Assembly (NCBI GenBank): GCA_036489235.1
Contig: DASXGC010000064.1
Location: forward strand, 1 to 63,067
Reading direction: 5' to 3'
DNA: 63,067 bases
Origin: Vicinamibacterales bacterium
GTDB lineage: Bacteria > Acidobacteriota > Vicinamibacteria > Vicinamibacterales > CAVVIG01
The notes beneath the pieces are model-generated. The model saw only the letters and a program-made list of their open reading frames with translations. It was not told the DNA's origin and made no database searches. A program made the position numbers and the translations under genes. Position 1 is the stretch's first letter, and each line of letters opens with the position of its first letter. Of this stretch, positions 1 through 63,067 are shown in pieces.

Positions 1-67
1 GGTCGACACGTTTAGTCGTCGGCCTGATCGATTCGATCGTCGCTGCCGTGAACTTGATCCGAGCCAT
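1..67 (-). CDS. Partial tyrosine-type integrase, first 22 codons only (gene continues beyond the left edge)
   Basis: A minus-strand ATG at 65-67 gives MARIKFTAATIESIRPTTKRVD.., which resembles the Arm-type DNA-binding N-terminus of P4-like integrases. It is absent from the ORF track because no stop lies in the window. It sits about 160 nt from a tRNA-Phe 3' half. Confidence 0.4.
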   Translation of the reverse strand, partial: MARIKFTAATIESIRPTTKRVD

Positions 68-84
68 GTGTTCGATCCCGCGTT

Positions 85-106
85 CTGGGGTTGCACTGGG
101 GTTGCA
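85..106 (+). repeat. Tandem direct repeat, 2 x 11 nt (ctggggttgca ctggggttgca)
   Basis: Two exact copies read directly at 85-95 and 96-106, in the AT-richer spacer between the integrase start and the tRNA fragment. Confidence 0.8.
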
Positions 107-230
107 AAATTCGGCCAGCGCCTGAAACATCCTGAATCGCCACGGTATCGTAGATCTCTGTTTTTGCACCAGAAATCTTCCACAAGACATCTAATGAATA
201 GTCGTGAACTTGGCTGAAACAAGGTGGTAC

Positions 231-280
231 AACGACTGAAAATCGTAGTGTCGACAGTTCGATTCTGTCCCTCGCCACCA
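231..280 (+). other. Orphan 3' half of tRNA-Phe(GAA), candidate att site
   Basis: Reads AACGA-CTGAAAA-TCGTA (anticodon arm, GAA), GTGTC (variable loop), GACAG-TTCGATT-CTGTC (T arm), then CCTCGCC-A-CCA. No GGCGAGG 5' acceptor strand or D arm lies upstream, so this is not a functional tRNA. Confidence 0.6.
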
Positions 281-494
281 AATTCAAGAGATAGATTGCA
301 TCCGGCGGACCCGATGAACCAGTCCGACGAATCTCCGTTCATCAGCGAAGACGACACCACGACCTTCAGTGGATGGATGAAGTTTCAGGGTTGGAGCGAT
401 TCTGCCGTAATGAGGCGCCGAGCATCTCGCGCTCTGGCGGACACAGTTCGCTGAATCCACGGCGCGTGATGCCGCCGCCCAGAAGCGCGGTCGG

Positions 495-989
495 ATGAAT
501 ATTCGAAAGACTCCTGGCGACCACCTTTATGCTGTCGCCGTCAGGGACGCGTCTGAATTGTGGTTAGTTCTTTGGGTTCGACACTCGGCGCGAGGCGAGT
601 ACTTCGTCTTCCATCCCCACAACGAACGCCCGGCCGACTGGCATCTGAGCTACCACAAAGACGGCAGGGTGCACTCGAAGAATTACGGCCATAAGATGGC
701 ATCCCCCTTTTTTCCGAAGCGTCAGCCATTGACTGCCGAATTCCGTGGTAGCGAATCGCTGATCACGATCGGCGGGTATGCGCCAAAGACGTTGGGCGCG
801 ATCTGCGCACTGGAGGATTTCACAGGGGTTGTTGAACTGGGGCCGCGAGTCTTGGGTCCCAAGCACGGACAGATCGCGGTCGACCTTGTCGAACCCGGTT
901 TCGTCCTCCCCCGGCGACTGGACAACGAGGCGGCGCGGGCCCTGTTCACTGAGCCCAACCCGAACGTTTTGATCAGAGTGTTCCAGTAG
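495..989 (+). CDS. Hypothetical protein (164 aa), no recognised motif
   Basis: Longest ORF in this region. Its composition looks coding, and the overlapping ORFs are shorter and Arg/Pro-rich. Confidence 0.5.
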   Translation: MNIRKTPGDHLYAVAVRDASELWLVLWVRHSARGEYFVFHPHNERPADWHLSYHKDGRVHSKNYGHKMASPFFPKRQPLTAEFRGSESLITIGGYAPKTLGAICALEDFTGVVELGPRVLGPKHGQIAVDLVEPGFVLPRRLDNEAARALFTEPNPNVLIRVFQ

Positions 990-1100
990 GCTGACCGAAC
1001 CGAAGGACAGCATCCGCCTCCGGATTCTCGCGACAATGGCGGGTCTTGGGTCGATACCGAGCGAGTAGAGCTCACCTTCCGCCCGCTGATCGTCGGCGGC

Positions 1101-2186
1101 TCAGGGCAGGAACCGCTGCGCGGCGCCGGCGACCATCGCCAGTGTCAACGCGGCGACCACGACCTCGCCCGCGACGCCGACGATTAGCGGTTGCCATCCC
1201 TGCCTCACGATCGCACGTAGGTTGGTTCGCAAGCCGATGCCGGCAAAGGTCAAGAGAAACGCCCACCGCGAGAGATTCGCGATCGCGGTCGTCTGTGTCG
1301 CGCTGAACACCCCCGCGCTGGCCGCGACGGACATCACGAGAAATCCGAGCACAAACTTGGGGAACTTCTCCCACAGAAAGGTTGCTTTGTTCGCCACAGC
1401 CGCCGCACCGCCCTTGCGAACCCAGTAGGCCGCGTACCCCAGCACCACAAATCCGATCGTCGCGTTGCGAGCGGTCTTCGCCAGCACGGCGACGCGGCCG
1501 GCCGCGTCGGAATACAGAGCGCCCGCGGCCGTTGCTTCCGCCGTGTTGTCCACGGCCAGTCCCACCCATAAGCCATAGGCGCTGTCGCTCATCCCCAAGG
1601 CGTGCCCGATGAGAGGGAACACGAGCAGGCTGACCGCACCGATCGCCAGAATCGCGGCGATGGCATACGACACATCCTCGTCGTCGGCTTCGATCGCGCC
1701 TTTCGCCGCAATGATCGCGGAGACGCCGCAAATGGAGGCGCCAATCGAAAGTAAGCTCGTCAACTTCGGCGAGAGCCCGAAGTAGCGGCCGAGCGCGGTC
1801 ATGACCGCGATCGACACGGCCAGTTCGATCGCCACGCACACCAGACTCACGCCGCCAAGGCGGCCGACGTCACCGAGCAGAAACCGCACGCCCAGCAGCA
1901 CGATACCGGCCTTGAGCCAGAACTCGTAGGTATCGATGCCACGTTCGAAGATCCGCGGCACGCCAACCGTGTTCGACACGATCAAGCCAAAGACGATCGC
2001 CCATAACACGTATTCAATATTCGGCAGGGCCATGTGGTGCGCTTTGCCGTACGCGGCGATCGATTGTTCGGTGAATTTCCCGGCGTAGCCGATCGCCATC
2101 AGGGCGGCCAGGCCCGGCAGCAGGCTCGCCAGTCGCCGCGGCACAGAGACGGCAGAAGACGGTTGCTGGTCGAGTACGGTGGTCAT
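1101..2186 (-). CDS. YeiH/UPF0324 family polytopic membrane protein (putative sulfate-exporter-type transporter)
   Basis: Multi-TM translation that matches my recollection of the YeiH family. I chose the start at MTTVLDQQ (ATG 2184-2186) inside track ORF 1101..2252. Confidence 0.7.
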   Translation of the reverse strand: MTTVLDQQPSSAVSVPRRLASLLPGLAALMAIGYAGKFTEQSIAAYGKAHHMALPNIEYVLWAIVFGLIVSNTVGVPRIFERGIDTYEFWLKAGIVLLGVRFLLGDVGRLGGVSLVCVAIELAVSIAVMTALGRYFGLSPKLTSLLSIGASICGVSAIIAAKGAIEADDEDVSYAIAAILAIGAVSLLVFPLIGHALGMSDSAYGLWVGLAVDNTAEATAAGALYSDAAGRVAVLAKTARNATIGFVVLGYAAYWVRKGGAAAVANKATFLWEKFPKFVLGFLVMSVAASAGVFSATQTTAIANLSRWAFLLTFAGIGLRTNLRAIVRQGWQPLIVGVAGEVVVAALTLAMVAGAAQRFLP

Positions 2187-2190
2187 GGCG

Positions 2191-2283
2191 TCACCACGGA
2201 ATACGGGCGAGCACGCCCAGTTTGACGAGGAGCGCAGCGGCGGTCGCGACAATCACGGCCCACCAGTCACGGGAAAGAGCCAT
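2191..2283 (-). CDS. Small hydrophobic peptide (30 aa, MALSRDWWAVIVATAAALLVKLGVLARIPW)
   Basis: The ATG is preceded by GAGGTG. There is one predicted TM helix. The stop lies 4 nt before the YeiH-family start, so the two are probably coupled. Confidence 0.35.
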   Translation of the reverse strand: MALSRDWWAVIVATAAALLVKLGVLARIPW

Positions 2284-2294
2284 ACACCTCACTG

Positions 2295-2336
2295 AAAAAG
2301 AAAAAGGCCCGGAAAGCGTCGAGCCTTCCGGGCCTT
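2295..2336 (-). terminator. Rho-independent terminator or attenuator hairpin
   Basis: On the minus strand, AAGGCCCGGAA..TTCCGGGCCTT (an 11-bp stem) is followed by TTTTTCTTTTT. It lies immediately upstream of the RBS of the small peptide. Confidence 0.6.
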
Positions 2337-2613
2337 GTAAGCGGCTGAATCTGATCGTGCTGAAGCTAACCGCTCGAGCACGACCCACGGAACAGCGCAC
2401 GGCTGCCGGAGGCTGATTCTCCGAAGCAACAACATGCGCAGGGACAGCTCGTGAACACGATGGGACGTTATGCCACGCGACCAGCGTGACTGTCAAGCGG
2501 TGCTGTCACTGCGGCGGCTGGGCGGTGGTCGGGCCGCACGTGGGCTTCAGGCATTTGTCATACGAGATCGCACTCGCACCGATCGGAGGAAACACCAACC
2601 GTTCTGCGCTCGT

Positions 2614-3078
2614 CTACTTGCGGTACGGCGCAGAAAACTCGGCCGCGATCTTCCATTCGCCCGCCTCCTTCTGCCAGACGCGGAGCGCCGCAGACTCGAC
2701 GGCTCGAGTCGTCCCATTCTTCATCTTGATGCTCAGCGCCGTCGTTTCGTACTCGTACGCCAGATCGCGGCTATCGGCCACGACAATCCGCGCCGGAGTC
2801 TTGATGCTGGTGCTGCCACTTGGTGCTCGCTCCTCGATCGGAGCAATCGCGGTGGAGGCCGGCGTCGGCTTTTCCGGCCAGATGACCGGGCGCTGGTAGG
2901 GTCCCGACCAGAAGATCTGATCCGCCATATGAGGAGCGGGATGCCCTTCGTTCTCGGCGGCCACGATCTTACGAATAGCCGCCTCCTCCATGGCATTGCT
3001 CCCGGCGCCGCGAAGTTCGACGAACCCGATCGATAAGCACCCAACGATCACGCCAACCGCGATAACGCCCGTTCGCAT
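2614..3078 (-). CDS. SnoaL-like/DUF4440 (NTF2-fold) exported protein, possibly a lipoprotein
   Basis: Start MRTGVIAVGVIVGC is preceded by GGAGGA. The C-terminal ..RVWQKEAGEWKIAAEF.. is typical of DUF4440/ketosteroid-isomerase-like folds. Confidence 0.6.
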   Translation of the reverse strand: MRTGVIAVGVIVGCLSIGFVELRGAGSNAMEEAAIRKIVAAENEGHPAPHMADQIFWSGPYQRPVIWPEKPTPASTAIAPIEERAPSGSTSIKTPARIVVADSRDLAYEYETTALSIKMKNGTTRAVESAALRVWQKEAGEWKIAAEFSAPYRK

Positions 3079-3131
3079 AGCTCCTCCGTCCATGAACCGA
3101 CATTTGTCGACGTGAAACCCCATCTACTCCC

Positions 3132-3350
3132 TCAGCCACGCGTTTTTCGGAATTGTTTCAGCGCGTGCCACAACCGCCGGTTCCTTTCGCGATCGTCTCG
3201 ATACTTCCAAGATGCCACGGCACCAAACACGCCGAACGCAATCCCCATCGATATCGTGTCAGGCCACCAGGGCATTCTGTCCGACGCGACGAGATGCATC
3301 ACAACCGCGATGGCGCAGCCAGCACAGAACATCGCAACCGAACGTCTCAT
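3132..3350 (-). CDS. Small membrane protein (72 aa)
   Basis: GGAG lies 7-8 nt upstream of the ATG. Two hydrophobic helices. It is upstream of, and co-directional with, the DUF4440 gene. Confidence 0.45.
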   Translation of the reverse strand: MRRSVAMFCAGCAIAVVMHLVASDRMPWWPDTISMGIAFGVFGAVASWKYRDDRERNRRLWHALKQFRKTRG

Positions 3351-3482
3351 TTTTGATCTCCAACCAGCAGCTGAGCTCGAGCGCCGCGATTCTACGGCAA
3401 TCCCGTTCTACCGGACTTCGTACAATGAAGTAATAAAGACCGTAGATGACGCCACGCACTTGGCTACACTGACAGCCTCAGG

Positions 3483-4055
3483 ATGTCGGAGGACCGCGAA
3501 GACGTCACACGACTACTGGCCCGCTGGGCAGACGGCGACGCGGCGGCGCTCGATCGCCTCATGCCCATCGTTTACGCGGAGTTGCGGAAGATCGCTGACG
3601 CGTACTTACGGCGGGAACGCGGCAGCCATACCCTCCAGCCGACCGCACTCGTGAACGAGGCCTGGCTTCGGCTGGTTCGCCAGGACGGCCTTCGCTTCGA
3701 TCACCGGAAGCAGTTCTACGCGCTGGCCGCACAGGCGATGCGCCGCATTTTGGTGGACCACGCGCGCGCCCTGGCCGCCGACAAGCGCGGCGGCGGCGTA
3801 CCACACACGACACTCGAGGCGGATGTCAGCGCGGGCGCCAATCGGACGATAGAGCTGATCGCGCTCGATGAGGCGCTCGAACAACTCTCCCGTGTGAGAC
3901 CGCGGCAGGCGCAGGTAATCGAACTCCGGTACTTCGGCGGCCTGACGGTCGAGGAGGTCGGCGAGTTGGTGGGTGCGTCGCCGGCTACCGTCAGCCGAGA
4001 GCAGAAGACTGCCGAAGCGTGGCTCGGGCACGTGATGTCGGAACCGCCGACCTGA
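3483..4055 (+). CDS. ECF sigma factor, ECF43/TIGR02999-like
   Basis: The N-terminus ..LLARWADGDAAALDRLMPIVYAELRKIADAYLRRERGSHTLQPTALVNEAWLRL.. is characteristic of this family. A sigma-4 HTH lies near the C-terminus and a Ser/Thr kinase gene follows. Confidence 0.85.
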   Translation: MSEDREDVTRLLARWADGDAAALDRLMPIVYAELRKIADAYLRRERGSHTLQPTALVNEAWLRLVRQDGLRFDHRKQFYALAAQAMRRILVDHARALAADKRGGGVPHTTLEADVSAGANRTIELIALDEALEQLSRVRPRQAQVIELRYFGGLTVEEVGELVGASPATVSREQKTAEAWLGHVMSEPPT

Positions 4056-4071
4056 AAGACTCGGCGCGCGT

Positions 4072-6873
4072 TTGCGCTTGTCAGGAGGAGTCGTGGCGAT
4101 CCCGTTGACTGACGATCGCTGGCAGCGCCTGGAAGCCCTTTTCCTTGCCGCGGCGGAGCTTGCGCCGGAGGAGCGCGAACGCTTCGTCGCCCGCGAGACG
4201 AGCGGTGACCCACTCCTCCGCCACGAACTCGCCGGGATGCTCGCCCACGACGCGGATGGCGGCGCGCGCATCAGCGCCGCAATCGAGTGCGTCGCGCGCG
4301 AACTGTCGCCCGTCAGCGCGTGGATCGGACGGCGATGCGGGAACTACCGGATCGTCCGCGAGATCGGCCGCGGCGGGATGGGCCTGGTCTTCGAGGCGGT
4401 CCGTGCGGACGACGAGTACCGCAAGACCGTCGCACTGAAGATCGCGCCGCCCTGGACGGACGCGGCCACGGTGCGCGAGCGATTCCGGTTCGAGCGGCAA
4501 ATTCTCGCCGAACTGGAGCATCCCGACATCGCCCGTTTCCTCGACGGCGGCACCGAAGACGGCGTGCCGTACTTCGTGATGGAGTACGTTGACGGCGTTC
4601 CGATCAGCACGTTCTGCGAAGAGCGGGCGCTCGATCTGCGCGCCCGTCTCTCGCTCTTCCGCCGGGTCTGCGGCGCAGTGCACTTCGCGCACGAGAGCCT
4701 GATTGTCCACCGCGACCTCAAGCCGTCCAACATTCTCGTCACTGAAGATGGGACGCCGAAGCTGCTCGACTTCGGCATCGCAAAACTTCTCGATCCGCTG
4801 GTGGACGGCGGCACGACCGCGACCGCGGAGGCGCGGTGGACGCCCGACTACACCAGCCCTGAGCAGGTACGCGGACGCGCCGTGACAACGCGGACCGACG
4901 TGTATTCGCTCGGGCTGATCCTGTACGAGCTGCTCACCGGCCAGCGCGCGCAGGTCGCAGACTCATCGTCTCCGGTGGCTCTCGAACGATCGATCTGCGA
5001 AACCGAGCCTCTGCCGCCGAGCGCTCGCGCGGCCGCACCGGCGCGAGCCTCGATGCGGCTGCGCGGCGATCTCGACACCATCGTGATGACGGCCATTCAG
5101 AAAGAGCCCGAGCGACGGTATGGCAGTGCCGCGGCGCTGAGCGACGACATTGGTCGTTTCCTCGACGGCCAGCCGGTACAGGCGCGGCCCAGCACGGCCG
5201 CCTATCGGGCCGCTAAGTTCCTGCGCCGCCACAGCATCGGCGTCACGGCGGGAGCGCTCGTCTTCCTCGGTCTCGCGGCCGGTCTCGGCGCGGCAGTGTT
5301 CGAGGCACGACGCGCCGACCGCCGTTTTCAACAAGTCCGTTCGCTCGCGAACGCCTTCGTGTTCGACGTTCACGATCGCATCGAGTCGCTGCCGGGCAGT
5401 ACCGAAGCCCGGAAGGTGATTGTCCAGACCGGCCTGATCTATCTCGAGAGCCTTCGTCAGGACGCCGGTCGGGATCCGTCGCTGGCCCGCGAACTCGCCG
5501 CCGCGTACCTGAAGATCGGAACTGCCCAGGGCGTGCCGCTGAGAGCCAATCTGGGCGATACCGCCGGCGCGATCGCAAGCTTCTCCAGTGCGCAGGCGCT
5601 ACTGGAGCCGCTCGTCGCCCGCGGAGATGGCGATGCCCGCCGCCTGCTCGTCTCCGTCCTGCTGGAGATCGCCATCGTCCGCGAAGGCCAGGGCAAAGAC
5701 GCCGAGACGGCCGCCGCGCTCGCGCGCGCCACCGAAGTCGGCGAACGTCTCCTGGCCGAAACGCCGAACGACACCGCCCTGCTGTCGGTGTTGAGCGACT
5801 CCTATTCGATGGTCGCGCGCACCGTGGTGAAGCGCGAGGCGTTCGAGCAGGCGGATCGAGCCTCACGCCGATCGGTGGAGCTCACCCAGCATCTGTTGAA
5901 GCTGGCGCCCGCCAACCGGGAGTACCGCGACGACGCGGCCACCGCCTATAACGCGCTCGGCCAGACGCTGCATACCGAAATGCGGCTGACCGAGGCCATT
6001 GACCTTTTTCGATCGAGTATCCGCATTCGCGAGCAGCTCGTCGCGGAGGAGCCCGACAACGCCGAGTACCGGCGGAAGCTGATGGTGAGCTTCGGGAATC
6101 TGGGCGATGCCCTCGGCTACCAGGTCGGGCGAAACGTTGGAGACGTCGCAGGCGCACGGGCCGCATTCGAACAGGCAGCCTCGATGGCAGACTGGGCACG
6201 CTCGAAGGATCCACAGGACCGGCGGGCCCTGTTCGATCTCGTCAACGTGAAGCTCCGTCTCGGATCGCTCGAGGCAGACGAGCCATCCACCCGGCAGCTG
6301 GGGCTGCGACAGTTGGAAGAAGCGGAGCGAATCAACCTGACGCTCGCGCAACAGGATCCGGGAAGCAACCGTTTCCGATCGATCGGCGTGTCGATCGGTC
6401 TGAAGATCGGCGAGGCGCTCGCTGCCCTCGGCCGGACGGACCAGGCAGTTCAGCGGCTCGAGTCTGTGCACGCGAGCGCCAAGGCGCTTCCTGGACCGCC
6501 CGGCCGGAACATCCTCGTCATCGCCAGCCTCCGGCTTGCCGAGCAGCAGGCGCTCTCCGGCAGGCCGGACGCTGTGACGCTCGCCGACGACGTCGCCCAC
6601 GAGCTTGCCGCCGGACCGTTGCTCAACTCGTTCGTCGACGCACTCGCGCGCGGCGACCTCGGACGCTTGTACGCCCGACTGGCCGAGCGCGCTGCGCCGC
6701 TGGATCGCGAAGGCCTCAACCGCAAAGCGGTCTCGAGCCTCGACGATGCCCTCGCGCATTGGCGTGCGACGAAGCTGGCAGCGGAGGTGGCCCCGCGTCG
6801 GGCATCCGAAATCGCGGCGCTCGAGGGCGTTCTCGGACGGCTCAGGGCGCCCTATGCCGGCCACGGCTCCTGA
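4072..6873 (+). CDS. Ser/Thr protein kinase with one TM segment and a long TPR-like C-terminal domain
   Basis: Motifs GRGGMGLVFEA, VALK, HRDLKPSNIL, DFGIAK and SPEQ. A TM helix follows at ..IGVTAGALVFLGLAAGLGAAVF.., then helical repeats. An alternative GTG start at 4093 follows AGGAGG. Confidence 0.9.
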   Translation: MRLSGGVVAIPLTDDRWQRLEALFLAAAELAPEERERFVARETSGDPLLRHELAGMLAHDADGGARISAAIECVARELSPVSAWIGRRCGNYRIVREIGRGGMGLVFEAVRADDEYRKTVALKIAPPWTDAATVRERFRFERQILAELEHPDIARFLDGGTEDGVPYFVMEYVDGVPISTFCEERALDLRARLSLFRRVCGAVHFAHESLIVHRDLKPSNILVTEDGTPKLLDFGIAKLLDPLVDGGTTATAEARWTPDYTSPEQVRGRAVTTRTDVYSLGLILYELLTGQRAQVADSSSPVALERSICETEPLPPSARAAAPARASMRLRGDLDTIVMTAIQKEPERRYGSAAALSDDIGRFLDGQPVQARPSTAAYRAAKFLRRHSIGVTAGALVFLGLAAGLGAAVFEARRADRRFQQVRSLANAFVFDVHDRIESLPGSTEARKVIVQTGLIYLESLRQDAGRDPSLARELAAAYLKIGTAQGVPLRANLGDTAGAIASFSSAQALLEPLVARGDGDARRLLVSVLLEIAIVREGQGKDAETAAALARATEVGERLLAETPNDTALLSVLSDSYSMVARTVVKREAFEQADRASRRSVELTQHLLKLAPANREYRDDAATAYNALGQTLHTEMRLTEAIDLFRSSIRIREQLVAEEPDNAEYRRKLMVSFGNLGDALGYQVGRNVGDVAGARAAFEQAASMADWARSKDPQDRRALFDLVNVKLRLGSLEADEPSTRQLGLRQLEEAERINLTLAQQDPGSNRFRSIGVSIGLKIGEALAALGRTDQAVQRLESVHASAKALPGPPGRNILVIASLRLAEQQALSGRPDAVTLADDVAHELAAGPLLNSFVDALARGDLGRLYARLAERAAPLDREGLNRKAVSSLDDALAHWRATKLAAEVAPRRASEIAALEGVLGRLRAPYAGHGS

Positions 6874-6937
6874 AAAAATCACGACGGGTTTCCGCTTGTC
6901 AGAATGCGGGCGTCTCCCGCCACAAAAGGAGCCCATC

Positions 6938-7462
6938 ATGGTTGTCCAGTTTCTCCGACGCCGACCGGTTGCCGTTGCGTGCGTCGCCGTCGCGGCACTC
7001 TGTGCCGGTGCGCTGTCGCGCTCTGCGATAGCGTTCAACCCGCAGCCCGATCCGCCATTCCTCGGCATGCTTGGCCTCGCGGACGGCCAGACGATGCGCA
7101 TCAACCTGGTCAATCTGGCGACGATCGACCCCAATGGCGTTCCACCGGATCCATGTCGCGGGCGCTTGTCCATCTTCGACGCCGATGGCAACGAACTCGC
7201 CGGTCGGCACGTCAATGTTCCGGCTGGACATGCGACGTTCCTCGACTTCGCCGCAGACTTCTCGACCAACGGCGCCGGCATCACTGCGACGCCGCTTCGC
7301 GCCGAAGTGCTGCCCGCAGTCAGCTCGGACGCCGGCCTGCTTCCACCTGGCCCCTGCCGGATCAGCGTCGAGATCTTTGACACCGCGACAGGCCGCACGC
7401 AGATTGCCGTGCTGCCGCCTGATCCGTGTCGCGGTGCTCACTGCCTTGCGGCCGCACCCTAG
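6938..7462 (+). CDS. Small exported protein with three PP(D/G)PCR motifs
   Basis: GGAG RBS, ATG at 6938 and a signal peptide. The motifs VPPDPCRG, LPPGPCRI and LPPDPCRG are present. Confidence 0.6.
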   Translation: MVVQFLRRRPVAVACVAVAALCAGALSRSAIAFNPQPDPPFLGMLGLADGQTMRINLVNLATIDPNGVPPDPCRGRLSIFDADGNELAGRHVNVPAGHATFLDFAADFSTNGAGITATPLRAEVLPAVSSDAGLLPPGPCRISVEIFDTATGRTQIAVLPPDPCRGAHCLAAAP

Positions 7463-7530
7463 TAGACCGCTTCGGCAGTGCGCCTGAACGGTATGATGTC
7501 GACGATTCGGGGCTGCATGCTGCAGGTCCG

Positions 7531-8130
7531 ATGAATATGCAAACGATAGTTATCGTTGACTACGATCGACGCTGGCCGGACATCTTCGAACAACTGTCCG
7601 CGCGAATCTGGACGGCCGTACGTGGGCTCGCGACGGCGGTTGAACACGTGGGCAGTACGTCGGTGCCGGGGTTGGCGGCAAAACCGATCGTCGACATCAG
7701 TGTGGTCGTCCCGAACGAAGCTACGGTTCGCGACGCGATCGATCGGCTCGCCGGCCTGGACTATGTCCATCAAGGCAACCTCGGCGTGGAGGGACGCGAG
7801 GCTTTCACCACGCCGGGTGCCTTGCCGGCCCACCATCTCTATCTCTGCTCGAAGGACAGTCTCGCGCTGGCCAACCACCTGGCCGTTCGCGGCTATCTGC
7901 GCTCGCATCCTGATGTCGCACGGGAATACGGTGCCCTCAAGAAGAGCCTCGCTCACGAGTACCCTCACGAGATCGACCGCTACACCGAAGGGAAGACCGA
8001 GTTCCTCCTCCGGATTCTCGAGCAGGCAGGGATTCAGGCGGTTGACCGGGACCGCATTGCGAGCGCCAATCGACGACCGAGTCAGGCCGACTCGCCACGG
8101 CCGGCCTCTCGATTCGGGAAGTTACGCTGA
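7531..8130 (+). CDS. GrpB family protein (UPF0157)
   Basis: ..YDRRWPDIFEQL..VEHVGSTSVPGLAAKPIVDI.. is typical of GrpB. Start chosen at MNMQTIV. Confidence 0.75.
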   Translation: MNMQTIVIVDYDRRWPDIFEQLSARIWTAVRGLATAVEHVGSTSVPGLAAKPIVDISVVVPNEATVRDAIDRLAGLDYVHQGNLGVEGREAFTTPGALPAHHLYLCSKDSLALANHLAVRGYLRSHPDVAREYGALKKSLAHEYPHEIDRYTEGKTEFLLRILEQAGIQAVDRDRIASANRRPSQADSPRPASRFGKLR

Positions 8131-8163
8131 AAACCAAAACGGCCGCCGGTAGGCCGGCGGCCG
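8131..8163 (-). terminator. Rho-independent terminator of the 8193..8651 gene
   Basis: A 10-bp GC stem (CGGCCGCCGG-tagg-CCGGCGGCCG) is followed on the minus strand by TTTTGGTTTT. Confidence 0.65.
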
Positions 8164-8192
8164 CTGTCCGAAAAACGATGCTCCCGCGATGA

Positions 8193-8651
8193 CTACTTCT
8201 TGGCCCTGCGGATGTAGTCCACGTGGGTGACGCCCGTGATCTTGCCTTCCTTGTCCATGCGGATGTACTCGTTGTGAATCTTGCTGCCATCGTCCGACAA
8301 GGTGTTGATCACGACCTGATACACCGCGCCGTCCCGCTTGTTGTAGATGCGGATGCTCTTGTCGTTGATGATCTCAACCGCCGTCTCGGAGCCCTTCTGG
8401 CCGGCGACGGGACGGAACTTGCCGTCAAAGAAGGTTTCGTAGCTCCACTCCGAGCCCGGCTTGCTGGGGTTGCTGACGGTCAGCTTGCTGCCGCCCTTCT
8501 CGAACGGTTCGTAGGTCATCACATTGTTCGGATCCGTGGAGTTATCCCACACACCGAACCGGTTGCCACCGGTCTGGGCCCAGCTCGGAGTGGCAGAAAA
8601 CATCGCGGTCATGATGACGGCCGTGCAAACAAATAGAATTCGAAAACGCAT
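8193..8651 (-). CDS. Exported hypothetical protein (152 aa), beta-rich and lipocalin-like
   Basis: AGGAG RBS and signal peptide MRFRILFVCTAVIMTAMFSATPSWA. Start chosen inside track ORF 8193..8852. Confidence 0.6.
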   Translation of the reverse strand: MRFRILFVCTAVIMTAMFSATPSWAQTGGNRFGVWDNSTDPNNVMTYEPFEKGGSKLTVSNPSKPGSEWSYETFFDGKFRPVAGQKGSETAVEIINDKSIRIYNKRDGAVYQVVINTLSDDGSKIHNEYIRMDKEGKITGVTHVDYIRRAKK

Positions 8652-9020
8652 CGTTTCTGCTCCTCTTTCGGTCCTCGGTACTCGAAGAACCCAAAGCAGC
8701 ATAATCCGGAATCTGGACCTCGCGCAAAAGTCGTTATATGTAACGCCGGTCGTCGCTTCTCCTCTGACGATTTGGGCGCCATCGCCTGCGCCGTCCTTGA
8801 CAACCGCATCCAGGCCTTCACGCGCGACCATATTCGCCGCGCGTGCCGCCACCGCGGAACTCGCGCTCTCGAACGACTTAAGTCAACTTAGGTTTCGTCC
8901 ACCACAATTTGTTTGCGGTACCAAAACTTAACCGCCACAACGGCACGTTCCGGGTGTAGGCTCCGTGCGTACGTCGGACGTCCGCGCATCTGCGGGAGCC
9001 GCGTCAAGAAGGAGCAGCGA

Positions 9021-9770
9021 ATGATTCTCAAACGTTTAGTCGGTGTTGGATTCTGCGCGGCCGTGCTCGCGACAGCCTCCCTGGTGGGGCTGAAGGCGCA
9101 CGATGACGATCACGGGGTTAAGCCGACTCCCGTCGGATCGTGGTTCGGTGTCGCCCATCCCTGCACTCCGGACGCGGGCCTCGAAGCCGCACTCGGATAC
9201 GTTGAAAAGCCCGGCACTGACGACGCCAACATCTGCAAGAACGCCTGCAAGCTGAATACGCCCGCGGGTGTCTGTCCGACGAGCCAATTCCCGGTCCCCG
9301 AAGTCACGATGATTCCGACCATCGGCGCCGACAACACGGTGACGGCGTACGATTTCGCCGAGATGATCGACCACCACACCATCGCTCAGGGCCGATGGGA
9401 TCTCAATGGACGCACGCGTATCGATCCATATGGCAAGTTGCTCGATCGGTATCAGGCGAGCTTCATCTGGTTCCAGTCGCGTACGCCGACCGGTGGGCCG
9501 ATCTCGATCTACGGCGGCGCCGTCCGGCCGCGCTTCGTCACCTTCTTCGACGATGACGATCCCGATGTGATGCGCGGATTCATTCAGCCCTACGCATTCC
9601 CGTACACCGACAACAACGGCTTTGTCATCCTGAAGCCCGGCACGCCGTTCCCGCTGCTCGATCCGATCAAGCCGCTGCCGGCGGTGTGCGATCCGACGGT
9701 GTTCGATCCGACTCAGCCGCACTGCTTCGGCACGCTGCACTTTGTGATCCGACGCACGCCGTCGCACTGA
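9021..9770 (+). CDS. Exported hypothetical protein (249 aa) with a His/Asp-rich mature N-terminus
   Basis: GAAGGAG RBS and a signal peptide, followed by KAHDDDHGVKPTPVGSW. Confidence 0.6.
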   Translation: MILKRLVGVGFCAAVLATASLVGLKAHDDDHGVKPTPVGSWFGVAHPCTPDAGLEAALGYVEKPGTDDANICKNACKLNTPAGVCPTSQFPVPEVTMIPTIGADNTVTAYDFAEMIDHHTIAQGRWDLNGRTRIDPYGKLLDRYQASFIWFQSRTPTGGPISIYGGAVRPRFVTFFDDDDPDVMRGFIQPYAFPYTDNNGFVILKPGTPFPLLDPIKPLPAVCDPTVFDPTQPHCFGTLHFVIRRTPSH

Positions 9771-9809
9771 TGATCTGAGTCACGACAACCTTTTATCGAA
9801 GGAGACACG

Positions 9810-10352
9810 ATGCCGATAAACGTTTTTGCCGGTCGCCGATCGCTGCGAACGATCGCCGCGACATTTGCCGTCACTTCCCTCCTCGTCGCCGGCGCCGGAA
9901 GCCGGACGCGGCTGCTCGCCGATTCGAATCACGACAACGACAAGAATACGCTCAAGGGCAGCTGGGATATCACCATCACGACGACTCCCAATCCGCCGTT
10001 TGCTGTACCGTTCCGCATCCTCCGCACCGTCACCGGCGCGGGCGTCGTCGACGCGTATGCGTTTCCGCCGATTACGCCGACCGCCGGCGCACTCATCAAC
10101 AGCTCCGGTCACGGCAGCTGGAAAAAAGTGGACGGACACCGGCACTTCACCGTGGTCGTGAAGTACTTCCAGCTCAATCCGGCGACACCGCTCGCCGTAC
10201 TGGACTCAATCGGCACCGTCACCGAAAACATCACGATGTCGGCGGACGGTAATTCGTACAGCAGCTTTTTCTTGACCGAGATCGCATTGCCCGACGGAAC
10301 CGTGATTGTCCAGAACAGCGGATCGACGACGGCAACGCGCATTCAGCCGTAG
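9810..10352 (+). CDS. Exported hypothetical protein (180 aa), possible distant paralog of the upstream gene
   Basis: GAAGGAGA RBS and a signal peptide, followed by DSNHDNDKNTLKGSW, which parallels the HDDDHG..GSW of the neighbouring gene. Confidence 0.6.
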   Translation: MPINVFAGRRSLRTIAATFAVTSLLVAGAGSRTRLLADSNHDNDKNTLKGSWDITITTTPNPPFAVPFRILRTVTGAGVVDAYAFPPITPTAGALINSSGHGSWKKVDGHRHFTVVVKYFQLNPATPLAVLDSIGTVTENITMSADGNSYSSFFLTEIALPDGTVIVQNSGSTTATRIQP

Positions 10353-10360
10353 ACTCAGGG

Positions 10361-10414
10361 ACGTCGCGAGGATCAGCCGGGCCGGTGTCCGGTATTCGCT
10401 GGTCCTCGCGATGT
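10361..10414 (+). terminator. Long stem-loop after the stop codon (no U-tract)
   Basis: Positions 10361-10374 pair with 10401-10414 (14 bp including 2 G-U pairs), enclosing a smaller GC hairpin. It starts 9 nt after the stop at 10352. Confidence 0.35.
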
Positions 10415-10622
10415 CGCTCCGCTCCCGCCAGCCTGCTCCATCCGATCCCTCCCTACTCCGTGACCGACAGCCGCAATCGATGAGCCGGTTGCTGCGTCGA
10501 GCCGAAAAACCTAACCCGACAGGCGCGAGCGATGACTGCTCGATCGGGTGATGTGCCACAATGGCGCCGCGCGAGCACGCGACAGTTTTTTCGGCGCGGA
10601 CATTGCTGTCTCGGACTCTTGA

Positions 10623-11486
10623 GTGCACATGACCCGATTGCGCGCCTCGACTCTCCTCGCGTCGTTCCTTTTGTTGTCCTGTTGGGGACTCAGCGCCCAG
10701 GACATCACCCTTCCATCGGCGCCCAATTCGGTGAAGTTTGGCGTGCTTGGCGATGCCGGGACCGGCGACCGGCCCCAATACGAGATTGCCGATCGGATGG
10801 CGCGACTGCACGCCACCTTCCCATTCGACCGGGTCATCCTGCTCGGCGACAACATCTACGGCGGCCAGGGCGCATCGGACATGGTCAAGAAATTTTCCCA
10901 GCCGTACAAAGCGCTGCTCGATGCCGGTGTGAAGTTCTACGCCTCGGTCGGCAACCACGACGCGCCCGCCAACGTCCGGTACCCGCTGTGGAACATGAAT
11001 GGCCAGCGGTATTACAACTACGCCACCAAAAACGTCCGGTTCTTCGCGCTCGACAGCAACAAGGTGGACCAGCAGGAGCTCGCGTGGCTCGACGCAGAGC
11101 TGGCGAAGGCGCAGGAGGACTGGAAGATCTGCTACTTCCACCATCCGCTCTACTCCGACGGCGGCACCCACGGCTCGGCGATTGACGTCCGGGTGCTCTT
11201 CGAACCGCTGTTCGTGAAGTACGGCGTCAACGTCGTCTTTGCGGGTCACGACCACATTTACGAACGCATCACCCCGCAAAAAGGTATCTACCATTTCGTC
11301 GAGGGCTCGAGCGGCCAGCTGCGCAGGGGCGACACCAGACCGACGGCGATGATGGCAAAGGGGTTCGACCAGGATCAAACGTTCATGCTGGTCGAAATAG
11401 ACGGGGCGGTGCTTTCCTTCCAGACCATTTCGCGGGGTGGCCAGACCGTCGACTCGGGCACCATTCAGCGGCAGGTGCGGCGATGA
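10623..11486 (+). CDS. Exported metallophosphoesterase (calcineurin-like/purple-acid-phosphatase-like)
   Basis: Motifs GDAGTG, GDNIY, GNHD, HHP and GHDH, plus a signal peptide. Confidence 0.85.
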   Translation: MHMTRLRASTLLASFLLLSCWGLSAQDITLPSAPNSVKFGVLGDAGTGDRPQYEIADRMARLHATFPFDRVILLGDNIYGGQGASDMVKKFSQPYKALLDAGVKFYASVGNHDAPANVRYPLWNMNGQRYYNYATKNVRFFALDSNKVDQQELAWLDAELAKAQEDWKICYFHHPLYSDGGTHGSAIDVRVLFEPLFVKYGVNVVFAGHDHIYERITPQKGIYHFVEGSSGQLRRGDTRPTAMMAKGFDQDQTFMLVEIDGAVLSFQTISRGGQTVDSGTIQRQVRR

Positions 11487-12625
11487 GCGTCCAGCGGCGA
11501 TTCGCCGGCCGTCTCTCTGGTCTCATCGTCGAGTACCTGCTGGCACTGCCGATCGGCTGCGTGGCCGCGCTGATCTGGGCCAACTCGCTGCCTGAGAGTT
11601 ACTACCGCTTCTCGCACGCGGCCGCGTTTGCGGTCAACGCCGTTGGCATGGTGTTCTTTCTGGGCCTGATCACCAAGGAAGTGACCGAGGCGACGATTCC
11701 CGGTGGCGCGCTGCACCCGTGGCGCCGTGCCGCGCTGCCTGTCGCGGCCGCGATCGGCGGCGCGGCGCTATCAGTCGTTTGCTATCTTCTCTTCGTTCGT
11801 CAGGCCGGCGAGTACATGCTCGAAAGCGGCTGGGTGGCTGCGTGCGCGATCGACATTCCCGGCAGCTACATCATCGCCAGGATGATCTTCGGCCGCCACC
11901 CTGCCGTGCCCTTTCTGCTCCTGCTCGCCATCGCAGCCGATGCGATCGGCCTGACATGCGTGGCCGTTGTGCAGCCGGTGAGTGACGCGCATCCTGCGAT
12001 CGGCATCGGACTGATGGCGATCGCCATCGGCGTGGCGGCCGGTTTCCGGCACGGCGGAGTCAAGAATTTCTGGTGGTACCTGCTGGGCCCCGGCGTGGTG
12101 TCGTGGTTCGCACTCTTTCTGGGCGGCGTTCACCCGGCGCTCGCACTCGTGCCGATCGTGCCGTTCTTCCCGCACGGCCGGCGCGATGCGGGCCTCTTCG
12201 TGGAGCCTGCGCCCCAGGCGCACGACACGCTGACGCTGTTCGAGCGTTGGTGGCGTCTGCCGGTCGAAGCCGTGCTCCTGCTCTTCGGGCTGGTGAATGC
12301 CGGGGTGCCGCTGCATGGCCTCGAGGCCGGGATGTGGGCGATTCCAGTCGCCGCCTTGGGACGTCCCATCGGGATCATCGCAGCGGCTGGACTGGCTCTC
12401 GCCGGCGGGCTGCACCTGCCCCATAGTGTCGGCTGGCGCGAGCTGGTCGTCATCGCCTGCACGGCGTCGATCGGGCTGATCTTCGCCCTGTTCTTCGCAG
12501 GAGCCGTGATGCCGCCGGGGCCGATTCTTCTCGAAATGAAAAGCGGCGCGCTCATCACGATCTTCGGCGCCCTGCTGGCATTCGCTGCCGCGAGGCTCCT
12601 CGGGGTTGGACGCTTCGCTCGATGA
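11483..12625 (+). CDS. nhaA: NhaA-family Na+/H+ antiporter homolog (atypical active-site motif)
   Basis: Colinear with my recollection of E. coli NhaA (..MVFFLGL..KE.., PVAAAIGG, GW..A.DI). The ATG overlaps the upstream stop (ATGA). Confidence 0.7.
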   Translation: MSVQRRFAGRLSGLIVEYLLALPIGCVAALIWANSLPESYYRFSHAAAFAVNAVGMVFFLGLITKEVTEATIPGGALHPWRRAALPVAAAIGGAALSVVCYLLFVRQAGEYMLESGWVAACAIDIPGSYIIARMIFGRHPAVPFLLLLAIAADAIGLTCVAVVQPVSDAHPAIGIGLMAIAIGVAAGFRHGGVKNFWWYLLGPGVVSWFALFLGGVHPALALVPIVPFFPHGRRDAGLFVEPAPQAHDTLTLFERWWRLPVEAVLLLFGLVNAGVPLHGLEAGMWAIPVAALGRPIGIIAAAGLALAGGLHLPHSVGWRELVVIACTASIGLIFALFFAGAVMPPGPILLEMKSGALITIFGALLAFAAARLLGVGRFAR

Positions 12626-12964
12626 ACGGACCATGAACACCAGCGATTCGCTGACAGGTTGAACAGGGACAGGCCCTGCGACAATTTTCTGTTGCTGACC
12701 GCGGCCGATCGTGAAAACAATCGGCGATGGAAAAGAAGCCGCGAGGGCCGGCCCCGACGGACTCGGGAACGTACACGCCTGCACGGCGGCCGTTGGCGCA
12801 TTCGCGCAGTGCAATCAAACGCCAGGATCAGATCGCCGCGGATATCAACGAGCATGTCCGCAAGCGCGTGCAGAAACCGGAACCGAAGAAGACCGGCTGA
12901 AACATTTCGGTAAACAAACAGGCACTCGCGTCATCGGACGCACTTCGTTTGATACGCTGGCCTC

Positions 12965-14428
12965 GTGAATCGCAGAGCGTTCATGCGGTTGAGCGGCTTG
13001 AGCACGCTGGCGATCGGCGTCGCAGGATCGAGTGCAGCGGCGTCCACCTCGGATGCCGAACAGACGACCACCGGTTCCTCGATTGAGCCGCCCGCCGATC
13101 TCACCATCACGATCGCGCCGGTCACCGTGGAGCTGGCGCCCAACCTCGTCTTCAGCACCATCGGCTACAACGGATCGTCGCCCGGTCCGATCGTGCGAAT
13201 GCGCGAGGGCATTCCACAGATCGTCGACGTGCTCAACCACACCGATGTGCCTGAGCAACTTCATTGGCACGGCCTCTGTTTGCCTTCCGAACTCGACGGC
13301 GCTGAAGAAGAAGGCACGCCGACAGTGCCGCCACACGGCACACGTCGCTATCACTTCACGCCGACACCGGCGGGAACACGGTGGTACCACACGCACACCA
13401 TGGCGATGGCCGACCTGCACCGCGGCAGCTACACGGGACAATTCGGCTTTCTGGTGGTCGAGGGGAACAACGACGCCGGCGCGTACGACCAGGAGGTTTT
13501 CCTCGCCTTGCGCGATTGGGAGCCGTACTTCACGACGCAAATGGCCGACATGGATGCGCTCGCGCCGCGATGGCCGCAGCCTGAGCGTCCTGATGTCGCC
13601 GACATCCGGGCAAACGGACTCGAGGTCAGCGCGGCCTTTTACTCCATCAACGACAAGGCACTCGGCGCAGGCGAACCGATTCGGGTGCGCAACGGCCAAC
13701 GCGTCCTGTTCCACATCCTCAACGCGAGCGCGATCGAGAATCGCAGCATCGCCATGTCGGGTCATCAATTCCGTGTACTGGCGCTGGACGGCAACCCTGT
13801 ACCGTCACCACAGCTGGTGAATCATCTGGTGCTCGGGCCCGGCGAACGCGTCGATGCGACGGTCGAGATGAACCGTCCCGGCGTGTGGATCATGGGTGCG
13901 CTCGAGGACAACGTCCGCAAGGCCGGCCTGGGAATCGTCATCGAGTATGCCGGCCAACGCCGGCCGCCCGAGTGGATCCCGCCGGGGCCGTCAGTATGGG
14001 ACTACACCCTGTTTGGCGAGGCGGCCGCCGGCACCTCCCCGTCGGTCCGTCCACCCGCCGAAACGATCGAGATGATCTTCGAGAAGGTGCCCCGCGCCCA
14101 CGAGGACAAATTCAACGGCTTTTTGATCAATGGAACGCCGTATCCACACGACCGCGAATTCGTGTTGCGTGAAGGGCGCCGCTACCGGCTGGTCCTTCGC
14201 AACCGTACAGACGATGCGCATCCGATGCATTTGCATCGGCATCTATTCGAGCTGGCGGAGATTTACGGGAAGCTCACGTCCGGCGTGATCAAGGACACCG
14301 TCGTTGTCCCGAGGTACGGGCGGGCGATCGTGGAGTTCGTCGCCGACCAGCCAGGGCTGACGCTCTTCCACTGTCACATCCAGCAACACATGGACTACGG
14401 CTTCAAGGCACTGCTGCGCTATGCCTAG
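12965..14428 (+). CDS. Tat-exported multicopper oxidase
   Basis: Twin-arginine signal MNRRAFMRLSG. Copper motifs HWHG, WYHTH, HPMHLHRH and HCHIQQHMDYGF. Confidence 0.9.
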   Translation: MNRRAFMRLSGLSTLAIGVAGSSAAASTSDAEQTTTGSSIEPPADLTITIAPVTVELAPNLVFSTIGYNGSSPGPIVRMREGIPQIVDVLNHTDVPEQLHWHGLCLPSELDGAEEEGTPTVPPHGTRRYHFTPTPAGTRWYHTHTMAMADLHRGSYTGQFGFLVVEGNNDAGAYDQEVFLALRDWEPYFTTQMADMDALAPRWPQPERPDVADIRANGLEVSAAFYSINDKALGAGEPIRVRNGQRVLFHILNASAIENRSIAMSGHQFRVLALDGNPVPSPQLVNHLVLGPGERVDATVEMNRPGVWIMGALEDNVRKAGLGIVIEYAGQRRPPEWIPPGPSVWDYTLFGEAAAGTSPSVRPPAETIEMIFEKVPRAHEDKFNGFLINGTPYPHDREFVLREGRRYRLVLRNRTDDAHPMHLHRHLFELAEIYGKLTSGVIKDTVVVPRYGRAIVEFVADQPGLTLFHCHIQQHMDYGFKALLRYA

Positions 14429-14437
14429 TCCAGATCC

Positions 14438-15112
14438 CTATTTGTGCGGCTCGACCCAGACGTCGCTGAGCTTGATTTGTTCGATCAGCTGCAGCGGATC
14501 GAATTTTCGAAATCCGGCGGGAACCGTGAAGAGTGTTGACGCCTGCGGCGCGTCGACGATTGCGTCGAGGGTCACGACTGATCCGTCCCAGCTTTCGAGC
14601 CGAATCGGAAACTGGCGCAGCGGATCGATCCAGCGGTAGCTTCGGCGACCGTCGCGTGATGTCACCTCGTACTTCAGAGCCTCGTGACCGTTGACGTCCT
14701 GCGTGCCGATGCGCTCACAGCGCCAGCCTCCGCCTCCCGACGTGGCCCCGGCAATTGACTCCATTGCCTCCCACTGCCGGCAGGCGTCGGCCGGATCCAC
14801 TCGAACCAGGACCTGCGTCCACGGACTGGAACGCCTGGCGTCCATGAACACGCGCTGCCGCGGCCGGACGAACCACGCCGCCGGCTGATCCGCGTTGACG
14901 ACAAAGAATCCGTCAGCCTGATCGCGCGTTTCAATGCGGACTTTGCTGCCGGACACGTAGACCCTGCCGAGTGTCTCCTTCGACTGGCTCACCGCTTTGA
15001 TTGTGCCCAGTTCCGCCACGAAGTTCTGCGCGTGCGCCACGGACTCGAAACCGGCGAGGCCGGCGAGCAGGCACACCAAGCAGAGTGACACGGTCGCGAT
15101 CGACTTGCTCAT
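14438..15112 (-). CDS. Exported hypothetical protein (LolA/DUF4412-like beta fold suspected)
   Basis: GGAGGA RBS and signal peptide MSKSIATVSLCLVCLLAGLAGFESVAHA. Start chosen inside track ORF 14438..15133. Confidence 0.55.
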   Translation of the reverse strand: MSKSIATVSLCLVCLLAGLAGFESVAHAQNFVAELGTIKAVSQSKETLGRVYVSGSKVRIETRDQADGFFVVNADQPAAWFVRPRQRVFMDARRSSPWTQVLVRVDPADACRQWEAMESIAGATSGGGGWRCERIGTQDVNGHEALKYEVTSRDGRRSYRWIDPLRQFPIRLESWDGSVVTLDAIVDAPQASTLFTVPAGFRKFDPLQLIEQIKLSDVWVEPHK

Positions 15113-15223
15113 GAACAGTCCTCCGGGGATCAATCGTTCAATGACGAAAGGCGTCGATCGAGTTGGAGCCCGATCGACGCCGAAGTTTCTTTCCCGAAGC
15201 CCTGAGAAAGGGCTCGACCCCGC

Positions 15224-17215
15224 TCAGTAGAACGGCTGGTTGTTCGGCGCCTTCGTGAAATCGAAGATGTCGAACAGATCGTCGAGCGCCGGCATGTTCA
15301 CCGGCACGTAGGGGTTCTTCGCCTTGACGACTGGATTCGGGAAGTTGTCGCGGCTGCGGTGGCTCATCGTGCCCAGGTGCCAGTTCCGCTCGATGAACTT
15401 ATCGAGCGAGACGTGATCGCCGTAGCTGTGATTGATCTGTCCACCGGTCGAGTACGACGAGAGCACCAGCAGCGGCATCCGTGGACCGTCGCCGAAGTAG
15501 TCCAAGATTTGCGAGAAGCCGGAATCCCAGTAGCCGCCGGCCTCGTCCCAGGTGACGAAGACCGCAGTGGTCGCCTTCAGTGCGGGGTTCGCTTCGAGTG
15601 CATCGAGGACGTTCTGCACGTAGGCTTCGAAGAGATCGAGCTTCGAACTCTGCGGATGACCGTCGAGGAGACCGTCCGGCTTGCCGATCGAGACCGCCGG
15701 CAGCTCGTTGTTGCCGATGGCGGTGATGAGATCGGTGGTGTCCTTGATGTGCTCCGCTCGCTGCCCGGCATCGCCCATGATCGATTTGGCGTACTGGAAC
15801 GGATTGCAGATCTGGCAGTAAGCGACGCCGAGCGCGTGGATGGGATCGGCAGCGGCGGCCGCCGACAGGCTGGGATTGGCGGGGTTCGCCACCACTGCTT
15901 CAGCCGCCAGAATCGCGGCGTCGTTGTAGGCGCCGCCGTAGTAGGCCCAGCTGATGCTCTTGGTGTTCAGCAGGTCGCCGATCGTCGGCACGCTCGAGGG
16001 CGGCAAAGATCCCTGGACCGCCGGCACCAACGTGCCGTCGGGCAGGTAGCCGGGGTTGGTGTTGTTCAGCATGTAGTAGTGGTTCTGCGCGCAGTTCGGC
16101 TCGGCCGTGTACGGCAGGCTCTCGATGTAGTCGACGATCGGCTTCACACCGGGGTTGGTGACATCAGAGCAATCGCTGAAGTTGTTATCGGCGATGTACT
16201 GGTTGATCGTGCCGGCCTTCGGGTTCGGATTGGCGATGTTCGATGGCGGTGTGACCGGGTTGCCGTTGCCGTCGCTCCAGAAGCCGGCGTCGCCGGTGCC
16301 GAACATGAAGTGGTTGGCGCCGGTTCCGCCGAGGAACGACTGGTGGAAGTTGTCGCTGAGCGTGAAGCGATCGGCCAGCCGCTTCAGAAACGCGGCCTGC
16401 TCCTGCTCGGCGTTGTAGAAGCCCATCTCGTTGCCGAGGCTGCGATTGCTCGCGGAGTAGGTGGCCATCACAAACGGGAACAGGTCGTTCAGGCAACCGG
16501 TCGGATTCGCCTTCGTCGCGTTGGCGAGGCTGCAATCCTGCTGCTGCCAGGCCTGATAGAAACGGTGCGTCATGTCGCCGGTGTAGTCATCGTCGCTGAG
16601 CAGCGGCCCCTGAAGGACGAACGGTCCGGGCGGCAGTGAGCCCGCACCGGGGACGCGCGTGTCGAGGACATTCTTGGCGAGGCCGGTGGCGCCGGTGGTG
16701 AGCAGGCTGGCGTTGGCCGGCTCGATGTCCGGATCCGCAGGAATCGAGATGAACGGCGCCGAGGTGGCGGATGCGGCGGTGGGCGCGCCGTTCGTGTTCG
16801 GCTGCGGCATCAGGTTGGTCGAGAGGTTGTACGGCGTCTTCGCGCTATCCGGCGGTCCGATGTAGAAGAGCGGTTGCGCCGCGACCGAATACTGCTGCGC
16901 CAGGCCGTAGCTCGGTCCTGGCGTGCCGTCCTGATTCACGATGCCGTTGGACAGGATGTTCGAGATCGTTTCCTTCTTCCCCTTCGGCACATACACACCG
17001 AAGGTGTGATCCAGACCGCGGTTCTCGCCGATCAGCACGATGACGTGCTTGATCGGGCTTTCCGTCTTGAACTTGGCAGCCGCATCTTTCGGTGTCTTCT
17101 GTTTCTTCGACGCGTCGACCACCGACTGTGCAATGCCGGTGGCCGACAACGCCACCGAAATGCAGAGCGACGTCGCGAGCTCGCGTTTTCTTCTGCTGAA
17201 AATGTTCTGACGCAT
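15224..17215 (-). CDS. Exported phosphoesterase-family protein (phospholipase C/AcpA acid-phosphatase-like)
   Basis: ..HVIVLIGENRGLDHTFG.. near the N-terminus and ..VTWDEAGGYWD.. are typical of the phosphoesterase family. GGAGGG RBS. Start at MRQNIF. Confidence 0.75.
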   Translation of the reverse strand: MRQNIFSRRKRELATSLCISVALSATGIAQSVVDASKKQKTPKDAAAKFKTESPIKHVIVLIGENRGLDHTFGVYVPKGKKETISNILSNGIVNQDGTPGPSYGLAQQYSVAAQPLFYIGPPDSAKTPYNLSTNLMPQPNTNGAPTAASATSAPFISIPADPDIEPANASLLTTGATGLAKNVLDTRVPGAGSLPPGPFVLQGPLLSDDDYTGDMTHRFYQAWQQQDCSLANATKANPTGCLNDLFPFVMATYSASNRSLGNEMGFYNAEQEQAAFLKRLADRFTLSDNFHQSFLGGTGANHFMFGTGDAGFWSDGNGNPVTPPSNIANPNPKAGTINQYIADNNFSDCSDVTNPGVKPIVDYIESLPYTAEPNCAQNHYYMLNNTNPGYLPDGTLVPAVQGSLPPSSVPTIGDLLNTKSISWAYYGGAYNDAAILAAEAVVANPANPSLSAAAAADPIHALGVAYCQICNPFQYAKSIMGDAGQRAEHIKDTTDLITAIGNNELPAVSIGKPDGLLDGHPQSSKLDLFEAYVQNVLDALEANPALKATTAVFVTWDEAGGYWDSGFSQILDYFGDGPRMPLLVLSSYSTGGQINHSYGDHVSLDKFIERNWHLGTMSHRSRDNFPNPVVKAKNPYVPVNMPALDDLFDIFDFTKAPNNQPFY

Positions 17216-17360
17216 GCGATCCCCCTCCACGGTTGTTGTTCGAACTGAACCAAAACCCGAGAGTGAGATGATGCAGATCGACGATGACGATGGCGTTATC
17301 GCGTCGTATCGTGCGTGAAACGTTTGCGGCTGAGCGTGGCTAAGGAAATCGTTGCGGAAT

Positions 17361-17756
17361 TCAGTGCGCCTCGGACAGCGATTGCCGAATCGCATCCGTC
17401 AACTCGGTTACTGTCACCGGTTTCGTGAGCACGTAGCGCACGTTCAACCGGTTTGCTTCGGCCAGTGCGGTTTCACGATCGACACCGGTCATCATCACCA
17501 CCGGTATGTGCACCAGCGCCGGATTCGATCGCATCTTGCGCAACACCGTCCAGCCATCAACGATCGGCATCGTCACGTCGAGGATGACGAGATCCGGCTT
17601 GCGCTCTCGGGCGATGGCGTATCCGTCGAGTGCGTCAGTCGCGGTGACGATCGTCATGTCCTTGTGCACCGACAACGCCATCGCCATGCCCTCGACGAAG
17701 TTGCGGGAATCGTCGATCAGGAGAATCAGTCGGCGACTCATCAAGGCCCGGCTCAT
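17361..17756 (-). CDS. Single-domain CheY-like response regulator
   Basis: LILLIDD.., ..DLVILDVTMP.. and ..LTKP.. receiver motifs. There is no output domain and no adjacent histidine kinase. Confidence 0.8.
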   Translation of the reverse strand: MSRALMSRRLILLIDDSRNFVEGMAMALSVHKDMTIVTATDALDGYAIARERKPDLVILDVTMPIVDGWTVLRKMRSNPALVHIPVVMMTGVDRETALAEANRLNVRYVLTKPVTVTELTDAIRQSLSEAH

Positions 17757-17825
17757 ATGTGCTTCGCAGTGTACCCGAGACGTCCCGTTACAATCGCAGA
17801 TCGCCGTTAGGAGACAATCAGGAAT

Positions 17826-18077
17826 ATGGTCTGGTTCTTCGAACGCGCCGATGAAGTGCTCGAGCTCGAAACACGCTACGACAACGCCACGTCCGAATAT
17901 GTGCTCGAGCAGCGCCGCCCCGGGGCTCCGGCTGAGGTCGAGCGTTTCAAGGACGCCGCGTCGTTCCGGCAGCGGCTTCAGGCCATCGAAGCGAGTCTCG
18001 GCGGACAGCACTGGGAGCAACGAAGCACGCCGACGATTCTGTCGCACGGCTGGCCGGATACCACGCCGCGACGCTGA
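17826..18077 (+). CDS. Small hypothetical protein (83 aa)
   Basis: AGGAG RBS and high third-position GC. It is divergent from the response regulator. Confidence 0.5.
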   Translation: MVWFFERADEVLELETRYDNATSEYVLEQRRPGAPAEVERFKDAASFRQRLQAIEASLGGQHWEQRSTPTILSHGWPDTTPRR

Positions 18078-18130
18078 GCGTTATCACCGCGGGAACCGGC
18101 CTCTATTGTTCAGTTCGGCAGTACTGCCCA

Positions 18131-18165
18131 CAAACAAAAAGGGCCGGCGCTTGGCGCGCCGGCCC
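18131..18165 (-). terminator. Rho-independent terminator of the exported redox cluster
   Basis: GGGCCGGCGC-loop-GCGCCGGCCC forms a 10-11-bp stem, followed on the minus strand by TTTTTGTTTG. Confidence 0.65.
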
Positions 18166-18191
18166 CTCGACAGCTCAACGAAAACGACCGA

Positions 18192-19547
18192 CTACTGTTG
18201 CTCTTGCTGAGCGGGCGCCGTCGATGTAACGGTGGCGGCGCGACGCTTGTCCTGCTCGACCTTGAAGTCGTCGTCTTTCATGTAGACGATGTTGATCCAC
18301 GCGTGGGCCATTTCGTCCACGGTGCGGTCGCCCCAGCCCACCCACTGATTCGGATCGGGATTGCTCTTCTTCGCGGTGGTGTTGTCGTGCCACGCCGTGA
18401 CCTTCAGGATCGTCCCCTTCGGCAGCAGCGGCGCCACATCGTCGGCGTAGACGTAGGTGGTCATCCAGTTGAAGTTGAAGTCGCTGATCAGGCTCAGGAC
18501 CTGTTTCTGTCCGGTCGGCAGGATGGCTTCGATCATCATCGCCTTGCCGCGCAGATGCATGTGCGCCTGGACGCTCTCGATACGCGCGGCTTCGCGCAGG
18601 ACGGTGAACCCCTCGGCCAGCGACACGGTGTTCGGCCGGATGTCCATCGTGCCGAGCGCCGCCGGCACGAGCGACAGCGAGTCGCGGTACTTCGGCTCCT
18701 GCCCCTTCGGGTAGAAGTAAATGCCCATCTCGACCTTGCTGGTGATCTCCTCGCCAGCCTGCGAGTAGTGGATATCCCAGTGGAACTTGGAACCGGGCAA
18801 CAGCAGCTTGCCGACATCAGGACGCATCATCTCGCCCTGCTTGCCAACGGCCCACTCCATGAACGGCGCCGGCAGTCCGGGAACCCCTGGCGTGCCGGGC
18901 TCGGTCTGCTCGAGGTAGGCAATCGCGTGATGCGTAATCTTCCGGCCCTTCAGAGTTTCGGGACGGATTTCGATCGCGCGAACCCAGCGCGGTTCGGTGA
19001 TGCCGGTCGGCGTGACGCGTTTGTCCCAGACGTCCTGAGACACCGCCGGCATGGTGAAGTCGTACGACTTGATGATCAGGTCAGGTTCGGTCTGCCCGAA
19101 CTGCGCGGCGAAGTTCCAGCCCTGATCGCCGGGGAACTGCTTCGCCGGCGGCATGTCCTTCGGATCGCCCTGCGGCGCGCCGGCATCGACCCAGCGTTCG
19201 ATCAGCGCCACCTGCTCGTCGGTGAGCGAGCGGTCGTTCTTGAACTTCTGGATGCCGACGTTGCGATCGATCTGCCACGGCGGCATCTGGCGGTCGCCGA
19301 CGCGGGCCTTGATCGCCTTTGCCCACGGCCGCGAGTCGGCGTAGGTCATCAGGGACATCGGCGCCATCGAATCCGGCCGGTGACAGGCCTGGCACTTCTC
19401 CTGGAAGATCGGCGCGATGTCCTTGGTGAAGGTCGGAGCCTTCGCCGCGTCGGCGGCGGCGGCCGAGCCCGGGAACATCAGCGCAACACCCATCGCCAAC
19501 CCGCCGATTGCCACGTTCCGCGCGTGTCGAAGTGTCACTTCCATCAT
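18192..19547 (-). CDS. Exported c-type heme domain fused to a PHM/DBM-like copper monooxygenase domain
   Basis: Signal peptide and a single CQACH heme site. This is followed by the ordered motifs ITHHAIAY, FHWDIHY, AHMHLRGK and VDEMAHAW, matching the CuH (HH+H) and CuM (HxH+M) ligand pattern. Confidence 0.65.
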   Translation of the reverse strand: MMEVTLRHARNVAIGGLAMGVALMFPGSAAAADAAKAPTFTKDIAPIFQEKCQACHRPDSMAPMSLMTYADSRPWAKAIKARVGDRQMPPWQIDRNVGIQKFKNDRSLTDEQVALIERWVDAGAPQGDPKDMPPAKQFPGDQGWNFAAQFGQTEPDLIIKSYDFTMPAVSQDVWDKRVTPTGITEPRWVRAIEIRPETLKGRKITHHAIAYLEQTEPGTPGVPGLPAPFMEWAVGKQGEMMRPDVGKLLLPGSKFHWDIHYSQAGEEITSKVEMGIYFYPKGQEPKYRDSLSLVPAALGTMDIRPNTVSLAEGFTVLREAARIESVQAHMHLRGKAMMIEAILPTGQKQVLSLISDFNFNWMTTYVYADDVAPLLPKGTILKVTAWHDNTTAKKSNPDPNQWVGWGDRTVDEMAHAWINIVYMKDDDFKVEQDKRRAATVTSTAPAQQEQQ

Positions 19548-19584
19548 GTGTCGTGCTCCCTCTGTATGCACTGTAGCCGATCTG

Positions 19585-20466
19585 CTACTTAACGGTCACT
19601 TTCAGATACGTATTCGTCCAGCAGCACTGGAATCCGCCGCCACCCTCGCCCGACTCGTCATTAGCCTGGACCCGGAGCATGTAGTCGCCCGCAGCGGAGA
19701 AGGTCGCGTTGGCACTGACCATATCGCCCTGTTTCTGCACCGGGATGCGCGCCTTGTCAAAGGTCACTTTCCCCGGGCCCCGGAACAGGTGAAACGACAC
19801 GGTGGCGACCGACAACGAGCCGCGGCCGGTCGGGGCGGCGCCCTCGAGCGTCGGCTTCGGATCTTCTACCCAGACGCTGATCGGGACCGGTTGGTTCACC
19901 GTTCCGGTCAAGGTGGCGGCCACGCCGAGCGGCGGCCCGGTCACCTTTGCCCCGCCCTGAGAAAACGCCAGCACCGGCGGCTGATTGCCCATGCCCAGTT
20001 CTTTGTATGGGCTGATCGGATATCCCTTGTTCAACGTGAAGGGAATCGTCTGCGTCTCACCGTTGGCCACGATCGTCCAGGTAATCGTCTTGGTACCGAA
20101 ATCCTTCGGCACCTTGACGACGAAGACGCCCCACTGGCGGCCGATTTCAAAGTGGGTGGGCTGGCCCTGGTCGGGGCCGCCCGGGTCGACGTGGTTGTTG
20201 GGACCGACCGGGATGTCGAGGGTTTCCTTGGTGTTCCGGTTGTAGTACCCGAGCATCAGGCTGAAGCTGCCATCGGCGTTGGGGAACCAGCCCTCGTACG
20301 CCGGGGTGATGCTGTTGCCACGGTCGCGCATCGGATCGAGCGGGAGCGTGGTTTGCGGCGCCTGTGCGCTGCCAGCAATCGGCCACGCCGTCACCGCGAC
20401 GGCGATCAACGCCAGCGCTGCGGCCACTCTGTAGCGTCGGTAGAAGAGAGACATTGCAGTACTCAT
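19585..20466 (-). CDS. Exported hypothetical protein (293 aa), Ig-like C-terminal half with a vicinal Cys pair
   Basis: Signal peptide ..AVTAWPIAGSAQA. The C-terminus reads ..GDYMLRVQANDESGEGGGGFQCCWTNTYLKVTVK. Confidence 0.6.
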   Translation of the reverse strand: MSTAMSLFYRRYRVAAALALIAVAVTAWPIAGSAQAPQTTLPLDPMRDRGNSITPAYEGWFPNADGSFSLMLGYYNRNTKETLDIPVGPNNHVDPGGPDQGQPTHFEIGRQWGVFVVKVPKDFGTKTITWTIVANGETQTIPFTLNKGYPISPYKELGMGNQPPVLAFSQGGAKVTGPPLGVAATLTGTVNQPVPISVWVEDPKPTLEGAAPTGRGSLSVATVSFHLFRGPGKVTFDKARIPVQKQGDMVSANATFSAAGDYMLRVQANDESGEGGGGFQCCWTNTYLKVTVK

Positions 20467-20530
20467 TGTTAGGGGTGCTTACATTCTACCAGATCAGGTG
20501 ACATTTTTGTCCACCTCCCGGTTGCACCCC

Positions 20531-21646
20531 TTATCGGTCGGCGGAGGGCTTCGGTTTGACCGCGTTCGGCAGCGCCAGCCGGTTGTCGTGCGTCACGTAG
20601 CTGATTTGCAGGTTGTAGCCGTTCGGCGTGGTGGTGTGGTAGCTCTTGAATGCGGCGACGTGAATCTCGTCGCCAGTGGACGTGTCCACTTGCGCCTTGA
20701 GTCCGCGCTTCTCGAGTTCCGCCTTGACACCGTCGGTATCCCAGGGCTGGATGCCGAACGAGATGTGGTCGATCCGGCCCGCGCCGCCGCGCGCCGCGCC
20801 CTTGGCGAACGCCGGATCGAGCGGGTTCGGACCGCGCACGATGATGTCGCCGATCTCGCCGATCATCAGCTCGTTCTGGCTGCCCTCATCGTAGGTACCC
20901 TGCCAGCCGAGCAGGTTGCGGTAGAACGAGACGCTCTCCTTGTAGTTGCTCACGTTGAAGGAAAAGTGGTCGAGCCACACCGTCTTCCATCCGGTTGATG
21001 CGAACGGCGAGGGGGCGGACAGTGCCGCTTTCGCAGCCGCCGAACCGCGGCCTTTGGCGAGGCCCTCGCCGTTGCACAGCTGCAGATCGAACCCGTCCGG
21101 ATCCTTGACGTGAAAGCTTTCGAACGCGCCGCGGTGATCGGCCACCGGCGTCAGGCCGCGCTGACGTAGCCCGGCCTCGACTCGCGCGGCGTTCCACGGC
21201 GTGATGACGTAGGCGCACGACTCGACCCTGGCATGTACCGGCCCGCCGCGTCCGCCGCCACGTCCGCCCGCGCTCTCGAAGGACTCGGAGGGGACCTGCT
21301 TGAAGATCACGGTTCCCCACGTACCGATGTCAAGCACCGCCTGTGCGCTGTCGCTGCTGCGTGGCGTCCACCCCATCAGCGCAGCGTAGAACGCAGCCTC
21401 AGCCTGACAGTCGGCGACCTGAAACGTCACGTGATCCAGCGCGACCGTTTTCCAGCCGGTGGCCTCGAACACTTCCGGAATCGGCGACGTGTTGCAGGCC
21501 GGGATGCCGAAGGTGCGCATGCAGCGCCCCTGCGCCAGCGCCGGGACCTGCGCGCCCACCAGGGCCACGCCGAGCAGCTGTAGTAGCCCTCGGCGCGACA
21601 ATCCACCGGCGCGATCGACGGCATTCGACGAGTCGGCACTCTGCAT
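20531..21646 (-). CDS. Tat-exported tandem VOC (glyoxalase/extradiol-dioxygenase-fold) protein
   Basis: Twin-arginine signal LSRRGLLQLLG. There are two repeated modules, each starting GWKTV.LDH(V/F).F.V. Start at MQSADSS inside track ORF 20531..21865. Confidence 0.7.
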   Translation of the reverse strand: MQSADSSNAVDRAGGLSRRGLLQLLGVALVGAQVPALAQGRCMRTFGIPACNTSPIPEVFEATGWKTVALDHVTFQVADCQAEAAFYAALMGWTPRSSDSAQAVLDIGTWGTVIFKQVPSESFESAGGRGGGRGGPVHARVESCAYVITPWNAARVEAGLRQRGLTPVADHRGAFESFHVKDPDGFDLQLCNGEGLAKGRGSAAAKAALSAPSPFASTGWKTVWLDHFSFNVSNYKESVSFYRNLLGWQGTYDEGSQNELMIGEIGDIIVRGPNPLDPAFAKGAARGGAGRIDHISFGIQPWDTDGVKAELEKRGLKAQVDTSTGDEIHVAAFKSYHTTTPNGYNLQISYVTHDNRLALPNAVKPKPSADR

Positions 21647-21657
21647 GTTCGTACGCC

Positions 21658-23211
21658 TTACGCCTGCATCGCGCGTTCGTGAATGGTCTTGAGCGCCTGC
21701 CAGCCGGCCGACACCGCGCCTTCCTGCCAGTCCGGCTGCGAGTACGGAGTCGTGACCGCCGACCCGATGAGGACACGGTTGTCCAGCTTCGACAACTGCG
21801 CGCGTCGTGCCTGGGCGCTGCCGGAGGCATAGCCGCCGAGGTTGTACTTCACCTTTTTCCACCACACCGCGTACGCGCTCTCGAACTCGTCGCGGATCTG
21901 CGGGTGGACTTTGCTCGCGTTCATCAGGACGTGTTCGACCCGATCCTTCACCGGCTTGTCGATCAGATCGCCGACCGCATTGTTCACATAGAGTCCGAGC
22001 AGCACGCCCTTCTGGGTGAAGTAATCATTCGACGGGTACGAGAACTCGCCGATCGGCAGATTGGAGTAGAGATGGCCGCCGAAAATCTTGTCGTCCTCTT
22101 CCCAAAACCGGCGCTTCATGGCCAGACCCATCTTTGCGCTGTTGCTGTAAGTCGTCGCCTTGACGGCTTCCATCATCTCCGGCGAGAGATTGATATCCAC
22201 GTTCGCCAGGACCGTGAGCGGCATGCACACCACGACGAAGTCGGCGCTGACTTCGTTCTTCGTGCCGGACTTGGTGTCGAGGTACACGATCTTCACGCCT
22301 TGGGCGTCCTGATGAACCGACTGAACCTCGGCGTTGAACTTGATCTTGCCGTCGCCGATCTTCTTTTGGAACCCCTTGGGGAACTGATCCATGCCGCCGA
22401 CCGGCTGGAAGATCGGCATCGCCGCCGTGCCGTCCATCGCCGGCACCGAGCGCATCCGGCTCGCGTACCCGGATTTCAACAGCGTCGCCAGATCGTACGG
22501 ATCGCCCGGACCGCGGTTGGTGAACGCCTTGTAGGTGTGGCTCTTCGCGTCGAGGTAGCCCTCCGACACGAGGTAGGCCACAAATTTCTGTTTGTCTTCC
22601 GCCGTCATCGGCAGATTCAGTTCGTTCTGATCGATCGCCTTGGCGAGCAGTTCGTTGGTGTGGCCGATCATGTCGGCCTTCACTTCGCGCAGCCGAACGC
22701 GCTTGCCGGCCAACGGACCCGCGGTCGGTCCGTCGTAATAGAAGTAGCTCGCGTCGCTTTCGTTCACGAACAGCTGGACCGGCACGCCGAGTTCTTTGCA
22801 GTAGTTCAGCACGCCGGTGTGCGTGTACGGAATGCGCCACGGGCCGACGTTGACATACTGGCCCTCGTCGAACGTGCAGACCTGACGCTCGCCGCCAATC
22901 TCGGTATGCTCCGCGCCCTTGCGGACACTCCAGCAGAGACCACCGACACGATCCCGTGCCTCGAGCACCTGATAGTCGTAGCCCAGCTTGCCGAGCTCGT
23001 AGGCGACGACCATGCCGGAAACGCCGGCGCCGAGCACCACGATTTTCGACTTCGACTTTCCGCTGAGCGCGGGACGCTGGCCGGCCTGGCCCGCCATCAG
23101 ATCCCACGACGTCATCGCCGTCATGACCAGCGACGATCCGCCGACCACCCCCAACTGTTCAAGGAACCGACGACGGGTGACGGAGGAAATTTCGGTACGC
23201 GATCTCGGCAT
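21658..23211 (-). CDS. Tat-exported flavin-containing amine oxidase/L-amino-acid-oxidase-family protein
   Basis: Twin-arginine signal VTRRRFLEQLG. FAD fold KIVVLGAGVSGMVVAYEL..VLEARDRVGG. AGGAGA RBS. Confidence 0.8.
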   Translation of the reverse strand: MPRSRTEISSVTRRRFLEQLGVVGGSSLVMTAMTSWDLMAGQAGQRPALSGKSKSKIVVLGAGVSGMVVAYELGKLGYDYQVLEARDRVGGLCWSVRKGAEHTEIGGERQVCTFDEGQYVNVGPWRIPYTHTGVLNYCKELGVPVQLFVNESDASYFYYDGPTAGPLAGKRVRLREVKADMIGHTNELLAKAIDQNELNLPMTAEDKQKFVAYLVSEGYLDAKSHTYKAFTNRGPGDPYDLATLLKSGYASRMRSVPAMDGTAAMPIFQPVGGMDQFPKGFQKKIGDGKIKFNAEVQSVHQDAQGVKIVYLDTKSGTKNEVSADFVVVCMPLTVLANVDINLSPEMMEAVKATTYSNSAKMGLAMKRRFWEEDDKIFGGHLYSNLPIGEFSYPSNDYFTQKGVLLGLYVNNAVGDLIDKPVKDRVEHVLMNASKVHPQIRDEFESAYAVWWKKVKYNLGGYASGSAQARRAQLSKLDNRVLIGSAVTTPYSQPDWQEGAVSAGWQALKTIHERAMQA

Positions 23212-23301
23212 CGTCTCTCCTAGGAATGACAGGAAAATGTGGTGCTCAGAATACCGCCAGCACGCGGAATTCGGAAGCGGATCGTGACCGCCGGCCGCCC
23301 G

Positions 23302-23736
23302 CTAACGGCGGCGCGGACCGGCGCCCTGCGACGAAGCCGCGGACCGGACCGACGGCATCACCGGCGCGATCGTCCGCGAGCGAATCGACCGCGCCCCATA
23401 TCGGGAAGGGAAGGTCCAGCCGCCGCCGTAGAACGGATCGCCGCCGTATTGCTGCGAGAACGACAGCGGCTGAATCGGGATGAACGCCTCGGGAGGCCAT
23501 TCCCATGGGCCCGCCGTCGGGCGCCCGTCGCCGATGACGAACACGATCGGGCCCTCGGGATATTGCGGCGGCGCGCTGAACTGGCGCGCCGCCATGGCGG
23601 CCAGAATCTCTGGGGATGCGGTGCCGACCTCAGGCAAGGGCCGGCCGAGATCGGCGTTGGTGTAGACGTGCGACTGCGCCCGCGCCGATATCGGCGCCGC
23701 CAAGCAAAGCGTCAGCACGAACACCCTCGTCTTCAT
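23302..23736 (-). CDS. Exported Pro/Gly-rich hypothetical protein (144 aa)
   Basis: Signal peptide MKTRVFVLTLCLAAPISARA. It is co-directional with its neighbours. Confidence 0.5.
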   Translation of the reverse strand: MKTRVFVLTLCLAAPISARAQSHVYTNADLGRPLPEVGTASPEILAAMAARQFSAPPQYPEGPIVFVIGDGRPTAGPWEWPPEAFIPIQPLSFSQQYGGDPFYGGGWTFPSRYGARSIRSRTIAPVMPSVRSAASSQGAGPRRR

Positions 23737-23755
23737 GGCCGATCTCGACTCTATC

Positions 23756-24322
23756 TTATTTGCTCCAGGGTGGCACGATGTGGTTCATGCGCGCGTAGGC
23801 GATCAGCTGGCCAAGGTGTTCGTGCAGGTCGCCGCTGATATGAATCTGCGTCTCGCTGACCGTCATATCCGTGCCCATGACCTTGTGCTTGCCGGTCAAC
23901 GTGCCCGGATCGAGCGCCTGCATCTGTGACTTGGCGTAGGCAAACGCCTTTTTCAGGTGCGCGACGACTTCGGCCTTGTCACTGGTCGCGCGAATCTTCG
24001 CCATCTCCTCACGGCTGCCCAGAGCCATCGGTGGCGCGCCGAACGAATTGGGGATGAACGTGTAGCCTTCAAACGCCGCCAGCATCAGCACCTCGGAGAC
24101 CGACCGCACGCCTTCCATTGGCCGCCACTTGTACGTGTCCTGCGGAAACGCTTCGGCAAGCCCGACGAACTTTCCCTGCAGTTCGTCCAGGTCGGCGATG
24201 AAGCCGGCCTTGATCGCCGCGGCGGCGTCCTTCGGCGTGTCCTGCGCACGGGCGGGCACAGCCGACGCGGCGCAGACGATAGCGGATAACGAGAGCAGGC
24301 CGAGCGCACGACGCAACATCAT
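23756..24322 (-). CDS. DinB-family (four-helix-bundle, metal-binding) protein with a signal peptide
   Basis: AAGGAG lies 7 nt upstream of the ATG (MMLRRALG..). ..HISGDLHEHLGQLIAYAR.. is typical of the DinB superfamily. Confidence 0.7.
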   Translation of the reverse strand: MMLRRALGLLSLSAIVCAASAVPARAQDTPKDAAAAIKAGFIADLDELQGKFVGLAEAFPQDTYKWRPMEGVRSVSEVLMLAAFEGYTFIPNSFGAPPMALGSREEMAKIRATSDKAEVVAHLKKAFAYAKSQMQALDPGTLTGKHKVMGTDMTVSETQIHISGDLHEHLGQLIAYARMNHIVPPWSK

Positions 24323-24460
24323 CAATCGTCTCCTTTGGTCAGCCAGCAAGGCACCGGCTGAACGATCGGCTCATTCTAGCCGGAACGACACGATTGTGGC
24401 GGTCATTAAAACGGTTCATTCCACTTGCACTTCAGCCCGCGACCGCTAGGATCGCGGTCT

Positions 24461-26209
24461 ATGAAGACTGTCGTCTATCTCACCGCCATCATCCTCGCTG
24501 CCGCGGGCCTCGTCAGTGGTCAAGGCCGGACACCGTCCGGTCGCGGCTCAGCCGCCACAGCGTTCAAGGTGACCGAAACCAGCGTGGCCGAATTGCAAAA
24601 TGCGCTCGCCTCGAAGCGCACCACCTCCCACGAAATCGTCGCCCAGTATCTGATTCGTCTCGCGTTGTACGAGCACGTCGTGCACGCCGCGATTGCGATT
24701 AATCCGCACGCACTCGAACAGGCGGATGTGCTCGATCGTGAACGCGCCGCGGGTCGTCTCCGCGGACCGCTGCATGGCATTCCGGTCGCGCTGAAAGACA
24801 ACATCCACACCACCGACATGCCGACCACCGGCGGCGCACTTGCGTTCGCGGGCCTGATTCCGCCCTATCAAGCGACGCTGACCAGGAACCTGCTCGACGC
24901 CGGGGCGATCATCATCGCCAAGACCGGCCTGACCGAACTGGCCAACTGGGTCGCCGGTGCGCCGGACCCGATGCCCGGCAACTACAACGCGGTCGGCGGC
25001 TTCGGCTTCAACCCCTACGATCCGCGCCCCGATCCACGTCCGCAATTCTTCGACGGTCGTCCTGCACTGCAGACCGGTGGTTCGAGCTCGGGCATCGGCA
25101 CCGCGGCCAGCTTCTGGGCGGCCAACGTGGGCAGCGACACCGGCGGCTCGGTGATCAGCCCGTCGAACGCGAACATGCTGGTCGGCATCCGGCCGACGAT
25201 CGGACGCATCAGCCGTTACGGCGTCATCCCGATCACCGCCGACCACGACACCGCGGGACCGATGACACGCACGGTGACCGACGCGGCGATCATGCTCGGT
25301 GTGCTGGAAAGCCCGTCTCCGGATCCGAAGGACGCGGCGACGCGCACCTGCACACCGCCGCCCGGGCGCGACTACACGAAGTTCCTGAACGCCGACGGAT
25401 TGAAAGGCGCCCGCATCGGCATTCCTCGTGTGTTTTATTACAATCGCGCCACCCTGCCAGGCGACGAGGATTCGCATCCGTCGAGCGGCGCCGGCCGCGG
25501 CGGCCTGAACGCGGAGCAAGCCAGGTCGATGGCCGATGCCATCGCCGTGCTGAAAGCCCGCGGCGCCGTGGTCGTCGATCCGGCCGACGTGCCGAGCTTC
25601 GTCGCCAAAGACGAAGCCCACAATTTCCTGATGTTCGACTACTGTTCCGGCGCCGACCAGGCGCGCGGCAAGGACGAGCATTGTTCGGTGAACTTCAAGT
25701 ACGGGATGAAGCGCGATTTCAACGCCTGGCTGAAGAGTCTCGGTGCCGCCGCACCGGTGCCGTCGCTGACCGCGTTGCGCGAATGGAATCTCGCGCACGC
25801 GAAGGCCGGCGCGATCAAGTTCGGGCAATCGCGGCTCGACATTTCCGACGAGATGGATCTCGCCCGCGACCAGGCACGCAACGACGCCGACCACAAGAAG
25901 GACTGGCAACTCAGTCGCGCGGAGGGGATCGACGGCGCGCTCGCACCACAACATCTCGACGCGATCCTCACTCCCGGCGCCTCCGGCGCCGGACTCGCCG
26001 CTCGCGCCGGCTACCCGATCATCGTGGTCCCGTTCGGGATGGTCCCAAACGCCCCGAATCCGGCGTTTCCATCCGGCTTCAACGCGAAGCCCGCACCGTT
26101 CGGCGTCGGCTTTACCGGGACCTTGTGCAGCGAGCCGAAGCTGATTGAGATCGCGTACGCTTTCGAGCAGGCGACGAAAAAGCGCGTGCCGCCGCCATCG
26201 ACGCCGTAA
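24461..26209 (+). CDS. Exported amidase (amidase-signature family)
   Basis: Motifs GPLHGIPVALKDNI and GGSSSGIG, plus signal peptide MKTVVYLTAIILAAAGLVSG. Confidence 0.85.
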   Translation: MKTVVYLTAIILAAAGLVSGQGRTPSGRGSAATAFKVTETSVAELQNALASKRTTSHEIVAQYLIRLALYEHVVHAAIAINPHALEQADVLDRERAAGRLRGPLHGIPVALKDNIHTTDMPTTGGALAFAGLIPPYQATLTRNLLDAGAIIIAKTGLTELANWVAGAPDPMPGNYNAVGGFGFNPYDPRPDPRPQFFDGRPALQTGGSSSGIGTAASFWAANVGSDTGGSVISPSNANMLVGIRPTIGRISRYGVIPITADHDTAGPMTRTVTDAAIMLGVLESPSPDPKDAATRTCTPPPGRDYTKFLNADGLKGARIGIPRVFYYNRATLPGDEDSHPSSGAGRGGLNAEQARSMADAIAVLKARGAVVVDPADVPSFVAKDEAHNFLMFDYCSGADQARGKDEHCSVNFKYGMKRDFNAWLKSLGAAAPVPSLTALREWNLAHAKAGAIKFGQSRLDISDEMDLARDQARNDADHKKDWQLSRAEGIDGALAPQHLDAILTPGASGAGLAARAGYPIIVVPFGMVPNAPNPAFPSGFNAKPAPFGVGFTGTLCSEPKLIEIAYAFEQATKKRVPPPSTP

Positions 26210-26246
26210 CGGCCGGATGAGTCGGCACCGCGACGATTTCCGGGCA

Positions 26247-26265
26247 GGGCGGAGCATGCTCCGCC
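26247..26265. repeat. REP-like GC palindrome, copy 1 (GGCGGAGCA|TGCTCCGCC)
   Basis: A perfect 18-nt palindrome is read directly at 26248-26265. Confidence 0.8.
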
Positions 26266-26297
26266 GCTACGGCCCCACGACCCATCGGTCTCGCGTA

Positions 26298-26319
26298 GGG
26301 GCGGAGCTTGCTCCGCCCC
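26298..26319. repeat. REP-like GC palindrome, copy 2 (GGGGCGGAGC-tt-GCTCCGCCCC)
   Basis: A 10-bp inverted repeat is read directly. It shares its core with copy 1, and both copies are followed by CCACGAC. Confidence 0.8.
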
Positions 26320-26342
26320 ACGACGCATGAACCCGCGATAGG

Positions 26343-27614
26343 ATGCGTGTAGTGTCCAGATCGAAACGCCGTCGCAACCAGCCGCTGGCGGCCACTCCTG
26401 ATCCGCCGGCGTCGAACCGGAATCTGTACATCGCCGCCGGCATCAGCCTCGCGGCTGCCGTCGCCGTAACCGCAGCCGTCGCGCTGCGCCGCGATCGGCC
26501 GGCTTCGACCCCGCCGGCGAGTGCTGTCTCGACGCCATTGGCTGCGGCCGGATCGACTGCCGCGCCAGGAGCGACTCACGATCACGCATCCATGCCAGGC
26601 ATGACCGCCGCCGAGTTTGCTACCACCATCCCCAACGTCGCGCCGCCGCCGGGCGAGGCGCCGAAAGGCATGCTCTGGATTCCCGGCGGCGAGTTTTCAA
26701 TGGGCGCCGCCGATCCGCCTGACATGGACGATGTCGGGATGAAGGCGACTACCGATTCGCGGCCGATTCACCGTGTCTACGTCGATGGCTTCTGGATGGA
26801 CGCGACCGTCGTCACCAATACGCAGTTCGACGAATTCGTCCGCGCTACACACTACGTCACCATCGCCGAGCGCGCGCCGTCCGCGGCGGACTTTCCCGGC
26901 GCGCCACCAGAGAATCTCGTCGCCGGCGCGGTGGTGTTCACTCCCCCGGCCCAGCCGGTACCGCTGGACAACTACTTCCGCTGGTGGTCGTACGTGAAAG
27001 GCGCCAACTGGCGGCATCCGCGCGGTCCGGACAGTTCGATCGACGGCAAGGGTAACGACCCGGTCGTCTCGGTGGCGTACGACGATGCCGTGGCTTACGC
27101 GAAATGGAAGGGCACGCGCCTGCCGACCGAAGCGGAGTGGGAATTCGCGGCCCGCGGCGGTTTCAGCGGGAAGCCGTTCGTCTGGGGCGACACTTTTCGT
27201 CCCAACGGCAAGTGGATGGCGAACACGTTTCAGGGCAAGTTCCCGGTCAGCGATCGCGGCGAGGACGGCGCAGTCGGCCTGACCGCTGTCGGCCAGTTCC
27301 CGCCCAATGGTTATGGCCTCTACGACATGGCCGGCAATGTCTGGGAATGGACCAGCGACTGGTACCGGCCCGATTACTACAAGGAGCTGGTGGCCGAGGG
27401 CGGTGTGCCGCGCAATCCGGCAGGACCGATGACGTCGTTCGATCCGTCAGAGCCCAAAGCGCAGAAGCGGGTGCAGCGCGGCGGATCGTTCCTGTGCACG
27501 GACGAGTACTGTTCGCGCTATATGGTCGGTACGCGCGGGAAGGGCGAGCCCGACACCGGCACGAACCACTTGGGCTTCCGCACGATCAAGCCCGGCATCA
27601 GCGCCGCATACTAG
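26343..27614 (+). CDS. Membrane-anchored formylglycine-generating-enzyme (SUMF1/FGE) family protein
   Basis: Motifs ..MLWIPGGEFSMG.., YGLYDMAGNVWEWTSDWY and GGSFLCTDEYCSRY (catalytic Cys pair). The N-terminus has a TM helix and an Ala/Pro linker. Confidence 0.85.
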   Translation: MRVVSRSKRRRNQPLAATPDPPASNRNLYIAAGISLAAAVAVTAAVALRRDRPASTPPASAVSTPLAAAGSTAAPGATHDHASMPGMTAAEFATTIPNVAPPPGEAPKGMLWIPGGEFSMGAADPPDMDDVGMKATTDSRPIHRVYVDGFWMDATVVTNTQFDEFVRATHYVTIAERAPSAADFPGAPPENLVAGAVVFTPPAQPVPLDNYFRWWSYVKGANWRHPRGPDSSIDGKGNDPVVSVAYDDAVAYAKWKGTRLPTEAEWEFAARGGFSGKPFVWGDTFRPNGKWMANTFQGKFPVSDRGEDGAVGLTAVGQFPPNGYGLYDMAGNVWEWTSDWYRPDYYKELVAEGGVPRNPAGPMTSFDPSEPKAQKRVQRGGSFLCTDEYCSRYMVGTRGKGEPDTGTNHLGFRTIKPGISAAY

Positions 27615-27688
27615 TCCGGCGATAGTTCCGACCACGACCCACAGATCCAAAGTACTCAGCGCAGCACCGGCAAGCGTGAAGATCTGTA

Positions 27689-28780
27689 TCACCCGACGTC
27701 GCGCCGGATCAGATGGATCGCCGTCGCTTTGACGACCGCGACCAGCGGCGTCCCTTCCACCAGCGCCAGTTCCTCGAGCGCGGGACGGGTGATGACAGCG
27801 GTCAGCAGAAAGCCGCAATCCACGGTGACGCGAACGACCGCGCCTTCGGGTTGGATCGCGGTCACTCGCCCTTCGAGACGATTACGGGCGCTGGCGTCAG
27901 CCGATCGCGGCACCTCGAGCGTCACGTCCTCTGCGCGAATCGACACGAACACCGTGCGCGCGCCGGCGATTGCGTGGGCCACGCGCAGGTCCACCGCGCC
28001 GACCCGCACTGTGGCGAGCCCGTCGCGAGTGTCGCGAACCTCTCCCGGCACCACCGTCTCCACGCCGACTGACGCGGCGACCTCGACGTCGGCCGGACGG
28101 CTGAATACGTCATGCACGGCCCCGACCTGCCGGATGTAGCCGCCGGACAGCACGGCCATCCGATCGCCAAGCGTCAGCGCGTCGATCCGATCGTGGGTCA
28201 CGACCAGGCTCGGTACGTCGATCGACCGGAGGAATTGCCGCAATTCGCGCCGCATCGGATCGCGGAGCGGAAGGTCGAGCGCGGCGAGAGGCTCGTCGAG
28301 CAGGATGAGGCGCGGATCTCTCGCCAACGCGCGCGCCAACGCCACACGCTGCCGCTCACCGCCCGACAATGTCGAAGGCGATCGTCCGCCGACATTCTTC
28401 AAATGCACCGTGCGCAGCAGTCCTTCGACACGATCCCGCGCCTCCGACGGCGCCGAGTCCATGCCGAACCGGATGTTCTGTTCGACGGTGAGGTGCGGAA
28501 AGAGACCGTAGTCCTGCGACACGTACGCGAGGCGTCGTCGCTGCGGCGAGACGTTGACGCCGGTTGACTCGTCGAACCAGACCTCGTCGCCGAATCGAAT
28601 ACTCCCCTCCTGCGGCCGATCGAGCCCAGCCAGGCAGCGCAGGATCGTGGTCTTCCCCGCCCCCGATGGACCGAACAACACCATCACGTCGGGTTCACCG
28701 GAGTTGAGCTCGAAGTCGGCACGGACGCTGAGGTCAGGTCCGAGCCTCCGCAGGAACGATGCGATCAGGCGTGCGGCCAT
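27689..28780 (-). CDS. modC: Molybdate ABC transporter ATP-binding protein with C-terminal TOBE domain
   Basis: Motifs GPSGAGKTT, LSGGERQRVALARAL and LLDEP. The C-terminal ..GTPLVAVVKATAIHL.. is TOBE-like. Start MAARLIASF overlaps the modB stop. Confidence 0.85.
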   Translation of the reverse strand: MAARLIASFLRRLGPDLSVRADFELNSGEPDVMVLFGPSGAGKTTILRCLAGLDRPQEGSIRFGDEVWFDESTGVNVSPQRRRLAYVSQDYGLFPHLTVEQNIRFGMDSAPSEARDRVEGLLRTVHLKNVGGRSPSTLSGGERQRVALARALARDPRLILLDEPLAALDLPLRDPMRRELRQFLRSIDVPSLVVTHDRIDALTLGDRMAVLSGGYIRQVGAVHDVFSRPADVEVAASVGVETVVPGEVRDTRDGLATVRVGAVDLRVAHAIAGARTVFVSIRAEDVTLEVPRSADASARNRLEGRVTAIQPEGAVVRVTVDCGFLLTAVITRPALEELALVEGTPLVAVVKATAIHLIRRDVG

Positions 28781-29439
28781 CTGCGCCCGGACTTCCGCTG
28801 CGATCGGTAGGTCACCGCGAGCACGACGAACGAAAACAGCAACAACAGCGCCGCGGTCCTTCCCGCCCTCGCATAGTCGAACGCCTGGACATCGTCGTAG
28901 ATCGACACCGACACGGTTCGAGTCCGGCCGGGCAGATTGCCTCCCACCATGAGGACGACGCCAAACTCGCCGAGCGTGTGCGCGAAGCTCAGGACCATGC
29001 CGGCGACGATGCCGGGACGAGCCAGCGGTACCACAATCCTGGTGAAGGTGCGAAGGCGAGACGCGCCAAGGCACCACGCGGTCTCGATCAAGCTGCGATC
29101 GACGGCGGCGAACGCGGCCGCAAACGGTTGGACCGCGAACGGCAGGCTGTAGAGAATCGAGGCGACGAGCAGGCCCTGGAATGAGAAGACAATCGTCCGG
29201 CCGGTAATCGCCTCGTACGCATGTCCGAGCGGACTGCGCGGGCCGAGAGCGACGAGCACGTAAAAACCCAACACGGTCGGCGGAAGCACCAGCGGCAACG
29301 CCACGATTGCGTCAACCGCCCAGCGTCCGCGCCGGTTCGAAAACGCGAGCCACGCAGCGAGCGGCAAGCCGATCAGCAGGAGAATCAGCGTGGTCGAGAT
29401 CGCGAGGCGAACGCTGAGGGCGATGGCCGGCCAGTCCAC
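28765..29439 (-). CDS. modB: Molybdate ABC transporter permease
   Basis: A 224-aa, 5-6-TM permease with an EAA-like loop. ..LPLVLPPTVLGFYVL.. is typical of ModB. Confidence 0.85.
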   Translation of the reverse strand: MDWPAIALSVRLAISTTLILLLIGLPLAAWLAFSNRRGRWAVDAIVALPLVLPPTVLGFYVLVALGPRSPLGHAYEAITGRTIVFSFQGLLVASILYSLPFAVQPFAAAFAAVDRSLIETAWCLGASRLRTFTRIVVPLARPGIVAGMVLSFAHTLGEFGVVLMVGGNLPGRTRTVSVSIYDDVQAFDYARAGRTAALLLLFSFVVLAVTYRSQRKSGRRWPHA

Positions 29440-29457
29440 CGCCCTATGCTACAGCGG

Positions 29458-30045
29458 CTAGAATAGGAACTTGACGCCGAGTTGTCCGACGCGGGGATCG
29501 AGCGCCGTCGTGATCGTTCCGAAATTCGCCGCGCCCTGCACGGCGTTCGGCGAGCCGAGGTTCACCGTGTTGAACAGATTGAAGACCTCCAACCGGACCT
29601 CGATCGACATGCCGCGGTTGAGAAGAACGCGGCGAATCAGCGCCATGTCGACCTCGCGATACGACGGCCCGCGGACCGGATTGCGGCTCGCGGTCCCGAT
29701 CGCGAACTGAGGCGTGGTGGTGAACGTCGTGGTATCGAACCAGCGCGAGGCGATCCGCTGATCCGCCGGCAGCGTCGGGTCGCTGACTTGATTCGGACGC
29801 TGTACACCGAAACCCGCGAACGCGTTGAAATTGGTGGTCTGCGTCACCGCGATCGGAATGCCCGACTCCATCGTGATCAACGACGTGATGCTCCAGTCGT
29901 TGACAATGGCGCCGGCGACGCCGTGTACTTGATGGGCGCGGCTGGCGCCGAACGGAATGTCCCAGAGCACAGAGGACACGAACACGTTCGGCATGTCGCC
30001 GGTCGAATAGTCGCGCTCGAGCGCGCGATTGAAACTGTCCGCCAC
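29458..30045 (-). pseudogene. Orphan C-terminal ~195 aa of a TonB-dependent outer-membrane receptor
   Basis: Only the last barrel strands are present, ending ..GQLGVKFLF (terminal aromatic residue). There is no plug or N-terminal barrel. It lies in the same frame as the upstream gene, separated by a TAG and 3 codons. Confidence 0.6.
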
Positions 30046-30054
30046 CGGGTAGCT

Positions 30055-31227
30055 CTAATACGACTTGCTTACGACCCAGGGATCGGCAAAACGCTGATCG
30101 TGCAGCAGCGGTTCATCAGTCAGGGCGGTGAGGAACGCGATCAGGTCGGCGCGCTGCTCCGGCGTCAGCGTGAAGCCGCGAACCGTCGGACTCCGGTTCG
30201 GATTGGCGTGTCCGTTACCGCGATTGGGACCGTCGCTGATCGTTCGGCCGCCGGCTTCGTAGTGCGCCAGCACATCCTCGAGCGTGGCAATGCTGCCGTC
30301 GTGCATGTACGGCGCCGTCACCGCGATGTTGCGGAGCGTCGGCGCCTTGAATTTCCCGACGTCCTCGGCCTTCCCGGTCACCTCGTAGATGCCGGTGTTC
30401 GGCGGCGGATACGACAACGCGCCGGCGAGGTTGTACAGGCCGGTGTTGTGAAATTCGATCTCGGTATCGCGGTGCCCCTCGAAATCCACGGCGCCCGACA
30501 TGTTGAAGCCGCCGTGGCAGCGGAAACACGACAGCGGCTGACTGAAGAACAACGTCTCGCCTCGACGTGCGGCCGGCGGAATCGCGTTGTCGTCACGGTC
30601 GTCGTGATACCGGTCGTACGGTGACCGCGCCGAAATGATCGTGCGCTCGAAACAGGCCAGCGCCTGGGTCACGTGGTCGACCGAAAATGGATCGCCGCCC
30701 GGACCGAAGGCCTGCTCGAACAACGTCGGGTAACGCGGGTCCTGGCGCAGCCGCTCCAGCAAGGCCGTTCCCGGCCGTTGCAGTCCGAGTTCGATTGGGT
30801 GGTCGCCGAACATCGGCACCAGCGCCTGGTCCTCGAGTTTCGTCATCGCCGGGTTGCCCCAGGTCAGCGCCGCGGCGTAGGCCACATTTACCAGGCTCAT
30901 GGCGCCGCGCGGATGCACTTCGCCGGTCGAACCCACCGCCCGAGGCTTGCCGTCGGTAAAGGCGCGCGCCTGCTCATGACAGCTGCTGCACGACTGGGTA
31001 CCGTTGGTCGAGAGACGGGTGTCGTAGAACAGGTAGCGACCGAGCTCCGCTTTTGCGGCGGACATCGGATTGGTTGCGGGAATGCGCGGCTTGGGAAACG
31101 TCTTCGGGATGCTCGAGAAGTACCCGGCCGGCGGCGTCTGCGGCAGCTGAGCGGGCACGGCCGCCAGAACCAGCGTGGCCGACCACACCGCAACGGCGGC
31201 GCCGAGTGCCCTGCTGCTCGCGATCAT
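30055..31227 (-). CDS. Di-heme cytochrome c peroxidase-family enzyme (MauG/MbnH-like)
   Basis: Signal peptide and two heme sites, CSSCH and CFRCH. ..LGRYLFYDTRLS.. and ..APTLRNIAVTAPYMHDGS.. are typical of the family. The ATG overlaps the upstream stop (ATGA). Confidence 0.8.
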   Translation of the reverse strand: MIASSRALGAAVAVWSATLVLAAVPAQLPQTPPAGYFSSIPKTFPKPRIPATNPMSAAKAELGRYLFYDTRLSTNGTQSCSSCHEQARAFTDGKPRAVGSTGEVHPRGAMSLVNVAYAAALTWGNPAMTKLEDQALVPMFGDHPIELGLQRPGTALLERLRQDPRYPTLFEQAFGPGGDPFSVDHVTQALACFERTIISARSPYDRYHDDRDDNAIPPAARRGETLFFSQPLSCFRCHGGFNMSGAVDFEGHRDTEIEFHNTGLYNLAGALSYPPPNTGIYEVTGKAEDVGKFKAPTLRNIAVTAPYMHDGSIATLEDVLAHYEAGGRTISDGPNRGNGHANPNRSPTVRGFTLTPEQRADLIAFLTALTDEPLLHDQRFADPWVVSKSY

Positions 31228-31763
31228 TTCACCGCGCGGACGACCTCGATGCGCTGCAGCATCCGAATCGATCGCGCACCCCGCTTGTCGTGTGGCGCGA
31301 CGATACGCAGCGGTCCCTGGTAGTCGAAGAGCGGATTGCCGTCGATAGTATCGGCGACGATGATGTCGTTCGGCGTGAACGCAGGATCCAACTCCGCAAG
31401 CGAAAAGACGACCTGGTAGCCATCCTTGGCGGTGGCCTGGACGTAAGTCGTCAGCGCCTTTCCCGACAGCTCCCGACCAAGGGGCGCTCCCGCGCGCTTC
31501 AGCAGCTCGCCGACCAGGACGCCTTCGTAGTGCACCTCCTTGGCTTCCTCGCTCACGGTGACGGCGGTACGGGGCATCGTCTTGAGCTCGGCTGGCGTGA
31601 TCGCGAACGGCTTCGGGATGTCGCCGCCAATCTGCAACGTCGCGTCCGCAGCGACCGCAGCGGCCTGACCACTCGCTACGGCAACCGTCCGCGATCCAAC
31701 CACGAGGACGAAAGCCAAGGCGGCGGCCGACACCCCTGCGCGGGAACGGACGTGGGGCTTCAT
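31224..31763 (-). CDS. Small exported protein with an oxidoreductase molybdopterin-binding (SUOX-fold)-like domain
   Basis: Signal peptide, then L.IGGD..KPF.IT.AELK.MP...V......YEGVL.GELLKRAG....DGY.VVFSLAE...GPLRIV.P.D..GARS...L..I.V. This pattern matches my recollection of short molybdopterin-binding domain proteins. Confidence 0.5.
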   Translation of the reverse strand: MKPHVRSRAGVSAAALAFVLVVGSRTVAVASGQAAAVAADATLQIGGDIPKPFAITPAELKTMPRTAVTVSEEAKEVHYEGVLVGELLKRAGAPLGRELSGKALTTYVQATAKDGYQVVFSLAELDPAFTPNDIIVADTIDGNPLFDYQGPLRIVAPHDKRGARSIRMLQRIEVVRAVK

Positions 31764-31843
31764 GATCGGAAAGTTTACACCAGAGGCGGCTTGAACCGGC
31801 CCGGCAGTCGCCTCTCCCCGTGCTGAACCGGCTACAATGAACT

Positions 31844-32620
31844 GTGCTCTCGAGAATGCGCGTTGCGCTTGTGTCGGTGGTCGCAACGTTTGCGCTGAGC
31901 GGGCTGGCGCTCGCCCAGGATCTGACCGTCGCGGCCGCGTCAGACCTGCAGTCCGCACTGCCAGCCGTGACAGCGCAGTTCGAGAAGGACACCGGCCATC
32001 ACGTCAGCCTCACCTTTGGATCCTCCGGCAATTTCTTCACCCAGATCGAAAACGGCGCACCGTTCGACGTGTTTCTTTCCGCCGACATCGACTATCCGCG
32101 CCAGCTCGAACGATCGGGCAAAGGCGAACGCGGCACGCTGTACGCATACGCCACAGGCCGCCTCGTGCTCTGGACCCGCAATGATTCCGGAATCGACCTG
32201 CACCGCGGTCTCGTAGTGCTGACGGAGGGCCGCGTCAAGCGGGTCGCGATTGCCAATCCGGAACACGCGCCCTACGGGCGCGCCGCGATGGCCGCCTTAC
32301 ATCACGAAGAGGTCTACAACCGCGTCATCGAGAAGCTGGTGATCGGCGAGAACATTGCGCAGACCGCGCAATTCGTTCAATTCGGCAGCGCTGACGTCGC
32401 CATCATCGCGCTTTCCCTGGCGCTGTCGCCGGCCTTGCAAAAGGACGGTACCTACGTCGAGATCCCCGAGAGCGCTCACCCGCCGATCGAGCAGGCGGCC
32501 ATTGCCATCGCCGCCTCGCGCCAACTGGCGCTCGCTCGACAGTTCATCGACTATCTGAAGCGTCCCGAGACTGCCCGCCTGCTGCAATCACTGGGCTTCG
32601 CCGCCGCGCCGATCCGCTGA
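31844..32620 (+). CDS. modA: Molybdate ABC transporter periplasmic substrate-binding protein
   Basis: Signal peptide, then ..LTVAAASDLQ..TFGSSG..QIENGAPFDVFLSAD.., typical of ModA. An alternative ATG start lies at 31856. Confidence 0.85.
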   Translation: MLSRMRVALVSVVATFALSGLALAQDLTVAAASDLQSALPAVTAQFEKDTGHHVSLTFGSSGNFFTQIENGAPFDVFLSADIDYPRQLERSGKGERGTLYAYATGRLVLWTRNDSGIDLHRGLVVLTEGRVKRVAIANPEHAPYGRAAMAALHHEEVYNRVIEKLVIGENIAQTAQFVQFGSADVAIIALSLALSPALQKDGTYVEIPESAHPPIEQAAIAIAASRQLALARQFIDYLKRPETARLLQSLGFAAAPIR

Positions 32621-32663
32621 TCCGCGGTATGATTCGAGTCGGTTTTTGGAGGCTGAGCCGACT

Positions 32664-33125
32664 ATGTCGCTTCTAACCGTCAGGGTCGCTGCGGAGCGGA
32701 TGGGTATCGGGTACTCGACGCTGAAGCAGTGGATTCATCAGGGCAAGATCCGCACGACCCAGACCGCCGGCGGCCATCATCGTCTATCGGAGGCCGAGGT
32801 GGACCGGATGATCGCCCGGCACACACCGGCCGGACCGAAAGCGGGACGGCGAGAGACCGGTCCCACCGGCGTCATCGTTTCGCTCAGCGGGCGCAATCGC
32901 CTCCGCGGCTTCGTCGAAGAGGTTCGCATCGACGGCCTGATGGGCCAGGTCCGCCTCCGTATCGGCGATCAGACCCTCACGGCCGTCATCACCAGCGACG
33001 CACTCACGGAACTCAAACTTCGCCGAGGCGACGACGCGCTGGCGATCATCAAGTCGACCGAGGTGATGATCGCGCGCGAAGCGGACGCGGTCAGGCCGGT
33101 GCGCCGGCGCGCGGTTCGTCGCTGA
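32664..33125 (+). CDS. Excisionase/MerR-type HTH fused to a TOBE (Mop) domain, putative molybdate-responsive regulator
   Basis: The N-terminal ..VAAERMGIGYSTLKQWIHQGKI..T.GGHHR is an HTH. The C-terminal GRNRLRGFVEEVRIDGLMGQVRLRIGD..LTAVITSDA..ELKL..GD...AIIKSTEVMI is a TOBE domain. Confidence 0.75.
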   Translation: MSLLTVRVAAERMGIGYSTLKQWIHQGKIRTTQTAGGHHRLSEAEVDRMIARHTPAGPKAGRRETGPTGVIVSLSGRNRLRGFVEEVRIDGLMGQVRLRIGDQTLTAVITSDALTELKLRRGDDALAIIKSTEVMIAREADAVRPVRRRAVRR

Positions 33126-33336
33126 CCGGCCGCTCCTTCCTCCGACTTCCGCGTCGTTCCTGCTCTGCTCGAGCACGGCCATTCAAGCCGTATCGAATCG
33201 ATTTACATGGCGTTTCAGTTCGGTTAGTATCGTGATCTACTTGCGACGACGCGGCACTCCGTGATCAGGCCCCGGGTCGTTTCAGGCGATCGGCGTGGCC
33301 TGGCGCGCCGGCGTCGCCAGTCCGCGAGGGAGATCC

Positions 33337-33732
33337 GTGGCACGAGTCGAACGGGCGCCCCTCTGCGACCTCGCATATTTTGATGCGTACAAGAACCTGT
33401 GCGTCATCGGCGCGCAGACGCAAACGCCGGTGGCGACGTTCTCTGCCGGAACCCACCGCCTGACGATTGCCGCACGTCTCGCCGGCCTGCAACCGCGGCC
33501 GGATGTCGCCGTGTCCATGCTCGTTCCCGACGGCGGGCCGTGCGACTCCACCTGGGAGCGGATGGACATCGAATCGGTCGGTGATTACCCGCTCGTCCGT
33601 CTCGCCGGCGTGCCGATGACTGAAGAAGGCATTTACCGGTTCGAAGTGTCCTTGTACGAACGCGAGCTGACCTCGATCGACATTCCGGTCCAGGTCATCG
33701 CCCATCGGAGCGACCATGCCGGACTCGTTTGA
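33337..33732 (+). CDS. Hypothetical protein (131 aa)
   Basis: GGGAG RBS before the GTG at 33337. The translation looks coding and carries no known motif. Confidence 0.45.
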   Translation: MARVERAPLCDLAYFDAYKNLCVIGAQTQTPVATFSAGTHRLTIAARLAGLQPRPDVAVSMLVPDGGPCDSTWERMDIESVGDYPLVRLAGVPMTEEGIYRFEVSLYERELTSIDIPVQVIAHRSDHAGLV

Positions 33733-33961
33733 GTTATCCCGTTACCTGATCGCCCTGTTCGCCAGTGGCGTGTTCTGGATGATGGTGCTGTTTTTCGTCG
33801 AGAAGGCGTGGCTGCGCAGCCGCCTTCCAGGCGCGGCCATTGCCGCCACGCTGGTGCTCGCGCTGTCCGCGTGGGCCCTCTTCCGCGTGGTCGTGGACGA
33901 TGGCTCGTGGAGGGTGACGGCAGGCCAGAGCAGCGAGATGAGCGCCGACGCCGATCGCTGA
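33716..33961 (+). CDS. Small membrane protein (81 aa)
   Basis: Two hydrophobic helices. It overlaps the upstream gene by 17 nt. Confidence 0.4.
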   Translation: MPDSFELSRYLIALFASGVFWMMVLFFVEKAWLRSRLPGAAIAATLVLALSAWALFRVVVDDGSWRVTAGQSSEMSADADR

Positions 33962-33972
33962 AGCACACCGCA

Positions 33973-33993
33973 GGGGCGGAGCTGGCTCAGCCC
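33973..33993. repeat. Degenerate copy of the REP-like GGGGCGGAGC palindrome
   Basis: GGGGCGGAGC-tg-GCTCAGCCC lies between convergent genes. One arm carries a mismatch. Confidence 0.5.
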
Positions 33994-33996
33994 GGG

Positions 33997-35808
33997 CTAT
34001 AGAACCGGCACCATCCAGGTCAACACATACGCCTGCAGCATCGCCAGTACGCCAACGAGAAAAGTAAACAGCAGGCTGTGAAAGACGACGCGCGCGAGGA
34101 TCTCGCCTTCGCGTCCGACCGCGCCGACGCCGGCTGCACCGACCGACAGATTCTGCGGGCTGATCATCTTGCCCATCACGCCCGCCGATCCGTTGGTCGC
34201 GCTCATCAGGATCGGATCCAGGCCGGACAGCTTCGCCGTCGTCGCCTGCAGCGGTCCGAACAGCGTGTTCGACGAGGTGTCGCTGCCGGTCAGGAAGACG
34301 CCGATCATGCCGAGCCAGGCCGCGAAGAATGGAAACAACTTCCCTGTTTTGGCCAGCGCCAGCGCCATCGACGAGGTCATCCCCGAATAGTTCATCACGG
34401 TGGAAATCGACAGGATGAAGGCAATGGTCACGACCGGCAGTTTCAGCTGGCGTCCGGTCTTGAGGGCGGTTGTGAAAAACGCCTTCGGTGGTACGCCGAC
34501 GATCAGCATCGGGATGAACGCGATCAGCGCGGCGATCACGACGAGCGTACCAGCAGCGGCGAGGAAATCGAGGCGGTAGGTCAGCGGATATGGCGTCGAG
34601 GCCGCGACGACCGGAACTTCGCGGCGGACGATCGCCGACGGCTTGCCGTTCTGCATCGTGTAGGCCCCGGGCCAACTGAACTCCCACACCGGAAACCGCA
34701 GCGCTTGCGGATTCACGGCGGCGCTCTCGCCAATCCACGGCTCGGGGCAGAGCGCGTTGCCGACCTGGCCGCACTTGAAGAGTGCGGTCACGTTCGCCGG
34801 CGGCTTCAGCTTCGACATACCGGCGAGGTTTCCGATCTGTCCGACCAGCACCGTCGCGATCAGAATCAGGTAAGTCGCGTAGGCGCGGAAGACGCGGGCG
34901 GGGGTGTCGCGTGGCGCCGCCGCGAATACCGTGACGTGCTGGGCGCTCTCCTTGAACTCTTGAGCCGGCTGCCACACCTGCAGCAGCAGCGCCACCGAGG
35001 TGAGGGAGAACAGCGCCGCAAGCACGTCCGTCAATTCGGGACCGACGAAATTCGAGACCGTGAACTGTCCGATCGCGAAGGTCGCGCCGGCAACGATGAC
35101 CGCGGGCCATACTTCGAGCATCCGCCGCCATCCGGCGTAGATCACTACCAGATAGGCAGGGATGAACAGCGAGAAGAACGGCAGCTGACGGCCGGCCATC
35201 TGGGACAAGGCGTGGGTCGTGCTCTGCACGTCATGGCCGAGCATCGGCGCCAATAGTCCGCCCAGCGTCGTGACCGGGATACCGAGCGAGCCGAACGCCA
35301 CCGGCGCGGTGTTGGCGATGAGCGACAGCGCCGCGGCCATGATCGGCTCGAAGCCGAGGCCGGCCAGCATCGAGGCGGTGATCGCGACCGGCGCGCCGAA
35401 GCCCGCGATGCCTTCGATCAACGCGCCGAAGCAGAACGCCACCAGCAGCAACTGGATCCGGCGATCGCTGGTCAGTCGCGAGAGCGACCGGCGAATGACG
35501 TCGAAGTCGCCGCTCTCGACGGTCAGGTTGTAGAAGAACACCGAGCAGATGACGATCCAGCTGATCGGCCAGAGCCCGTACGCCATCCCGTGGGTGGCGG
35601 CCGCCAGCGTCAGCGTAAACGGCATCCCCCACACCAGCCAGGCGAGTCCAAACGCGGCGGCGGCCGCAGCGATCGCCGACTTCCAGGGCACGACGCGCAG
35701 CCAAGCGAGAAGAACGGCCAGCAGCAGCGGGGGCAACGACGCGACGAGCGCGGACAGGAGGACACTGTCAGCGACGGGACTATAAGCCTGATGGAAGACC
35801 TCGGTCAT
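33997..35808 (-). CDS. L-lactate/glycolate permease (LctP family)
   Basis: A 603-aa polytopic protein whose N-terminus and overall pattern match my recollection of the LctP family. Confidence 0.8.
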   Translation of the reverse strand: MTEVFHQAYSPVADSVLLSALVASLPPLLLAVLLAWLRVVPWKSAIAAAAAAFGLAWLVWGMPFTLTLAAATHGMAYGLWPISWIVICSVFFYNLTVESGDFDVIRRSLSRLTSDRRIQLLLVAFCFGALIEGIAGFGAPVAITASMLAGLGFEPIMAAALSLIANTAPVAFGSLGIPVTTLGGLLAPMLGHDVQSTTHALSQMAGRQLPFFSLFIPAYLVVIYAGWRRMLEVWPAVIVAGATFAIGQFTVSNFVGPELTDVLAALFSLTSVALLLQVWQPAQEFKESAQHVTVFAAAPRDTPARVFRAYATYLILIATVLVGQIGNLAGMSKLKPPANVTALFKCGQVGNALCPEPWIGESAAVNPQALRFPVWEFSWPGAYTMQNGKPSAIVRREVPVVAASTPYPLTYRLDFLAAAGTLVVIAALIAFIPMLIVGVPPKAFFTTALKTGRQLKLPVVTIAFILSISTVMNYSGMTSSMALALAKTGKLFPFFAAWLGMIGVFLTGSDTSSNTLFGPLQATTAKLSGLDPILMSATNGSAGVMGKMISPQNLSVGAAGVGAVGREGEILARVVFHSLLFTFLVGVLAMLQAYVLTWMVPVL

Positions 35809-35878
35809 GGCCGAGCATTATGGCATTTACTGCTCGGCCAACGATCGAGGCATGACCGTGACGGTAGAATGTCGGAAA

Positions 35879-36280
35879 ATGACTGACCAGGGAGAGACAA
35901 GCCGTGACGTCCGGCTGGACGTGTGGCTCGATGTCTCGTGCCTCTATCGAACGCGATCGGAGGCGCAGAAAGCGTGCAAGTCCGGGAAAGTCATCGTCAA
36001 CGGCCAGCCTGCGAGGCAGAATCGGTCGGTGCGCAGCGGCGACGAGATCGAGTTGAGCCGGCCGCTTGGACGGAAACAGCTGCTGCGGGTTCTACAGCTC
36101 GCCGACCGCCACATCGCCAAAGCGAATGCCCGGACCCTATACGAGGACCTGACGCCAGCGCCGACCGCGGAGGAGATCGAGATGCGGCGGATGGAACGGA
36201 TGTTTCGCGCCGCAACGCCGAAGAAATCGCCAGACAAGCGTGATCGTCACGCACTCCGGCGGCTTCGCGGCCGCGAATAA
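35879..36280 (+). CDS. S4-domain RNA-binding protein (Hsp15/HslR-like)
   Basis: VRLDVWLDVSCLYRTRSEAQKACKSGKVIVNGQPARQNRSVRSGDEIEL is an S4 domain. Start chosen at MTDQGE. Confidence 0.7.
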   Translation: MTDQGETSRDVRLDVWLDVSCLYRTRSEAQKACKSGKVIVNGQPARQNRSVRSGDEIELSRPLGRKQLLRVLQLADRHIAKANARTLYEDLTPAPTAEEIEMRRMERMFRAATPKKSPDKRDRHALRRLRGRE

Positions 36281-36287
36281 TCGCGAG

Positions 36288-36323
36288 GCGATTCGAGCGT
36301 CGATAGTCCAACGCTCGAATCGC
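36288..36323. terminator. Perfect 12-bp hairpin between convergent genes
   Basis: GCGATTCGAGCG-12 nt-CGCTCGAATCGC. There is no U-tract on either side. Confidence 0.4.
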
Positions 36324-36335
36324 CAGTCGGCAGGA

Positions 36336-36614
36336 TTATTCCACCCGATTCCCGATATCACCGCCGGTGTGCCCGGTGCCCTGACGGTAGTTGCGCGTAC
36401 CGCCAACCTCGGTGCCGAGGCCTCCGGTCACGCCTTCGGTGATGTCGCGGCTGCCGGCATGCTCAGTGTCGCCATGCTGCGACCCACCGTTCATTCCATC
36501 GACTTCATCGGAAAGCTCATCGCCCGCGTTCTCACCGCGGCGCCGGACATTGTCGTGCGCGGAGGCTTTGGGCGTGATATCGCCGAGTATGCCGAATGTC
36601 GTTTCTTTGCTCAT
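36336..36614 (-). CDS. Small hydrophilic Gly/Asp/His-rich protein (92 aa), possible stress hydrophilin
   Basis: AAGGAG lies 7 nt upstream of the ATG (MSKETTFGILGD..). The protein has no hydrophobic core. Confidence 0.55.
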   Translation of the reverse strand: MSKETTFGILGDITPKASAHDNVRRRGENAGDELSDEVDGMNGGSQHGDTEHAGSRDITEGVTGGLGTEVGGTRNYRQGTGHTGGDIGNRVE

Positions 36615-36668
36615 GGTGTGCTCCTTGCCGATGGACATCGCAAGGGCTGTGCCGCGGAGTGGTCGAGG

Positions 36669-37358
36669 TTAGCCGGCATTTTTCTTCTCACGCATCAGCG
36701 AATACAGCAGTGATGCGCCGAAAATGACGACGATCAGACCCAGCGAGAGCCACACCGGAATCACGATCGCGATGTAGCCCTCGGTGTGAAGGTACTCGAT
36801 CAGCAATTTCACTCCGACCCACCCGATGATGACAAACGCGCCGTCCACGAGCGGCGGATAGCGCTCGACCAGCGACAGCAGCGAACCGATGACCAGCCGC
36901 ATCATCATGATGCCGAGAATGCCGCCGGTCAGAATGACCCAGAGCTTCGACGACATCGCCACGGCGACGAGGATCGAGTCGATGGCGAATACGATGTCCG
37001 TCAGTTCGACCTTCACGACCGTGGACCAGAACGGCGTCAGGCCGAACATGGAAGTAGCCGGCGGCGCCGTGCGGCGCTCGTCAGCATCGCCAGCGGCGAA
37101 ATGGTGACCGACGAGGTACAGGAGGTAGGCTGCTCCGAGCAACTTGACCCAGCCGAGGCGGATCAGAAAGGCCGCCAGCACAACGGCGACCGAGCGGAAG
37201 GCGAACGCGCCGAGGATGCCGTAACGAAGCGCCTTCTTCTGCTGCGGCTTCGGCAAACCCAGCACGAGGACCGCGAGCACCATCGCGTTGTCGGCGCTCA
37301 ACAGCCCCTCGAGCACGACCAGCAGCGCGATGGTGACGAAGTCCGACGCGTGAATCAC
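36669..37358 (-). CDS. TerC-family integral membrane protein
   Basis: The LLSADNAMVLAVL and FAIDSILVAVAM repeats are typical of TerC/Alx. Confidence 0.85.
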   Translation of the reverse strand: MIHASDFVTIALLVVLEGLLSADNAMVLAVLVLGLPKPQQKKALRYGILGAFAFRSVAVVLAAFLIRLGWVKLLGAAYLLYLVGHHFAAGDADERRTAPPATSMFGLTPFWSTVVKVELTDIVFAIDSILVAVAMSSKLWVILTGGILGIMMMRLVIGSLLSLVERYPPLVDGAFVIIGWVGVKLLIEYLHTEGYIAIVIPVWLSLGLIVVIFGASLLYSLMREKKNAG

Positions 37359-37382
37359 ACTCTAAGAATACTCTCGCTCAAG

Positions 37383-37411
37383 TTGACACGACCCATATCA
37401 AGGTGCATACT
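37383..37411 (+). promoter_or_regulatory. Candidate sigma70 promoter of hspR (TTGACA-17-CATACT), implying a near-leaderless mRNA
   Basis: The hexamers are read directly. The -10 element ends 9 nt before the ATG at 37421. Confidence 0.3.
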
Positions 37412-37420
37412 GGAATCCGC

Positions 37421-37768
37421 ATGGGGCTGTCGGAACCGGATCTGTTCCTCATCAGCATCGCCGCGCGCATGCTCGGCATGCACCCGCAAACCCTGCGCAA
37501 GTACGAACGGCTCGGTCTGGTGCAGCCGACGCGCACGATCGGCAGCATGCGCCTTTATTCGCGCGACGAGCTCGCCCGCATCAAAATCATCAAGCGCCTG
37601 GTGGACGATGGCGGGATCAACCTGGCGGGGGTGCAGCGGTTGCTCTCAATCGCGGAGGTGATTCAGCGGCTGCGTCCGCTGATTCAGGACGAAGCGCTAT
37701 CGGCGCGTGATACCCGCCGTGTGGCCCAGGAATTGGACGCGGTCAGCCGCATGCTCGGATTCGAATAA
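37421..37768 (+). CDS. hspR: MerR-family heat-shock repressor HspR (CbpM-like)
   Basis: ISIAARMLGMHPQTLRKYERLGLVQPTRT.GSMRLYSRDELARIKIIKRL. It sits directly upstream of a DnaJ-class gene and clpB. The track start at 37403 is an alternative. Confidence 0.8.
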   Translation: MGLSEPDLFLISIAARMLGMHPQTLRKYERLGLVQPTRTIGSMRLYSRDELARIKIIKRLVDDGGINLAGVQRLLSIAEVIQRLRPLIQDEALSARDTRRVAQELDAVSRMLGFE

Positions 37769-37771
37769 GCG

Positions 37772-38788
37772 ATGGATTTCAAAGACTACTACTCGACGCT
37801 CGGTGTGGCGAAAACCGCCAGCGCCAAGGAAATCAAGGCGGCCTATCGCAAGCTGGCGCGGAAACACCACCCCGACGTCAACCCGGGCGACAAGTCGGCC
37901 GAGGGAAAGATCAAGGACCTGAACGAAGCCTACGAGGTACTGAGCGACGCCGACAAGCGCAAGAAGTACGACGAGCTCGGCGCCAACTGGCGGGCCTACG
38001 AGCAGGCCGGTCCCGGTGCGGGCGCGGGCGCCGGCTACGCCCGCGGCTTCGATCCGAGCCAGGGCGGCGGCTGGAACGTCAACTTCGGCGGCGGCGGCAG
38101 TGGCTCGCGCACGATGACCGAGGAAGAGATGCGGAACATGTTCGGCGGCGGCGCCAGTCCCTTCTCCGACTTCTTCAATACGTTCTTCGGCGGCGGTCAG
38201 CAGGAGGAAGAGCCGAGAGGACGTGCGCGCGGCGCCCGCGGCGGCCGCGTCGCCCGTGCCGGACGCGACGTCGAGCAGGAAATGGACCTCGGCCTCGAGG
38301 ACGCCTTTCACGGCGCGATGCGACGGCTGTCGATCTCGTTCGACGGCGAACCGCGATCGGTGGACGTGCGGATTCCAGCCGGAGTCAGCGACGGCGCGCG
38401 CGTGCGCGTCGCCGGCGAAGGTGAACGCGGCAGCGGCGGGGGCAAGGCCGGCGACCTCTATCTCCGGCTCCGGATCGCGGCGCATCCGCAGTTCGAGCGC
38501 AAGGGACGGGATCTCTACACCCACGTGTCGATCGGGCTGACGACCGCGGTGCTCGGCGGCGAGGTGGAAGTGAAGACGCTCGGCGGCAAGTCGCTGCGCC
38601 TCAAGATCCCGCCGACCACTCAGAACGGTCAGGTTTTCAGACTGAAGGGCCACGGCATGCCGGTCACCGGCAAGCCGGAGGAGCACGGCGACCTCTACGC
38701 GACGGTCGATGTCCAGTTGCCGCGCGATCTGTCGCCCGAGCAGCGCGCGCACTTCGAGGCGCTGCAGAAACTCGAAAAGGCATCATGA
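37772..38788 (+). CDS. cbpA: DnaJ-class co-chaperone lacking the zinc-finger domain (CbpA-type)
   Basis: J domain [23 protein letters not shown], a Gly-rich linker and no CxxCxGxG repeats. Confidence 0.85.
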
Positions 38789-41376
38789 ACATCAACAAGT
38801 ACACGGAGAAGGCGCGCGAAGCCGTCGCCGCCGCGATCGAGCTGGCGCGCCAAAGCAACAACCCGCAGGTCGAGCCGGAGCACCTCCTGGTGGCGCTGGT
38901 CGAACAGGCCGACGGCATCGTGCCGGAGCTGCTGCGGAAAATGAACGTCGATGTCGCCGGCGTCGTGCGCGGCGGTCGGGAGCTGCTCAAGAAGCTGTCG
39001 CAGGCCTACGGCGGTTCCGAACCGGGCATGTCGCCGCGCTTCAAGCTGGTGACCGACCAGGCGCAGGCCGAAGCCGACCGCATGAAGGACGACTTCGTCA
39101 GCACCGAACACCTCTTCATCGCGGTCGCGGACGAAGGCGGACGCTCCCCTTCTGCCCAGCTGCTCAAACAGCAGAAGGTCACGCGCGACACCATTCTTCA
39201 GGCGCTCTCGACCGTCCGCGGCTCCCAGCGCGTGACCAACGAGAATCCAGAAGGCACCTATCAGGCGCTCGAACGCTACGGGCGCGATCTGACCGACTTC
39301 GCGCGCAAAGGCAAGCTCGATCCGGTCATCGGCCGTGACGAAGAGATCCGCCGGGTCATCCAGGTGTTGTCCCGCCGCACGAAAAACAATCCCGTGCTCA
39401 TCGGCGAACCCGGCGTCGGCAAGACAGCGATTGTCGAGGGGCTCGCCAGCCGCATCGTCCGCGGCGACGTCCCCGAAGGCCTCAAGAACAAGCGCATCGT
39501 CGCACTCGACATGGGCGCATTGATTGCGGGAGCCAAGTACCGGGGCGAGTTCGAAGAGCGGTTGAAGGCCGTCCTCAAGGAAATTACCGACGCACAGGGC
39601 CAGGTCATTCTCTTCATCGACGAGCTGCACACCGTGGTCGGCGCGGGCGCGTCAGAAGGATCGATGGACGCCTCCAATATGCTGAAACCGATGCTGGCAC
39701 GCGGCGAACTGCATACCGTCGGCGCCACGACGCTCGACGAGTACCGGAAATACATCGAGAAGGATGCCGCCCTCGAGCGCCGCTTCCAGACGGTGCTCGT
39801 CAACGAGCCGACCGTCGAGGACACGATCAGCATCCTGCGCGGCTTGCGCGAGCGCTACGAGCTCCATCACGGCGTGCGTCTCAAGGATTCAGCGCTGGTT
39901 GCCGCTGCGGTCCTTTCGAATCGTTACATCGCCGATCGGTTTCTGCCCGACAAGGCGATCGACCTGGTGGACGAGGCGGCATCGAAGCTGCGCATGGAGA
40001 TCGATTCGATGCCGGTCGAGCTCGACGAGCTCGAACGCCGCATCATGCAGCTCGAGATCGAGCGCGAGGCGCTGAGGAAGGAAAAGGACAAGTCGTCCAA
40101 GGAGCGGCTCGCCAAGCTCGAGAAGGATCTTGCCGATTTGAAGGAAGATCGCGGACGGCTGGCCGCCCACTGGCAGCAGGAGAAGGATGCCATCCAGGCG
40201 TCGCGAAAGCTGAAGGAAGAACAGGAAGGCCTGCGCCTCGAGATCGAGAAGGCGCAGCGTGCTGGCGACTATACCAAGGCATCCGAACTGCAGTACGGCC
40301 GCGTGCCGGCCCTGGAACAGCGGATTCGGGAAGAAGAAGCACGACTCGCCGACGTCCAGAAGGGCAAGCGGATGCTCAAAGAGGAAGTGGACGAGGAGGA
40401 CATCGCCGAGGTGGTCAGCAAGTGGACCCACATCCCGGTCAGTCGTCTGATGGAAGGTGAGATCCAGAAGCTGATCCACATGGAAGAGCGGCTGCACAAT
40501 CGCGTCATCGGCCAGGACGAAGCCATCGTCGCCGTGTCGAATGCGATTCGACGCGCACGCGCGGGTCTCCAGGATCCCAACCGGCCGCTCGGAAGTTTTC
40601 TGTTCCTGGGGCCGACCGGCGTCGGAAAAACCGAGCTTGCACGCGCCCTTGCCGAGTTCCTGTTCGACGATGAGCAGGCGATGGTGCGCATCGACATGTC
40701 CGAATATCAGGAGAAACACACGGTATCGCGGATGATCGGCGCACCTCCGGGCTACGTCGGCTACGACGAGTCCGGGCAGCTGACAGAAGCCGTACGCCGC
40801 CGCCCGTACGCCGTTGTGCTCCTCGACGAGATCGAGAAGGCGCATCCCGACGTCCTGAACGTGCTCCTGCAGCTGCTGGACGATGGCCGCCTGACCGACG
40901 GACAAGGGCGCACGGTCGATTTCAAGAACACCGTCGTCATCATGACCTCGAATCTCGGCAGCCAGTTCCTGGTCGACGAGATCAACGAAGGCACGCGGCG
41001 ACAGGTGATGGATCAGCTGCGCGAGCACTTCCGGCCTGAGTTCCTGAACCGAATCGACGAGATCATCTTCTTCCACGCGCTGGGACGCGAGCACATGAAG
41101 CGGATCATCGACATCCAGCTCGCCGCCCTCGTGAAGCGACTCGATGAGCGCAAGATTCATGTCACGATGACGGATGCAGCGAAAGACCACTTGGTCCGCG
41201 AGGGCTATGATCCGATCTACGGCGCCCGCCCGCTGAAGCGGACCATCCAGCGGCGCGTGCTCGACCCACTCGCGCTGCGCGTGCTCGAAGGCCAGTTCCT
41301 CGAGGGCGACACGGTGGTCGTGGACGTCGCCGACGGCGGGCTGGTGTTCGAGAAACGCGAGGCGGTGAAAGCGTAG
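38785..41376 (+). CDS. clpB: ATP-dependent chaperone ClpB
   Basis: Two AAA modules ([15 protein letters not shown] and [15 protein letters not shown]) with a long coiled-coil middle domain. It overlaps the cbpA stop (ATGA). Confidence 0.95.
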
Positions 41377-43235
41377 TGGCTGGCAAGCGTTCGACTCCCC
41401 GGTTCAATCCGCGCAGCGGCGATCGTCGTGGGCCCGCCAAGCTCGGCCAGCGACCCTCCTCGCTCTGGTTCGGACTCGCGCTGATCCTGCTGGTCGGATT
41501 GGCGCAGGTCTATTTCCTGGCGCCGGCCGGCCGCACGATTTCGTACTCGGAGTTCAAGACGCTGTTGAAGGACGGCAAGGTCGCCGAGGTGGTCGTCAGC
41601 GGTCAGACCGTCCATGGCACGCTCAAGGACGAACCGGACAAGACCAAGCAGTTCACGACCACCCGCGTGGACGATTCGAAACTGACCGAGGAGCTGGAAG
41701 CCAAAGGGGTGAAGTACAGCGGCGAGCTGGACAATCACTGGATGTCCGACCTGCTCGGCTGGGTCGTGCCGCTGCTGTTCTTCGTCGGTATCTGGGGCTT
41801 CTTCTTCAGGCGGATGAGCGGCGCAGAAGGCGGCGTGATGTCGTTCGCAAGAAGCCGCGCCAAGATTTACGCCGACGACGAGGTCAAGGTGCGGTTCGTC
41901 GACGTCGCCGGAGTGGACGAGGCCCGCGAAGAGCTCAAGGAAATCGTCGAGTTTCTGAAGACGCCAAAGAAATACACCAACCTCGGCGGCCGGATCCCGA
42001 AAGGCGTACTCCTGGTCGGACCGCCGGGCACCGGCAAGACACTGCTGGCGCGCGCGGTCGCCGGCGAGGCGCACGTACCGTTCTTCAGCCTCAGCGGCTC
42101 TGAATTCGTCGAGATGTTCGTCGGCGTCGGTGCCGCGCGTATCCGCGACCTGTTTCAGCAGGCGGAGGCGAAGGCGCCGTGCATCGTCTTCATCGACGAG
42201 CTCGACGCGCTCGGCAAGGTGCGATCCCAGAGTCCGCTCGGCGGTCATGAAGAGCGCGAACAGACGCTCAACCAGCTGCTGGCGGAGATGGACGGCTTCG
42301 ACTCGCGCAAAGGCGTCATCATCATGGCGGCGACCAACCGGCCGGAGGTGCTCGATCCCGCGCTGCTCCGTCCGGGCCGATTCGATCGTCAGGTTCTGGT
42401 GGACAAGCCCGACGTCAAAGGCCGCGAAGAGATTCTCCGCATCCACGCGAAAGGCGTGAAGATGGCCGAGGGCGTGGACCTGCGTGTCGTGGCGGCACGC
42501 ACCGCCGGGTTCGCGGGCGCCGACCTCGCCAACCTCGTCAACGAGGCTGCCCTGCTCGCAGCCCGAGGCGACAAGACCCAAGTGGACATGCGCGACTTCG
42601 AGTCCGCAATCGATCGCGTCATCGCCGGGCTCGAGAAAAAGCGCGTGATGAGCACGAAAGAGCGCGAGATCGTGGCGTATCACGAGTCGGGGCACGCGAT
42701 TGTCGCGACCGTACTGCCAGGGCTCGATCCGGTCCATAAGATCTCGATCGTCCAGCGCGGGTTCGGAGCGCTCGGCTACACGATGCAGTTGCCGCTCGAG
42801 GATCGTTACCTGTTGCAGCGCAGTGATCTGCACAGTCAGCTCGCGGTGCTTCTGGGCGGACGGACGGCGGAAGAGATTGCGCTGGGGGAAATCTCCACCG
42901 GGGCGCAGAACGATCTGCAGCGCGCCACCGACATGGCGCGGGCGATGGTCACCGAGTGGGGCATGAGCGAGACGCTTGGCGCGGTGAACTACGACGGCAA
43001 CAAGCGCGCGCGCTTCCTCGACCTGCCGATGCCGCAGGAGCGCGGACTCTATAGCGAAAATACCGCCGAGACCATCGACGCCGAGATCAAGCGGATCGTC
43101 GGCGATGCGCACCAGAAGGCGCGCGACATCCTGAACGCGCATCGCCTCAAGCTCGAAAGCGTCACGCGACGATTGCTCGAAGTCGAGGTGATGGAAGGCG
43201 ACGAGCTGCGAACGCTGCTGACGGCAGCGGACTGA
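41376..43235 (+). CDS. ftsH: ATP-dependent zinc metalloprotease FtsH
   Basis: [18 protein letters not shown] and the HESGHA zinc motif. The GTG start overlaps the clpB stop by 1 nt. Confidence 0.95.
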
Positions 43236-43259
43236 CCGCGCTCCGTTTTTCGCTGCGTT

Positions 43260-44540
43260 CTATCGCGCCGGTTTCTTCGGGACCAGGCGGAGAATCTTGC
43301 CGGCGTTGCCGTCGGTCAGGACATACAGCGCGCCGTCCGGTCCTTCGCTGACGCCACGGATTCTGGTGTTCAGTTCGGTCAGCAGGCGTTCCTCGGCAAT
43401 CACCCGCTCGTCCTTCAGCACCAGGCGGACCAGCGCGCGCTCGACCAGCGCCGAGACGAACAGATCGCCTTGCCAGGCCGGAAACAGCTTGCCGTTGTAG
43501 AAGCTGATGCCGGCCGGCGCGATGTCGGGCGTCCAGAAGTAGACCGGCTGGACCATGCCGTCCTGTGCCGTTTTGTCGTGGTTGATCGGCTTGCCGGAAT
43601 AATCGCGGCCGTAACCGATGACAGGGAACCCGTAGTTCTTCCCCTTCTCGATGACGTTGATCTCGTCGCCGCCGCGCGGACCGTGTTCGCTCGCCCACAG
43701 CTTGCCGGTGCGGGGATGGATCGCGATCCCCTGCTGATCACGGAAACCGAGCGCGAAGATTTCTGGGCGCGCATCGGTGCGGCCGACGAATGGATTGTCC
43801 TTCGGGATCGAACCGTCGGAATTGATCCGCAGCACCTTGCCCATGTCGCTATCGAGCTGCTGCGGCTGCGGCCAATCGGAGGCGTTGAGGCGTACGCCAG
43901 ACGGAACCGTGGATGTGATCAGCAACGTGCCATCAGTCGCCTGAATCAGCCGGCCGCCGGTCCCTTCCGCGTCGAGCAGGACCTTCAGATCGGTCAGCCG
44001 CCGATCGTCTGCGGACAATCGGGTACTGGCCACGAGCAGCACGCCGGGATTCTGCGGCAGCGCGGCTTCATCGCTGCCATCCGGAAGCACCGTGTAGGTG
44101 ATGTAGATCGTGCGGTTGGTCGCGAAGGCGCGGTCGGCGCGGACCTCGAACAAGCCCTGGCCATGCGCATACAGGTTCTTCGGCAGGCCTTCCAACGGTT
44201 CGGAGACCTTGCCGTCGGTCCCGACGATCTTGATGCGGCCGGGACGCTCACCGACCAGCATCCGGCCGTCGGGCAGGAAGCTGAAACAGAACGCACCAGA
44301 AATGCCTTCCGCAACCGTCTCGACCTCGTACGCGGCGACGCGCGCCGGCACGGGCGCACGCGTCTGGCCGAGCCACGCGGGAATCGGCGAATAGCCGTCC
44401 GGCGCCGCACTGCCGTCTTCCGGCTTCGGCGGCGTGGCCGGTGCCAGAGGCCGAGGCACCGCGCGCACTTGCTGCGCTTCGATGATTGCCGTGCCGCCGA
44501 GCAGCAGAAATGCTGCGCAGCCTGCGATCGTCTTCCGCAT
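43260..44540 (-). CDS. Exported PQQ-dependent sugar dehydrogenase (soluble glucose/sorbosone dehydrogenase family)
   Basis: Signal peptide and beta-propeller-type repeats. ..GPRGGDEINVIEKGKNYGFP.. is typical of the family. Confidence 0.75.
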   Translation of the reverse strand: MRKTIAGCAAFLLLGGTAIIEAQQVRAVPRPLAPATPPKPEDGSAAPDGYSPIPAWLGQTRAPVPARVAAYEVETVAEGISGAFCFSFLPDGRMLVGERPGRIKIVGTDGKVSEPLEGLPKNLYAHGQGLFEVRADRAFATNRTIYITYTVLPDGSDEAALPQNPGVLLVASTRLSADDRRLTDLKVLLDAEGTGGRLIQATDGTLLITSTVPSGVRLNASDWPQPQQLDSDMGKVLRINSDGSIPKDNPFVGRTDARPEIFALGFRDQQGIAIHPRTGKLWASEHGPRGGDEINVIEKGKNYGFPVIGYGRDYSGKPINHDKTAQDGMVQPVYFWTPDIAPAGISFYNGKLFPAWQGDLFVSALVERALVRLVLKDERVIAEERLLTELNTRIRGVSEGPDGALYVLTDGNAGKILRLVPKKPAR

Positions 44541-44610
44541 CACGCCGCCTTCCAAAGGGACATTGCTATACTCAAAGTGCCTGCTTCATTATCGTCGTAA
44601 GGAATTTTTG

Positions 44611-45561
44611 ATGCGACCGAAGAGTCTCGTGTTCTCGATCTTGATTGCCTCGCTGACGCTCGCTTCGCCGGCGTTGGCACAGCAACCGCCGCCGCCTGGC
44701 GCGCCGCTTCCGCCGCCTCAGCAACCGCCGCCGGGAGCCGCGATGCAGGCTCCCCCAGTGTACCCGCCGGAAGAGCTCGATCGAATCGTTTCGCCGATTG
44801 CGCTCTACCCGGATCCGCTGCTGGCCCAGGTGCTCGCGGCCGCAACGTTTTCACCGGATATCCCTCCCGCAGCACAGTGGGCCGATCAGCACCACTACCT
44901 CACCGGGCAGGCGTTGGTGGCGTCGATGACGGCGGATCGACTTCCGTGGGATCCGTCGGTGCAAGCCCTGCTGCCGTTTCCGTCGGTGCTCGGCATGATG
45001 GCGTCCAACATGCCGTGGACCGAGGAAATCGGGGCGGCGTTCCTCGCCCAGCAGACCCAGGTGATGGACGCCGTCCAGCGCATGCGTCAGCGGGCACAAT
45101 CGTACGGCTACCTGCAATCCAACGCACAGGTCGCCGTGCACACCGGACCGTACATTGTCATCGCGCCGGTCAACCCCGCCGTGGTCGTGGTGCCCTACTA
45201 CAATCCGGTCGTCGTGTTCGCGCCGCCCCGACCCGGCGTCGTGGTCTACGGCCAGATCGGGTACGGCTACGGGGTGTCAGTCGGAGCGGTGTTCGCACCG
45301 TGGGGCTGGGGCGCGACCCATTTCGCCTGGAACACCCACGTCGTGGTCGTGAACAACGCGCCCTGGCAACGGGTATGGACCAACCGCACGGTCTACGTGC
45401 ACCCGTATGCGGTGCCGCGTTACGCCGTCGATCGACGAGCGCCCGAAGTGCACCGCGTTGTTCAGCGCAGCCCGGCCGAGCGCGAAGCCGAGCGGACCGG
45501 CCACGCCGTCCACGAAGAGCACCGCAAGGAAGAAGAGAAAAAGAAACCGAACGAGCGCTAG
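44611..45561 (+). CDS. DUF3300-domain exported protein with a Pro-rich N-terminus
   Basis: Signal peptide, a QQPPPPGAPLPPPQQPPPG stretch, then IVSPIALYPDPLLAQVLAAATFSPDIPPAAQW. Confidence 0.7.
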   Translation: MRPKSLVFSILIASLTLASPALAQQPPPPGAPLPPPQQPPPGAAMQAPPVYPPEELDRIVSPIALYPDPLLAQVLAAATFSPDIPPAAQWADQHHYLTGQALVASMTADRLPWDPSVQALLPFPSVLGMMASNMPWTEEIGAAFLAQQTQVMDAVQRMRQRAQSYGYLQSNAQVAVHTGPYIVIAPVNPAVVVVPYYNPVVVFAPPRPGVVVYGQIGYGYGVSVGAVFAPWGWGATHFAWNTHVVVVNNAPWQRVWTNRTVYVHPYAVPRYAVDRRAPEVHRVVQRSPAEREAERTGHAVHEEHRKEEEKKKPNER

Positions 45562-45571
45562 TAGGCGCACG

Positions 45572-46741
45572 TCAGACGGCGACTTCGTGGTGCCCGCGAG
45601 CGGGGCCCCACTGCGTGAGCGCGATCGCGACGCCGACAGTCTGCACGAGGACGACCAGCGCGACGCAGGCTGCCCAACCGCCGGCATTCCAGAACAGCGA
45701 CGGCAGCGCCGCCCCGGTGCTGCCGCCCGCGTAATAGAAGGTCGAATACATGCCGACGGCGACGCCTCTGTCCTGAGTCGTCACCGCGCCGATGTAGCTC
45801 GTCGCGGTCGCCTGCGCGACGAAAACGCCGGTCGCACACAACGCCAGGCCGGTGACGATCGCTGGCAGAGACGGTGCAAGCGTCAGCAGCGCGCCGGCGG
45901 CGCCGAGCGCCATCGCCGATGCGAGACCGGCCCGGTGCCCGTACACGTCAATCCACCGGCCCGAAATCGGCGTGACCACGGCGCCGACCAGGTAGACCAC
46001 GAACAGCCAGCCGAGCGCTCGCGTGCTCAGATCGAACGGCGGCGCCGCCAGGTGAAACGTCACGTAGGTGAACATCGCGACCTGCGTGAAGAGCACCGTA
46101 AAACCGACGCCGCACGTCGCGACGAGTCGCCGGTTCGCGAGGAGGTGACCGAGACCTCCGCTGACCGCGGGCGGCGACACTCTCACATCCCGTTTCTCGC
46201 TCGGCAACCACCAGAAGAGCGCTGCGGCAATCAGCGCGTTGAACGCCGCGAGCGCGACGAACGACATCGACCAGGTGAAGACCGCGGCAGTCAGGCCGGC
46301 AACCAGCCTGCCGGTGAACCCACCGACGACCGTACCGCTCATGTACATCGCGGTGCCGCGACCGGCGCGGTCGGGCGGCCAGACCTCGTGAACATAGGCG
46401 ATCGCGCTGGCGAAAATTCCCGGCGTCATGAGGCCCTGGACGAACCGCCACGCGATCAACTGGTGCAGGCTGGCCGACGTCGCCGCCATGACCGTCGTAA
46501 CGGTCAGCGCGCACGCCGATCCGACGATGACCCGGCGCAGCCCGAAGCGGTCGGCGACGCGTCCGATGATCGGTGCGGCTATCGCCACGGCGACCGTCGG
46601 CGCGGTGACGGTCAGACCCACTTCGAAGGTGGACGCGTGGAATGTCTTTGCCAGCAGCGGCAACAGCGGCTGCGTGGCGTAGAGATCGAGAAACGCTGCG
46701 AACCCGGCGAGCGTGATCGGCAGTGTCGGCGGCGGTCGCAT
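45572..46741 (-). CDS. MFS transporter
   Basis: A 12-TM pattern. ..GRVADRFGLRRV.. is a motif-A-like loop. Confidence 0.8.
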   Translation of the reverse strand: MRPPPTLPITLAGFAAFLDLYATQPLLPLLAKTFHASTFEVGLTVTAPTVAVAIAAPIIGRVADRFGLRRVIVGSACALTVTTVMAATSASLHQLIAWRFVQGLMTPGIFASAIAYVHEVWPPDRAGRGTAMYMSGTVVGGFTGRLVAGLTAAVFTWSMSFVALAAFNALIAAALFWWLPSEKRDVRVSPPAVSGGLGHLLANRRLVATCGVGFTVLFTQVAMFTYVTFHLAAPPFDLSTRALGWLFVVYLVGAVVTPISGRWIDVYGHRAGLASAMALGAAGALLTLAPSLPAIVTGLALCATGVFVAQATATSYIGAVTTQDRGVAVGMYSTFYYAGGSTGAALPSLFWNAGGWAACVALVVLVQTVGVAIALTQWGPARGHHEVAV

Positions 46742-46806
46742 CTGATGGCTGACTATACTGCGCGAATTGCCATCCGCGCGCTGCTCCGCTCGACGCTGAC
46801 GCGTTT

Positions 46807-47034
46807 CTACTGGGCCGGCTTGTCGTCGCTGCCGGTGACCGCGGCCTCCGCCGCCGCGAAACCAATCTTCGAGTGCGTCCCATCGCAGAACGGCTTATTG
46901 GTGGACCCGCCGCACCGGCACAGCGCGATTGGGCGCCGCGCGACGGGATAGGCGTTTCCGTTCCAATCCACGACCGTCACATCGTCGCCCTCGACGAGAT
47001 ACGGTCCGTTCGTCCTGAGCTTGATCGTCGTCAT
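46807..47034 (-). CDS. CDGSH-type iron-sulfur domain protein
   Basis: The [16 protein letters not shown] motif. Confidence 0.85.
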
Positions 47035-47100
47035 CGCTGTGCTCCCTCGTGCGCCTGCTGATTCGTTGACGTTGTGGCCTTGCCGTCGTTGGCGTCGAAA

Positions 47101-48498
47101 TTACTTTTGCATTGACGACAGGAACTCGGCGTTCGTCTTGGTCTTCGACATCTTGTCGATCAGGAGTTCCATCGCCTCGACCGGCGAGAGCGGGTTCAGG
47201 ACTTTCCTCAGCACCCAGATGCGGTTGAGATCGTCCTTCGGGATGAGCAGCTCCTCTTTCCGCGTGCCGCTCTTCTGGACGTCGATCGACGGAAACACGC
47301 GCTTGTCGGTCAGTTTTCGATCCAGATGGATTTCCATGTTGCCGGTGCCCTTGAACTCCTCGAAGATGATGTCGTCCATCCTCGAGCCGGTGTCGACCAG
47401 GGCCGTCGCCATGATCGTGAGCGAGCCGCCCTCCTCGATGTTGCGCGCGGCGCCGAAAAAGCGCTTCGGCTTCTGCAGCGCGTTCGAGTCGAGGCCGCCG
47501 GACAGCACCTTGCCCGATGGCGGGATCACGGTGTTGTAGGCGCGCGCAAGACGGGTGATCGAATCGAGCAGAATCAGCACGTCTTTCTTGTGCTCGACCA
47601 GGCGCTTGGCCTTTTCGATCACCATTTCGGCGACCTGGACGTGCCGTTGGGCCGGCTCGTCGAACGTGGACGAGATCACTTCGCCGTCCACCGAGCGCTG
47701 CATGTCGGTGACCTCTTCCGGCCGCTCGTCGATCAACAGCACCATCAGATAGATCTCGGGGTGGTTCTTCGCGACCGACTGCGCAATGCTCTGCAGCAGC
47801 ATGGTCTTGCCGGTTCTCGGCGGCGCGACGATCAGGCCTCGCTGTCCCTTGCCGATCGGCGTCCACAGATCCATCACGCGGGCGGAAATGCTTTCCGGCA
47901 GCTCGAGGGTGATGCGTTCCTGCGGATAGAGCGGCGTGAGGTTCTCGAAGAACAGCTTTTCGCGCGCCTGATCCGGCGCTTCGAAGTTGACCGCCTCGAC
48001 CTTGATCAGGGCGAAATAGCGTTCGCCTTCCTTGGGTGGCCGAATCTGGCCCGACACCGTGTCGCCGGTCTGCAGATCGAACTTCCGGATTTGCGACGGC
48101 GAGACGTAGATGTCGTCCGGCCCGGGCAGGTAGTTGTAGTCAGGCGCACGCAGGAAGCCGAAGCCGTCCGGCAGCACTTCCAGAACACCTTCGGAGAAGA
48201 TGAGCCCGCTCTGCTCGGTCTGCGCCTTCAGGATCTGGAAGATCAGCTCCTGTTTGCGCATGCCGGTGGCGCCGCCGACGGTCAGGTCCTTGGCGATCTG
48301 GGTGAGCTTCTGGATGCTCATGTCCTTCAGATCGGTGATGTTCAGGCCTTCGCCCGGCCGGCGGACCGGCTGCGCCGCGGCTGCAGGTGCCTCGGGAGCC
48401 GTGGGAGCGGCGGCGGTGGCGGTTTGTTCGGCGTTGTCCGTCGGCGTCTGGCCGTTCGCGCCCCGCCCTTGAGCGGGACGTTTGTGATTACTGGGCAT
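47101..48498 (-). CDS. rho: Transcription termination factor Rho with an Ala/Pro-rich N-terminal extension
   Basis: An N-terminal helix bundle (..[16 protein letters not shown]..), a CSD-like RNA-binding domain and Walker A PPRTGKT. An alternative GTG start lies at 48537. Confidence 0.95.
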
Positions 48499-48582
48499 GA
48501 AAACTCTCGAGCATGAAGTGGAGGTGTTGTCGAACACGGGCCGGCGGCCCGAAGGATTCAGTGAGGTGTGCTAGCCAAGGCG

Positions 48583-48611
48583 AGTATAGGACCGGCGGGC
48601 ACAAGTTTCAA
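48583..48611 (-). promoter_or_regulatory. Candidate sigma70 promoter of rho (TTGAAA-17-TATACT)
   Basis: The hexamers are read on the minus strand, with -35 at 48606-48611 and -10 at 48583-48588. This leaves a leader of roughly 75-80 nt before the ATG at 48498. Confidence 0.5.
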
Positions 48612-48628
48612 GCCTGCCGGCCAGAGTC

Positions 48629-49000
48629 TCAGAGAGCGTAAGGGTTCTGTCCTATCGACACGATGCTGCAGGCGACGATCGGCTGAAGTCCCAGCGCCCG
48701 GGCACGCGCGATGAGCTCGTCGCTCTCCGCTCCTGGATTGATCCACACCTCGGGAATGCCCTTCCTGGCTATCTCGGCAATGACCTGTTCGCCGATCGAC
48801 GGCTGAAGGTAGATCGACGCCATGTCGATTGGCCCAGGAACGTCCAGTACCGACGCGTACGCCTTCAGGCCTTCGACTTCGGTCTCGTGGGGGTTGATCG
48901 GGATGACGGTGTAGCCCTGGTCCCGATAGGCGCGCACGGCGCGGTTGCCGAACTTGCGGCGGTTGGTCGAGGCGCCGATCACGGCGACCACTTTGCTCAT
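48629..49000 (-). CDS. CoA-binding domain protein (YccU/YneT-like)
   Basis: MSKVVAVIGASTNRRKFGNRAVRAY..GYTVIPINP.. Only the last 123 aa of track ORF 48629..50854 look like protein. Confidence 0.75.
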   Translation of the reverse strand: MSKVVAVIGASTNRRKFGNRAVRAYRDQGYTVIPINPHETEVEGLKAYASVLDVPGPIDMASIYLQPSIGEQVIAEIARKGIPEVWINPGAESDELIARARALGLQPIVACSIVSIGQNPYAL

Positions 49001-49026
49001 GGCTTCAGTATACGGCCGGCACCGGC

Positions 49027-51318
49027 TCAAGGCCTTCGCTTGGCAGGCTCGAGGTGATACAGACCAATGCTGCCCTGAATCGCGCGCCGATGGAGCGCCG
49101 GTTCGCGATCGAGGTTCCGTATCGCCTCGGCGTCGAGCCGATCGAAATCGACGAACACGTCGGTGACGCCGGCAGCGCGCAGCGCCGCGATCGACGACCC
49201 GTTCGGAAAATCCTTCATCGCCAGGTAGTGCTGCTCGTAGCTCGGCGGGATGAAGCCGCTGTAGCCGTTGAGAAGCGGTTTCCAGTTCAGCGTCGAATCC
49301 AGCAGGTACGCGGCGTCGCGGAACTGCCGCTCCGGCGGCGCCATCGGCATTTCGGCGACGATCGCGTGAGGATCCGAAGATGGCAGAGAGTAGATCGATG
49401 GGATGCTGTCGAAATGGGCGTACCAGATCGGAATCGCCATCGGCTCCGCGAACAACAGACCCACGACCGCGAGCGATGCCGCGATATTCGCGAGGCGCGG
49501 CTGGGGAAATCGCTGGCGCAGAATCGCGACGCCGTAACCCGCGAGCACGGCGATCGCCACCAGACCCAGATATCCGAAGCGGGCGGTGGTGCGAATGCCC
49601 TGCAGAATCGGGACGGTCCGGTAGAAGAACTCGTAGCCCGGAGCGATCGCCGGGCCGAACGACAGAATGACGCCGCACACGCCGAAGGCCAGGCACATCC
49701 GGGCGCGCCGGTCGGTGAAGGCCTTCAACGACACGATCGCGACCACCGTCAGCAGCAACGCAATCGTCCCTGGAAACAGCCCGACTGCGCCGCCGGCAAA
49801 TGTGTGGAAACGCGACGGTGTCGTCAGGTAATCCCGGACCTGCGCGGCAAAGAATCCGACCTCGTCCAGCGATCGCGAAAATCCTTGTTGGTGGAGACGC
49901 CAGTACGGCAGAAGAAACGGTGCGAGCGCGATGCCCGCGAGCCCCGCTGCGAACGCCAGCATCGGCGCCACGGTAGCGAACCGGCGGCCGAACCAGTCCT
50001 CCGGTCGAACCAGGATGCCAACCGCAAGCGCCACCGCGGTGAAGACCAGCAGGTAGACCGATGTGAGCGCCTGAAGGGTGAACCAGAACGCCAGCCAGAC
50101 GGCCGACGTCCACCGCGGCCGCCGCAGCAGCGCGTCGAGCGAGATCAGGGCGAACGGCAGAAACTCGACGTGCAACGCCTGCAGGTGTGGCATCCGCGAC
50201 AGCGTGTGGGCGTTGAAGGCCATCAGCACGCCCGCGGCGATTCCGGCGACCCAGTCGTTGGTCCATCGTGTCACCGTCAGGCACATCGCCCATCCGGTCA
50301 ATGTGAAGCCGGCGAGCAGCACCAGGTTGTAAGCCAGCACCGGCGACGCACCGAGCCACAACGCCGGCGCCGCCATCGCATCCTGAACCAGCAGCGTCTC
50401 CGCATAGGCGACGGTGTGATGTTCCGGGTAGAACATGTTGCCGTCGAACAACTGCAGCGGATGACGCGGTAACTGGTGCGCGAACCAGGCCAGCGTCCAC
50501 TCGTTGAGGTTGGTGTCGGCGTTGTCGTTGCGTGAAAGGTGGGCGGGATCGGTCGCCAGAGGCCAGGTCTGAATCACCGTCAGGGCTGCGAAGAGCGCAA
50601 GGCTGATGAACGCCCGCCTGCGATTCCAACTCGAAGCCGACGTCTGCTGATCGGTCGTGTCCAGGTGAGGGGTCGGCGAACTCCGATAAAGCAACGCCAG
50701 CCACGCCGCCAGGGTGATCGCCAGCAAGCCGATCGCAGGAAAGAGCCAATCGAGCATGCGGATCAGCGTCAGGCTCACCGCGCCTTTTGGTCGCGTGGAG
50801 AGCAGCCATCCGGGCACAGGTCCAAGCGGTTGGCCCTCCGGCGCCGACGACCACTCGAGGTGGTAAGGACCGCCGCTGTGCAGGTACTCGAGCACGATTG
50901 CGTGCGAGCCACGATCGAGTCGCCGCCGCGCAATCGACGTGACCGTGCCGTGGCTGCCGTCGTTCGCCACAATCGTTTCATCGTCGAGACGGATCTGCGA
51001 CCGATCGGCGGAGGTGGTCGCGAACGCGTAGACACCGGGCTGCTCGACGTACAGGAAGCCTGTCCAGCGCGCGCTGAACGTGTCCGGCGGCTTGAACTCC
51101 CAGTCCCGCGAAATCTGCTCGGTCGAGATCAGTGAATCGATGACCGAGCGGTCGGTGCCGCTCAAGTCAACCGTCGAGAAGTAATGCGCGTGGAGTCCGG
51201 GTCTGGCGAGGAGCTGAGAGCGGCACAGGCCGATCACGATCCATAGCCCAAGCGCGACCGTGAACCCCAGGGTGACGCGGGCGCGTCGCTTGCGCAAGGG
51301 ATCCGGAGGATCGGCCAC
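49027..51318 (-). CDS. PA14 domain fused to a polytopic GT-C-like membrane protein
   Basis: An N-terminal TM helix is followed by GLHAHYF..FSARWTGFLYVEQPGVYAFATTSADRSQIRLDDE (PA14). Then come more than 10 TM helices and a soluble C-terminal domain. Confidence 0.7.
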   Translation of the reverse strand: MADPPDPLRKRRARVTLGFTVALGLWIVIGLCRSQLLARPGLHAHYFSTVDLSGTDRSVIDSLISTEQISRDWEFKPPDTFSARWTGFLYVEQPGVYAFATTSADRSQIRLDDETIVANDGSHGTVTSIARRRLDRGSHAIVLEYLHSGGPYHLEWSSAPEGQPLGPVPGWLLSTRPKGAVSLTLIRMLDWLFPAIGLLAITLAAWLALLYRSSPTPHLDTTDQQTSASSWNRRRAFISLALFAALTVIQTWPLATDPAHLSRNDNADTNLNEWTLAWFAHQLPRHPLQLFDGNMFYPEHHTVAYAETLLVQDAMAAPALWLGASPVLAYNLVLLAGFTLTGWAMCLTVTRWTNDWVAGIAAGVLMAFNAHTLSRMPHLQALHVEFLPFALISLDALLRRPRWTSAVWLAFWFTLQALTSVYLLVFTAVALAVGILVRPEDWFGRRFATVAPMLAFAAGLAGIALAPFLLPYWRLHQQGFSRSLDEVGFFAAQVRDYLTTPSRFHTFAGGAVGLFPGTIALLLTVVAIVSLKAFTDRRARMCLAFGVCGVILSFGPAIAPGYEFFYRTVPILQGIRTTARFGYLGLVAIAVLAGYGVAILRQRFPQPRLANIAASLAVVGLLFAEPMAIPIWYAHFDSIPSIYSLPSSDPHAIVAEMPMAPPERQFRDAAYLLDSTLNWKPLLNGYSGFIPPSYEQHYLAMKDFPNGSSIAALRAAGVTDVFVDFDRLDAEAIRNLDREPALHRRAIQGSIGLYHLEPAKRRP

Positions 51319-51331
51319 AGGCAGGCTTAGC

Positions 51332-52537
51332 TTAGCGTGTCGATGTTGTTTGCGGCGCGTGCTTGCCGACGAACTCCAGCAGACGGGCGCTACCCTCCTT
51401 GAGCAGCGCCATCGAAGTCGCGAACGAGATCCGGATCGTCCCCGGCGCGTCGAACGCCTCGCCAGGCGTCACCGCGACCCGCGACTCCGCGAGCAGCGCA
51501 TCGGCGAACTCGAGCGACGTTCGCAGCCCGTCGATGGACAGCACGTCGCCAATGTCCACGAACATGTAGAACGCGCCGGCCGGCTTGCTGCAGCGCAGTC
51601 GTGAATCCGCGGTCAGCCAGGAATGCAGCTGATCGCGTCGGACGCGATATTCGTCGAGCATTGCCTGCACCGGCTCCTGCGGACCGTCCAGTGCGGCCAG
51701 CGCGGCTTTCTGTGTGATCGAGGTGACGTTCGAGGTGCAATGGCTCTGGATCGCCGATGCGGCAGCGATCATCGCGGCCGGCCCGATCTGCCAGCCGCAG
51801 CGCCAGCCGGTCATCGCGTACGCCTTCGACGCCGACCCGCACAACACCGACTGTTCGGGACACGTCTCCGCGAGGACGCGGGGCAGGTTGTGCGGCACCG
51901 AATCGAAGATCAGTTTCTCGTAGCAGAGATCGACCACGATCCAGACGTTCCGCGACGCCGCGGCCTCGCCGATCGCACGCAGTTCCCCTTCGGCGATCAG
52001 GGCACCGGTCGGGTTGCCGGGAGAATTGATGATGATGCCGCGCGTCCGCGGCGTGACCGCGGCGAGAATCGCATCCGCCCGGACGGCGAAGCCGTCCTCG
52101 ACCCGGGTCCGTACGATCACCGGCGTCGCCTCGGCGAGCTTGACCTGCTCGGTCAGCGTCGGCCAGTACGGCGCGTGCGTAATCACCTCATCGCCCGGTC
52201 CGAACAACGCCAGCGCGGTGTTGTAGAGCGCTTGTTTGCCGCCAGCCGTCACCACCACCTGCGACTCGGTATAGCTGACGCCGTAGTCGGCTCTGTAGCG
52301 GTCGCAGATCGCGCGCTTGAGATCGGCAATCCCGGAGACCGGTGTGTAGCGAGTGAAGTTGGCGTCGATCGCGGCATGCGCCGCGCGCTTGATCGCTTCA
52401 GGCGTCGGGAAGTCCGGCTCCCCCGCGCCGAAGTCGATCACCTCGACGCCCGATCGCCGCAGCTGATCCACCGCCGCGGTCACCTTCATCGTCGGCGATC
52501 CGGAAATTCGTGACGTGCGTTCCGCCAGCCTGGTCAT
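51332..52537 (-). CDS. Class I PLP-dependent (aspartate) aminotransferase
   Basis: The SASKAYAMTGWRCGW Lys motif, plus ..INSPGNPTG... Confidence 0.85.
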   Translation of the reverse strand: MTRLAERTSRISGSPTMKVTAAVDQLRRSGVEVIDFGAGEPDFPTPEAIKRAAHAAIDANFTRYTPVSGIADLKRAICDRYRADYGVSYTESQVVVTAGGKQALYNTALALFGPGDEVITHAPYWPTLTEQVKLAEATPVIVRTRVEDGFAVRADAILAAVTPRTRGIIINSPGNPTGALIAEGELRAIGEAAASRNVWIVVDLCYEKLIFDSVPHNLPRVLAETCPEQSVLCGSASKAYAMTGWRCGWQIGPAAMIAAASAIQSHCTSNVTSITQKAALAALDGPQEPVQAMLDEYRVRRDQLHSWLTADSRLRCSKPAGAFYMFVDIGDVLSIDGLRTSLEFADALLAESRVAVTPGEAFDAPGTIRISFATSMALLKEGSARLLEFVGKHAPQTTSTR

Positions 52538-52539
52538 GG

Positions 52540-53025
52540 TTACTTCTTCAGTCCTTTGCCGCGCAGCCGCTCCTCGACCAGATCGGGCACCAGCCCGTTG
52601 ACACGGCCGCCGAGCGAGAACACTTCCTTGATCAGTCGCGAGCTCAAATAGGTGTACTTCTCGGCCGGCATCATGAACACCGTCTCGATCGCCGGCCTCA
52701 GGTGCTGGTTCATCAGCGCCATCTGAAACTCGAACTCGAAGTCCGACACCGCTCGCAGGCCGCGCACAATTACCTGGGCCTGCCGACGCTCGACGTAGTC
52801 CACCAGCAGCCCGTCGAAGGTATCGACCTCGACATTCGCAAACGGCGCGAACACGCTCCGTGCGATTTCGACCCGCTCGCCCATCGAGAACAGCGGCGCC
52901 TTCTCCGCATTCACCAGGATGGCCACGACGATGCGGTCGAACAGCCTCGCTCCGCGCGAGACGATGTCCACGTGACCGTTGGTCAGCGGATCGAACGAGC
53001 CCGGGTAGACGGCTACAGTGGACAT
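52540..53025 (-). CDS. coaD: Phosphopantetheine adenylyltransferase
   Basis: AVYPGSFDPLTNGHVDI. Confidence 0.95.
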   Translation of the reverse strand: MSTVAVYPGSFDPLTNGHVDIVSRGARLFDRIVVAILVNAEKAPLFSMGERVEIARSVFAPFANVEVDTFDGLLVDYVERRQAQVIVRGLRAVSDFEFEFQMALMNQHLRPAIETVFMMPAEKYTYLSSRLIKEVFSLGGRVNGLVPDLVEERLRGKGLKK

Positions 53026-53576
53026 GAGTAGAAAGAGAGTGCAGAGTCGCCGCTGATTACCTGACGGCCGCGTACCAGCGTGCCGGCCCCTTCCGGCGAC
53101 GGCCGGCGCTTCGCGTGTTCGAGAATCAGCACGCCGCCCGGCGTCAGCAGATCGGCGGTTCCGGCGATCACCGTCGCCACGTCCGCCGCCGCCGTGTCGT
53201 ACGGTGGATCGAACAACGCGAGATCGATCGATGACACCGCAACATTTTCAATGGCGCTCTCGATGCGACCGCGGACAATAGCATAGCCGTTTTCGACGCC
53301 GCAGTGCGTCAGGTTGTCCGCGATCAGCGCCTGCGCTCGACGATCGGCTTCCACAAAGGTCACCATCGCTGCGCCCCGGCTGATGGCTTCGATGCCGAGC
53401 GCGCCGGTTCCGGCGTACCCGTCCAGCACCGACGCACCGGCAATGCGCGGCGCCAGAATATTGAACAGCGTCTCGCGCAACTTCTCGGACGTGGGTCTCA
53501 ACCCTTCCCAGGTCGGCGCTTTCAAACGGCGGCCTTTGAGAGAACCGGCGATCACACGAAGTGAAAAGGTAGCCAT
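53013..53576 (-). CDS. rsmD: 16S rRNA (guanine966-N2)-methyltransferase RsmD
   Basis: VLDGYAGTGALGIEA and the DPPY motif. It is in the conserved position upstream of coaD. Confidence 0.9.
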   Translation of the reverse strand: MATFSLRVIAGSLKGRRLKAPTWEGLRPTSEKLRETLFNILAPRIAGASVLDGYAGTGALGIEAISRGAAMVTFVEADRRAQALIADNLTHCGVENGYAIVRGRIESAIENVAVSSIDLALFDPPYDTAAADVATVIAGTADLLTPGGVLILEHAKRRPSPEGAGTLVRGRQVISGDSALSFYSCPL

Positions 53577-53593
53577 CTTCAGTGTGCCCCGGG

Positions 53594-55693
53594 CTACCCG
53601 ATCTCGACGAGCCGGAACCGCTGTTGCCAGTTGGCGATCAGCTTGTCGATGCCGGTCGCGGTGACGTCGAGTGCCGACGCGAACCAGCGGGCGGCCTCGC
53701 GCTGCGCGGCGTCGAGCAGTTCGCGATCGCGAACCAGGTCGATGGTCCGGAATGTCGGCATGCCGGCCTGTCGCGTGCCGAAGAAATCGCCCGGGCCGCG
53801 CAGGCGCAGATCGCGCTCGGCGATCTCGAAGCCGTCGGTGGTCTCCGTCATCGCCCCCAGGCGCTCGCGTGCATCGTCGGACAGCGGCGACTGATACAGC
53901 AGAAAACAGAAGGACTGGTGACGGTCGCGCCCGACCCGGCCGCGCAGCTGGTGCAGCTGTGACAGCCCGAACCGTTCCGCGTGCTCGATCAGCATGACGG
54001 TGGCATTCGGTACGTCCACGCCGACCTCCACCACTGTGGTCGACACCAGGATCTGCAGTTCGCCGGCGGCGAACGATCGCATCACGCGATCCTTCGCATC
54101 GCTCTTCATCCGCCCGTGCAGCAGGCCAACGTGGTAGGCCGGAAATACTTCTTGCGCGAGATGATCGTGCATCTCGGTCGCGGCCTTGAGGTCGATCTTG
54201 GCCGATTCCTCCACCAGCGGATACACCACGTAGGCCTGGCGGCCGGCGTCAATCTGGCCGCGTACGAATTCGTAAATCTCGTCTCGCCGTGATTCCGGAC
54301 GCGCGGTCGTCTTGACCGGTAGTCGTCCCGCGGGCAACTCGCGGATCACGGACACGTCGAGATCGCCGTAGACGGTCAGCGCCAGCGTGCGCGGAATCGG
54401 CGTCGCGGTCATCACCAGTACGTCCGGATGCAAGCCTTTCGCACGAAGCGTCGCGCGCTGGAGTACGCCGAACCGATGCTGCTCGTCGATGACGGCGAGG
54501 CCGAGCTGCTTGAATCCGACGTCGCCTTGGACCAGCGCGTGGGTCCCCACCACCAGATGAATGGAGCCGCCCTGAATCTCCGCCAGTTGCTCGCGCCGGG
54601 CAGCGCTGGCAGTCGAACCGGTCAGCAGCGCGACACGAAACGACGAGGACTGGAGCAACCGCGAGATGTTGGTGAAGTGCTGCTCCGCCAGGATCTCGGT
54701 CGGCGCCATGAACGCCGCCTGGAGACCGTTCTCCATCGCCACCAGCGCCGCCAGCAGCGCGACAATCGTCTTGCCGGCGCCGACGTCGCCCTGCAGCAAT
54801 CGATTCATCGGAAAGCTGCGCTGCATGTCGTCCACGATTTCCTTCAGCGCCCGCTTCTGACCGTTGGTCAAGCGGAACGGCAGGATCTTTCGCGCCGACT
54901 CGCGGATCCGATCGTCCACGTGAACCGCCGACGTCTTGTGCTCCGCCTCGGCGGCCTGCCGCCGCGCCAGCACCCCGAGCTGAAAGAGAAACGCCTCCTC
55001 GAAAATCAGGCGCTGCTGCGCCGGCGTGGCAAAGCGGTTGAGCGCGTCGAGCGATGTGTCCTGCGGTGGAAAATGGGTCGCCAGCAGCGCCGCATACCGC
55101 GTCGGCAGCCCGAGCCGGACGCGAAGTTCCTCGGGCAGGTGTTCCGGAAGATCCGCAGGCAGACTGTGCAGCGCGTCGAACACCAGCCGTCGCTGCATCT
55201 TCGGCGTGACCGCGCCGGTTCGTTCGTAGACCGGCACGATCCGGCCCGTGTGGATCGTCTCGCCTTCTTCGTCGTCGAGAATCTCGTACTGCGGATTGGT
55301 GATCTGCAGGCTGGCGGAGCCTCGCATCTCGACCACGCCGTAGAGCACGACGTGCTGGCCGCGGACGAACACGTCCTTCAGAAAGGGCTGATTGAACCAC
55401 ACCGCTCGGAGCGACCCGCTGCCATCGTCCACCGCAGCCTCGAAGATCTTGAAGCCTGGACGACGAGTGGTGCGAAGCCCAGCGGCGAGGATGCGCCCGC
55501 TGATTGAGGCGGTCTGACCGGGTTTGAGCGACGAGATCGGCTGGAGCCGGCTGCGATCTTCGTAGCGCAGCGGAAATCGGTACAAAAGGTCTTCGAGGGT
55601 GACGAGGCCGGCGTGCTCGAGGTCGGCGCCGCGCCGGGGCCCCACGCCCTTCAGAAACTGCACGGGCGTCGCGAGCGCCTCGTCGGCCGTCAT
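53594..55693 (-). CDS. recG: ATP-dependent DNA helicase RecG
   Basis: A wedge domain followed by GDVGAGKT and DEQHRFG helicase motifs. Confidence 0.95.
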   Translation of the reverse strand: MTADEALATPVQFLKGVGPRRGADLEHAGLVTLEDLLYRFPLRYEDRSRLQPISSLKPGQTASISGRILAAGLRTTRRPGFKIFEAAVDDGSGSLRAVWFNQPFLKDVFVRGQHVVLYGVVEMRGSASLQITNPQYEILDDEEGETIHTGRIVPVYERTGAVTPKMQRRLVFDALHSLPADLPEHLPEELRVRLGLPTRYAALLATHFPPQDTSLDALNRFATPAQQRLIFEEAFLFQLGVLARRQAAEAEHKTSAVHVDDRIRESARKILPFRLTNGQKRALKEIVDDMQRSFPMNRLLQGDVGAGKTIVALLAALVAMENGLQAAFMAPTEILAEQHFTNISRLLQSSSFRVALLTGSTASAARREQLAEIQGGSIHLVVGTHALVQGDVGFKQLGLAVIDEQHRFGVLQRATLRAKGLHPDVLVMTATPIPRTLALTVYGDLDVSVIRELPAGRLPVKTTARPESRRDEIYEFVRGQIDAGRQAYVVYPLVEESAKIDLKAATEMHDHLAQEVFPAYHVGLLHGRMKSDAKDRVMRSFAAGELQILVSTTVVEVGVDVPNATVMLIEHAERFGLSQLHQLRGRVGRDRHQSFCFLLYQSPLSDDARERLGAMTETTDGFEIAERDLRLRGPGDFFGTRQAGMPTFRTIDLVRDRELLDAAQREAARWFASALDVTATGIDKLIANWQQRFRLVEIG

Positions 55694-56301
55694 TGCACGA
55701 TTATGGCTTGACCTCGCAGAACCTGGATCTCCCGGATGCGGGAAGGCAGTGCAAACGGATCGTCGAGGCTGACGCCCGCCGGCTTGTCGGCTGTGCGCGA
55801 ATAGTAGCTGACGATTTCCTGTAGAAACAGTTTCGGAATCGGCAGACTGCTGATGCTGGCTGACTCGAGCTCGAAGCGTCCGACGCCATTGCTGGTCGTC
55901 AGCACGCCGGTTGCACTGACCGGCAGACGCCCGGTCAGGTAATTCATCGGATCGAGCAGGCTGGTCGGCGCCTTCTGTTTCCGCACCGCGTCCAGATCCA
56001 CGACCGCCCGCCCTGACACACGGCCGGTGCCGACGATGGTGATCGACGGTTCGACGACGCCGGCAGGCAACTGTTCCTTGGCGTCGAAGGCGAGGTAGGA
56101 ATTGAGTTCGATTTCGGTAACGGTGGTGCGCCGCGGTTGCTTCGCACCGCGCTCGGCGTGGGACTGAATCGCCGCCACCTTCTGCTTCAACTGCTCGGCG
56201 TCACGTCGGGTCGCGGGGCCGTCGGCACGCGGCGTGGCCACCGCTGCCAGCAGTAGTACCGCGGCCAGCGTGCGGGAGATCGACGCATGACTCGAGGCCA
56301 T
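55690..56301 (-). CDS. Exported hypothetical protein (203 aa)
   Basis: It has a signal peptide. Its stop overlaps the recG ATG (ATGA). Confidence 0.55.
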   Translation of the reverse strand: MASSHASISRTLAAVLLLAAVATPRADGPATRRDAEQLKQKVAAIQSHAERGAKQPRRTTVTEIELNSYLAFDAKEQLPAGVVEPSITIVGTGRVSGRAVVDLDAVRKQKAPTSLLDPMNYLTGRLPVSATGVLTTSNGVGRFELESASISSLPIPKLFLQEIVSYYSRTADKPAGVSLDDPFALPSRIREIQVLRGQAIIVQ

Positions 56302-56311
56302 GAGCCCGATT

Positions 56312-56845
56312 TTACTGCTGTTTGGGGCGATTCGCCTGCCGGGCCCTGGTGACGAGGTCGAGCTTCCGGCGCTCCATGTTCTCCTCGAAGACCCGGAACT
56401 TCGCCTGCTGCGGCACGTTCAACACCTGATCGATGGCCTCGTAGGCTTTCTTCACATCGTCTGCCGCCCGGCCGTCCAGATCCTGCAGCGTTTTCAGGCG
56501 CTCCGACAGCACCGCTTCGTCGGGCGAACCGGCATTCAGCATGCGCCGCATCTCGTTGACCAGTTTCGCGTGCTCCTGCAGGTTCTTGCGTCGGATGTCC
56601 TGAAGGTTCTTGTAGCGGGTCACGAACTGCGAAAACTGGTCGTCGCCGATCTTCAACTGTTCCTGCGCCTGCATCAAGGCATAGCCGTCGAACATGCGCT
56701 GGATTTCCGCCGGCGTCACCGCTTCTTCCTCGCCGCCGGCGCGGCCCTGCCGGCCGGCTGCCTGACGTCCGAGCGGGCCCGCGATGCCGAGGCTGGCCGG
56801 CGTCAGCGCGCTCACGAGTACGATCGATGCGAAAAACTGCCTCAT
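56312..56845 (-). CDS. Periplasmic helical protein, Spy/CpxP-like
   Basis: A signal peptide and a Gln/Lys/Arg-rich helical repeat. It sits directly downstream of a sigma/anti-sigma pair. Confidence 0.45.
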   Translation of the reverse strand: MRQFFASIVLVSALTPASLGIAGPLGRQAAGRQGRAGGEEEAVTPAEIQRMFDGYALMQAQEQLKIGDDQFSQFVTRYKNLQDIRRKNLQEHAKLVNEMRRMLNAGSPDEAVLSERLKTLQDLDGRAADDVKKAYEAIDQVLNVPQQAKFRVFEENMERRKLDLVTRARQANRPKQQ

Positions 56846-56849
56846 CCCG

Positions 56850-57446
56850 TTAGTTCCCCGTGTGCGTCAACTCGTCGGCGAGCAGACGCCGCAGCTCGCG
56901 CAGTTCAGCGTCGCTCAGGTGGACGACCGCGTGCTCCGCACTGCCAGTGGCCGCCAGGCCGGCGTCGCCGGCGGACTCTGCGTCCATGTTCTTCGCGAGA
57001 TCGGCGACCAGGCTCAGCGACGGATCGGCCGTGAGCGAACCGGCCTCGCTCAGAAGTTCGCGCGACGGTAACACGTCCGCGGCCGCCGCAGGAGATCCAT
57101 CGCTGACCGCTGGCGCCGATCCGCGCCCGTTGACGAGCAGCGCAACCACCAGCATCACCGCAACCATTGATGCCGCCGGCATCAGCAACTGCGGCCACGA
57201 TAGTACGCCGCTCCACCAGCTCCGCCGAGCAGGTTCCGCGGCAACCACTTCGCTGACCCGGCTCGACAAATGGTCCCAGTACAGCGGCGAGGGTTCCGGC
57301 ACCTTCACCTCGGCGACCGCCGTCATCATCGTGCGCAGATCCGCCAGCTGCTGGCGGCAGGCGGCACATGACGAGAGATGCGGCGCAGACGCTTCGTCGG
57401 ACGCGCCTTCCGCGAGATCGATGAGTTGATCGGCGTTCAAGTGCAT
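56850..57446 (-). CDS. Zinc-finger (zf-HC2) transmembrane anti-sigma factor
   Basis: HLSSCAACRQQL (H-x3-C-x2-C) and one TM helix. The ATG overlaps the sigma stop (TAATG). Confidence 0.75.
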   Translation of the reverse strand: MHLNADQLIDLAEGASDEASAPHLSSCAACRQQLADLRTMMTAVAEVKVPEPSPLYWDHLSSRVSEVVAAEPARRSWWSGVLSWPQLLMPAASMVAVMLVVALLVNGRGSAPAVSDGSPAAAADVLPSRELLSEAGSLTADPSLSLVADLAKNMDAESAGDAGLAATGSAEHAVVHLSDAELRELRRLLADELTHTGN

Positions 57447-58021
57447 TACAGCCGTCCGTCCCCGAGCATTTTCTTCAAATTCGCCAGCGCGTGAAAGAAA
57501 TTTGCCTTCACCGCACCGACCGAGCTGCCGAGGATGTCGGCGATATCCTGATGCGGCATCTCGTGATACATCCGGAGAATCAGCGTCGCGCGCTGTTTCT
57601 TGGGCAGTTGCGCAATGGCCTCGCGTACGCGCACGGCGCGTTCGTCGCGCAACATCCGCTCCGACGCCGACTCCGATCGGCTGTCGGCGAATTCGCGCTC
57701 TTCGATCGCCTCCGTCAACTTGCCGAGCGGCGCCTTGCTGCTGATCCGGTTGAGGCAGACGTTGACGCCGATACGATGCAGCCAGGTGCCGATCGATGAC
57801 TGCCCACGAAAATTGCGAAGACCGCGGTAGGCCCGCAAAAAGACGTCCTGCGACAAATCGCTGGCGTCCTCGTGGTTCCCGATAAACCGGTAGCACAGCA
57901 AATAGACCGGCCGCCGGTGACGCTCGACGATGAGATCGAACGCCCCGGGTCGATTAGCGAGGCATGCGTCAACCAGCGCCCGCTCGTCGAGGGCGTCCAG
58001 ATTGCTGTCGGCCGACGTCAT
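57446..58021 (-). CDS. ECF (RpoE-like) sigma factor
   Basis: Sigma-2 region ..YLLCYRFIGNHEDASDLSQDVFLRAY.. and sigma-4 region ..MPHQDIADILGSSVGAVKANFFHA... Confidence 0.85.
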   Translation of the reverse strand: MTSADSNLDALDERALVDACLANRPGAFDLIVERHRRPVYLLCYRFIGNHEDASDLSQDVFLRAYRGLRNFRGQSSIGTWLHRIGVNVCLNRISSKAPLGKLTEAIEEREFADSRSESASERMLRDERAVRVREAIAQLPKKQRATLILRMYHEMPHQDIADILGSSVGAVKANFFHALANLKKMLGDGRL

Positions 58022-58139
58022 CGCGCGACGCCGAGTCGCGTCCGCATCCAAAGGGTGCCAGGTTCCGGAGAACGCCAATACCAGCGCAGGTGCCATCGGT
58101 CAGGCTTCAAAACCGTTAGACCGCTTGAGGCTCAGAAGG

Positions 58140-59093
58140 TTACACCTGGTGCCGGGGCAGCATCAGCTGCTCGACTTCGGCTGGGTTCGGGAGCCCTTCC
58201 CGGGCTCCCAGCTTGCGGCAGTTCAAGGCTGCCACGGCGTTGGCGTAGGCCAGCACGTCCTCGATGTCGGCGTCCGGCATGCTGAGGCAGGCCGCGGCGA
58301 AACCACCACGAAAGGCATCGCCCGCACCGGTGCTGTCCACGCAGTCCACGGGAAAGGCCGCGGTCCGGATTTCGCGGCCGTTGCACCACGCGAGGCTCCC
58401 CTCCTGGCCCAGCGTCACGCAGACGATGGCGGCGCCGGAATCACGACTGATGGTCTCGAGCGCGTGGCCGAGACCTTCGTGACCGGTCAGCGCACAGGGG
58501 AACTCCTGCGCGGCGATGATCGCGTCGATGTGCAGCAGCAATTCGCCGATGCCGGGCCTCACCTTTTCGACGTCGATGACGGTCGGGATTCCGGCGGCGC
58601 GTGCGTACTGGGCCGCACGTGTGGAGGCAGGTGTTTCGTGACAGTCCACGATCAGCATGCGTCCTGCCGTCACCGCCGCTTCGGGAACGTCAGCAGGCGT
58701 CATCGTCAAGGCTGGATGGCGATCCCACAGCACCGTGCGTTCGCCGGATCGCGCGTCCACCAGGATGACAGCAAAACGGTTGGTCGCGCCGGTCACCGTG
58801 CTCGCGGCGCTCACATCGACACCAGCGGAGATCAGGCTGTCCCTCGACAACACGCCCAGGTCGTCGTCACCAAAGCGACCGATATAAGTCGCGGTCAGGC
58901 CGAGGCGGGCGCAGGCCGCCATCGCCGTCGCGATTTCGCCGCCGGGGAGACGGGCGAAGCGCTGCAACCGCTGCTTGCTGTTGGGCGGCGGATATTCGGC
59001 GACCACAGCCATCAAGTCGACGCTGTTGAGGCCGAAGCCAGCGACGTCAAATCGCCTGGTTCCTGCCGCAGGAATCGAAAACGGGATGCGCAC
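58140..59093 (-). CDS. PfkB-family sugar or sugar-phosphate kinase
   Basis: ..GGEIATAM.. and the DSTGAGDAFRGGF motif. Confidence 0.8.
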   Translation of the reverse strand: MRIPFSIPAAGTRRFDVAGFGLNSVDLMAVVAEYPPPNSKQRLQRFARLPGGEIATAMAACARLGLTATYIGRFGDDDLGVLSRDSLISAGVDVSAASTVTGATNRFAVILVDARSGERTVLWDRHPALTMTPADVPEAAVTAGRMLIVDCHETPASTRAAQYARAAGIPTVIDVEKVRPGIGELLLHIDAIIAAQEFPCALTGHEGLGHALETISRDSGAAIVCVTLGQEGSLAWCNGREIRTAAFPVDCVDSTGAGDAFRGGFAAACLSMPDADIEDVLAYANAVAALNCRKLGAREGLPNPAEVEQLMLPRHQV

Positions 59094-59161
59094 CCTCTCA
59101 GAATCCTATCAGTCTCACTGGTCGATTCTTCATATTCTGGCTGAACGCCAGAGAGGCGCGT

Positions 59162-59713
59162 TTATTGGGCCGCCAGGATCCAATCGACGGCCTCTGTCAG
59201 CGACAGTGCGACGTGTGACGCAGATGAGGCCGCCTGCTCGACGACCTGGTCGCTCACCGCCTCGCCGGTTCGAACCAGACAGCCTCGGCCGCCAAACCGT
59301 ACTGCCGCCTCCACGTCCTTCACCGAGTCGCCGACCACGAACGAACGACCAAGATCGATCTGATGCTCGGTCGCGGCCAGTTCGTACAGGTAGGTTTGAG
59401 GTTTCTTACAACGACATGGTTCCGCGAACCGGTGCGGACACACATAAGGGCCAACGACGATGGCACCCTGCCGAGCCAGCAACGACGCGAAGCCCTCGAA
59501 CCAGATCTGGAAGTCGTCCGCCGAGAACATTCCCCTTGCGATGCGACTCTGAATAGTCACTACCGGGCAGATAAAGCCAGCCGACGTAAGCCGCGCCACC
59601 GCAGCCGCGGCATCGTCAATAAGCCGAAGATCGCTGGGGTGCCCAACCATGATCGGCAAGACGAGCGTGCCGTTCAGATCAAGAAACACCGCCGCACACC
59701 CTACCGCCCCCAT
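59162..59713 (-). CDS. HAD-IIIA hydrolase, GmhB (heptose-bisphosphate phosphatase)-like, with motif I reading DLN instead of DxD
   Basis: Zinc motif CPH..CRCKKP and GDS..D motif. Motif I reads VFLDLNGT. Start at MGAVGC overlaps the upstream gene by 13 nt. Confidence 0.65.
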   Translation of the reverse strand: MGAVGCAAVFLDLNGTLVLPIMVGHPSDLRLIDDAAAAVARLTSAGFICPVVTIQSRIARGMFSADDFQIWFEGFASLLARQGAIVVGPYVCPHRFAEPCRCKKPQTYLYELAATEHQIDLGRSFVVGDSVKDVEAAVRFGGRGCLVRTGEAVSDQVVEQAASSASHVALSLTEAVDWILAAQ

Positions 59714-60207
59714 ATCAGCCCCGCCGCGATCGCGAAGCCTGTTTCGTGCGCCCCCGGTTCGAAGGTCCGTTCGATCGCCGGTTCCAGATACCAACCGAGG
59801 TTCTGCCGGGGCCAGACCATCAGGTCGGCCACTGCAGACAGGCCCCAAAAAGTCTGATGCTCCGCTGTCGAGTGAATCAGTTCAGGCCCAATTCCCGCCA
59901 TGAATTCCACCGTACGAGAGATCCGCCACGGTTTCTTGAACAGCAGGTCCACCGGGATCTCTGCGCCGCCCGGATGGGCAATCACCGACACGCCGATTTC
60001 GAGTTCCAACCAGTGCTCAATCGGCGTGAATTCAACGGCGACGGTTCCCCCTTGGTGAAAGGCCTCCGACTTCGACCAGTCACCCTCCCAGCCAAACTCG
60101 AACACGACGGCATGATCGACATCAGGCGGCGGTTCCTGCGCGGCGAGGTGGCCGGCACATATCAGTAGCGCGAGAAGAGCGAACCCGAAAGCGCGCGGGC
60201 TGTTCAT
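59701..60207 (-). CDS. Exported hypothetical protein, possible small beta-barrel
   Basis: Signal peptide MNSPRAFGFALLALLICAGHLAA and an alternating beta-like pattern. The sequence ends ..AAGLIWGR. Confidence 0.5.
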   Translation of the reverse strand: MNSPRAFGFALLALLICAGHLAAQEPPPDVDHAVVFEFGWEGDWSKSEAFHQGGTVAVEFTPIEHWLELEIGVSVIAHPGGAEIPVDLLFKKPWRISRTVEFMAGIGPELIHSTAEHQTFWGLSAVADLMVWPRQNLGWYLEPAIERTFEPGAHETGFAIAAGLIWGR

Positions 60208-60334
60208 CGAGAGGAGCCTACGGCCGAGGTCTGGATTTGGGAAGGCACCAATTCTCCGGCGCTTGACCTTCGCCTTTCTTTTGCATACAGTGTCTTTCGC
60301 CTGGGGCACGAAGGTTCCAGCGGAGTGAGGGCCA

Positions 60335-60943
60335 ATGCTTCCTCTGACAAAACGGCAGCGAGAGATTCTCGACTACCTCAACGAATTCATCAGCCAGCAC
60401 GGCTACGCGCCCAGCCTCGAGGAAATCGGCCGCCGATTCGGCCTCTCTTCGCTCGCCACCGTGCATAAGCACCTCACCAATCTGCAGGAAAAAGGCTTCA
60501 TCAAGCGCGCCTGGAACCGCAGCCGATCGGTCGAAATGGTGCCGACGCGCGCCGGCGGGCGTGCGGTCGAGCTTCCGATGCTCGGCTATGTCGCCGCCGG
60601 ACTGCCGATCGAGGCCATCAGCTCCAACGAAACCATCGCCGTCCCCGAAGACCTGGTCGGTAAACGCGATACCTACGTCCTCCGCGTCCGCGGCGACTCG
60701 ATGATCGACGAGCAGATCCGCGACGGCGATTTCGTCGTCGTCGAGGACCGCAAGACCGCCGACAACGGCGAGATGGTCATCGCGCTGCTGCGCGGATCGG
60801 ACGTCACGCTCAAGAAGTTCTATCGCGATCCCGGCGGCAAGATCCGGCTGCAGCCGGCCAATGCCGCGATGCAGCCGATCTTCGCGGACCCGGATCAAGT
60901 GCAGGTCCAGGGCGTCGTCGTCGGGGTGATGCGGAAGTACTGA
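60335..60943 (+). CDS. lexA: LexA repressor
   Basis: Winged HTH, an Ala-Gly cleavage site (YVAAGLP), VRGDSM Ser and a catalytic Lys region. Confidence 0.95.
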   Translation: MLPLTKRQREILDYLNEFISQHGYAPSLEEIGRRFGLSSLATVHKHLTNLQEKGFIKRAWNRSRSVEMVPTRAGGRAVELPMLGYVAAGLPIEAISSNETIAVPEDLVGKRDTYVLRVRGDSMIDEQIRDGDFVVVEDRKTADNGEMVIALLRGSDVTLKKFYRDPGGKIRLQPANAAMQPIFADPDQVQVQGVVVGVMRKY

Positions 60944-60972
60944 GGCCAAAAGACTGAGGCCGAAAGACTAAC

Positions 60973-61740
60973 GTGCCTACCGCTGTCGTCACCGGTGCCA
61001 GCCGCGGCGTCGGACGCGGTGTCGCAACGGCTCTCACAGACGCCGGTTTCACCGTTCACGGCACCGGCCGGACGATCGCTGGCGCCGATCTTCCCACCGC
61101 GGTCATCCGGCACCGCTGCGATCATCTCGACGATGCCGAGACAGCAGCCGTGTTCGCGACGATCACCGCGACCGGCGGCATCGACCTCCTCGTCAACGCC
61201 GCGTGGGGCGGCTACGAGGGGATGATCGAAAACGGCGTCTTCACCTGGACGCGGCCATTCTGGGAGCAGCCAATCTATCGCTGGACCGGCATGATCGACG
61301 CGGGCGTTCGCGCCGCGTTCGTCTGCTCGGCTCTCGCGGCGCGCGTGATGGTGCCGAACCGGCAAGGACTCATCGTCAACATCAGCTTCTGGCCGGCACA
61401 GAAATATGTTGGCAACACCATCTACGGCATTGCGAAGGCAGCGACCGACAAGCTCACGTTCGACACCGCCCACGAACTACGGGCGCACGACGTCGCGGTG
61501 GTGTCGCTGTATCCGGGATTGGTTAGAACCGAAGCGGTGATAGCGGCAGCAAGCTGGCTCGACCTGTCGAACAGCGAGAGCCCGGAATTTTCTGGCCGGG
61601 CCGTCGCTGCCCTGGCCGCCGATCCAGGCCTCCTCCGCTGGACGGGCCGCGCCGTCATTGCCGCCGAACTCGCTCTGGCTTACAGATTCACCGACGTTGA
61701 CGGCAAGCAGCCTCGCCCGCTGACACTCGCTGACGTCTAG
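60973..61740 (+). CDS. SDR-family oxidoreductase
   Basis: TGASRGVGRG cofactor motif and ..YGIAK.. catalytic Tyr-x3-Lys. Confidence 0.8.
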   Translation: MPTAVVTGASRGVGRGVATALTDAGFTVHGTGRTIAGADLPTAVIRHRCDHLDDAETAAVFATITATGGIDLLVNAAWGGYEGMIENGVFTWTRPFWEQPIYRWTGMIDAGVRAAFVCSALAARVMVPNRQGLIVNISFWPAQKYVGNTIYGIAKAATDKLTFDTAHELRAHDVAVVSLYPGLVRTEAVIAAASWLDLSNSESPEFSGRAVAALAADPGLLRWTGRAVIAAELALAYRFTDVDGKQPRPLTLADV

Positions 61741-61756
61741 GCAGTAAACTCTGGGC

Positions 61757-62083
61757 ATGGCCGATCAGCCCAAGCAAATCAACTTCACCATCGTTCCCGA
61801 CGACAACGAATCGACGCCGCGCACCTACGCCAATTTTTGTTCGATCGCGCACACGCCGTTCGATTTCACGCTCACGTTCTGTGAGGTGATGCCGCTGTCG
61901 GACAAGGAAATCAAGGAAGCGGAGGCGCACCACGTCGTCCGCGCGCCGGTGAAGACCAAAATCGTCGTGCCGGTGCAGTTCGTGCCGAACCTGGTCGCGG
62001 CGCTGCAGGAGCACTGGCGGGTGTATTCCGAGTCCTACAGCAACGTGGGCTGGAACAAGAGCACCGAGCCGGGCGTCCACTGA
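61757..62083 (+). CDS. DUF3467-family protein
   Basis: ..YANFCSIAHTPFDFTLTF.. is the typical core of this family. Confidence 0.65.
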   Translation: MADQPKQINFTIVPDDNESTPRTYANFCSIAHTPFDFTLTFCEVMPLSDKEIKEAEAHHVVRAPVKTKIVVPVQFVPNLVAALQEHWRVYSESYSNVGWNKSTEPGVH

Positions 62084-62090
62084 CAACACC

Positions 62091-62858
62091 GTGAAAACCG
62101 CACGCGACACGCAGGAGATTCTCGACAAGCTCGAGACCCAGCATCCGGACGCTGACACCGAGCTCGATTACACAACCCCGTTCGAGCTGCTGACGGCGAC
62201 GATCCTGTCGGCACAATCGACCGACCAGGGCGTCAACCTCGTGACCCCGCGGTTGTTCAAGCGCTACCCAAACGCGACCATCCTCGCCAAAGCGACGCCC
62301 GAGGAGCTCGAACCGCAGATTCATTCGACCGGATTTTTCCGCGCCAAGTCCCGGTCGCTGATCGGGATGGCGAAAGCGCTGGTCGAGCATCACGGCGGCG
62401 AAGTCCCGCGCACGATGGAGGAACTGGTCGAACTGCCTGGCGTCGGCCGCAAGACCGCGAATGTCGTGCTCGGTCATGCGCTCGGCGTCCCCGGCCTGCC
62501 CGTCGATCGTCACGTCCTCCGCGTGTCCAATCGCATCGGCATCGCCGAAGGTGACGATGCGGTGCTGGTCGAGAAACAGCTGTGCGCGGCGATGCCGCCC
62601 GAACGATGGACGCGGACGTCGGACACGCTGATCCTGCACGGCCGGCGCATCTGCCGCCCGAAGCCGCTGTGCGATGTATGCGTCGTGCGCGACGACTGCG
62701 ACTACTACGCCAACGTCGTGTCGCAGGAGCGGATTGCGAAGCCGGCCGCCCGACGTTCGAAAAACGCCGGGCCCAAATCGAAACCGAAGAAGAAACCGAA
62801 GAAGAAACCGACGCCGAAACCCCGTGCAGCGAAGCGCGTTCGAAAAGCTCGTCGCTGA
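62091..62858 (+). CDS. nth: Endonuclease III (Nth) with a Lys/Pro-rich C-terminal tail
   Basis: HhH-GPD motif LVELPGVGRKTANVVL, catalytic D, and a four-Cys cluster C..C..C..C. The tail reads KSKPKKKPKKKPTPKPRAAKRVRKARR. Confidence 0.9.
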   Translation: MKTARDTQEILDKLETQHPDADTELDYTTPFELLTATILSAQSTDQGVNLVTPRLFKRYPNATILAKATPEELEPQIHSTGFFRAKSRSLIGMAKALVEHHGGEVPRTMEELVELPGVGRKTANVVLGHALGVPGLPVDRHVLRVSNRIGIAEGDDAVLVEKQLCAAMPPERWTRTSDTLILHGRRICRPKPLCDVCVVRDDCDYYANVVSQERIAKPAARRSKNAGPKSKPKKKPKKKPTPKPRAAKRVRKARR

Positions 62859-63067
62859 CGCACTGGCCGGCTTGCCCCGCCGCTTTCGCGATGCGATGAA
62901 GAACCTCGCCATCATCGTCGAGGACGAGCCGTCAGCCGCGCTCCTGCACGAGATGGACATCGAGCCGCCGGATACCCTTCTCGGCTTGTATCAAGGCACT
63001 CCGCTCACCGAACGTGGCTGGGATTACGGGAACGCGCTGCCGGATCGCATCCTGATTTTTCAGGGTC
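62824..63067 (+). CDS. Partial zinicin-like metallopeptidase-family (DUF1025) protein, runs off the right edge
   Basis: An open frame from the GTG at 62824 reads VQRSAFEKLVADALAGLPRRFRDAMKNLAIIVEDEPS..LGLYQG.P. It is not in the ORF track because there is no stop in the window. It overlaps the nth 3' end. Confidence 0.55.
   Translation, partial: MQRSAFEKLVADALAGLPRRFRDAMKNLAIIVEDEPSAALLHEMDIEPPDTLLGLYQGTPLTERGWDYGNALPDRILIFQG

Follow-up and report, generated by a model that had tools for sequence, protein, structure and literature searches.

Peptidylglycine alpha-hydroxylating monooxygenase (PHM) and dopamine beta-hydroxylase (DBH) represent the PHM/DBM enzymes, which are non-coupled two-copper monooxygenases (Pfam PF01082 + PF03712). 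In eukaryotes their products are noradrenaline and amidated peptide hormones, and the reaction requires ascorbate; DBH shares its group with tyramine beta-monooxygenase and MOXD1. To our knowledge, copper monooxygenases of this type have been characterised only in eukaryotes. How electrons pass between the two coppers of PHM is still debated. Relays that run from a heme to a copper monooxygenase are known from the cytochrome domain of cellobiose dehydrogenase, which reduces LPMOs, and from cytochrome b561, which serves PHM/DBM together with ascorbate. Cytochrome c is tethered directly to the copper enzyme in the three-domain copper nitrite reductases (at the C-terminus), in caa3 oxidase subunit II and in cytochrome-c-fused NosZ.

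We analyzed a 63,067-nucleotide stretch of DNA (the window) from a Vicinamibacterales bacterium, a soil acidobacterium. One of its genes encodes a protein, here called the window protein, in which a c-type heme module is fused to a PHM/DBM-type two-copper domain. This fusion, which an earlier note had proposed from the sequence, is supported by a family profile, by Pfam matches in homologues and by Foldseek. As in the heme relays mentioned above, a heme would reduce a copper monooxygenase; however, those relays rely on b-type hemes that belong to another protein or lie across a membrane, whereas the heme here is of c-type and lies on the same polypeptide. The tethered-cytochrome copper enzymes follow the same principle, in that a fused His/Met heme c feeds a periplasmic mononuclear copper site where electrons enter, but they have cupredoxin-type folds and other chemistry, and none is of the PHM type. 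A literature search for bacterial or cytochrome-fused PHM/DBM-type enzymes, reviews included, returned no characterised member within the searchable literature, most subscription journals lying outside it; the earlier note likewise knew of none.

Gene, fold and relation to PHM and DBH

The gene lies on the minus strand (Table 1) and has no second copy within the window. The plus-strand reading of the same interval is also a long frame without stops, but it is unrelated. Translation from the ATG at 19547 gives 451 residues and from an alternative GTG at 19571 gives 459 residues. We favour the former because the Shine-Dalgarno-like sequence AGAGGGAG sits 8 nt upstream of it; gene calls in homologues range from 444 to 453 aa and include the same 451-aa length. 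The gene coordinates in the earlier note were correct, and its residue numbers were 8 too high for this interval because they had been counted from the GTG. By eye, the N-terminal segment MMEVTLRHARNVAIGGLAMGVALMFPGSAAA resembles a signal peptide, with a basic n-region, a hydrophobic core and AAA before the likely cleavage site, and it holds neither a twin-arginine motif nor a lipobox cysteine. This reading, which agrees with the Sec signal proposed earlier, suggests that the protein is exported via Sec.

Table 1. Genes, domains and residues of the cytochrome/PHM-like locus, with positions in the window
Feature	Position	Strand	Evidence or remark
Partner gene, 293-aa secreted protein	19585..20466	minus	37 nt upstream of the cytochrome/PHM-like gene
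Partner motif GGGGFQCCW, residues 275-283, two adjacent cysteines	19618..19644	minus	66/70 Vicinamibacterales partners
Shine-Dalgarno-like AGAGGGAG	19556..19563	minus	8 nt 5' of ATG 19547; sequence reading
Cytochrome c + PHM-like gene	18192..19547	minus	451-aa ORF; stop TAG 18192-18194
Putative Sec-type signal peptide, residues 1-31	19455..19547	minus	sequence read by eye
Class-I-like monoheme cytochrome c domain, ~residues 36-125	19173..19442	minus	sub-threshold Pfam matches; relatives pass
CQACH heme c attachment motif (C52/C55/H56), residues 52-56	19380..19394	minus	invariant 64/64
M88 in RQMPPW, probable sixth (axial) heme ligand	19284..19286	minus	invariant 64/64
First beta-sandwich, equivalent of CuH (electron-entry) domain, ~residues 150-290	18678..19100	minus	profile alignment to DBH/PHM; Cu2_monooxygen in 9/64; Foldseek; model strands
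H206-H207 (ITHHAIAY), predicted CuH ligands	18927..18932	minus	align with PHM H107/H108 and DBH H262/H263
H256, non-conserved His of FHWDIHY	18780-18782	minus	pick of the earlier note, replaced by H260
H260 (FHWDIHY), predicted third CuH ligand	18768..18770	minus	aligns with PHM H172 and DBH H333
Second beta-sandwich, equivalent of CuM (O2-binding, catalytic) domain, ~residues 291-425	18273..18677	minus	Cu2_monoox_C in 31/64; DBH alignment through M487; Foldseek
H329-M-H331 (AHMHLRGK), predicted CuM ligands	18555..18563	minus	align with PHM H242/H244 and DBH H412/H414
D411-E412-M413 (VDEMAHAW), M413 the predicted CuM thioether ligand	18309..18317	minus	M413 aligns with DBH M487 (EEMC)

Taken alone, the window protein matched neither Cu2_monooxygen nor Cu2_monoox_C in Pfam, even at E<=1; it matched nothing in NCBIfam and nothing significant among PDB sequences, and when its close relatives were combined in a profile, this too failed to reach PHM or DBH among PDB sequences. 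Since neither the protein nor this close-relative profile reaches the copper family by sequence, its sequence link to that family is transitive. The link is provided by a broad profile of 64 full-length homologues that share 30-50% identity with the window protein and each match it at E<=1e-54. Among PDB sequences, this profile matched human DBH (4zel) with E 4.2e-10 and rat PHM with E about 4e-9, the latter being one of 13 distinct PHM sequences matched at E 4e-9 to 1e-6. In the profile alignments to DBH and PHM, all six copper ligands were superposed residue for residue, as counted from the alignments after shifting the chain numbering by +39 (DBH) and +49 (PHM). Cu2_monoox_C was found in 31 of the 64 homologues (best E 2.5e-8), at least one relative scoring above its 23-bit cut-off, and Cu2_monooxygen in nine. 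The HMM check suggested in the earlier note is thus positive for the relatives, which match Cu2_monoox_C, Cu2_monooxygen and Cytochrome_CBB3, but the window protein itself has only sub-threshold cytochrome matches.

We also compared the AlphaFold model of the window protein with known structures. The first 22 Foldseek matches were all DBH or PHM chains (E 6.6e-8 to 4.7e-6, probability 1.0), with DBH the best, and the alignments had TM values of 0.31-0.51 and an rmsd of 7-10 A. The model is of moderate quality (pLDDT 64.5, falling below 50 around the heme site and at residues 388-413, including M413); at that quality, it points to the two consecutive beta-sandwich domains of the PHM fold, the fold that the earlier note had proposed. 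Given that the profile, the Pfam matches of the relatives and Foldseek all reach the copper fold, the objection that such a fold might be absent does not hold.

PHM, the catalytic core of PAM (1PHM, 1OPM, 1SDW), shows the same tandem beta-sandwiches, with three histidines at CuH and His-x-His...Met at CuM in matching positions; it shares the D-E-M around the Met ligand and is matched by Foldseek with probability 1.0. Identity to the window protein is nevertheless only about 12%. PHM uses diffusible ascorbate, where the window protein has its N-terminal heme c domain, and it resides in secretory granules, whereas the window protein is predicted to reside in the bacterial periplasm and has a dedicated partner protein. 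PHM contains five disulfides and the window protein, with only two cysteines, none. The carboxylate binders R240, N316 and Y318 of PHM correspond to Q327, H415 and W417, positions that vary across the family. Because these PHM residues are not kept, the substrate is unlikely to be a peptidyl-glycine of the PHM type, and as all disulfides are absent as well, catalytic details may differ from those of PHM. DBH (4ZEL) is the best match by both profile and Foldseek, with an alignment that spans both copper domains through M487, and its SQLHTH segment has a Gln two residues before the HxH, as has the window protein. Unlike DBH, the window protein lacks disulfides, a DOMON domain and the C-terminal dimerisation domain; it has no DOMON match, ends about 25 residues past the CuM domain and carries a c-type cytochrome as its N-terminal module.

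The family is large. Homologues of the window protein form at least 7999 clusters at 90% identity. At 50% identity, 1,746 representatives reach E<=1e-30 and 14983 reach E<=1e-3, some of the latter perhaps through the cytochrome domain alone. Conservation of the window protein across genera is 75-97%, and its relatives are publicly annotated as 'cytochrome c', as some kind of cytochrome c or as 'hypothetical protein'. Certain distant relatives (e.g. P0134, P0216 and P0240) consist of an AhpC/TSA-like domain followed by cytochrome c and the PHM-like module. They are 30-35% identical to the window protein over the full length and retain the cytochrome c and PHM-like core with all ligands, but they have an extra N-terminal thioredoxin-fold domain with the motif GT[EA]CP that the window protein lacks. 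Some of these are further elaborated by membrane anchors, by repetition of the entire unit in tandem, or by hydrolase, TPR or EF-hand regions appended at the C-terminus; the window protein has no such extras. One distant relative is adjoined by a degenerate paralogue without the HH pair.

Copper ligands and the heme c module

The copper ligands proposed in the earlier note agree with the alignments in all cases but one. Its HH pair (H206/H207) aligns with the CuH histidines of PHM and DBH, its HxH (H329/H331) with those of CuM in both enzymes, and its Met (M413) with DBH M487; the PHM counterpart of M413 is M314, in DEMC. The exception is His 264 in its numbering, that is H256, for which V, R, T, I and S are the commonest residues in homologues; the invariant histidine, and hence the candidate third CuH ligand, is H260, four residues on. 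Eight residues, namely C52, C55, H56, M88, H206, H207, H260 and H329, are invariant in all 64 homologues, and H331 and M413 are kept in 63 and 62, the exceptions being one truncated and one degenerate sequence. Given that the mean column identity of this alignment is only 12%, such near-invariance of the heme and copper residues argues that the ligand pattern is not due to chance. A further comparison of 85 sequences from species-representative genomes showed that every non-gap residue at the heme and copper positions was conserved. Successive ligand groups are spaced by 53, 69 and 82 residues in the window protein, compared with 64, 70 and 70 in PHM and 70, 79 and 73 in DBH, the latter two series being taken from known numbering.

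The heme module, described in the earlier note as a cytochrome-like unit of about 90 residues with a single CQACH site, has the extent and motif predicted there. In Pfam, the window protein scores 19.3 bits against Cytochrome_CBB3 (cut-off 27) and also has a sub-threshold match to Cytochrom_C over residues 47-120. Relatives exceed the Cytochrome_CBB3 cut-off, for example with 37.1 bits, and 46 of the 64 full-length homologues match this model at E<=0.01. C52 and C55 are the sole cysteines of the 451-aa protein. In cytochrome c551-type proteins the axial Met sits in an MPP motif, and M88 is probably the axial ligand here. As M88 is invariant and lies in such a motif, we infer that the heme is of a His/Met type that transfers electrons and is not itself catalytic; being six-coordinate and lacking an open site, it would serve only as an electron relay. 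Features of a class I c-type cytochrome that the protein shows are CxxCH, a signal-like N-terminus (judged by eye) and a distal Met (M88, the probable ligand). The nearest solved relatives of the heme domain are weak matches, PccH (4RLR) and the heme domain of hydrazine synthase alpha (5C2V), both marginal at E 1e-3 with the broad profile and 0.25-0.36 otherwise. They have the motif T[FY]xKDIxPIFxxxCxxCH in common with the N-terminus of the window protein; unlike the fusion, PccH is a stand-alone protein and the hydrazine synthase domain is part of an unrelated enzyme.

The adjacent partner gene

The gene immediately upstream of the cytochrome/PHM-like gene encodes a secreted protein composed of two beta-sandwich domains, of which the C-terminal one is PKD/cadherin-like. 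We examined 84 related loci, mostly from Vicinamibacterales, that were retrieved with the close-relative alignment, and nearly all of them have the partner next to the gene, in the same orientation; this near-constant adjacency is new here. Each genome has two paralogous pairs, and the gene order is swapped between them: the partner is the upstream gene in one paralogue clade and the downstream gene in the other. A relative of the enzyme with 45% identity also has an adjacent partner homologue. When all ORFs of 80 loci were clustered, the cytochrome/PHM-like protein and the partner were the only conserved families; there was no third, the best candidate being a TonB-dependent-receptor-like outer-membrane protein found in 12 of the 80. 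One locus, L086, has a tannase-like protein, GH172 and TonB-dependent-receptor-like proteins.

The partner family is large in its own right (6677 clusters), and its conservation is 62-95% compared with 75-97% for the enzyme. The window partner has no Pfam match, and neither a close nor a diverse profile matched a PDB sequence. Weak PKD matches occur in 21 of 30 partner relatives, and the low-confidence AlphaFold model (pLDDT 60) retrieved only generic Ig, cadherin or S-layer-like folds in Foldseek. The conserved N-terminal domain holds no conserved metal ligands. The glycine-rich motif with two adjacent cysteines (Table 1) is missing in four partners, three of which are truncated or frame-shifted ORFs, the fourth being the 31%-identity partner in locus L087. 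The partner probably forms part of the enzyme as a subunit without a redox role, and it most likely has a structural or substrate-recruiting function.

Further upstream in the window lie genes for a Tat-signal flavin amine oxidase and a VOC/glyoxalase protein, and downstream lies a response regulator. We considered whether the pair belongs to a larger pathway cluster or operon and rejected this, as the flanking genes are shared with just two or three of the closest genomes and no third family is conserved. The genomic context gave no clue to the substrate. In one soil metatranscriptome, the only one to have sequence words in common with the locus, transcripts of close relatives span the gene and none were found in the flanks, contig depth not being a quantitative measure.

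Proposed enzyme and alternative readings

We favour, with moderate confidence, the reading that the locus encodes a periplasmic two-subunit copper monooxygenase whose electrons come from a built-in His/Met heme c and not from ascorbate. The protein would have three parts, a Sec-exported heme c domain ligated by His56 and Met88 followed by two PHM/DBM-type beta-sandwiches, and its predicted copper sites would be complete, with H206, H207 and H260 at CuH and H329, H331 and M413 at CuM. With heme and both coppers in place, the heme would draw single electrons from periplasmic respiratory carriers and may deliver them through a short conserved linker to the adjacent CuH, which would then reduce CuM. 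CuM would bind O2 and hydroxylate one C-H bond in a substrate that sits between the copper domains. The presence of the fused heme c suggests a donor other than ascorbate, so that the heme would stand in for the eukaryotic supply by ascorbate and cytochrome b561. The enzyme would act together, presumably in a complex, with the partner protein.

The lack of conserved substrate-related genes around the pair is what would be expected for a ubiquitous substrate, which raises the question of whether the same architecture uses heme electrons to reduce or convert a small inorganic substrate, be it O2 (to H2O2 or H2O), H2O2, superoxide, NO or nitrite, as a periplasmic oxidase, peroxidase or detoxifier. 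The strong conservation across genera fits this, as does the AhpC/TSA (peroxiredoxin-fold) domain at the N-terminus of some distant family members. In addition, PHM forms H2O2 when uncoupled, and its peroxide-driven turnover is known. However, all characterised members of the fold are monooxygenases, a dedicated and co-evolving two-domain partner would be hard to explain, and the AhpC/TSA-like domains, which the window protein lacks, have a single-Cys motif, GT[EA]CP. We consider such a function unlikely.

The direction of electron flow might also be the reverse, a substrate being oxidised at the coppers and the electrons leaving through heme c to the respiratory chain, as in a copper dehydrogenase. 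A His/Met heme c could equally be used as an exit port, and the periplasmic location, the high conservation and the two paralogous pairs per genome would suit an enzyme of energy metabolism. Yet in every relative known so far the His2Met CuM site activates O2, dehydrogenases are not known among members of the fold, and there is no sign of a quinone or another oxidising cofactor, so that we regard this reading as quite improbable.

The strict gene pairing and the glycine-rich Cys-Cys-Trp loop of the partner, kept in most partners, suggest another relationship, in which the PHM-like enzyme is a maturase that hydroxylates the NDxSGxGGGGxQCCW loop, at a glycine C-alpha or the Trp, to form a protein-derived redox cofactor. 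PHM hydroxylates peptide glycine, and heme enzymes such as MauG make Trp-derived cofactors. If true, this would represent a previously unknown route to protein-derived cofactors and a new activity for the PHM fold. Nevertheless, the partner of the 45%-identity relative has no such motif although the pairing is kept, the supposed maturase is better conserved than its supposed product, and the partner contains no recognisable catalytic domain; we find this less probable still. Least credible is that the PHM-like module is a non-catalytic binding or structural beta-sandwich remnant (cf. PNGase F-like proteins) appended to an electron-transfer cytochrome c, a reading in keeping with the public annotations of relatives, with the failure of the window protein to match the Pfam copper-monooxygenase models and with the HH-less paralogue beside one distant relative, because the six ligands are kept in 62-64 of 64 homologues at 30-50% identity amid variable residues, a pattern that makes sense only for metal sites that are used.

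The locus reveals a very large bacterial branch of the PHM/DBM fold in which the presumed electron donor is built in as a c-type heme. If the two-subunit copper monooxygenase that we favour is active, it would offer a natural single polypeptide in which electron transfer over long range, to CuH and from one copper to the other, could be followed without a diffusible reductant, as well as an ascorbate-independent scaffold for copper hydroxylases that a cytochrome or an electrode could power. It would also mean that Vicinamibacteria, which are abundant in soil, carry out a periplasmic C-H oxidation that has gone unrecognised.

Homology of the window protein to PHM and DBM

The window protein (hereafter the enzyme), when scanned alone, matched neither the Pfam copper monooxygenase models nor NCBIfam, and it gave nothing significant against PDB sequences; its Pfam cytochrome c matches were all sub-threshold (Cytochrome_CBB3, 19.3 bits against a cut-off of 27). 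The earlier note's expectation of matches to both kinds of model was borne out by relatives rather than by the enzyme itself. When 64 full-length homologues (28-49% identity; mean column identity of their alignment, 12%) were scanned singly, 31 matched Cu2_monoox_C (best E 2.5e-8), nine Cu2_monooxygen, 46 Cytochrome_CBB3 and 14 Haem_bd.

In this alignment, C52, C55, H56, M88, H206, H207, H260 and H329 are invariant, and H331 and M413 are kept in 63 and 62 of the 64 sequences, the exceptions being one truncated and one degenerate sequence. Every non-gap ligand position was also conserved among 85 sequences from species-representative genomes. Searched against the PDB, the alignment profile found human dopamine beta-hydroxylase (DBH, or DBM; 4zel) at E 4.2e-10 and 13 distinct rat peptidylglycine monooxygenase (PHM) sequences at E 3.7e-9 to 1e-6. 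Ligands were matched by counting along the printed alignments (chain offsets +39 for DBH and +49 for PHM), using the established ligand numbers of both enzymes. The family HH pair aligned with DBH H262/H263 and PHM H107/H108, H260 with DBH H333 and PHM H172, H329 and H331 with DBH H412/H414 and PHM H242/H244, and M413 with DBH M487, so that all six copper ligands were matched. The HH, HxH and Met ligands named in the earlier note therefore stand, but its choice of H256 in FHWDIHY does not: this position is mostly V, R, T, I or S, and the ligand is the invariant H260. Its residue numbers, counted from an alternative GTG start at 19571, exceed by 8 those that its coordinates imply; the motifs themselves agree with the translation.

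We also analyzed an AlphaFold2 model of the enzyme, for which only close relatives were the input. Its pLDDT was 64.5, falling below 50 near the heme site and in the region of residues 388-413. DBH or PHM took all of the first 22 places among its PDB matches (E 6.6e-8 to 4.7e-6, probability 1.0, TM 0.31-0.51), and after a clear drop came unrelated beta-sandwich proteins. A profile of close relatives alone did not reach PHM among PDB sequences; thus, the enzyme is linked to PHM directly by fold, but by sequence only via the wider family. Its fold and ligands place the enzyme in the PHM/DBM superfamily, and with the conserved CxxCH these results uphold the fusion of heme c to a PHM/DBM-like module that had been proposed. 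The enzyme is not a PHM orthologue, because the peptide-carboxylate binders of PHM are absent: PHM R240 is matched by Q327, and the positions that follow the Met ligand, occupied here by H415 and W417, vary across the family. A DBM-type protein was also rejected, given that the DOMON domain, the dimerisation domain and the disulfides are all absent; the only two cysteines lie in the heme motif.

The invariance of CxxCH and M88, together with the location of M88 in an MPP motif that resembles the axial-methionine site of cytochrome c551-type proteins, argues for a six-coordinate His/Met heme of the electron-transfer type. Among solved structures, the nearest to this domain were PccH (4rlr) and the hydrazine synthase alpha heme domain, both as marginal matches (E ~1e-3 with the broad profile of the 64 homologues). 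A short linker with invariant positions (G127, P133, W144, P155 and D156) joins the heme domain to the first copper domain, which suggests fixed docking of the heme domain and not a floppy tether. The length of the enzyme is the same as that called for homologues, and the plus-strand frame over its gene is stop-free and unrelated to it.

Features of the enzyme, its partner, their surroundings and related loci
Feature	Position	Strand	Remarks
Enzyme ORF	18192-19547	minus	451 aa; ATG at 19547
AGAGGGAG site	8 nt upstream of ATG 19547	minus	sequence reading
Signal-like N-terminus	residues 1-31		by eye; twin-arginine motif and lipobox absent
CQACH	residues 52-56		heme motif
RQMPPW			contains M88
ITHHAIAY			contains H206, H207
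FHWDIHY			contains H256, H260
AHMHLRGK			contains H329, H331
VDEMAHAW			contains M413
Partner gene	19585-20466	minus	293 aa; signal-like N-terminus; ends 37 nt upstream of enzyme gene
Two genes directly upstream of the pair	21658-23211; 20531-21646	minus	one a flavin amine oxidase (Pfam Amino_oxidase, E 3.5e-48; twin-arginine-like signal RRRFLEQLG), the other a two-domain glyoxalase/VOC-family protein (twin-arginine-like signal SRRGLLQLLG)
Three-domain multicopper oxidase	12965-14428	plus	Cu-oxidase, Cu-oxidase_2, Cu-oxidase_3; twin-arginine-like N-terminus MNRRAFMRLSG
Di-haem cytochrome c peroxidase/MauG match	30055-31992	minus	645 aa; two CxxCH; CCP_MauG, E 2.7e-46, leaving ~300 N-terminal residues uncovered
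FGE-sulfatase (formylglycine-generating enzyme-like) family protein	26343-27614	plus	E 4.4e-75
Two genes downstream of the enzyme	15224-17395; 17361-18047	minus	one a response-regulator receiver protein (~100 N-terminal residues without domain match), the other a 723-aa phosphoesterase (phospholipase C / acid phosphatase) family protein
Distant members P0134, P0216, P0240			AhpC/TSA-like domain (single Cys, motif GT[EA]CP), then cytochrome c, then PHM-like module
Distant-branch cluster	L086:4428-14406		four clustered paralogues, one an 876-aa tandem duplication of the entire cytochrome c + PHM-like unit
Degenerate PHM-like-part paralogue	L085:1-951		21% identity, E 3.6e-8; His-His pair missing; upstream of P0398 (966-2564; 38%-identity relative)

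The partner gene

At the first four loci looked up, a related gene adjoined the enzyme gene and all other neighbours were different. A further survey covered 80 loci of species-representative genomes; Acidobacteriota or Vicinamibacterales MAGs supplied nearly all of them (565 relatives confirmed in the scan). By tblastn, the partner lies directly beside the enzyme gene on the same strand in all but seven of 84 loci, and at four of these seven the contig or stored locus ends at the gene. The partner is upstream in the clade with identities of 70% or more to the enzyme and downstream in a second clade (59-66% identical), and many genomes hold one pair of each kind, such as the loci L043 and L063 on one contig. 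It is also downstream, as a homologue with 31% identity (E 8e-28), at L087, the locus of a 45%-identity relative. Because the adjacency persists despite inverted gene order, there is strong evidence that the two form a functional pair. When every ORF of the 80 loci was clustered, no third family proved to be conserved; the window's own neighbour genes recur in only the two or three closest genomes, and the commonest extra neighbour, a TonB-dependent-receptor-like outer-membrane protein, occurs at 12 of the 80 loci. At three loci with full flanks (L027, L037 and L075), tblastn located no partner next to the enzyme gene; these may be true exceptions or carry very divergent partners.

The partner family comprises 6677 clusters, all named hypothetical. 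The partner matched nothing in Pfam or, with close and diverse profiles, among PDB sequences, and weak PKD matches were seen in 21 of 30 relatives. Its model (pLDDT 60) has two beta-sandwich domains, for which the only matches were generic folds of the Ig, cadherin or S-layer kind. The N-terminal domain has conserved polar residues and glycines and no invariant His, Cys or Met, which makes a redox or metal role seem unlikely. This obligatory partner, too, appears to be unreported.

Proposed mechanism and alternatives

We lean towards the interpretation that the enzyme and its partner are a periplasmic two-subunit copper monooxygenase. Heme c would take single electrons from periplasmic carriers and pass them to CuH, the copper site of the neighbouring domain; CuH would then reduce CuM, the second site, where O2 would be activated and a substrate held between the copper domains hydroxylated. 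The partner, presumably in complex with the enzyme, would act as a structural or substrate-recruiting subunit. What the analysis shows is the identity of the domains, the sets of ligands, the fold and the pairing of the two genes; occupancy by metals, the way in which electrons flow, the chemistry and the formation of a complex are inferred. Copper enzymes with a tethered cytochrome c are already known among nitrite reductases, caa3 oxidases and some N2O reductases. For the PHM/DBM fold, we found no description of this design in the literature searched, which covers few subscription journals, in agreement with the statement in the earlier note that no member is characterised. As far as can be told, this fusion, although present in sequence databases, is unstudied.

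We also considered the possibility that the enzyme is a small-molecule oxidase or peroxidase, which is unlikely but conceivable: substrate genes are missing around the pair and AhpC/TSA-fused relatives exist, whereas the dedicated partner argues against it. A dehydrogenase whose electrons leave via the heme is improbable, having no precedent in the PHM/DBM fold. It is highly improbable that the enzyme is a maturase modifying the glycine-rich CCW loop of the partner, since the enzyme is the better conserved of the two and the motif GGGG[FDE]QCCW, found at the C-terminus of 66 of 70 Vicinamibacterales partners and absent from the L087 partner, is not universal. A non-catalytic remnant of a PHM-like module deserves hardly any credence, as it is contradicted by the conservation of the copper ligands.

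Neighbourhood, transcription and extent of the family

The two genes directly upstream of the pair are conserved in no more than the two or three nearest genomes. The multicopper oxidase is a predicted second periplasmic copper enzyme near the pair, and aerobic members of the formylglycine-generating enzyme family use copper. The two downstream ORFs, taken at their longest, share 35 nt, so one of them has probably been given too early a start. The distant-branch cluster at L086 also contains a tannase-like DUF6351 protein, a GH172 glycoside hydrolase, two TonB-dependent-receptor-like proteins and an IclR/periplasmic-binding regulator, and looks like a polymer-utilisation locus. On a longer contig, a heavy-metal-binding-domain (HMBD) protein gene precedes the degenerate paralogue at L085.

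In one soil metatranscriptome (run X24), contigs of close relatives cover the enzyme gene and none fall in its flanks; thus, the family is transcribed in soil, contig depth being no measure of expression. Over window positions 18000-20700 in this run, the enzyme gene is spanned by contigs that are 80-99% alike, at a word depth of up to ~359, against at most 8 for the partner gene and 0 to ~1 in the flanks, a difference that greater nucleotide conservation of the enzyme gene may be enough to explain.

Judged by its homologues, the enzyme belongs to a very large family, with at least 7999 clusters at 90% identity. The best 120 of these are 75-97% identical to it, come from Vicinamibacterales or Luteitalea (Acidobacteriota) and are named 'hypothetical protein' or 'mono/diheme cytochrome c family protein'. 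An exhaustive search of 50%-identity representatives gave 14,983 at E<=1e-3, 8,602 at E<=1e-10 and 1,746 at E<=1e-30. A profile search returned the same sort of names, with precomputed Pfam domains nearly all blank and now and then PF03712 or PF13442. Among distant members, P0134 has the whole unit twice and hydrophobic, membrane-anchor-like segments, P0216 has an alpha/beta hydrolase domain at its C-terminal end, and others have added TPR or EF-hand segments. The family is a divergent bacterial branch of the PHM/DBM superfamily that curated models mostly miss.
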